Notes under the pieces: model-generated
The model's input: the letters and a program-made list of their open reading frames with translations, nothing else
Databases searched by the model: none
Told to the model about the DNA's origin: nothing
Made by a program: the position numbers and the translations under genes
Part shown: one piece after another, positions 1 through 33,567 of the stretch
Layout: every line of letters begins with the position of its first letter
How positions within the stretch are numbered: position 1 is the first letter of the stretch
Assembly: GCA_965261975.1 (NCBI GenBank)
Contig: CBDHEC010000048.1
Span: forward strand, 1 to 33,567
Length of the DNA stretch: 33,567 bases
Direction: 5' to 3'
Source of the DNA: Alphaproteobacteria bacterium
Lineage (GTDB): Bacteria; Pseudomonadota; Alphaproteobacteria; UBA6615

Positions 1-189
1 AAGATCGCCTGCAACCGCCGCTCGGCCGTGGTCGTAGAGTTCCATAACGACCGCGTTGAGTGCCGGATTACGGGCGTCACAACGCGCAATGGCAGCTTCC
101 ATAACCTCGGCCGCGGTTGTCTCGCCGTCCCGAATCAGGCCCGCCAAACCTACTGCGTCATGGTCTTCATACTCATCAAACGCCGTCAC
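1..189 (-). CDS. Amidase (amidase signature family), N-terminal part; gene runs off the window start
   Basis: Manual translation from GTG at 189: MTAFDEYEDHDAVGLAGLIRDGETTAAEVMEAAIARCDARNPALNAVV..., a typical amidase N-terminus. AGGAG RBS upstream. Not in the ORF track. Confidence 0.85.
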   Translation of the reverse strand, partial: MTAFDEYEDHDAVGLAGLIRDGETTAAEVMEAAIARCDARNPALNAVVMELYDHGRAAVAGDL

Positions 190-302
190 CGTACTCTCCT
201 GCTTTACAGATATCGAAACCGCCTAACGAACCTGATGAGTTGATCGACGCGTCCGATATGTCCAATGTCACGCCAACACATGGTCCACTGAAACGGCACA
301 CG

Positions 303-1205
303 ATGTCACGTCCCAACATGTTGCTCGGTACCGCACTGGCGGGCGCCGCCGGAATTGGATTCGCAACGAATTCCACCGCTGCGAAGGTGGCCTATGAAGG
401 TGGAACGAACCCGCTGACCTTCCTGGTCCTACGCTCGACGCTTGCGGCCATCCTTGTCCTGATCATCATCTTGGCCAACCGGCGAAGTCTGCAAATGCCA
501 ATTCGCCGTCGAATGGCGGCCTTCGCAATCGGCGGCCTGCTCGCGGTCTACTCCTACGGCACGCTGGCATCGATCCAGTATATCCCCGTCGCCCTCGCCA
601 TCCTTATTCTCTACACCTTCCCGCTGCTCACCAGCATCTACACCTGGGTGAGCGGCCAGGAGCGACCGACATTCCTGTCCGTCGGCGCATTGCTCGTGGC
701 ATTCTTCGGGCTCGTCCTGGCGCTGGACGTTCAGGGTGCCGCGGCACTTGACCTCCGGGGCGTCGGCCTCGCCGCGATGGCCGCGCTGGGCCTCACCACC
801 GTGATCATCCTTAACAACCGGCTGGTGGGCGACGGGGATTCCCAGCCAATCACATTCCACATGATGTTGTCCGCCTCCATCATATTCGCCGTCGTCACCT
901 GGATCGCCGGCGACTACGCCCTGCCCGAGACACTGGCGGGATGGACCGGTTTCCTCATCGGGCCCAGCGCCTACGCCTTCGCCATCGTCACCGTCTTTGT
1001 CGCGATCTCTCTTGCCGGACCTGCCCCGGCTGCGATGTCGATGAACGTGGAACCGGTGGCGAGCCTGACGCTCGGGTTTCTGATTCTCGGCCAGGCGTTG
1101 AGCGGCCTGCAGATTCTCGGCGCCGGCCTGGTCATCGCCGCCGTAGTGTCCCTGCGCTTGACCGACATACGCATCCCCAGCGCCAATATGGAGAGAAAAC
1201 CATGA
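303..1205 (+). CDS. DMT/EamA family transporter
   Basis: About 10 hydrophobic helices in two EamA-like halves (FLVLRSTLA, YTFPLLT, NVEPVASLTLGFLILGQ). Start could be 258. Confidence 0.85.
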   Translation: MSRPNMLLGTALAGAAGIGFATNSTAAKVAYEGGTNPLTFLVLRSTLAAILVLIIILANRRSLQMPIRRRMAAFAIGGLLAVYSYGTLASIQYIPVALAILILYTFPLLTSIYTWVSGQERPTFLSVGALLVAFFGLVLALDVQGAAALDLRGVGLAAMAALGLTTVIILNNRLVGDGDSQPITFHMMLSASIIFAVVTWIAGDYALPETLAGWTGFLIGPSAYAFAIVTVFVAISLAGPAPAAMSMNVEPVASLTLGFLILGQALSGLQILGAGLVIAAVVSLRLTDIRIPSANMERKP

Positions 1206-1687
1206 CCGACCTGCTCGAACACACCAGCGCCATCGCCGAATTGTTGAAGGCACGCGGCGAGACCGTCGCCGTCGCCGAGACATCCGCGGGCGGCCTGGTC
1301 TCAGCCCAGCTCCTCGCGGTACCTGGCGCGTCCGCCTATTTCCTGGGTGGCGGCGTGCTCTACACCGGCGAGTCCCGCCTGGGATTGGCTGGTATTACCG
1401 ACGAGGACATGGCCGGCATTCGCTCGAGCAGCGAGCCGTTCGCACAGCTTTTGGCAGAGACGTTACGGGTGCGCCTCGGTGCAACATGGGGGCTCGCAGA
1501 GACGGGCGCGGCGGGGCCCACAGGCAACCGTTATGGTGATGATGCAGGGCATACTTGCGTCGCCGTCTCCGGGCCTGTGTCCAAAGTCGCGACGCTTGAA
1601 ACAGGAAATGGCGACCGAAGCGCCAATATGTGGCGGTTTTCTGCGGAAGCGCTGGCTTTGTTCATGCTATGTCTGAGTGAATCTTAA
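1202..1687 (+). CDS. CinA C-terminal domain protein (PncC/NMN deamidase-like)
   Basis: LLKARGETVAVAETSAGGLVS..LLAVPGASAYFLGGGVLY and ETGAAGPTG motifs. ATGA overlap with the upstream gene. Confidence 0.85.
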   Translation: MTDLLEHTSAIAELLKARGETVAVAETSAGGLVSAQLLAVPGASAYFLGGGVLYTGESRLGLAGITDEDMAGIRSSSEPFAQLLAETLRVRLGATWGLAETGAAGPTGNRYGDDAGHTCVAVSGPVSKVATLETGNGDRSANMWRFSAEALALFMLCLSES

Positions 1688-1843
1688 TCTGCATATCTTG
1701 GTACCTAACGGGTTGGATTAATTTTCTACTTTGGTAAAATCGCCGCGAACGGGCAAAATCGGTCGGGGGAGTATGTGAGCGGGGGCCGTGTAAAGGCGTT
1801 CCCTAACATCGACCGGAATTAATTTCACAAGGGGATCCTTAGG

Positions 1844-2692
1844 ATGACCAAAAAGGCATTACTCGCTGCCGCGGCAATGATCGCACTGACAGCGTGTGCG
1901 GGGCAGGAACTGGGCAAGGCGCAGAAGACTGCGGCTGACAGTACAGAATTCGACAACGCGCTGGCTGCAGGCTATCTGCGACTGGCTCAGGCTGAATACG
2001 AGGAAGGCGACTACACGGACTCGGACTACTTCGCACTCCAGTCCATGGCAGCCGCAAACCCCCAGAAGGTCGTTGACCTTCCGGAGGCCAATGCACGCAA
2101 CCTTCCGAAGGCCGACGCGATCTATGTCGCCACGGCTCGCCAGGAGCTTGCCGAAGTTCTGGAGGCCGGTGCCCGCGTGAAGGCGCCGCAGCTCGCCGCG
2201 ACCGCCCAGGTGGCATACGAGTGCTGGACCCAGGAACTCGAAGAGAACAACCAGCCGCCGCACATCGAGGCATGTCGCGACCAGCTCGACGGGCTGATCC
2301 CGGCACTGCGCAATGCAGTCGCCGACCCCGCGCCGGCGAAGAAGGCCAAGCCGCCGAAAGGCAAGACCTTCGTCGTGTTGTTCCCGACGGGTGGTGCCAA
2401 GCTTGATGCGGCCGCAAACGCGGTTCTGACCGACGCGGTCAAATACTCGAACAACTTCAGCCCGGTTCAGGTTGTCGTCAGCGGCTACACCGACACGGTC
2501 GGCAGCGCAGCCAGCAACGATGCGCTGTCCAAGCGCCGCGCTGCAGTGGTCGCAGCCGCACTTCGTATCCGCGGCATCTCGCGCGATAACATGAAGATGG
2601 ACGGCTATGGCGAAGAGTTCCTCGCCAAGCGCACCGCGGACGGTGTTGCCGAAGCCAAAAACCGTCGCGTTGAGGTTTCTGTCGCTCCGTAA
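1844..2692 (+). CDS. OmpA-family lipoprotein
   Basis: Signal peptide with LTAC lipobox. C-terminal OmpA domain (GYTDTVGS...N..LSKRRA..V, KNRRVEV). Confidence 0.9.
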   Translation: MTKKALLAAAAMIALTACAGQELGKAQKTAADSTEFDNALAAGYLRLAQAEYEEGDYTDSDYFALQSMAAANPQKVVDLPEANARNLPKADAIYVATARQELAEVLEAGARVKAPQLAATAQVAYECWTQELEENNQPPHIEACRDQLDGLIPALRNAVADPAPAKKAKPPKGKTFVVLFPTGGAKLDAAANAVLTDAVKYSNNFSPVQVVVSGYTDTVGSAASNDALSKRRAAVVAAALRIRGISRDNMKMDGYGEEFLAKRTADGVAEAKNRRVEVSVAP

Positions 2693-2710
2693 GCGACATT
2701 GATACCGAAC

Positions 2711-2750
2711 AAGAAAAGGGCGTCGGCACCAGCCGGCGCCCTTTTTCTTT
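2711..2750 (+). terminator. Rho-independent terminator, probably bidirectional
   Basis: AAGAAAAGGGCGTCGGC-ACCA-GCCGGCGCCCTTTTTCTTT hairpin with a T tract, just after the OmpA gene. Confidence 0.85.
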
Positions 2751-2797
2751 CCTGATGACAGAGGCTGGTGCGACGCGATGGCACGAATGACGGCACC

Positions 2798-4018
2798 ATG
2801 ATCGCTGCCACTCCCCGGGCGCCATCCATGCCGCTCCTGTTCGCGATGATGTTCGCGAGCCAGCTTGCCACCACCATCTTCCTGCCGGGCCTGCCCGGCA
2901 TCGCCGAGGATTTGAAGGCGACCCTTTCGGCCGCGCAGATGCTCCTGCCGGCCTATCTGGGTGCATTCGCGATTGCCCAGCTTGCCGTTGGCCCGCTATC
3001 CGATGCCTTCGGGCGTCGGCGCGTGATCATCGGCGGGCTTGGATTGTTTAGTCTGGCGAGCCTCATCGCAGCATTGGCACCCAACATCGAAATGCTGCTC
3101 GCCGCGCGTGCCCTGCAAGCCACCGGCGCCTGCGCGACCATGGTCGTGGCCCGCGCCATCATCCGCGACACCGCCCAGGGGGCGGCGGCGGCGCGCGCGA
3201 TGAGCGCCCTCGCCATCGCCATGGCCGTCGGTCCGTCCGCCGCGCCATTCATAGGCGGACAGCTCGTGACCTGGTTCGACTGGCGCGCCACGTTCTACTT
3301 CACCGCATTGATCGGCTCGATAACGACGTTCGCCGTGCTTCACTACCTTCAGGAAACACTTCCCGGCGACCAGCGCCGCGCAGCGCGTTTCGGTGAGCAG
3401 GTGGTGACCTATTTCAGGTTGCTCGGTAATCCTGTTTTCGTCGGCTACAGCCTGACTGTCGCGTTCGCGAGTGGTGCCATGCAGGCATTTCTGGCCGCAT
3501 CGCCGCTCATACTGATCGTACAGATGGGTATGACGCCGGCCTTATACGGTTTCTGCGTCATGCTAATGCCGATCATCTACATGGTCGGCAGCTATCTCGC
3601 CGGGCGACTAACCCATTGGATGCCGATCGACAGCATCGTCCTGATTGGCACGTTCGCGAGCGCCGGGGGCGGGCTCCTTCAGCTCGGATTTGGGATCGGC
3701 CTTGGATCATTCGAGCTCTCTCCGCTGCACGTCCTCGGCGCATTCGCCATTTCCAACATGGGGACCGGCCTCGTGCTTGCCTGTTGCTATTCACAGGCGC
3801 TCGATACGGTCTCGCCATCCTATGCGGGGGCGGCCTCGGCGCTGAGCGGCTTCATCCATATGGGCTGGGCTTTCGTGATCACGTTGACCGTGGCGAGCGT
3901 TGCGCATGAGACATCCCTGCCCTTCGGGATCGCGCAAATGACGACGACCGGGCTCAGCCTGGCGGCGGCGCTACTTCTCATCATCGTTTACAAGCGTCGC
4001 ACTCACGCCGGCGCGTAG
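2798..4018 (+). CDS. MFS drug:H+ antiporter, Bcr/CflA family
   Basis: 12-TM pattern, MFS motif A (GPLSDAFGRRRV), IFLPGLP and APFIGGQL...WRATF motifs. Start uncertain (2768/2798/2828). Confidence 0.85.
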   Translation: MIAATPRAPSMPLLFAMMFASQLATTIFLPGLPGIAEDLKATLSAAQMLLPAYLGAFAIAQLAVGPLSDAFGRRRVIIGGLGLFSLASLIAALAPNIEMLLAARALQATGACATMVVARAIIRDTAQGAAAARAMSALAIAMAVGPSAAPFIGGQLVTWFDWRATFYFTALIGSITTFAVLHYLQETLPGDQRRAARFGEQVVTYFRLLGNPVFVGYSLTVAFASGAMQAFLAASPLILIVQMGMTPALYGFCVMLMPIIYMVGSYLAGRLTHWMPIDSIVLIGTFASAGGGLLQLGFGIGLGSFELSPLHVLGAFAISNMGTGLVLACCYSQALDTVSPSYAGAASALSGFIHMGWAFVITLTVASVAHETSLPFGIAQMTTTGLSLAAALLLIIVYKRRTHAGA

Positions 4019-4425
4019 AAGGTGCCTTCAACTTCGAAGATATCGTCTTGGTTCAAGGCCGACACTTCCAGGATCGTGCGCGGTGGATAGGGCCCGCCGG
4101 ACCACATCTCTTCCTGGACCTTGTTCACGATCGGCCGGTAGCGATCCATATCGGTGACGTAGACGGTCAGCCGAACGGCATCACCCAATCCCGCACCTTC
4201 CGAGGCCGCGATATGCGCCATGTTCACGAAAGCCTGGCGAATGCGATTCTCATCGCCGTCGACCAATGCGTTGGTGGCGGGATCGATGCCGCGCATGCCG
4301 GCAACAAATACATAGTCACCCGCACGGGTCGCCAGGGACCAGGTACCCGTCGGCTCGATAGCGCCCTCGGGGGACAGAATACGCAATTCGGATTTTTGTT
4401 CGCTCACGAAACCGGTTCCGCTCAT
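4003..4425 (-). CDS. RidA/YjgF/UK114 family protein
   Basis: WSLATRAGDYVFVAG, QAFVNM, VYVTDM, YPPRT, FEVEG motifs. Start may be the GTG at 4407. Confidence 0.85.
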   Translation of the reverse strand: MSGTGFVSEQKSELRILSPEGAIEPTGTWSLATRAGDYVFVAGMRGIDPATNALVDGDENRIRQAFVNMAHIAASEGAGLGDAVRLTVYVTDMDRYRPIVNKVQEEMWSGGPYPPRTILEVSALNQDDIFEVEGTFYAPA

Positions 4426-4487
4426 CAATGTGTCGATGGGGACCATTCTAAGGTGGCGGATGGCATGGCCGCCAGCGCGAAGGCGAA

Positions 4488-4877
4488 CTAGTCCGCGTCG
4501 GCACCAACACTCGCATTCGACCGGGCGTTGCGCACGAGCACCCGCACGATGGCACGGATGAACGGGTCTGCCTGCTGGATCTTCGATTCGAATACGTCGA
4601 CGGGGATTACGCGCAGGACGGTGGGTTCGGTGCACACGGCGCTGCCCATGCGAGGAAGATCGTCCACGAGCGCCATCTCGCCGAAGACCGTGCCAGGAGT
4701 CAGGGTGCCGAGGATCAGGCCATCCGGCTTTCCGTCAACGGATTTACGAATCTCCACGGCGCCGGATTCAACGATGTAGGCCTCCGCGCCGAGGTCGCCC
4801 TCGTGAAACACGGCACCGCCGGCTTCAAAGATCCGTGTCCCGTACTTCCAGTCTGTCTTCGGTCTCTGGATGTTCAT
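4488..4877 (-). CDS. Stand-alone cyclic nucleotide-binding domain protein
   Basis: VFHEGDLG..AYIVESGAVEI and FGEMALVDDLPRMGSA (cNMP phosphate-binding cassette). No HTH seen. Confidence 0.85.
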   Translation of the reverse strand: MNIQRPKTDWKYGTRIFEAGGAVFHEGDLGAEAYIVESGAVEIRKSVDGKPDGLILGTLTPGTVFGEMALVDDLPRMGSAVCTEPTVLRVIPVDVFESKIQQADPFIRAIVRVLVRNARSNASVGADAD

Positions 4878-4970
4878 GGCATATCCGTTCCCGGCCCGAA
4901 AATACGGGCCGTTACAGATCATCGCGTACAGGGGTGAACAATCCGTTGATCGCCTGCTACGTGGGTTTCC

Positions 4971-5954
4971 CTAGAGACCGAACACCCGGACCGCGTTGTC
5001 GCCCCGGATCGCAGCGACTTCGCTCGCCGGGCGCCCGTCGACCAGTTCATACAGCTTGGTCATGTCCGCCGGCATTGGCAGGTCGGTGCCGAACATGACC
5101 TTTTCCGGCCCCGCGATGTCGATCACCAGCTGAAGCGCCGCCGGGTCGTAGACGATCGCGTCATAGTAAATCTGGCTGAAATAGTCGCTCGGCAGCTTGG
5201 GTATATCGAACTTCGCCAGCGTCTCGACACCGAAGAACATGTCCACCCGCCCGTTGACGAACGGGATGTAGCCGCCGCCATGGCTGGCGATGAGCTTGAT
5301 GTCCGAATAACGCTCGAAGAAGCCGTCGATGGCCATGCGCGCGAGGGCGATGGTGGTGTCGTACATGAAACCCGCCGCCGGCATCAGGATACGCTCATGG
5401 CCGTAGTTGACGTCCTTGGCCCCCAGGGGCGCTGTCGGATGGACGAGCACCGGGAAGGCGCGCTTGTCCAGCGCCTCCCAGACCGGCGCGAACAGCGGAT
5501 CGATCAGGTGCCGCTGGCCGATATGGGCCACGCACATGACCCCCACCGCACCGAGTTCGATGCAACGTTCGAGCTCGGCCAGCGCCGCATCGGGATATTC
5601 CCACGGCAGGGAGGCGAACCAGCGGATACGGTCCGGATAGGCCGCCTGCCCGGCGGCCATCTCGTCGTTGGCGATCCGCGCGGTCGCGACGCTGACGGCT
5701 TCGTCGCCGAAATGCACGTTGGGCGATGTCAGGGAGACGATGGAGATGTCGATGCCCAGCCGGTCCATCATCTCGACCCGTGCGTCATAGTCGAAGGCCT
5801 CGACCTCGAGCGCGCAGGCCGGCGTGCCGTACTCGACCAGATAGTTGCGCCGATCTTCCATATCCGCAATCTTGTATGCGGGCGCGCCATGCTTCTTGAT
5901 CATGTCGAGCCAGCCATCGCCGAACATGTGGGTGTGGATATCGATGGTGGGCAT
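4971..5954 (-). CDS. Amidohydrolase_2 family protein (ACMSD/LigW-like decarboxylase or hydrolase)
   Basis: IDIHTH, VLVHP, SHGGGYIP, YYD, VMFGTD motifs. Confidence 0.88.
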   Translation of the reverse strand: MPTIDIHTHMFGDGWLDMIKKHGAPAYKIADMEDRRNYLVEYGTPACALEVEAFDYDARVEMMDRLGIDISIVSLTSPNVHFGDEAVSVATARIANDEMAAGQAAYPDRIRWFASLPWEYPDAALAELERCIELGAVGVMCVAHIGQRHLIDPLFAPVWEALDKRAFPVLVHPTAPLGAKDVNYGHERILMPAAGFMYDTTIALARMAIDGFFERYSDIKLIASHGGGYIPFVNGRVDMFFGVETLAKFDIPKLPSDYFSQIYYDAIVYDPAALQLVIDIAGPEKVMFGTDLPMPADMTKLYELVDGRPASEVAAIRGDNAVRVFGL

Positions 5955-6148
5955 TGCGAGGTTACTCCGGTTTGACGGGATGAGACGCCAGACTAGTCAA
6001 TTTTTCGCCCGGAGGGGACCGTCCGGCGCGAAATACGGAATTTTCATAGAGGCGTGTTCCGTGGACGGATAGACTATCGCACTTGAACCGGGCCCGGCCT
6101 GCCGGCCGGCAAGTATTACGGCAACTGACAAGCATGTGGGAGCAAGCG

Positions 6149-6832
6149 ATGACGAGGGTGCCCAACATCAATCCGGAGAATGCGCCGGACGAGCTCAAGC
6201 ATTTCTACGACGCGGTCACGGGTCTCGTCGGCCGGGTGCCGAATGCTTACCGCACCATGGCCCACGCGCCCTATCTGGCGATGCTGTACCTGCCGTTCCA
6301 GGCCGCCAACCAACGCGAATGGCCGGGCGTGCACCTGTCGTCAAAGCTCAAGGAAATGGTGATCATCAAGACCAGCCATATCAATGGCTGCGAATATTGC
6401 TACGCCCACAACACCGCACTCGGCGAGGCCGCGGGCATCTCCCACGACCAGGTGATCGCCATCTCGTCCGACGATTACCTGACGTCGGACCTGTTCGACG
6501 AACGCGAGCGCGCGGCCATCGAATGGGCCGAGCATATGACCAAGAACACGGCCGCATCCCGCGACGACGTCTTCGAACGTGTCGAGGCACAGTTCGACTC
6601 TGCCGAAATCATCGAACTGACGCTGATCTGCGCGATGTTCAACATGATCAACCGCTTCAACGATTCCCTGAAGCTGCCCATCGAGGTGCAGCCCGAAGTC
6701 GACAAGATCCGTGGATCCGTGCGCATCGACCCGAACAACATCAAGGCCTATCTGCGCTGGCTTGCCGACAACTGGCCCGACGATTTCGACGATCTGAACG
6801 AACGCGCGCGTGCGGCGGCTGACGCGGACTGA
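6149..6832 (+). CDS. AhpD/carboxymuconolactone decarboxylase-like protein (CxxC form)
   Basis: KEMVIIKTSHINGCEYCYAHN motif and FDSAEIIELT...FNMINRFND. GGGAG RBS before ATG 6149. Confidence 0.9.
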   Translation: MTRVPNINPENAPDELKHFYDAVTGLVGRVPNAYRTMAHAPYLAMLYLPFQAANQREWPGVHLSSKLKEMVIIKTSHINGCEYCYAHNTALGEAAGISHDQVIAISSDDYLTSDLFDERERAAIEWAEHMTKNTAASRDDVFERVEAQFDSAEIIELTLICAMFNMINRFNDSLKLPIEVQPEVDKIRGSVRIDPNNIKAYLRWLADNWPDDFDDLNERARAAADAD

Positions 6833-6837
6833 TCGGG

Positions 6838-8010
6838 CTACACCACCTGTCCACACGCGTGGCCCGAGGCCCAGGCCCATTGAAAGTTGAAACCGCCCAG
6901 ATGGCCGGTAACGTCGACGGCCTCGCCGACAAAATACAGGCCGGGAACCGCTGAAACCTCCATGGTCTTCGACGAGAGCGCGTTCGTGTCGACGCCGCCG
7001 ACGGTGACCTCCGCCGTGCGGTTGCCCTCCGATCCGTTGGGCGTGACAACCCAGGCGTTGACCTGTTCGGCCAGCCGGCGCAGCGCTTTGTCGGAGGCTT
7101 CGGCCAGCCGGCCGGCACAGTCGGCCCACGCGACCAACTTCTGGGCCAGGCGTTTGGGCATTAACTGCGCCAGCACTGTCTGGACTTCCAGTTTCGACTG
7201 GGTCTCCTTGGCGTCTTTCAGGTACCGGAACAAATCCGTCCCCGGCAGTAGATCGATCGTGATCGTGTCGCCGGCGCGCCAATAGGACGATATCTGCAGG
7301 ATCACCGGGCCGCTCAGCCCTCGATGGGTGAACAACAACGCCTCGGTGAATCGAATCTTCCCCAGCGTGACCGTGGCGTCCAGGGATACCCCGGCGAGCC
7401 CATCCATCTGCGCCAGGAAAGCCGGATCGAAGGTCAGGGGCACCAAACCGGGCCGCGGTTCGATTACGTTTAGGCCGAACTGCCGGGCGACGTCATAGGC
7501 GAAACGGCTCGCCCCCATTTTGGGTATCGACGGGCCACCGGTCGCGATGACCACGGCGTCCCCGACATAGGCGCCATGATCGGTCTCGACGGTAAAACCC
7601 TGTTCGTCTTTCGCGACACCGCAGATATTTACCCCGGTTTGCATGGTCACCCCCTTCGCCTCGGCAACGAGCATATCGATGATCTGCTGGGCCGACCCGT
7701 CGCAGAACAGCTGGCCGTGGTCGCGCTCGTGATAGGCGATGCCATGACGTTCCACCAACCGGATGAAATCATGCTGCGTGTAGCGGGCCATGGCGGAGAC
7801 GCAAAACCGCGGATTGTCCGAAAGATAGTTTTCAGGGGTCGCGTACAGATTGGTGAAATTGGCACGCCCCCCGCCGGAGATACGGATTTTCTGTGCAACC
7901 TTCGACGCGCCTTCCAGCACCAGCACCCGCCGCCCGCGCCGGTTCGCTTCCGCCGCACACATGAGGCCCGCCGCCCCGGCACCGATAATAATGACGTGGA
8001 ATCTGTGCAT
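6838..8010 (-). CDS. NAD(P)/FAD-dependent oxidoreductase, HI0933/YhiN(BaiN) family
   Basis: IIGAGAAG, KIRISGGGR.NFTN, LFTHRGLSGP, AEVTVGGV, GEAVDVTGHLGGFNFQWAWASG. Confidence 0.92.
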   Translation of the reverse strand: MHRFHVIIIGAGAAGLMCAAEANRRGRRVLVLEGASKVAQKIRISGGGRANFTNLYATPENYLSDNPRFCVSAMARYTQHDFIRLVERHGIAYHERDHGQLFCDGSAQQIIDMLVAEAKGVTMQTGVNICGVAKDEQGFTVETDHGAYVGDAVVIATGGPSIPKMGASRFAYDVARQFGLNVIEPRPGLVPLTFDPAFLAQMDGLAGVSLDATVTLGKIRFTEALLFTHRGLSGPVILQISSYWRAGDTITIDLLPGTDLFRYLKDAKETQSKLEVQTVLAQLMPKRLAQKLVAWADCAGRLAEASDKALRRLAEQVNAWVVTPNGSEGNRTAEVTVGGVDTNALSSKTMEVSAVPGLYFVGEAVDVTGHLGGFNFQWAWASGHACGQVV

Positions 8011-8198
8011 GAACTGATCGGGGCCGGAAGATTGCGGAAGTCGTCCCCTAACGTAACCATTCGCGCCGATTCACGGGTGGATGCAGCCGACCCATGCGAT
8101 GCTTGGCCACATGGCGCTTACCCGGTGCAAAACATAGGGTCGGACAGGATCGGTCGACCCTTGGAACATCGGCTCACCGTCAGCGGAATGGAACGCGC

Positions 8199-9140
8199 AT
8201 GATCCTGGTACTCACGGTTACGATACCAATCTTCGTCGTGATCCTGGCCGGTTACGTTGCCGCCAAGCGCGCAATCATGGGCAAGGAGAGCATCAAGGCC
8301 TTCACGTCCTTCGTCTTCTATTTCTGCCTCCCGCTGCTGTTGTTCCGCAACCTGGCCGACGCCCCGGTGGCCGAGCAATTGCGCGGAGACTACGTGCTGG
8401 CATATCTGCTGGGCGGGCTCACGTCTTTCGCCGTGGGCTATGCGGTCGCCAGGTGGGTCTTCAACTGCACCGTCGCCGAGCGGGCCGTCCAGGGGTTGGG
8501 GGTTTCGTTCGGTCACACCGTGTTCATGACCATTCCCATCGGCTTGGCCCTGTATGGCGAAGCCTCGGTCCTGCCCATCGCGCTCCTGATCACGGTCGAG
8601 ATGGCCGTCATCGTGCCCCTGGCCATCGTGCTGCTGGAAATCGACAGCGGTGAACGGGGCGGCCTCCTCGCCGTTTCCGGGACCGCATTCCGGGCGATCT
8701 TCTTCAACCCGATCGTCCCCTCGATCCTGCTCGGAATTGCCGCCGCCATGCTCGGGGTGGAGCTTCCCGCGATCCTGAACGGGTTGGTGAACCTGGTCCA
8801 GGGCGCGACGATCCCCTGCGCGCTGTTCGCGATCGGCGCATCGCTCGCCGGGCTTTCCTTCAGCGAACGCCTCGCGGAAACCGGCTTCACGGCGGCCGGC
8901 AAGCTGCTGCTCTACCCGTTTCTGGTCTTCGTTTTCATGTCGATGTTCCCCGACATACCGCCCGAGTGGCGCAACATCGCGATCATCGCCGCGGCCACCC
9001 CGCTGGGGGTCAGCGTCTACCTCGTGGCATCCACCTACGACACCTATGTCAACCAGTCCTCGGCGGCGAGCCTTGTCTCGATGATCTTCGCCGTGGTGAC
9101 CCTGTCCACCCTGGTGGCAATCTTCAGCCCGGCGGCGTGA
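8199..9140 (+). CDS. AEC (auxin efflux carrier/membrane transport) family transporter
   Basis: IPIFVVILAGY, FVFYFCLPLLLF, NPIVPSILLG, PCALFAIGASL, KLLLYP motifs. About 10 TMs. Confidence 0.88.
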   Translation: MILVLTVTIPIFVVILAGYVAAKRAIMGKESIKAFTSFVFYFCLPLLLFRNLADAPVAEQLRGDYVLAYLLGGLTSFAVGYAVARWVFNCTVAERAVQGLGVSFGHTVFMTIPIGLALYGEASVLPIALLITVEMAVIVPLAIVLLEIDSGERGGLLAVSGTAFRAIFFNPIVPSILLGIAAAMLGVELPAILNGLVNLVQGATIPCALFAIGASLAGLSFSERLAETGFTAAGKLLLYPFLVFVFMSMFPDIPPEWRNIAIIAAATPLGVSVYLVASTYDTYVNQSSAASLVSMIFAVVTLSTLVAIFSPAA

Positions 9141-9170
9141 CACGCCGCAGGCCGCTCACAACCGGTCCAT

Positions 9171-9578
9171 CTAGGGATGCATCTTCGCGCCCTTGGTGAT
9201 CTTGTCGACGATCTTCCGGTCCTCGCGCAGGGCCAGGCCGACGATGTTCAGATCCGATGCCGCGTACTGCGCGACCGCCTCGCGGTTCGCCGCATCATGG
9301 CCGGTGGCGAACATGTCCTCGATATACAGGGACATCCGCGCGTCCCGCGACAATCCGCGTTCGTGAATCTTCTTGAGGGTCGGCCCGTCGGCGCTTAGCA
9401 CGATCATGGGCTGGATGATGAGGGGCGCATAGGTGTTGCCGTCCGCGTCCGCGTAGTTCTCCCCCAGCAGCTCGGCATTCGCACCGAGCACGCCGCTGGT
9501 CAGGAACGCGGTCACGTTCAGCTTCTGCCAGGTCGCGAGATCGTCGCGCACGACGATCGCAATCTTGGTGTCGAACAT
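9171..9578 (-). CDS. DUF2000 family protein
   Basis: MFDTKIAIVVRDDLATWQKLNVTAFL...YADADG...VDKITKGAKMHP. GGAGGT RBS before ATG 9578. The longer ORF-track version overlaps the tRNA. Confidence 0.8.
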   Translation of the reverse strand: MFDTKIAIVVRDDLATWQKLNVTAFLTSGVLGANAELLGENYADADGNTYAPLIIQPMIVLSADGPTLKKIHERGLSRDARMSLYIEDMFATGHDAANREAVAQYAASDLNIVGLALREDRKIVDKITKGAKMHP

Positions 9579-9602
9579 ACGGACCTCCGGGAAAAGGGAA
9601 TG

Positions 9603-9689
9603 TGGTGCGGGCGGCCGGACTTGAACCGGCAAGGCCGTAAGGCCGAGGGATTTTAAGTCCCTTGTGTTTACCAATTTCACCACGCCCGC
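9603..9689 (-). tRNA. tRNA-Leu(TAA)
   Basis: Reverse complement GCGGGCGTGGTGAAATTGGTAAACACAAGGGACTTAAAATCCCTCGGCCTTACGGCCTTGCCGGTTCAAGTCCGGCCGCCCGCACCA: acceptor stem, D loop, anticodon loop CTTAAAA, long variable arm, GTTCAA T loop, encoded CCA. Confidence 0.97.
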
Positions 9690-9762
9690 ATCGCGTGACT
9701 GACTGGTCTATACTTGTAGCGAACGACACGCCGCGCAGACAAACATCAATAGGTGCCCCCGC

Positions 9763-9936
9763 ATGGATGGTTTCGATATCGCACGACTGATCGCGCTGTT
9801 AGGCGCGCTGATCATTCTGATCCCGACGATCATCTTCGTGCTGCGCGACCGGAAGGCCGCGGTGCAGAATGCCGTGATCTGGATCGCGCTCGGCGGGGTC
9901 GTCGTATTGCTGTGGACCGCCATCTGGCAGCCCTAG
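9763..9936 (+). CDS. Small two-TM membrane protein (57 aa), hypothetical
   Basis: Manual translation MDGFDIARLIALLGALIILIPTIIFVLRDRKAAVQNAVIWIALGGVVVLLWTAIWQP. High GC3 codons, AGGT upstream. Shorter than any ORF in the track. Confidence 0.7.
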   Translation: MDGFDIARLIALLGALIILIPTIIFVLRDRKAAVQNAVIWIALGGVVVLLWTAIWQP

Positions 9937-9991
9937 AAGACCCGATCTACCCCAGAGTCTACGTGCCCGGACATCTCGTCGCGGAGCCCAA

Positions 9992-11359
9992 TCAGGCGGC
10001 GGCGTGCGCGTAAGCCGATTCGGCGAACAGCCTCTCGGCCGAGGCCGCCAGGGCGGCCTGTTTTTCGACCCGTAGCTTGGGGTCGTAGAGCAGCTTGTCG
10101 TCCTGCTTGACCACCTGTCCGCCGATCATCACCGTGTCGATGTTCGCCGCCGTCGCGTAGAAGACAATGGCGTTTACCGGATCGTGCACGGGTGCCAGGT
10201 TCAGGTCGGTGGCCCGAAGCAGCAGCAAGTCTGCCTGCTTGCCCGGCGTCAGCGAGCCCGTGCGCCCATCCATGCGCAGCGCCCGCGCGCCTTCGATCGT
10301 CGCCCATTCCAACGCCTGGCGCGCGCCGACGGAAACGCCGTCGATCGTTTCGCCGGCGGCGACACGGGCGCCATTGTCGGCCATCCGCTGTGTCTGCAGC
10401 GCGTGGCGCATTACCTGAAACATGTCGCCCGAGAGATAAAGTTCGGTATCCGGGCCGAGCGAAGGTGCGAACCCGCGTGCCAGGACGCGGCCAATGATCG
10501 ACACGTCGTTCGATTGCAGTTCGCATGCCGGCGTGGCGGTAAAAGTTACGCCGGCGTCGAAGAAGACCTCGAATTCCGCCGCGTCGGAGCAGTTTGCGTG
10601 GACGACATTATGGTCGGGGCCGAGCAGACCGGCTGCCGCGATCCCGGCATAGCCCTCCTTCGCCACGCGGCTGGCCTTGTTCCAGACATGTGCGCTGGAA
10701 AGCAGATCAAGATCACGGGCGAGCTGGAAGTCTTGCAGCGAAACTTCGAGCGTGGAGTAGTCGGGTCCCTTGATCGCCAGCGCCATCGTCACCAGCGCGT
10801 CGTCGGTGGCAAGTCGGCCGGTGCGAACGCGCTCGGCATCCTCGCGTGGGTGCGGCACCTCGGTGAACGGCTTGCCGCCTTCCTGCGTTGGCGGCTTGAC
10901 GGAGCCATGTGCGAAGACGGCACGGATGCCGGCCTCCTCCAGCGCATCGATCGAGGCGTCGGTATGGTCCGGCGTGGAATTGTTATGGCACCAGTCGAGC
11001 ACCGTCGTGGTGCCGCCGTCGATCTGGCCGAGCGCGCCGATCAGTCCGCCGAGATAGCTGTCGTGCGGCTGGTAACGCGTTGCAATATTGCCGTGGACGT
11101 TGCGGTGGTAGTCCGGCGATGTCCAGTTGCCCGCAAGCGAGCGCAGGCCCGTTTGCCATAGATGGTGATGTGCGTTGACGAAACCCGGCATCACCAGGCG
11201 ATCCGTCGCGTCGATGATCTCGACATCTTCGCCGACAGCGAGGCCTCGACCGACTTCCCGGATCAAGCCGTCCTCGATCAGGATATCGCCGCCTCGAAGA
11301 ACGCCCAGTGCGGGATCGACCGTAACAACCCAACCATTACTTATGAGCGTGCGCGCCAT
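9992..11359 (-). CDS. Metal-dependent amidohydrolase (deaminase-type, AtzA/SsnA-like)
   Basis: PGFVNAHHHLWQ, GGTTTVLDW, VHAN, LGPD, WATIEGARAL, GSLTPGKQADL. Confidence 0.9.
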   Translation of the reverse strand: MARTLISNGWVVTVDPALGVLRGGDILIEDGLIREVGRGLAVGEDVEIIDATDRLVMPGFVNAHHHLWQTGLRSLAGNWTSPDYHRNVHGNIATRYQPHDSYLGGLIGALGQIDGGTTTVLDWCHNNSTPDHTDASIDALEEAGIRAVFAHGSVKPPTQEGGKPFTEVPHPREDAERVRTGRLATDDALVTMALAIKGPDYSTLEVSLQDFQLARDLDLLSSAHVWNKASRVAKEGYAGIAAAGLLGPDHNVVHANCSDAAEFEVFFDAGVTFTATPACELQSNDVSIIGRVLARGFAPSLGPDTELYLSGDMFQVMRHALQTQRMADNGARVAAGETIDGVSVGARQALEWATIEGARALRMDGRTGSLTPGKQADLLLLRATDLNLAPVHDPVNAIVFYATAANIDTVMIGGQVVKQDDKLLYDPKLRVEKQAALAASAERLFAESAYAHAAA

Positions 11360-11613
11360 GCCGATCTCCTCTGACCATTGGACCTGTTGTCGTCACAAAA
11401 TCCGAACGATTTCACGATAGGGTCTGGTGACGCGGCGGTAAAGATTGCAGCTGCCTGCCCCGAAAAGAACAGCCATAACCAGACATCGGATATTGCCTGT
11501 CCGGATCGGGGTGACTTTCCGTCGTGAATGGCAGGGCTGCACTGGATGGGAATCAGCGTCTAAAACCTGTCGTCCAGTATCAACCTGCCGCAGTATTGCT
11601 CGGCTTGCCGACC

Positions 11614-12240
11614 CTATCGCGCAGCACGAAACATGGGGGTTAATGCCGGCGCATCGCCAGCGCGAAACTCTCCGACCACTTCGAACCCAAACCCCTCATA
11701 GAAGGGTATATTCGCAGGGTCCGACGATTCCAGATACGCCGCGACATGGGCCTCGTCACAGACCTCGAGCCCGCGCGCCAACAGCGCCGCGCCATGCCCC
11801 TTGCCCTGGAGTACCGGCTCAACGCCGAGGGATGGCAGGTACCAGTGGGCTTCCTCCGGATGCGACGCACTCACCTGCTCGAGGACACCGAACACCTCGG
11901 CCTGGTTCTCGACGGCGACGGCCTCTTCCATGACCGCCTCCATTCCTTCCTCGTTGGGCTTGATGCCGGGGGGCAGCCACAGTGCCGCCGCCATAAAATC
12001 TTCCGACCGGTAGGCCGAACCCTGATCGAACGCGCCGCCACCGAAATGGCGGAGCAGCTGCGGGAAGTAGTGAAAATAGGTCGTGGCATCGGGCAACATC
12101 CAGCGGACAAAAGGATCCGCGACGAAGGCCGCGACCAGGCTCGCGATCAACCGATCACGCTCGTCCGGTGACGCGCGATGCACCGATATCGAGGCTGTCC
12201 TTGACCCAGGGTCGCGCCGTGGGTTGTCGTTCTTTGCCAT
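11614..12240 (-). CDS. GNAT family N-acetyltransferase
   Basis: HWYLPSLGVEPVLQGKGHGAALL and AYLESS...NIPFYEGFGF. GAGGT RBS upstream of ATG 12240. Confidence 0.88.
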   Translation of the reverse strand: MAKNDNPRRDPGSRTASISVHRASPDERDRLIASLVAAFVADPFVRWMLPDATTYFHYFPQLLRHFGGGAFDQGSAYRSEDFMAAALWLPPGIKPNEEGMEAVMEEAVAVENQAEVFGVLEQVSASHPEEAHWYLPSLGVEPVLQGKGHGAALLARGLEVCDEAHVAAYLESSDPANIPFYEGFGFEVVGEFRAGDAPALTPMFRAAR

Positions 12241-12291
12241 ACTAACAACCACCTCGTAGGAGATCCCGGCGTCGTGCAGGCGCTGTCTTCG

Positions 12292-13074
12292 TCAGTCCGT
12301 AGATTTCGGCACTTCGATCCCGCCCTCGACCGGCTCCTGGCCGAGATTTCGGATCAGGTCCGCGAGCCGTACCGCGGCTTCGTCGAGACGCGCCTGATCG
12401 GGCCCGCGTAGCACCAGGTTTGAACCCGGTTTGCCGCCGAAGAAGAACGGATAGCTCCCGATATCGATGTCCGGATAGGCGTCCTGCAGGAGCGACAGCT
12501 CGGTCGCAATCTGGCCCTCGGGCACATAGCTACCGACGGTCACCGACAGCAATGTCACGCCGCGTTTGAGCTGGGGTTTCACGCCCTCGAACATCGCCTG
12601 CATGATCCTCGGGACACCTGCCATCACATAGACATTCTCGACCCGGAACCCCGGCGCACCGCTGACCGGGTTGTCGACCAGTTCGGCGAATTCCGGCGTC
12701 TCGGCCATCTTCAGCCGCGCCTCGGTCGCCTCGACACCCATCTCTTTCATCCGCGCACGCAGGATGCGTTCGGCTTCGGGATGGCGGATCAGTTTCTGAT
12801 CGAACGCCTTGGCGACGCAGGCCGCCGTGATGTCGTCATGGGTGGGGCCGATGCCGCCGGTCGTGAACACATAGTCATACTTGGCCCGCAAGGCATCGAG
12901 TGCGGCGATGATCTCGACCTCGATATCCGCCACCACCCGCGCCTCGAGAAGCTGAATACCCAGCAAGTTCAGTTCGGTGCCCAGGAATGCGAGGTTCGCA
13001 TCCTTGGTGCGGCCAGAGAGTATCTCGTTCCCGATGATCAGGACCGCTGCGGTCACGCGATTGGAGTCACTCAT
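12292..13074 (-). CDS. Competence/damage-inducible protein A, N-terminal molybdopterin-binding (CinA-like) protein
   Basis: IIGNEILSGRTKDAN, TTGGIGPTHDDIT, NPVSGAPGF, MAGVP, IGSYPF. Confidence 0.9.
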   Translation of the reverse strand: MSDSNRVTAAVLIIGNEILSGRTKDANLAFLGTELNLLGIQLLEARVVADIEVEIIAALDALRAKYDYVFTTGGIGPTHDDITAACVAKAFDQKLIRHPEAERILRARMKEMGVEATEARLKMAETPEFAELVDNPVSGAPGFRVENVYVMAGVPRIMQAMFEGVKPQLKRGVTLLSVTVGSYVPEGQIATELSLLQDAYPDIDIGSYPFFFGGKPGSNLVLRGPDQARLDEAAVRLADLIRNLGQEPVEGGIEVPKSTD

Positions 13075-13115
13075 ATTCCGTCGTTATCCCTTTGCTGGAG
13101 TTTGTCTGGTCGGCG

Positions 13116-13427
13116 TCAGGTTTTCGGGTGCACGTAACCGCGCGCCGCCATGCAGCGGCTGAAGATGCTGTCGAAGGAACGGGCGGCGCTGCGATCGCGG
13201 GATTCCGAGATAATCGAACGCGTATCCTCCCGGCCACCGCGTGTCGAACCGCGGATATCGCGCGTGAAGCTTTCGTTGCGACCCATCGCACTTTCCGCCT
13301 GGCGGCGGCAGGCCGCCTGATCGGCGCGCACCTGTTCCTGGCTCGCGCCCTCCTTGACCCAGGCAGCACTCGTCCCCCCGCACGCCGCGAGCGAAAGAAC
13401 GAATATCAGGGGCAGAACTGTTTTCAT
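13116..13427 (-). CDS. Hypothetical lipoprotein
   Basis: Signal peptide with LAAC lipobox. W.K.G....Q...D...C and CMAARGY pattern. Confidence 0.7.
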   Translation of the reverse strand: MKTVLPLIFVLSLAACGGTSAAWVKEGASQEQVRADQAACRRQAESAMGRNESFTRDIRGSTRGGREDTRSIISESRDRSAARSFDSIFSRCMAARGYVHPKT

Positions 13428-13550
13428 GCGTCTGATTCCTTACAGGGCCGGTCCGTCGAACTATCATGCACCCAAAGGACAGTCAAAAAAACACAATGAC
13501 TGGATGGTTGGCTTGATCATCACTGGCCGGCTTCATACCTTGCCGCCATC

Positions 13551-14276
13551 ATGCAGTTTCCCGACCCGCTTATTCCCGGCCGCCTGACCCAGCGCTACAA
13601 GCGCTTTCTGTCTGATATCGAGATCACCGGTGACGACGGGACGCCGACAGAGATAACCGCACATTGCCCCAATCCCGGTGCGATGCTCGGCCTTAAGGAG
13701 CCCGGCTCCGATGTCTGGGTCTCGCCCGCCCGCAACCCGAACCGCAAACTCAAATACACCTGGGAGATCATCCGCGTCGGAACCCATCATGTGGGGATCA
13801 ATACGGCGCTCCCCAACGCCCTCGTCGACGAGGCGATCGGTGCGGGACGTATCGCCGAGCTGACCAGCTATGGAAGCCGCCGCCGCGAGGTTCGATATGG
13901 CGAGAATTCCCGCATCGACATCCTGCTCGAAGAGCCTGGCCGGCCGGACTGCTATGTCGAGGTCAAGAATGTGCATCTGAAGCGCGCCGAAACGGTCGGT
14001 ATCGGCGCGGCGGAGTTCCCCGACAGCGTCACCAAGCGCGGCGCCAAGCATCTGCGAGAGTTGGCGAACGCCGTCGAGGCCGGCGCCCGGGCGGTCATGT
14101 TCTATGTGGTGCAACGCGATGATTGTGACCATTTCCGCCTCGCCGGCGACATCGACCCCGACTATGCGGCCGCATTCGCGGACGCCCGGCATCGAGGGGT
14201 TGAGGCGATTTGCTATGCGTGCGACGTTTCGCCCGAACGCATCGAGATCACCCGGCCCTTGCCGATTGATATTTGA
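13551..14276 (+). CDS. sfsA: DNA/RNA nuclease SfsA (sugar fermentation stimulation protein)
   Basis: RYKRFL.D, AHCPNPGAM, RKLKYTWE, SRIDILL, YVEVKNV, FPDSVTKRGAKHLREL. Confidence 0.95.
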   Translation: MQFPDPLIPGRLTQRYKRFLSDIEITGDDGTPTEITAHCPNPGAMLGLKEPGSDVWVSPARNPNRKLKYTWEIIRVGTHHVGINTALPNALVDEAIGAGRIAELTSYGSRRREVRYGENSRIDILLEEPGRPDCYVEVKNVHLKRAETVGIGAAEFPDSVTKRGAKHLRELANAVEAGARAVMFYVVQRDDCDHFRLAGDIDPDYAAAFADARHRGVEAICYACDVSPERIEITRPLPIDI

Positions 14277-14309
14277 TTTCAGACCACCGACCGGCAGCCG
14301 ATACAGAAG

Positions 14310-15128
14310 ATGACCGACACGCAATCCGCATCCCTCGATTCCGAAGCGCGCCGCATCCGCATCCATGATGCCGATGCCTTCGAAGGCATGCGCCATGCCG
14401 GAAAACTCGCTGCGGAGACGCTCGATCATGTGACCCCGCACGTGGTGCCTGGAGTCACGACCGAGGAACTCGACCGGCTATGCCACGAGTTCATCCTCGA
14501 CCATGGAGCGATCCCCGCGCCACTGGGATACCGCGGCTTCCCGAAATCTATCTGCACCTCGGTGAACCACGTCGTCTGCCACGGCATTCCCGGCGAAAAA
14601 CGGCTCACCAACGGCGACATCGTCAATATTGACGTCACGGTCATCCTCGACGGCTGGCACGGCGACACGAGCCGGATGTACAACGTCGGGAAGGTGAAAC
14701 GGCTCGCCGAGCGGCTGGTCGACGTGACCCATCAGGCGCTGTGGGAAGGCATCAATATCGTTCGCCCCGGCACGACGGTCGGCGATATCGGCCACGCCAT
14801 TCAGACCTATGTCGAGGCGGAACGCTTCTCCGTGGTGCGGGACTTCTGCGGGCACGGCCTCGGGCAGGTGTTCCACGATGCGCCGTCGATCCTGCATTTC
14901 GGCCAGCCGGGAACCGGGCCCGAGTTACGCGAGGGCATGTTTTTCACGATCGAGCCGATGGTCAATGTCGGCCGTTTTGACGTGAAAATCCTGGGTGACG
15001 GCTGGACTGCCGTGACCAAGGACCGCTCCCTGTCGGCGCAGTTCGAGCATTCGATCGGCGTGACTGCCGATGGCTGCGAAATCTTCACCCATTCGCCAAA
15101 GGGTTGGGACAAACCGCCCTACGACTGA
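14310..15128 (+). CDS. map: Methionine aminopeptidase type I
   Basis: FPKSICTSVNHVVCHGIP, NIDVTVILDGWHGDTSR, FCGHGLG, FTIEPM, SAQFEH. Confidence 0.97.
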   Translation: MTDTQSASLDSEARRIRIHDADAFEGMRHAGKLAAETLDHVTPHVVPGVTTEELDRLCHEFILDHGAIPAPLGYRGFPKSICTSVNHVVCHGIPGEKRLTNGDIVNIDVTVILDGWHGDTSRMYNVGKVKRLAERLVDVTHQALWEGINIVRPGTTVGDIGHAIQTYVEAERFSVVRDFCGHGLGQVFHDAPSILHFGQPGTGPELREGMFFTIEPMVNVGRFDVKILGDGWTAVTKDRSLSAQFEHSIGVTADGCEIFTHSPKGWDKPPYD

Positions 15129-15144
15129 TGGCGCCGACGACCCC

Positions 15145-15834
15145 ATGGCCGCGCCCCCGAACCAGAATAGTCAGCAACACCATCGCAGCCGACTTCGCGA
15201 ACGTTTTGCTGTCGATGACGGCGCGTCGATGCCGGACTATGAGCTGCTCGAGCTCATCCTGTTCAGCGCCATTCCCCGCCGTGACACCAAACCTCTCGCC
15301 AAGCGGCTGATCGAGCGCTTCGGCAGCCTGGCCGGTGTACTGGCCGCCGATCGCGCAGATATCATCCTAGTCGACGGCGCCGGGCCAGGGGTCGCCGGGC
15401 TGATCAAAACCGTGCACCAGGCCGGCATTCGCCAGGCACGCGAAGACCTACATGAACGCCAGATCCTCGATTCCTGGGACAAGGTCCTGGATTACTGCCG
15501 CGCGGCGATCGGTCATCTGTCACGCGAGAGCTTCCATGTTCTGTTTCTGGACCGCAAGAACGGCCTGATCGCCGCCGAGCAGCAAAGCATGGGCACGGTG
15601 GACCAGACATCCGTGTATCCGCGCGAGGTTATCAAGCGCGCGCTCGAGCTCAACGCCAGCGCGCTCGTGATGATCCACAACCATCCCTCGGGCGACCCCA
15701 CGCCGAGCGACGCCGACATCGAGATTACGCGCGCGGTCGAGACCGCCGGACAAAGCCTCGGGGTGGCCTTACATGATCATGTGATTATCGCGCGAGGCCG
15801 ACACGCCAGCCTGCGCGCACTGGGGGTTATCTGA
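15145..15834 (+). CDS. radC: RadC/JAB domain protein (UPF0758)
   Basis: HRSRLRERF, DYELLELIL, GTVDQTSVYPREV, HNHPSGDPTPSDAD, LHDHVII. Confidence 0.93.
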   Translation: MAAPPNQNSQQHHRSRLRERFAVDDGASMPDYELLELILFSAIPRRDTKPLAKRLIERFGSLAGVLAADRADIILVDGAGPGVAGLIKTVHQAGIRQAREDLHERQILDSWDKVLDYCRAAIGHLSRESFHVLFLDRKNGLIAAEQQSMGTVDQTSVYPREVIKRALELNASALVMIHNHPSGDPTPSDADIEITRAVETAGQSLGVALHDHVIIARGRHASLRALGVI

Positions 15835-15849
15835 GCAGCCGGAATCGCC

Positions 15850-15972
15850 TTATGCGGTGGCAATCACAACCAGGCAAACCACAAACACCCGGCGCAAAAC
15901 ACCCGGCCAGCGGCTTTGCTTCTTGAAGATCGTCCGGCGCGCCGGGATCGTTCCTGAGTAGGTCACAGACAT
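15850..15972 (-). CDS. Candidate small protein (40 aa), basic with a hydrophobic C-terminus
   Basis: Manual translation MSVTYSGTIPARRTIFKKQSRWPGVLRRVFVVCLVVIATA. GAGG/GAGAG upstream. Fills the radC-purB gap downstream of a CtrA-like box. Confidence 0.35.
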   Translation of the reverse strand: MSVTYSGTIPARRTIFKKQSRWPGVLRRVFVVCLVVIATA

Positions 15973-16017
15973 CGTGTCTCTCGCCTCATGCGTGTGCGAT
16001 AACATCGCTCCGAACCC

Positions 16018-16044
16018 GTTAAAGCTCCGTTAAGGTGTATTAAC
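16018..16044 (-). promoter_or_regulatory. CtrA-like binding site (TTAA-N7-TTAAC) plus an extra half-site
   Basis: Minus strand 16033->16018 reads TTAA-CGGAGCT-TTAAC, an exact CtrA consensus. A third TTAAC lies at 16040-16044 (+). Confidence 0.6.
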
Positions 16045-16192
16045 GGTACCCCTGTGTGAGCGCCAATTTACTTGTCACAGGCCGGGCGCCGGAAAAGCCC
16101 GTCCACAACCCCCGACTCGCCTGAGCGGGGTATCACTCGCTGGTCAGCATTTTTGATCGATCAACACACCCAATTCGCGAAAGCCTGCACGC

Positions 16193-17506
<1,314 letters not shown>

Positions 17507-17519
17507 ACCGGCAACGCCG

Positions 17520-17852
17520 ATGAGTGACAACCGGCTGCCAACCGATCTCTGGGTCAGCGCCGGCCTGCGCCAAGCCTCCGATGACAATGTACCAATCGCG
17601 GTCGTGCGCAAGGGCGAACGCCAGTCGGGCACGGTGATCCTGAAGCTCAATCAGCTCGATCGGGGCTGCCGCATCCTGACCCAGACGCGGGACCTGGACG
17701 GAAACCTGACCTGGTTTCCCGCCCTGGACGGCGCGGCCATCCCGGAGTCAGACGCAGATGCCTACATCGAACGTGCGGTCGCGCGCGACCCGGATATCTG
17801 GGTGATCGAGATCGAGCACCGCGAGGGATGGCACCCCTACGACATATTCTAG
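17520..17852 (+). CDS. DUF1491 family protein
   Basis: RLPTDLWVSA..R, VVRKG...SG, DPDIWVIEIE motifs. Confidence 0.85.
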   Translation: MSDNRLPTDLWVSAGLRQASDDNVPIAVVRKGERQSGTVILKLNQLDRGCRILTQTRDLDGNLTWFPALDGAAIPESDADAYIERAVARDPDIWVIEIEHREGWHPYDIF

Positions 17853-17880
17853 CCGACGGCCGTTTTCGCCGGTTGCGAGG

Positions 17881-18174
17881 CTACTCCAGCCCCTCGGCGA
17901 ACCGCAGATCGCGGGTCACGCCGTCACCGAGCAATTTCAAGGCGTCCTGATAGGCCGCACTGTCATGTGTCGCGACAGCTGCGTCGAGGGACGGAAACTC
18001 GATGACCGTCGTGCGTTCCTTGATTCCCGCCTCATAGACCCGCGCGGCCGGGCCGCGAGCGAGAAACTTGCCGCCGCCGGCAGCGATCGCGGGCCCGGCG
18101 AGTTCCAGATAGGCCGCGAGTTTCTCCGCGTCGTGAATCTCGCGATACGCCGCGATCCAATAAGCCTTGGCCAT
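17881..18174 (-). CDS. DUF1330 domain protein
   Basis: AYWIA, GGKFLARG, VIEFPSLDAA...SAAYQ.A. Confidence 0.88.
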   Translation of the reverse strand: MAKAYWIAAYREIHDAEKLAAYLELAGPAIAAGGGKFLARGPAARVYEAGIKERTTVIEFPSLDAAVATHDSAAYQDALKLLGDGVTRDLRFAEGLE

Positions 18175-18203
18175 TGCGCTTTCTCCGGTTGGGATGTGGC
18201 GGA

Positions 18204-19013
18204 CTATACGGTTTTCTCGGCCTCGGCCAGGAAATCACCAATCGCCGCGTTCCATTTTTCGGGATGCCGACGGTAGGAGTAGTGCCCACCATCCTCGAAC
18301 ATCATAATTTGCGATCCGGGAATGGCCGCGTGCAGATCTTCCGCGAAGTAGTAGGGGATCGTCGCGTCATCAACCGTGCCGACCACGAGCGACGGCCGGT
18401 CGATCGCCTTGATCTCGTCCGTGCGGTCATGGGCCAGCATCATGTCGAGACGCGCCGCCAGAATTTCCACCGGTCCGACGGTCTCCAGGGCCCGGCGTTC
18501 GAGCTCCATGACGGCATCAAGATTGTGGCGGAACTGATTGGCGCCGGACGTAAACATCGACGAGACCTTCACATACTCCTCGGGGCCGTAGGATTCCGCG
18601 ATGCGTTTGCGGGTCAGCGCGACCCGGGTGATGAACTCATCTGCCGTCACCCAGGTGTTGTTGAAGATGCACGCGCGCACCCGGTCGGGATGATCGAGCG
18701 CGAGATTCTGCAGTATGCAACCACCCGTCGACGTGCCGACAATATGCGCCTTGTCGATACCGAGCGTGTTCATCAACGCGATGACATCGTCGGCGATCGC
18801 CTGTGTCGAATAGGCACCCGGCCCGGTGGGCTTGTCGCTTTCTCCCGTCCCCCGGTGATCGAAAGTCACGCAGCGGTAGTTCTGGGCAAAATGCTCGAGC
18901 TGAAACGACCAGGCGTCATACAGGCCGACCAGCCCGGGAATGAAGATGAACGCCGGCCCCTCACCCATGTCGGCGCAATTCAAGGTGATATGTCCGATAT
19001 CGATCCGCATCAT
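18204..19013 (-). CDS. Alpha/beta fold hydrolase (RutD/PcaD-like)
   Basis: FDHRGTGES, nucleophile elbow GTSTGG, VVGTVDD, GGHY. Confidence 0.85.
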   Translation of the reverse strand: MMRIDIGHITLNCADMGEGPAFIFIPGLVGLYDAWSFQLEHFAQNYRCVTFDHRGTGESDKPTGPGAYSTQAIADDVIALMNTLGIDKAHIVGTSTGGCILQNLALDHPDRVRACIFNNTWVTADEFITRVALTRKRIAESYGPEEYVKVSSMFTSGANQFRHNLDAVMELERRALETVGPVEILAARLDMMLAHDRTDEIKAIDRPSLVVGTVDDATIPYYFAEDLHAAIPGSQIMMFEDGGHYSYRRHPEKWNAAIGDFLAEAEKTV

Positions 19014-19022
19014 AAACGCCGC

Positions 19023-19622
19023 CTACTTGTCGTCGAAGGAGATGCCGCTGGCGATCTCCAGCATGGGTTCTTCAAGGGGGACACGCAGACCGTCATTCAG
19101 GCGATTCAGCAACCCCATCGCCGCCGCGACAATCGTTACCTCGGTCCGCTCCTGTGCGTTCGTGTGCGCCATGAAATTCGAGACGACATCCTGGGGGATC
19201 GCGCCGGCATCGACCGTCAACGCCTCGCTGTAGGCCAGAATGGCGCGCTCCTTGTCAGAGAAGGCCGGGTGCGAGAGATAATCGTACATATTGTCGATCT
19301 TCTCCTGCTCGACCCCCTGGCTCAGCATCACCCTCACCTGGTGGGCCGAGCAGTAAAGACACGCATTGATGTTCGAGACCTTGCTTCGGATCAGCGCCTT
19401 CATGGGCTTGGGCAGATCGCCATGATCCCACACATCGTCGAGGAACTGGCGCATGGTCGCTCCCAGTTCCGGCGAATTCGCCATCGCGCGCACATTGTTG
19501 GCGACCATGCCGACACGGCCGGACACTCTCTCGGCCGATTTCCGGAACGGTGGTGAGAAATCCTCGTCTTCAACGAGCGGCACGAGACACGTGTGCCCGC
19601 CACCCGGCGTCAGATCATCCAT
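19023..19622 (-). CDS. AhpD/carboxymuconolactone decarboxylase-like protein (CxxC form)
   Basis: KVSNINACLYCSAH motif, FSDKERAIL, LNRLNDGL.V.LE. Start may be slightly downstream. Confidence 0.88.
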   Translation of the reverse strand: MDDLTPGGGHTCLVPLVEDEDFSPPFRKSAERVSGRVGMVANNVRAMANSPELGATMRQFLDDVWDHGDLPKPMKALIRSKVSNINACLYCSAHQVRVMLSQGVEQEKIDNMYDYLSHPAFSDKERAILAYSEALTVDAGAIPQDVVSNFMAHTNAQERTEVTIVAAAMGLLNRLNDGLRVPLEEPMLEIASGISFDDK

Positions 19623-19743
19623 CTTTAAAGCCCCTCAGCTTCTCTTTCGTGGCGTGCAGTCCCCGCCGCCAAATTGCAATGCCGGTCCCTCCGGGAACCG
19701 GCGACCCTGTTATTGACCTTACGCGCCTGGCAGCCCGGCGGCG

Positions 19744-20067
19744 CTATACGCCGTCGTGGACCTGCTGCATCGCTTCGGCGAGAAGCTCGTCCATATGCTT
19801 GCGCACGATATGCTCGGACGTCTCGATGTTCTTGGCCTGCAAGTCACCGAGAACCTTCTCGAGGACGTCGTCGTCGCCCGGGCGTTCGAAATCGGATTTC
19901 ACGACTTCCTGCGCATACACCTGCGCCTCGGCATCGCTCAGCCCCATCAGATCGGCAGCCCATAGTCCCAGCAGCTTGTTGCGTCGCGCGGACGCCTTGA
20001 ACTTGAACTCCTCGTCATGCTTGAACTTGTTTTCGAAGCCTTGCTCGCGCTCGTCAAAAGTCGACAT
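19744..20067 (-). CDS. F1Fo ATPase inhibitor subunit zeta (DUF1476)
   Basis: MSTFDERE..FENKF.HDEE..FKA.ARRNKLLGLWAA and PGDDDV..KV..DL. Typical of alphaproteobacteria. Confidence 0.93.
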   Translation of the reverse strand: MSTFDEREQGFENKFKHDEEFKFKASARRNKLLGLWAADLMGLSDAEAQVYAQEVVKSDFERPGDDDVLEKVLGDLQAKNIETSEHIVRKHMDELLAEAMQQVHDGV

Positions 20068-20154
20068 ATCTAATCTGCTCTCCGTCGCTTACTTGCCGGT
20101 CGTTCTTAGAAGATGGTTATAGTGTTCCATCGCCCCGGAGTGAATTGAAATTTC

Positions 20155-20919
20155 ATGTGTACACTCGTCATTCTTCGCCGCCCCGGCCATGCCTGGCCGC
20201 TCCTTGTCGCGGCCAACCGCGACGAAATGGTCGACCGGGCGTGGAAATCACCGGCGCGACACTGGCCAGATCGCGATGATGTGGTGGCCGGGAGAGACGA
20301 ATTGGCGGGCGGCACATGGTTGGCGCTCAACGATAGTGGCGTCACTGCAGCGATCCTGAATCGCGAGGGGTCCCTCGGCCCTACGGTCGACAAGCGTTCA
20401 CGCGGCGAGCTCGTGCTCGAGGCGGTCGATCACCCGGACGCCGCCGTCGCCGCCGAGGCGATGGCCGAGCTGGATGGCAGCGCGTATCGCTCCTTCAACC
20501 TCATCATCGCCGACAACCGTGACGCCTTCTGGATCAGGGGCACCGAACAGCCGAAGGTCGAGCTGTTCGAGATTCCCCCCGGCCTGCATATGATCACATC
20601 ACGTGAGCTCGACGACGTGGAAAGCGTGCGGATCGGGAGATTTCTTCCCCAATTCCGGGCCGCCGACGAACCGGATGCCGAGGCCGGCGATTGGTCGGCG
20701 TGGGAAAGGCTCTTGGCCACGCGGCTCCATGCCAGCGAAGAAGACCCGCGCGAGACCATGTGTATTGTCACCGACAGGGGCTATGGCACGGTCTCGAGCA
20801 GCCTGCTCGCCCTGCCGTCGGCCGAACGACCCGATACGGAGGCCATCTGGCGATTCGCGCCGGGGCGACCCGACACGAACCCCTATGAGAATGTGATCCT
20901 GTCTTTGGGTGCGCAATGA
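20155..20919 (+). CDS. NRDE family (TANGO2-like) protein
   Basis: N-terminal MC, AANRDE, GRD..AGGTWL, SRGELV, FNL, YGTVSS. Confidence 0.92.
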   Translation: MCTLVILRRPGHAWPLLVAANRDEMVDRAWKSPARHWPDRDDVVAGRDELAGGTWLALNDSGVTAAILNREGSLGPTVDKRSRGELVLEAVDHPDAAVAAEAMAELDGSAYRSFNLIIADNRDAFWIRGTEQPKVELFEIPPGLHMITSRELDDVESVRIGRFLPQFRAADEPDAEAGDWSAWERLLATRLHASEEDPRETMCIVTDRGYGTVSSSLLALPSAERPDTEAIWRFAPGRPDTNPYENVILSLGAQ

Positions 20920-21299
20920 AAGTCAGATCGCTCGACCACCTGGTACTGACCGTCGCCTCGATCGAAACCACATGCGCGTTCTATACGCGGTCGCTGGGCA
21001 TGGACGTCGTGACATTCGCCGACGGACGCTACGCGCTGCAGTTCGGTGATCAGAAGATCAATCTGCATCAGGCCGGTCATGAGTTCGAACCCAAAGCCGA
21101 GAGGCCGACTCCCGGCAGCGGCGATCTGTGTTTCCTGACGGATACACCCGTGGAACAGCTTATCTCGCACCTCGCATCACTGGACATCGAGATCATTCAG
21201 GGCCCGGTGCCGCGCACAGGCGCTACCGGGTCGCTGACTTCGGTGTATTTCCGGGACCCCGACGGGAATCTCATAGAGGTTGCCAACGCAGATGGGTAA
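20916..21299 (+). CDS. VOC/glyoxalase family protein (YaeR-like)
   Basis: LDHLVLTV, QKINLH, PGSGDLCF, GPVPRTGA, SVYFRDPDGNLIE. ATGA overlap with the NRDE gene. Confidence 0.9.
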   Translation: MKVRSLDHLVLTVASIETTCAFYTRSLGMDVVTFADGRYALQFGDQKINLHQAGHEFEPKAERPTPGSGDLCFLTDTPVEQLISHLASLDIEIIQGPVPRTGATGSLTSVYFRDPDGNLIEVANADG

Positions 21300-21333
21300 T
21301 ATGCGTCGACCAACACCAGGGATTGGATAAACC

Positions 21334-22104
21334 ATGGGAAACGATCGCTTCGACGTGAGTGACCGCATCGTCGTCATCACGGGGGCCGGACAGGGACTGG
21401 GCCGCGAATATGCCCTCGCCTTCGCCGCCGAGGGTGCCTCGCCCGTGCTGGCGGAACTCAACGGCGAAAACCTGCGCGCCGTCGCCGCCGAGATCGAGGC
21501 CACGGGCGGCCAATGCCTGGCCATTGAAACCGACGTCGGCGACCCGGATTCCGTCAACGCGATGGTCGCCGCCGCGCTCGATGCCTATGGACGGATCGAC
21601 GTGCTCATCAACAACGCGGCGATCTTCGCCACCCTGCCCCAGCGACCCTTCTATGACATCCCGTTCGAGGAATGGAACAAGGTGATCCATGTGAACATCA
21701 CCGGCTCCTATCTTTGCGCCAGCGCGGTGGCGAAGCCGATGAAGGCAGCAGGTCAGGGCCGGATCATCAACATCTCATCAGGCACCGTGCCCCAGGGCGC
21801 GCCCGGCTTCATGCACTATGTGACCTCGAAGTCGGCGATCATCGGCATGACCCGGGTGATGGCGCGCGAGCTCAGCGACGACAATATCAACGTCAACACG
21901 CTGATGCCCGGCTACACCACGACCGAAGTCGAGCATGCGAGCATGGACGACGATCTGCACGAGTTCATCCAGAACAAGCGCCTCGTCAAACGCGCCGGCA
22001 CGCCGGAAGACCTGATCGGGGCGGCGATGTTCCTGGCATCGCCCGCGAGTTCGTTTATCTCCGGCCAGACCCTCGCCGTATGCGGCGGCGAGGTCATGCT
22101 CTAG
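21334..22104 (+). CDS. Short-chain dehydrogenase/reductase
   Basis: TGAGQGLG, NNAA, catalytic YVTSK, PG, SGQTL. Confidence 0.92.
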   Translation: MGNDRFDVSDRIVVITGAGQGLGREYALAFAAEGASPVLAELNGENLRAVAAEIEATGGQCLAIETDVGDPDSVNAMVAAALDAYGRIDVLINNAAIFATLPQRPFYDIPFEEWNKVIHVNITGSYLCASAVAKPMKAAGQGRIINISSGTVPQGAPGFMHYVTSKSAIIGMTRVMARELSDDNINVNTLMPGYTTTEVEHASMDDDLHEFIQNKRLVKRAGTPEDLIGAAMFLASPASSFISGQTLAVCGGEVML

Positions 22105-22136
22105 TACCGGCCGACACCAAAGGGAGTATTTGCATC

Positions 22137-22871
22137 ATGGGTGAAGTCCTGCGCGCCGACTGGTTCGATATGGCGGACGATGAACGCGAGCCACATACCG
22201 AGTGGCTGCACGGTCAGTTTCTGCCGTCCTTGAAGGCCGCCCATGGGGTCGCCTGGGTCGGTCATTACGACATCATCCCGCACCCCGACCGGCCTTATAT
22301 CGAGGGCGCCCCGACGAAAAAGGAGACGGATGACCCCGATGTCGCCACGGGTTGGCAGAATGTCGTGCTGACGGCCGGTCTCTCGACCGACACCTTCCTC
22401 GGCCCGAACAACGGCGTCGATGCCCTGCACGCGGCCAACGAGACGGCGCTCGGCGCGTGGCGCAATCATCGCATCTGCGTCTTCGCCGAGGAAAAGGTGG
22501 TCAACGGACCCGAAGAACGCGCCATGCCCTACGGCGCAGGCCCGCCGCCGGCGATGCAGATCGGCTCCTTCAACGCCGATACAACTGATCACAACGAGAT
22601 GCTGGCACGCTGGTATCGCGCCGAACGATTCCCGCGCATCGCGGTATCGCAGGGGATCATCCGCGGCCGCAAGATGCTGTCGGTGACCGGCTGGGCCAAG
22701 CACGGCGTGCTTTGGGAGGGTGTCGAACTCGGCCCCGACGACTATTCGTTCGAGCCGCGCTTCATCGCCGCCGACCGGGGAGAAGACTGGCCCGGCCCGC
22801 ACGTCCTGGATTATGTGACCCATGCGCCGGGCAGCCCCCATGCGGGCCGGCGCGTCTGGCCGAAGGTCTAA
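22137..22871 (+). CDS. Hypothetical protein, probable tandem EthD/DUF4286-like dimeric alpha+beta barrel
   Basis: Two similar segments (EWLHGQFLP...HGVAWVGHY and RWYRAERFP...QGIIRGRK). AAGGGAG RBS before ATG 22137. Fold is inferred. Confidence 0.6.
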   Translation: MGEVLRADWFDMADDEREPHTEWLHGQFLPSLKAAHGVAWVGHYDIIPHPDRPYIEGAPTKKETDDPDVATGWQNVVLTAGLSTDTFLGPNNGVDALHAANETALGAWRNHRICVFAEEKVVNGPEERAMPYGAGPPPAMQIGSFNADTTDHNEMLARWYRAERFPRIAVSQGIIRGRKMLSVTGWAKHGVLWEGVELGPDDYSFEPRFIAADRGEDWPGPHVLDYVTHAPGSPHAGRRVWPKV

Positions 22872-22905
22872 CCGCCCCACCCTCTAACCCGGTATCGGAG
22901 AAAAC

Positions 22906-23586
22906 ATGGCACGGGTAAGCCTTATCGACGCGAGCAACGCGCCCGATCATCTGAAAGCGGACATCGAGATCAACTATGCCGCCAATGACGCGCTGTTCGG
23001 CGAACGCGCCTCGACGATCAATTCCCTGAAGCTGATCGCGCATGTCCCGCTGGTCGGTCGCTGGCTGGCGCCCCTGATCGCGGCCATGCAGCGCAACGGG
23101 GCGGGCAGCATCCTGCCCGCCAAGATCAAGACGCTGATCGACATCAAGACGAGCACCATCAACGACTGCTTCTACTGAACTCATCACAATGTGTCGCTCG
23201 GTCGGGTGGCGGGAATTACAGACGAACAGCTCGAGGTCATTCAGGGAAACGAATACATGAACTCCGATTTGCTGACGGCGCGCGAGAAGGCGACGTTGTT
23301 GTGGACGGAGCATGTCACGTTGAACACGGCGAAGAACCGGGACGATGTCTATAACGAGGTCGCGGCGGTCTTCAGCGAGGCCGAGATCGTCGAGATGACC
23401 ACCGTGTGTGCATTCCGCAACATGCGCAACCGGATGCATGATTCCCTGCATCTCGACCCGGACCCGCCGGCCGGCGCGGAAGCCGTCGGCGCGGGTTCAC
23501 AGGTCAGCCCGGACGCACTGAAGGCCTATCTGCAGCACCTGCTGGACAACTGGCCCGAGGAGTTTCCGAAGGCACCAAAAGAGTAA
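22906..23586 (+). CDS. AhpD/CMD-like selenoprotein (CxxU, Sec at codon 91, TGA 23176-23178), 226 aa
   Basis: ORFs 22906-23178 and 23191-23586 are in the same frame, separated by one TGA. Read-through gives IKTSTINDCFY-U-THHNVSLGRVAGIT, aligning with IKTSHINGCEY-C-YAHNTALGEAAGIS of the 6149 paralog. A SECIS-like hairpin follows. Confidence 0.88.
23176..23210 (+). promoter_or_regulatory. Bacterial SECIS element candidate
   Basis: After the UGA, stem GUCGCUC (23193-23199) pairs with GGGUGGC (23204-23210) around a GGUC loop starting 21 nt downstream. This resembles the GGUC apical loop of the E. coli fdhF SECIS. Confidence 0.75.
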
Positions 23587-23594
23587 GCCCGGCC

Positions 23595-24503
23595 TCACAG
23601 ATACTTTTCGAACCAGGCAACGGCCTCGGTCATACCGATCTCGTGCATCTCGGGATTGCAGAAGTAATAGCTCTCATAGTGTTGCGCACCCGGAAGTTTC
23701 ACCAGCTTCTTCGGCTCGCCAAGCTGTTCGTAGCAGCCGAACTGCTCTTCGGGCGGCACCGTGCAGTCGTCCTCGGCATAGACCACGAGGACGGGGCGCG
23801 GCGAGATCAGATGGGCCACCGCCTCGGGCTTGAAGCGCAGGCAGGTCTCCGCGCTCTCGAGATCATAGTCCGACACATAGTGGCCGTGCTTCTGATGATG
23901 CTGCTGGATCACATCCAGCGTGTGCGGATCGGTCAGCATGATGTCGAGCAACGGCCAGTGGGTGTGCTCGCCCGTGGTCACGCGCTTGCGCGCCGCCTCG
24001 GCGACCTTTTCCTTGAAATCGAGCCACTCATGGGGCCGGCGCGCCTGTTTCATCCAGCGTTCGCCGTCCGAGACACCCACCGAGTTGACGATCACCTTGA
24101 TGCGCTCGTCGAAGGCGGCGCACCAGATGACCGAGGCCCCGCCCCAGCTGGTGCCATAGCAGCCCATGCGGTCACGATCGACGCCGTCGACCGTCTCCAT
24201 GTAGGTGAACGCGTCATACACGTCCTGGGCCTGCTCCAGGGGCCGGTGTCGGCCGCGCGCGCCGCCGCTTTCACCGAAGCCGCGATGATCGGGCGCCAGC
24301 ACGAAATAGCCCTCCTCCCAGAGCCGCCGCGGCACGTCCATGCCGTAGACTTCCTTCATGCCCGAATAGCCATGCAGGCAGACGATGGCCGGCCGCGCCG
24401 GATCGCCGGGTTTCCAGCCGTCGGGCGTGTAGAGATGCGCGGCGATCTCGATCCCGTCGCTGAAATAGGTGATCTCGTCCCAGACCTTTTCGCGTTCGGC
24501 CAT
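23595..24503 (-). CDS. Alpha/beta hydrolase (peptidase S15/YcjY-like)
   Basis: LHGYSG, DHRGFGESGG, GTSWGG elbow, ISPRPVLVV, GAQHY. GGGGGA RBS before ATG 24503. Confidence 0.85.
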   Translation of the reverse strand: MAEREKVWDEITYFSDGIEIAAHLYTPDGWKPGDPARPAIVCLHGYSGMKEVYGMDVPRRLWEEGYFVLAPDHRGFGESGGARGRHRPLEQAQDVYDAFTYMETVDGVDRDRMGCYGTSWGGASVIWCAAFDERIKVIVNSVGVSDGERWMKQARRPHEWLDFKEKVAEAARKRVTTGEHTHWPLLDIMLTDPHTLDVIQQHHQKHGHYVSDYDLESAETCLRFKPEAVAHLISPRPVLVVYAEDDCTVPPEEQFGCYEQLGEPKKLVKLPGAQHYESYYFCNPEMHEIGMTEAVAWFEKYL

Positions 24504-24577
24504 ATCCGTTCCCCCTGTTATCTTTGGACGGAAGTCTGACAAACACGCCGAACAACGGCAACGAGGAGATTCGAGCG

Positions 24578-25570
24578 ATGAAAGTCGTCCGCTTCCACGA
24601 ATTCGGCGGGCCCGAGGTGCTGCGGGTCGAGGATTTACCCGACCCCGCGCCTGGCCCCGGCGAGGTGCGGGTACGCGCCGAAGCCATCGGCGTGGGCGTG
24701 CCGGATATCCTGATGCGTCGGGGAAATTACGAGTGGATACCGCCACTGCCGGTCACGCCCGGCAACGAACTGGCAGGCGTGGTCGACGCCACGGGCGACG
24801 GCGTGGAGACCGTCGCCGTCGGCGACCGCGTGTACGTCAATTCGCGCGAGCTGCCGGAGCGTGGCGGTGGCTACGCCGAAGCCATGGTCGTGCCGGCCGG
24901 CGCCGTGTTCGCCATGCCGGAGAATGTTGATGCCGCACAGGCGGTCGTGCTCGGCAACTACCAACTTGCGTGGCTGCTTCTGAACTACGCCAGCTCGCCA
25001 CGGGCCGGGGATCGTATTCTCGTGCACGCGGCGGCAGGCGGTGTCGGCAGTGCACTGACACAGGTTGCGAAGAGCATGGACCTGGGCGTGCTCGGCATCG
25101 TCGGCTCACAGGCCAAGGCCGCCTACGTCACGGAGCAAGGCGCGGACGCGGTTATCGATCGCAACACCGAGGATATCGGCACCAGGGTCATAGAGTTGAG
25201 TAACGGCGAAGGCGTTGATTTCATTTATGATTCCGTCGCCGGTCCGGGATTGTCGAATGATTTCGGCATGCTCGCCCCGATGGGCATGGTGGTGATGTTC
25301 GGGTATCTCGGCGGCGATCCGGACCCGGACCTGTTCAAGCATATGCGCACGAAATTCGGCGACAGCATCGGCTTTCGCCTGTTCAGCATCCATGTCCTCG
25401 ACGACAAGCCTGCCATTCGCCGAGACGCGATGAAGTCCGCGATGTCGGCTCTCGCCGCAGGCGATATTTCCCCTCACATCCATGCGAAGATGCCGCTCGA
25501 TAAGGCAGCGGACGCACATCGTCTCATCGAAGATGGCGGCGTCACCGGCAAAATCGTCCTAACCCCATGA
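24578..25570 (+). CDS. NADPH:quinone oxidoreductase-like MDR family protein
   Basis: FGGPEVL, PGNELAG, GGYAE, HAAAGGVG, TGKIVL. GAGGAG RBS. Confidence 0.9.
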   Translation: MKVVRFHEFGGPEVLRVEDLPDPAPGPGEVRVRAEAIGVGVPDILMRRGNYEWIPPLPVTPGNELAGVVDATGDGVETVAVGDRVYVNSRELPERGGGYAEAMVVPAGAVFAMPENVDAAQAVVLGNYQLAWLLLNYASSPRAGDRILVHAAAGGVGSALTQVAKSMDLGVLGIVGSQAKAAYVTEQGADAVIDRNTEDIGTRVIELSNGEGVDFIYDSVAGPGLSNDFGMLAPMGMVVMFGYLGGDPDPDLFKHMRTKFGDSIGFRLFSIHVLDDKPAIRRDAMKSAMSALAAGDISPHIHAKMPLDKAADAHRLIEDGGVTGKIVLTP

Positions 25571-25583
25571 AACCGAGGTCAGC

Positions 25584-26336
25584 ATGAACCAGATCGACCT
25601 GAACGACCGCCACGCCATCGTCACTGGCGGCGCGAAGGGCATAGGCCAGGCCATCGCGGCCCGCGCGCTGGCATCCGGCGCGCGCGTGACCATCTGGGAT
25701 ATCGATGTCACGCGAACGGACCAGACCATCAAGGAACTGGGGGCTGGTGACGGCCTGCGCGGCGACATGATCGACGTCACCGACCCGGACGCCATCGCTC
25801 AAGGCCTCGACGACGCTATCGCGGCCCTCGGCAAGGTGGATATCCTGGTCAACAACGCGGGTTCCGTCGGCACCGTGGCCAACCTCTGGGAGCAACCGGT
25901 CGAGAACTGGCAGCGGATGCTCACCCTCAACCTGACCAGCGCATTCCTGTGTTGTCGCGCGGTGGCACCGCACATGATCGAGAACGGCTATGGGCGGATC
26001 GTCAACATCGCGTCGAATGCCGGCAAGATGGCCACGCTGCAAAATTCGCCCTACGCCGCCGCCAAGGCAGGGCTCATCAGCATAACCAAGACATTGGCCA
26101 AGGAAGCAGCGCATACGGGTGTTCTGGTCAACGCAGTCGCCCCCGGCGGGGCCAACACGGAGTTGTTTGATGGCTTGCCCGCGGCCTATGCCCAGCAAAT
26201 TGCCTCGGCCATGCCGTTGAATCGCCTGATCGAGCCGGAAGAAATCGCCGCACTGGCCGTTTGGGCAGCGTCAGAAGACTGCTCGGGCACTACCGGCTTC
26301 GTGTTCGATATTTCCGGCGGCCGCTCAGATTACTGA
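25584..26336 (+). CDS. Short-chain dehydrogenase/reductase
   Basis: [28 protein letters not shown]. Confidence 0.92.
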
Positions 26337-26466
26337 TCTGCAAATTACCAACGATCTAATCCACCGTTCGGCCGCTGACGCGATTGTTCACGTGGCCCAC
26401 GCTTGGTATACCTCGGCAACGCGCAGACATGATGCGAAGCGCGCCAACACCGCGGATTTCAAGACC

Positions 26467-27235
26467 ATGACGCGACGCAGAAAAATCTATGAAGGCAAGG
26501 CGAAGGTCCTCTTCGAGGGCCCCGAGCCAGGCACGCTGGTGCAATATTTCAAGGACGACGCGACCGCCTTCAACAACGAGAAGAAGGGCGTCATCACCGG
26601 CAAGGGCGTCCTTAACAACCGGATTTCCGAGTATCTGATGCTGCGCCTGGCCGAGGTCGGTATCCCGACCCATTTCGTGCGACGCCTCAACATGCGCGAG
26701 CAGCTGGTCAAGGAAGTCGAGATCGTCCCGGTCGAGGTCGTGGTGCGCAACATTGCGGCGGGCTCGATCTGCAAAGCGCTTCAACATCGAGGAAGGCACA
26801 CCCCTGCCCCGCTCGATCGTCGAATATTATTACAAGAATGACGAACTGGGTGATCCGCTGATCTCGGAAGAACACATCACCGCCTTCGGCTGGGCCGCCC
26901 CGCCGGAGATCGACGACATGCTGTCGCTCAGCCTGCGGATCAACGACTTCCTGATGGGGCTGTTTCTCGGGATCGGCCTCCGCCTGATCGACTTCAAGCT
27001 CGAATATGGTCGGCTCTACGACGAAAACGACCAGATGCGCATCGTGCTGGCCGACGAGATCACGCCGGACGGCTGCCGTCTGTGGGACGTCGAGACCAAC
27101 GAGAAGATGGACAAGGACCGGTTCCGCCGCGACATGGGCGGGGTCGCCGAGGCCTATCAGGAAGTCGCCCGGCGACTGGGTATCACACCCGAATCAGGGC
27201 AACAGGATATCAAGGGTCCCTCGACCATCCAGTAA
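26467..27235 (+). CDS. purC: SAICAR synthase with a +1 frameshift at 26773-26775 (probable sequencing error)
   Basis: [34 protein letters not shown] in one frame, then [43 protein letters not shown] in the next. Removing one A from TGCAAAGCGC restores ICKRF. Confidence 0.93.
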
Positions 27236-27256
27236 CACAACCTGTCGGCGGTTCCG

Positions 27257-27271
27257 TTGAAAGCACGCGTG
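27257..27271 (+). pseudogene. purS: First five codons of purS, truncated at the junction
   Basis: TTG AAA GCA CGC GTG = MKARV, the usual alphaproteobacterial PurS start, 21 nt after the purC stop where purS is expected. The following ..LK..VLDPQG is absent. Confidence 0.6.
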
Positions 27272-28703
27272 TGCTGTTCCCCCAGAGGAGCATCAAGGTG
27301 TTGTACATCACGCTCGATGCGATATGCATTGCCCACTTGTACCGCCAGCTCTATCCCCAGTCGTTTCGCATCCCGGGTGCACGCCCTGGCACGACCAAGG
27401 CCAAACTGATCCATGACGTGGCCATGGAGCACGATGAGGAAATCTTTGCGAAACTGTTCCGCATGCCAAAGATTCAGAGCAAGCGCAAAACGCACCACTT
27501 TCGCTACTCGCTACAGACGGACGGATACAGCGTAGCGCTGAGCTTTGGGCGCTGGGTCCAGTCTGCCCCCAAACCAAAGACTGATAAGTCGCGAACGAAG
27601 AAGCGCAAGACGAAACAATCGTCATCGGCCACGACCAAGAGCGTGACCGAGCTCCAGCCAGGGTATGCGTACAGTTACCAAAACAAGACGCTTAACTCAC
27701 TCGACCAGCTCAAGGGTATAACGTTCCGGGCTGTGGATCCAGGTGTGCTTAACACCTACATTTCGGTGGACTTGCTCACCGATGACCCCGACGTTCGTTC
27801 GTCTAAGAAAACGTTGAAGTCAAGCACGTGGCAAGTGCGGACCAAGGCCAAGAAACATGGCGACAAGGTGGACAAATGGCGAAACGCAAAGCTCGGTGAG
27901 GTCCAGAAACGTCTCAATACCACGCCATACCGCACGTCGGCCAGTGCTAAACGATACGGAAAGTACGTGGACAACGTTTTCCAACACTGGGATGCGTTGT
28001 GGGCCTTTGCGACCCAACCCAAGGTGCGCAAGGAACGGTTCCGAGCGTACATCAACAAACAGCGGGCGCTAGACCGCGTCGTCAATGAACTGTGCAAACC
28101 ACGTCCAGGTGACTCAAAGGTCCTACTGGTGTTTGGCAACGCCGCCTCGACCAACTTGTTCGGCAAAACGAAGAATAACGTGAAAGGTCCAGCTCGGAAG
28201 ATATTCAACACGGTTGTACGTCAAAAGAAAGCTGTGTGTATCTGGGCGGACGAATTCCGCACGTCCAAGCTACGGCATTGAAGGAGACACCCGTGGCTCA
28301 CCCGCCTGAGACACGTCCCGAACACTTAAAGCCGGTACGGTGCAAAGCAGAGCATCACGCGCAAGATGCTCGTGGCTGTCGCTGTTTCTGTTCGTACCGT
28401 GTCAAAGACAAAAAGTGCAACGCGAAACGTACCAAGAGTCGATGGTGCGATACCCATTTCAAACCACAATTTCAATACCGTGTGTGCTACTCTAAAACGG
28501 ATAAAAAGACTAAACATGGGCACCGTATGTGGAACCGGGATATGGTCGGTGCCATTAACATTGGCTGCCTGTTTCTCGCACAAGTGCTCAGTTTGGAAAC
28601 CTCGATATGGACGCGAGGTACTGACCCGAATGTAATTACATTAGTGTCGTTGGCTGAGAAGGGTGTGCATTGCCATTCTCGCTCCCTTCGACACACCATC
28701 TGA
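27271..28703 (+). pseudogene. Fanzor1-like (eukaryotic TnpB-derived) RNA-guided nuclease, 5'-truncated, frameshift near 28270-28290
   Basis: LFPQR...YITLD, QTDGYSV (27517), RuvC-I AVDPG (D 27736), LVFGN, RuvC-II DEFRTSK (E 28252), then in another frame RuvC-III WNRD..GAINI (D 28539). Basic TKKRKTK NLS-like patch. Confidence 0.85.
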
Positions 28704-28790
28704 AAAGGTGGTCTTTATTGATGAATGCTAGGAAGATGGATACACATGTGCAGTACCGCTAAGATCTTCCTAGTCTGACAATAAAAATGG
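28629..28790 (+). ncRNA. Candidate Fanzor omegaRNA scaffold / element right end
   Basis: Stems GTGTCG/CGACAC (28644-49/28689-94) enclosing GAGAA/TTCTC; ACCATCT-GAAA-AGGTGGT hairpin (28695-28712); TTTATTG/CAATAAA (28714-20/28779-85) enclosing CTAGGAAGAT/ATCTTCCTAG (28728-37/28764-73). Located at the 3' end of the nuclease ORF. Confidence 0.55.
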
Positions 28791-28815
28791 CCATGTGCCC
28801 CTCTCGACAGAAATC

Positions 28816-31800
28816 ATGTCCAGGCCACTTGTTGTGTTGTGTGTCCTTGTTCTTGCCCTTGCTATTCACGCAGAGGACTCAGAACTGCAGATGAAGCTCC
28901 AGAACTTCATGTCTTTATCTGCTGCTGAAAGAGAAGGATTACTACTGGATTGCCCCAACATGTGCCATGGCAAAGGTGCATGTTTAGAAGGAAAATGCCA
29001 TTGTTTTGTAGGTTATACGGGGTATGATTGTCGTAATTCTTCTTGTGATGTATGTGTCATGGGGACTTGTGACAATGGAACATGTATTTGTTATGAAGGA
29101 TGGGGTGGAATTACTTGCCAAATGCGTGTCTGTCCAAATGATTGTTCAAATCATGGCAGTTGTGTTTCAGGGAAATGCCAATGTCATCCTGATTATATGG
29201 GCGAAGACTGCAGTCTACCACGCTGCCCAGGTGATTGCCAAGGCCATGGCACATGTGTGAATGGCAAATGTGAATGTAAAGAAGGATTCAAAGGTGATGA
29301 TTGTGCAATTCGTACTTGTCTTAATAATTGCAGTGGACAAGGAACTTGTATGGGAGGCGTATGCCATTGCTTCCCGGGATATGCTTATGCAGATTGCTCA
29401 GTAAGGTCATGTTCCGTATGTGATCACGGTGATTGTATCAGTGGGACTTGTCGTTGTCATGTCGGTTGGCAAGGTCCTACATGCTCAATTGAAATGTGTC
29501 CAAATGCATGTTCAAGCCAAGGCTCTTGTTTCAATGGCACATGCATCTGTTTTGTAGGATATGAAGGGTTAGATTGCTCAATCCGAAGTTGTCCTAAAAA
29601 TTGTTCAAATCACGGAATTTGTAAGGCAGGCTACTGTTATTGCGATGAAGGATATGAAGGTGTGGATTGTGCTACAAAACTTTGTCCTGATAATTGCAAT
29701 GACCATGGCAAGTGTATTTTTGGCCAATGTGAATGTTTTCAAGGATACAGTGGTCTCAATTGTATTTCACGTACATGTCCCAACCATTGTAGAGAGAATG
29801 GCCGTTGTGTAGATGGAGAGTGTCATTGTGAACCAGGATTTACTGGAACAGATTGTTCACGTTCAAATTGCCCAAATAATTGCTCTGACCATGGGATTTG
29901 TGTACGTGGATCATGTGAATGTTTTACTGGATATCGTGGTGAAGATTGTCTTTATGCATCTTGTCCAAATGATTGCTCTGGTCATGGCCAATGTTCTGAA
30001 ACTGGAGTATGTACATGTGATTCAGGCTACATGAAATTAGATTGTAGTCAGAAACAATGTCCTAACAATTGTCATGGACATGGTCAATGTACTTCATCAG
30101 GACGTTGCCATTGTTTGCCTGGATATACTGGAGTAGATTGTGGTATGAAATCATGTCCTGGGAACTGTGAAGGACATGGACATTGTGACCCTACCTCAGG
30201 AAAATGCACTTGTGATCAAGGATATGGTGGCAAGAATTGCTCCGTTATGGTATGCCCAAATGATTGTTCTTCAAATGGTCAATGTGAGCAAGGCATCTGT
30301 AATTGTGACCCTGGATTTGTAGGGATGGACTGTGCTTATCGCAAATGTCCATCTGATTGCTCAAATCACGGCGAATGTGTGGATGGTGTTTGTCATTGCC
30401 ATGTCGGATGGCAATGGGCAGATTGTTCACGAAAAGCATGTCCGAATGATTGTTCTAGACATGGAATATGCAATGATGGTACTTGTCAATGTGATGTCGG
30501 ATATGAAGGGGTACAGTGTGATGCACTTGCTTGTGTTGATGGATGCATTCATGGAACATGTATTGAAGGTATTTGTCAATGCGATGAAGGATTCCATGGC
30601 ATTGGGTGTCGTGACCATTTGTGTCCCTTGAATTGTTCAGGGCATGGGTATTGTGATGTAGAAACAGGTGAATGTCAATGTCAACTTGGTTGGGGATCAG
30701 AAGATTGTCTTGAGAAGCAATGCGTCCCAGCTTGTCACCCAGATCATGGTACTTGCATCAATGGCCAATGTCAATGTGTAGATGGATGGATGGGAACCAT
30801 CTGTTCTGAGCGCATATGTCCCTCTGACTGCTCTGGTCGTGGGGAATGTAAGAATGGCACATGTCATTGTGATGCTGGATGGCAAGGGGCAGATTGCAAT
30901 GCGAAACAATGTCCACTCAATTGTAATGGCCAAGGTTCATGTATTAATGGCCGATGTTCATGTTATGCGGGATTCACTGGTATGTCATGTGGAGCACGTA
31001 TCTGCTCTGGAGGATGTAACAATGGGAATTGTGATGCTATGAGTGGGACATGTGCATGTGACAAGGGATGGCAAGGCATGCGATGTGATGTGCCTTCATG
31101 CCCACAAAATTGCTCAAACCATGGACGTTGTGAACCAGGAGGTCACTGTGCATGCAGATACCCATACCATGGAGAAGCATGCGAGCTCAAAGCATGTCCA
31201 CTTGATTGTGCAGGTAATGGAATTTGTTTCAATGGTACCTGCCATTGTGTCAACAATTATTGGGGAAAGAATTGTACACTGACTTGTCCAAACAATTGCT
31301 CAGGCCATGGAACCTGTCTCAATGGCAGATGTGCTTGTGAATTGGGATATGGCGGTGTTTCATGCTGTCCCAATAATTGCAATGGCAATGGTAGGTGTTT
31401 AGCAGATGGATCATGCCAATGTCAAGCACCATATGCCGGCAATGACTGCGCATCAACATTCTGTCCAAATAATTGCTCAAACCATGGATTATGTGTCGAT
31501 GGCGCATGCTCATGTGATTCCACATGGTCAGGGGATGATTGCAGTGTTTCCGGATGCCTGAACAATTGTTCTGCTCATGGGACATGCAATGCCCGGGGAA
31601 TATGTGAATGTGATGATGGATTCGGTGGTATGGATTGCAGTGCCGTTGCTTGCATGAACAATTGTACAAATCAAGGTATTTGTACAAATGGGACATGCCA
31701 TTGCTACCCAGGATTTGAAGGAACAGATTGTGCTGTGAATACTTGTCCCCATGACTGTTCTGGGCATGGAACTTGCCATGTAGGATGCTGTGACTGTCAA

Positions 31801-33057
31801 TCAGGATATACAGGAGTCGATTGTTCACTCAGATCATGCCCAGGGCATTGCAATGGTCGTGGTTCATGTGATTATCACACTGGCATATGTCAATGCTGGA
31901 CACCTTTTGAAGGGTTAGGCTGTGAATCATACAATGCTTCTATGAATCCTGAGGATATGACACTTCCTGCAGAACCGCTGCATGCGACAGATGTTGCTGG
32001 ATTACGTGCAGAACAATCAGGACAAGAATTACCTGGGGTAGGCGATAGTTTTGTTGAATTGGAATTGATTCTTACAGATTATCGTGCATTGCCCACTAAA
32101 GGAAAACGTCAATTGAAACTGGCGCATGGTAAACAATACTTGGATGAAGAAAATATTATTAGAGTGATACTAGCCATGGGCAACTTGTTAGATATTCCAC
32201 GTGAAGTCATTGAAGTTGAGGATCCCTTTGCACCTCATCCTGCAGGTGTGATACGTCAAATTGAAACACGTGCTAATACCCTAAGAGTTTCAGCCTTTGG
32301 GATTCGACAAGTCACTAACAATGCACTTGGGTTTGCACAATTGCATATGTATATAGAAGTTGCTGAGTCCATGGCTTCTACCCTCGAATCAAAGGTCAAT
32401 ACTTGGTTGAACAGCCCTGAATTTCCTTCTGCATTGATGAGAGAAGGCATCCAACTCCATGCCAATGAGAATGTCGCCATTACACGCGTGTCCATCACCA
32501 ATGGTCGATCTGTTCCTATCGTTGATCGCATGCGTGTGCGATGTAAGCGATGTCACTCTCCTCTCATTGCCTCCCCTGATCACAATGCGGCAAAGAAGAT
32601 TGAATTCGCCTGTACACGCACATGTACATCCCAATGTGATACTTCCTGTCGTGCATTCCATTCACCCAAAGCTACCAAGTGTGCATCACGCCTTCACCCA
32701 CGTTCACATGATGCTATTCCTATTCCTTCTCCTGTGAGCTCACATATGGCATCTTCTTCAAATGATTCTTTGGCAATTGATGCCAGTGGCTCCTTTGTGC
32801 TTCTTATTGTTGATGAAGCAAAGGTGACAATGCCTAACGTGGACGATCGATCGCAATTAGATATTATTACCCAATGTCTGAATGATTGTGCCACACAATG
32901 TATTGATCATTGTGTCTCAGATTATAGTCCAGGAGATGAATCTTTCGGACGTGGAGGACCATCGGCTGCGCTTACGGGGCAACCAAACACTTCACATTTG
33001 CCAAGACATTTGAAATCTGATGATTTAACGCATAATCCTACCACACTTGCACCATAG
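28816..33057 (+). CDS. Secreted tenascin-like EGF-repeat protein (1413 aa), eukaryotic type
   Basis: Signal peptide MSRPLVVLCVLVLALAIHA, 32 six-Cys repeats of type CPNxCSxHGxCxxGxCxCxxGYxGxDC, then a ~377-aa non-EGF C-terminus. One uninterrupted ORF with A/T-ending codons. Confidence 0.9.
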   Translation: MSRPLVVLCVLVLALAIHAEDSELQMKLQNFMSLSAAEREGLLLDCPNMCHGKGACLEGKCHCFVGYTGYDCRNSSCDVCVMGTCDNGTCICYEGWGGITCQMRVCPNDCSNHGSCVSGKCQCHPDYMGEDCSLPRCPGDCQGHGTCVNGKCECKEGFKGDDCAIRTCLNNCSGQGTCMGGVCHCFPGYAYADCSVRSCSVCDHGDCISGTCRCHVGWQGPTCSIEMCPNACSSQGSCFNGTCICFVGYEGLDCSIRSCPKNCSNHGICKAGYCYCDEGYEGVDCATKLCPDNCNDHGKCIFGQCECFQGYSGLNCISRTCPNHCRENGRCVDGECHCEPGFTGTDCSRSNCPNNCSDHGICVRGSCECFTGYRGEDCLYASCPNDCSGHGQCSETGVCTCDSGYMKLDCSQKQCPNNCHGHGQCTSSGRCHCLPGYTGVDCGMKSCPGNCEGHGHCDPTSGKCTCDQGYGGKNCSVMVCPNDCSSNGQCEQGICNCDPGFVGMDCAYRKCPSDCSNHGECVDGVCHCHVGWQWADCSRKACPNDCSRHGICNDGTCQCDVGYEGVQCDALACVDGCIHGTCIEGICQCDEGFHGIGCRDHLCPLNCSGHGYCDVETGECQCQLGWGSEDCLEKQCVPACHPDHGTCINGQCQCVDGWMGTICSERICPSDCSGRGECKNGTCHCDAGWQGADCNAKQCPLNCNGQGSCINGRCSCYAGFTGMSCGARICSGGCNNGNCDAMSGTCACDKGWQGMRCDVPSCPQNCSNHGRCEPGGHCACRYPYHGEACELKACPLDCAGNGICFNGTCHCVNNYWGKNCTLTCPNNCSGHGTCLNGRCACELGYGGVSCCPNNCNGNGRCLADGSCQCQAPYAGNDCASTFCPNNCSNHGLCVDGACSCDSTWSGDDCSVSGCLNNCSAHGTCNARGICECDDGFGGMDCSAVACMNNCTNQGICTNGTCHCYPGFEGTDCAVNTCPHDCSGHGTCHVGCCDCQSGYTGVDCSLRSCPGHCNGRGSCDYHTGICQCWTPFEGLGCESYNASMNPEDMTLPAEPLHATDVAGLRAEQSGQELPGVGDSFVELELILTDYRALPTKGKRQLKLAHGKQYLDEENIIRVILAMGNLLDIPREVIEVEDPFAPHPAGVIRQIETRANTLRVSAFGIRQVTNNALGFAQLHMYIEVAESMASTLESKVNTWLNSPEFPSALMREGIQLHANENVAITRVSITNGRSVPIVDRMRVRCKRCHSPLIASPDHNAAKKIEFACTRTCTSQCDTSCRAFHSPKATKCASRLHPRSHDAIPIPSPVSSHMASSSNDSLAIDASGSFVLLIVDEAKVTMPNVDDRSQLDIITQCLNDCATQCIDHCVSDYSPGDESFGRGGPSAALTGQPNTSHLPRHLKSDDLTHNPTTLAP
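28951..31923 (+). repeat. Array of 32 degenerate tenascin-type EGF coding repeats (~93 nt unit)
   Basis: Counted from the translation, from CPNMC... to ...FEGLGC. Diverged at the DNA level. Confidence 0.9.
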
Positions 33058-33084
33058 GATCGTATATCTTAATATAAATCTTAT

Positions 33085-33567
33085 TTATTGATAAAGTTGA
33101 ATTTCCTTGATTGAGGAGAGGAGTTGAGAGGCTGTTACACTTACAATATGCTCCTGATCCCTTTTCATTTGTTTTAAGAATGTAACTATTGGAGTCCATG
33201 AATTATATTGCGAGGGCAATTGTGAACATGCAAGTAAATGCTTGATGCAATCACAATAGGAGAATAGGGTCAATGCCAATGCATCATGGAACCCAGAATC
33301 ATTCTCAGTAACATCATGTGCCAAAGTACCAATGAGAATTGAATCACCCATAAGATGAATGAGTTCAGAAAGGTTAGATGTGGTTAGACCATCACTTTTA
33401 GCCCATTCATCATTAAGTACCATCTCAAACAGTTGAAGAACAAGTCTAATGTGCCCGTGATGATTTAAGAAACATTTAAGCATGGGTGTCGCATTTCTAA
33501 GACATTCAATAAGAGAATGCATGAATTCATTCAATTGATCTCTCATACCTCCATCTTCTATCATAGC
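33085..33567 (-). CDS. C-terminal part of an alpha-helical (possibly ARM/HEAT-like) protein; frame open to the window end
   Basis: No stop from the window edge to TAA at 33085-33087. Leu-rich amphipathic helices, AT-rich codons. Family is a guess. Confidence 0.55.
   Translation of the reverse strand, partial: AMIEDGGMRDQLNEFMHSLIECLRNATPMLKCFLNHHGHIRLVLQLFEMVLNDEWAKSDGLTTSNLSELIHLMGDSILIGTLAHDVTENDSGFHDALALTLFSYCDCIKHLLACSQLPSQYNSWTPIVTFLKQMKRDQEHIVSVTASQLLSSIKEIQLYQ

Follow-up and report, generated by a model that had tools for sequence, protein, structure and literature searches.

The window (the whole stretch of 33,567 nt that was analysed) carries, with a probability that we put at about 80%, a cut and frame-broken remnant of a Fanzor1 gene, lying on foreign DNA that was artefactually joined to a bacterial contig. 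Among the RNA-guided RuvC nucleases of the TnpB/Cas12 group, Fanzor1 proteins are the branch found in eukaryotes and giant viruses. Judged by its sequence, the segment extending from 27271 to about 28760 is the 3′ two-thirds of such a gene.

Table 1. Features of the Fanzor1 remnant and its surroundings
Feature	Position	Strand	Basis
Bacterial purC (SAICAR synthetase), split in two frames	26392..27235	+	Pfam PF01259
First 14 nt of bacterial purS	27257..27270	+	Same-genus genome matches
Fanzor1 fragment, first frame	27271..28272	+	tblastn with P0002-P0009 and P0162-P0165; AlphaFold; Foldseek
Break 1: a pair of single-base insertions ~18 nt apart, net +2 nt	28272..28292	+	Anchor spacing compared with relatives
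Fanzor1 fragment, second frame	28290..28659	+	tblastn; nucleotide alignment
Break 2 and tail: 13-nt gap after 28659	28660..28762	+	Alignment A3 compared with 5/5 relatives; tblastn
Likely right-end region of the element	28707..28785	+	Shared motif, inverted repeat, AATAAA; weak evidence
EGF-repeat gene, intronless, 1413 aa, secreted-looking	28816..33057	+	Pfam

Assignment of the fragment to Fanzor1

The six motifs named in an earlier sequence-only reading of this DNA were all found, in the same order. Five lie in the frame starting at 27238: LFPQR..YITLD from 27274, TDGYSV with its Thr at 27517, AVDPG (27730-44) with the RuvC-I aspartate (GAT 27736-38), LVFGN, whose glycine (GGC 28135-37) occupies the canonical RuvC-II site, and DEFRTSKL with the relocated glutamate (GAA 28252-54). 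The sixth, WNRD..GAINI, supplies the RuvC-III aspartate (GAT 28539-41) in the frame starting at 27237. The D/E/D codons at 27736, 28252 and 28539 are those that had been listed as the catalytic triad, but only the first two share a frame; because of two single-base insertions and a 13-nt gap, no nuclease containing all three residues can be translated from the DNA as assembled.

By tblastn the first-frame piece corresponds to residues ~212-550 of a 700-aa relative, P0002. In the second-frame piece a Cys/His-rich insert replaces the canonical zinc ribbon and is followed by the RuvC-III aspartate, the helix GAINIGCLFLA and the sequence SLAE, the counterpart of SWAE in the relatives. When 1.84 billion representatives were searched by phmmer with the first piece (336 aa), 221 proteins passed E<=1e-3, of which 23 reached E<=1e-30; the window's own ORF is included in both numbers, and the strongest match to another protein had E = 1.1e-90. 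On these sequence matches the motif set is far beyond chance.

A broad profile, A1, built from 43 sequences of the window's relatives, matched SpuFz1 of Spizellomyces punctatus in the PDB (8gkh) with E = 1.2e-51 over profile positions 4-629, followed by PpFz1 (4.3e-38) and GtFz1 (1.7e-33), whereas ISDra2 TnpB scored only 0.025. The AlphaFold model of P0002, the nearest full-length relative (pLDDT 83.2), retrieved Fanzor1 chains at Foldseek ranks 1-7 in the PDB (E 1e-19 to 6e-16), the next match being Cas12f at 1e-5. Ranks 1-7 likewise went to Fanzor1 chains when the piece from the window itself (334 aa, pLDDT 88.4) was modelled and searched. The profile columns that contain D, E and D of the window fall on residues 777, 935 and 1000 of the SpuFz1 chain, namely D383, E541 and D606, which are reported as metal ligands (PMC10432273).

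Published signatures point the same way. The TnpB/Fanzor superfamily motif is described as D-X(125,275)-[TS][TS] ... RD in the C-terminal half of the protein (Bao & Jurka 2013, PMC3627910); in the window the aspartate codon is at 27736, the TS pair at 28261-66, 175 residues on, and RD at 28536-41, spread over two frames by the breaks. DPG in RuvC-I is reported to separate Fanzor from TnpB (Yoon et al., PMC10711439; Jiang et al., PMC10530073), and its three residues are invariant in 44/44 rows. The same reports describe, as a further Fanzor signature, the change of the canonical RuvC-II glutamate to Gly or Pro and its relocation ~45 residues on. The FGN glycine is invariant in 44/44 rows, and the DEFRTS glutamate follows 39 residues after it. 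Likeness to the solved Fanzor1 proteins extends over the full length of the relatives (550-911 aa), including the large N-terminal part; for the window itself it begins at residue ~212. The relatives start with basic patches.

A narrow profile of seven rows, the window and six close relatives, did not retrieve any Fanzor structure from the PDB at E<=1, Pfam gave nothing for the window pieces and nine close relatives, and a phmmer search of the PDB with the window piece yielded only chance-level matches to AlbC. The link to SpuFz1 therefore goes through intermediate sequences and predicted folds.

The evidence already contradicts an origin from a bacterial IS200/IS605 or IS607 TnpB, to which we give next to no chance. 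TnpB has the RuvC D..E..D layout in common with Fanzor, and distant relatives show sub-threshold Pfam matches to Cas12f1-like_TNB (E 1.3e-5 to 5.5e-3). Set against this are the nearly full-length Fanzor1 profile match beside the negligible TnpB score, the two fold searches, DPG and the relocated glutamate with glycine at the canonical site, the length and basic N-termini of the relatives, and flanks that look eukaryotic or viral. The preference for Fanzor1 over TnpB in the sequence-only reading was thus borne out.

SpuFz1 (PDB 8GKH, 9CEU-9CEZ) is the best match by both profile and fold. Domain order is identical over nearly the whole length, and the TDG, DPG, FG(N/D), DE..TS and NRD motifs align with those around D383/E541/D606. 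Intact relatives consist of a single ORF of ~550-870 aa within an element of ~2.1 kb that has terminal inverted repeats at both sides, as is reported for Spu-1 (PMC10432273). Identity in the structural alignment is nevertheless only 14-16%, the narrow profile does not reach SpuFz1, and SpuFz1 has a CxxC after the glutamate where the window's clade has a Cys/His-rich segment of 86-102 residues; the window copy differs further in being truncated and frame-broken. The Fanzor1 proteins of Parasitella parasitica (PpFz1) and Guillardia theta (GtFz1) (PDB 9CF0-3, 9CER-T) match in fold but are more distant than SpuFz1, and large extra insertions in PpFz1 split its profile match into two stretches. Fanzor1-type viral 'transposases' (Yasminevirus, Homavirus, Hyperionvirus, Tetraselmis virus 1 and Tipula oleracea nudivirus) matched the P0002 model with Foldseek E values of 1.5e-23 to 7.7e-20 and TM ~0.6, though with identities of 11-16%. 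Fanzor2 (ApmFz2, PDB 9B0L) and ISDra2 TnpB (8H1J, 8EXA) are alike in the RuvC core and in the RNA guidance typical of the superfamily, but these proteins are ~400-520 aa long and lack the large N-terminal part. Fanzor2 9B0L was absent from the 13 sequence matches of the profile and from the Foldseek matches listed, and the Mimivirus and chlorovirus transposases matched the P0002 model by fold only at 2.5e-4 and 1.4e-3.

Breaks in the gene and the joint with bacterial DNA

The window copy is not one intact ORF: it is truncated at its 5′ end at 27271, interrupted by insertions within 28272-92 and shifted by a 13-nt gap. Its N-terminal ~211-228 residues are missing. At break 1, which lies between the glutamate and the last aspartate, the spacing from AAGCT to CTGAGAC is 34 nt in the window and 32 nt in 12/12 relatives. 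The insertions lie at about 28272-73 and 28289-92; of the three frames only the third gives the proper reading, GIEGD, for the five codons that they enclose. An intron at this place was rejected: all 12 relatives are colinear, and the window has 2 nt more than they have, not fewer. Programmed frameshifting was dropped, as nothing supports it. At break 2 the 13-nt gap shifts the last ~15-30 codons, and the conserved terminal ALPFSLPST is read in the third frame, which ends with a stop at 28760-62. The position 28703, previously taken as the end of the gene, is indeed the last base of the second-frame stop (28701-03), but homology continues to ~28693 in the third frame. A tail in the first frame (APFDTP) was rejected, because closer relatives give ALPFSLPST. 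An in-frame TGA at 28655-57 combined with a one-base shift near 28630 was also rejected; the nucleotide alignment has the 13-nt gap and no premature stop.

Whether the two single-base breaks reflect real decay or sequencing errors is a matter of about even odds. That the source copy was intact and active, the insertions being errors and the gene dead only in the assembly, we consider somewhat less probable than not. A like defect occurs in the bacterial flank, where an extra A breaks purC and another is found at ~26358, both by comparison with 4-5 of 5 relatives; moreover, the window has the extra base at 7/8 isolated single-base differences from its closest relative, and the 333 codons upstream of the break are open. 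The 13-nt gap and the Trp-to-Leu change in the conserved SWAE are, however, atypical of read errors, the adjoining 4.2-kb EGF ORF is unbroken, and decay is common in the lineage: frame breaks occur at 5/12 metagenome loci, and the nearest relative (78-79% identity) is itself split into two ORFs. The 5′ truncation stands either way.

The truncation coincides with the end of the bacterial DNA. Matches to bacteria extend as far as 27270, within the fifth codon of purS, and those to Fanzor begin at 27271-27274; GC content drops from 0.62 to 0.42-0.56. In 10/10 same-genus genomes that gave a match, the best alignment breaks off at position 971/972 of the query, corresponding to 27270/27271 of the window. 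Of five aligned relatives, four continue into an ORF resembling purS; for the fifth (L018, minus strand) the flank was uninformative. Upstream, PF01259 positions 1-101 of purC are encoded in one frame and positions 97-232 in another, the frame being split by the extra A at ~26773 (AAA in the window, AA in 5/5 same-genus relatives). The description of the fragment as the C-terminal ~475 aa of a Fanzor1 cut at a junction holds as to the part of the gene and as to the cut, which lies exactly at the joint with bacterial DNA. Elsewhere in the genome, contigs C3, C16, C34 and C56 contain short low-GC stretches, which are internal, 2-3 kb long and without Fanzor.

Because the left break is exact and the Fanzor gene is absent from 11 same-genus genomes (0/11), the joint 27270|27271 is most likely a chimeric read, library or assembly artefact rather than biology. 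The alternative is that the bacterium carries inserted eukaryotic or giant-virus DNA with a Fanzor1 remnant that disrupts purS. Both parts do stand on one contig, and the joint has no long shared sequence by which a misjoin in a de Bruijn graph could be accounted for. We hold a real joint to be very unlikely all the same, since both genes are cut mid-ORF (purS at codon 5, Fanzor at residue ~212), the foreign part runs to the contig end with no return to bacterial DNA, and the bacterial DNA close to the joint has extra single bases. The absence of the gene from the same-genus genomes counts against it too, as do the other prokaryote records of the clade: these amount to just four contigs of 586-1112 nt, which have the look of binning carry-over and belong to MAGs with the label Hyphomicrobiales, Bacteroidetes or, in two cases, 'bacterium'. 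No second copy and no N-terminal part of the Fanzor gene was found in the genome's 59 contigs.

Source of the foreign DNA and the clade of the remnant

The foreign DNA amounts to 6.3 kb and comprises the Fanzor fragment, the EGF-repeat gene and one further ORF. It is derived from a compact eukaryote or a giant virus. The EGF gene (GC 0.42-0.46) encodes ~30 EGF repeats of teneurin/tenascin type (Pfam EGF_TEN, 4.7e-231; EGF_Teneurin, 31 stretches). A compact-genome eukaryote had been proposed as the source; a giant virus may be the source instead. Origin from Nucleocytoviricota rather than from a cellular eukaryote is a serious candidate that falls a little short of even odds. The segment is intronless and tightly packed, with 52-113 nt between the Fanzor remnant and the EGF ATG and only 27 nt between the convergent stops at 33057 and 33085. 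In addition, the nearest Atlas cluster is 76% viral, the top BFVD matches are proteins of Klosneuvirus-type viruses and Tetraselmis virus (E 1e-23 to 1e-17), and the relative L002 adjoins a C962R-type primase AEP domain. On the other hand, the window contains no viral hallmark gene, the relative L006 adjoins a eukaryote-style full-length ABC transporter, and no relatives or families were found for the C-terminal 430 aa of the EGF protein (Atlas, homologue search) or for the last ORF.

In a tree of unnamed proteins only, the window appears with good support in a distinct, unnamed, metagenome-only clade inside Fanzor1, sampled here by 14 full-length members. The superfamily is described as having a C4 zinc finger directly after [TS][TS]-X-X (PMC3627910). 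A CxxC located 6-20 residues past the glutamate is absent from the window and from all close full-length relatives (0/14), whereas 15/17 distant relatives have it; 12 further rows, which did not fit the CxxC regular expression, were left out of these counts. In 12/14 close relatives the place is taken by a Cys/His-rich segment with 6-12 Cys and 6-10 His, the other two being nearly Cys-free. We tentatively suggest, at rather less than even odds, that the clade is an undescribed Fanzor1 subfamily with a Cys/His-rich insert in place of the zinc ribbon and with some intact-looking members. A scan of IMG/VR for relatives of the clade gave 10 pattern matches, none of which was confirmed.

Downstream of the fragment, GGTGGTCT at 28707-14, a motif also found just past the stop in three relatives (L006, L007 and L009), is followed by a perfect 10-bp inverted repeat (28728-37 / 28764-73) and by AATAAA at 28780-85. 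This is likely the right end of the element, a call that is weak because there is no second copy in the genome and the left end is missing. Among the relatives, single Fanzor ORFs are bounded by inverted repeats in L004 (52 nt) and L002 (28 nt), and copies share 43-75 nt beyond the stop before they diverge. Identity at synonymous codons is 0.77 over SWAEIF..LP as compared with ~0.25-0.5 elsewhere, a small count from non-independent pairs. The 3′ region folds no better than shuffled sequences (z = -1.65). RNAalifold on six sequences placed a helix around the SWAE..FSLP codons, whose pairs never vary and show no covariation, making it uninformative either way. Rfam gave one chance match in 27200-29000 (E 0.91), and a promoter and terminator scan found nothing above shuffles.

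Implications for the genome and for the Fanzor1 family

By analogy with SpuFz1, the 3′ end of the ORF together with the element's right end would, in an intact relative, be transcribed into a guide RNA; the protein would bind this RNA and cut matching DNA at the Asp/Glu/Asp RuvC site. The window copy as assembled, lacking 211-228 codons and carrying two insertions and the 13-nt gap, cannot act in this way.

For the bacterial genome, contig C48 is foreign DNA from 27271 onward and should be trimmed, and the apparent truncation of purS and frameshift of purC are probably not biological. If the joint were true, at least 6.3 kb of eukaryotic or giant-virus DNA would have been taken up by a free-living bacterium into its purC-purS operon, documenting a eukaryote- or virus-to-bacterium transfer of a Fanzor element. 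For the family, the remnant draws attention to an unnamed, metagenome-only Fanzor1 clade whose apparently intact copies lie in short elements with inverted repeats at both ends. The clade could have escaped some searches because it lacks the CxxC knuckle required by regex-based surveys. Its intact members, such as those of the L003, L004 or L006 type, and not the window copy, may be candidates for compact RNA-guided nucleases.

Family assignment and catalytic residues

The gene fragment that begins at 27271 is a new, divergent member of the known family Fanzor1. In a phmmer search of 1.84 billion representatives its first piece (336 aa) matched 221 proteins at E<=1e-3, of which 65 remained at <=1e-10 and 23 at <=1e-30, with the window's own ORF included in each count. 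Among foreign proteins the best matches were full-length, 550-871 aa long, with 45-51% identity to the window piece. Word-based searches revealed closer relatives: four proteins of 715-741 aa (55-61% identity) and, closest, a pair of ORFs (392 and 317 aa, 78-79% identity), which we infer to be one split copy because both go with a longest contig of 19,378 nt. The relatives are annotated only as 'hypothetical protein', plus three fragments labelled as MAG bacteria. Pfam gave no match in the pieces of the window or in any of nine close relatives; sub-threshold matches to Cas12f1-like_TNB appeared in four of the five more distant relatives scanned.

A broad profile built from 43 full-length phmmer matches recognized SpuFz1 of Spizellomyces punctatus (E 1.2e-51, profile positions 4-629 of 673), PpFz1 of Parasitella parasitica (4.3e-38) and GtFz1 of Guillardia theta (1.7e-33), followed by a Cas12m at 3e-4 and ISDra2 TnpB at 0.025. 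The Fanzor2 structure 9B0L (PMC11832414) was absent from the 13 broad-profile matches. A narrow profile, made from the window and six close relatives, matched no Fanzor at E<=1, thus the sequence link to Fanzor1 goes via intermediates.

The predicted folds agree with the profile evidence. With the AlphaFold model of P0002, a 700-aa full-length relative (pLDDT 83.2, pTM 0.81), Foldseek ranks 1-7 were Fanzor1 chains (E 1.1e-19 to 5.8e-16, TM 0.50-0.65), followed by Cas12f at 1e-5. For the 334-aa piece of the window itself the model (pLDDT 88.4) again gave Fanzor1 chains at ranks 1-7 (4.2e-8 to 2.7e-3), then Cas12f at 1.4e-2. In a viral structure library the top matches were giant-virus and insect-virus 'transposases' (E 1e-23 to 1e-17), the Mimivirus and chlorovirus transposases reaching only 2.5e-4 and 1.4e-3, respectively. 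In the Atlas, the nearest clusters comprise proteins of Nucleocytoviricota and Mucoromycota that carry DUF8286 or Cas12f1-like_TNB. The observation of the sequence-only reading was right, and so was its Fanzor1 call.

The profile columns DPG, DEF and NRD align to residues 777, 935 and 1000 of chain 8gkh_P. After subtraction of the tag offset of 394, which was set by joint fit of D383 and N385, these are SpuFz1 D383, E541 and D606, named as metal ligands in PMC10432273. The D/E/D of the window was placed in the same columns via P0002 D372/E544/D632. All motifs listed in the sequence-only reading were found, and the D, E and D codons lie at 27736, 28252 and 28539 as it had stated, spread over more than one reading frame. 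The FGN glycine, invariant in 44/44 rows, is 39 residues ahead of the Glu. This arrangement is consistent with the Fanzor site that Jiang et al. (PMC10530073) call 'rearranged' and with the signature given by Yoon et al. (PMC10711439), DPG plus an alternative Glu.

Damage to the gene and its junction with bacterial DNA

The Fanzor gene in the window is a truncated, frame-broken copy. Relatives align only from their own residue 212-229, so that 211-228 N-terminal residues are absent. The segment bounded by the anchors AAGCT and CTGAGAC is 34 nt long in the window, versus 32 nt in 12/12 relatives. Two single bases are extra (~28272-73 and ~28289-92), and the five codons between them, GIEGD, make sense in the third frame only. 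An intron at the first break was ruled out, since the window is longer than the relatives there, not shorter. Thirteen nucleotides present in all five aligned relatives are absent after 28659, which shifts ALPFSLPST to the third frame. In SWAE, the window has Leu in place of Trp.

Features of the window and of related contigs
Feature	Position	Strand	Remarks
Bacterial purC, split into two frames	26392-27235		Pfam positions 1-101 and 97-232 in different frames
purS, first 14 nt only	27257-27270		same-genus alignment
Fanzor1 fragment, first frame	27271-28272		open, closes with KLRH-stop
Fanzor1 fragment, second frame			holds WNRD..GAINI
Fanzor1 fragment, third frame			holds conserved protein end
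Perfect 10-bp inverted repeat CTAGGAAGAT / ATCTTCCTAG, 26-nt loop, then AATAAA	28728-28785		between Fanzor remnant and EGF gene
EGF-repeat gene	28816-33057		intronless 1413-aa ORF, signal-peptide-like start, ~30 teneurin/tenascin EGF repeats
160-aa ORF, off contig end	33085-33567	minus	convergent with EGF gene, 27 nt between stops
563-aa ORF with C962R-type primase AEP domain (E 8e-9)	L002:1134-2825		2.6 kb upstream of Fanzor1 relative
Four contigs made of Fanzor1 sequence of the window's clade, 586-1112 nt	L020-L023		MAG labels: bacterium (two), Hyphomicrobiales, Bacteroidetes

The single-base breaks may be sequencing or assembly errors or may be real decay. In the bacterial flank the housekeeping gene purC is split by one extra A at ~26773 (AAA in the window versus AA in 5/5 same-genus relatives), and a second extra A is found in a spacer at ~26358; these suggest insertion-type errors in the assembly. 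Errors are also favoured by the extra base that the window has in seven of the eight isolated single-base differences from its closest relative. Decay is supported by the 13-nt gap, by the unbroken adjoining 4.2-kb ORF, by frame breaks at 5/12 related metagenome loci and by the nearest relative, which is itself split.

The bacterial side was matched by 10 of the 11 same-genus genomes, and all 10 matches stop at query 971 or 972 (window 27270/27271). Five of these relatives, aligned base by base, agree with the window as far as ...GCACGCGT; four visibly run on into a purS-like ORF with its start codon at window 27257, the printed flank of the fifth (L018, minus strand) being uninformative on purS. 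Fanzor homology starts at 27274, possibly 27271. The joint falls within codon 5 of purS and at about codon 212 of the Fanzor gene, and no long sequence is shared there. None of the 11 same-genus genomes has a relative of the Fanzor piece, and the rest of the window's genome (3.03 Mb in 59 contigs, one of them the window) holds neither a second copy nor the N-terminal part. A search of 185,579 prokaryote species genomes revealed the clade only on the four short contigs L020-L023, likely binning contamination or carry-over. GC content is 0.59-0.66 up to ~27000, 0.50-0.59 at 27271-28700 and 0.42-0.46 farther on. The joint at 27270/27271 most likely stems from a chimeric molecule or from an error of assembly, and the Fanzor-bearing DNA is almost certainly not the bacterium's own. 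Any apparent lack of purS in the genome may be due only to the chimeric join.

Internal stretches of 2-3 kb with a GC content of 0.42-0.50 occur elsewhere in this 0.62-0.65 genome, in contigs C3 (~25.5-28.5 kb) and C16 (~28-31 kb), and further ones in C34 (~49-51 kb) and C56 (~103.5-105.5 kb); no Fanzor was found in them. At C7:11622-11762 tblastn gave a weak match (E 0.008) to another relative, P0004, in its DEFRTS region; this site may be a bacterial TnpB-like gene.

Element ends and neighbouring genes

At two metagenome loci a single Fanzor ORF is enclosed by an inverted repeat, of 52 nt (85% complementary) in L004 and 28 nt (89% complementary) in L002; these elements measure ~2.1 kb end to end. 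The end sequence occurs three times in L002 (5258-5293, 7355-7382 and 8434-8469): besides the two repeats around the ORF there is a third copy ~1 kb downstream, which may be a solo or 'ghost' end as described for Spu-1. Copies are alike past the stop for 43 nt (L006/7/9), ~55 nt (L011/12) or 75 nt (L004/10) and then diverge, which marks the right ends. The GGTGGTCT motif is kept in the window, at the same place as in L006/7/9, and is followed by the 10-bp hairpin and AATAAA, a stretch that may mark the end of a transcript or belong to the right end of the element. An RNA may overlap the Fanzor ORF at its 3′ end, but the hints are weak.

For the C-terminal ~430 residues of the EGF protein no relatives or Pfam family were detected, and the 160-aa ORF has no Pfam family. 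The tight gene packing is compatible with a giant-virus source or with a very compact protist. In L002 (metagenome contig, 75.8 kb, 68% GC) the Fanzor1 relative adjoins the C962R-type primase domain, possibly a giant-virus or virus-like context; the L006 relative adjoins a full-length ABC transporter.

The clade and its zinc-binding region

A single branch (SH-aLRT 97) of a quick maximum-likelihood tree with 44 rows separates the window plus its 14 closest full-length relatives from the other rows; this group was picked by similarity and is therefore coherent partly by construction. Within it the window belongs to a 5-row group (SH-aLRT 99). The CxxC after the Glu was found in 0/14 close relatives versus 15/17 more distant rows (12 further rows were not scorable by pattern). 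In its place 12 of the 14 carry a Cys/His-rich segment of 86-102 residues, and the other two are almost without Cys. AlphaFold confidence is low in this segment (pLDDT ~48-56, residues 570-610 of the P0002 model). The D-to-E spacing is 171-174 residues in the clade. The regular expression of Yoon et al. (PMC10711439) demands CxxC and a shorter spacing, and consequently would miss the window's clade. The interest of the finding rests not on the window copy, but on the remodelled zinc-binding region of the clade and on its apparently intact metagenomic members.
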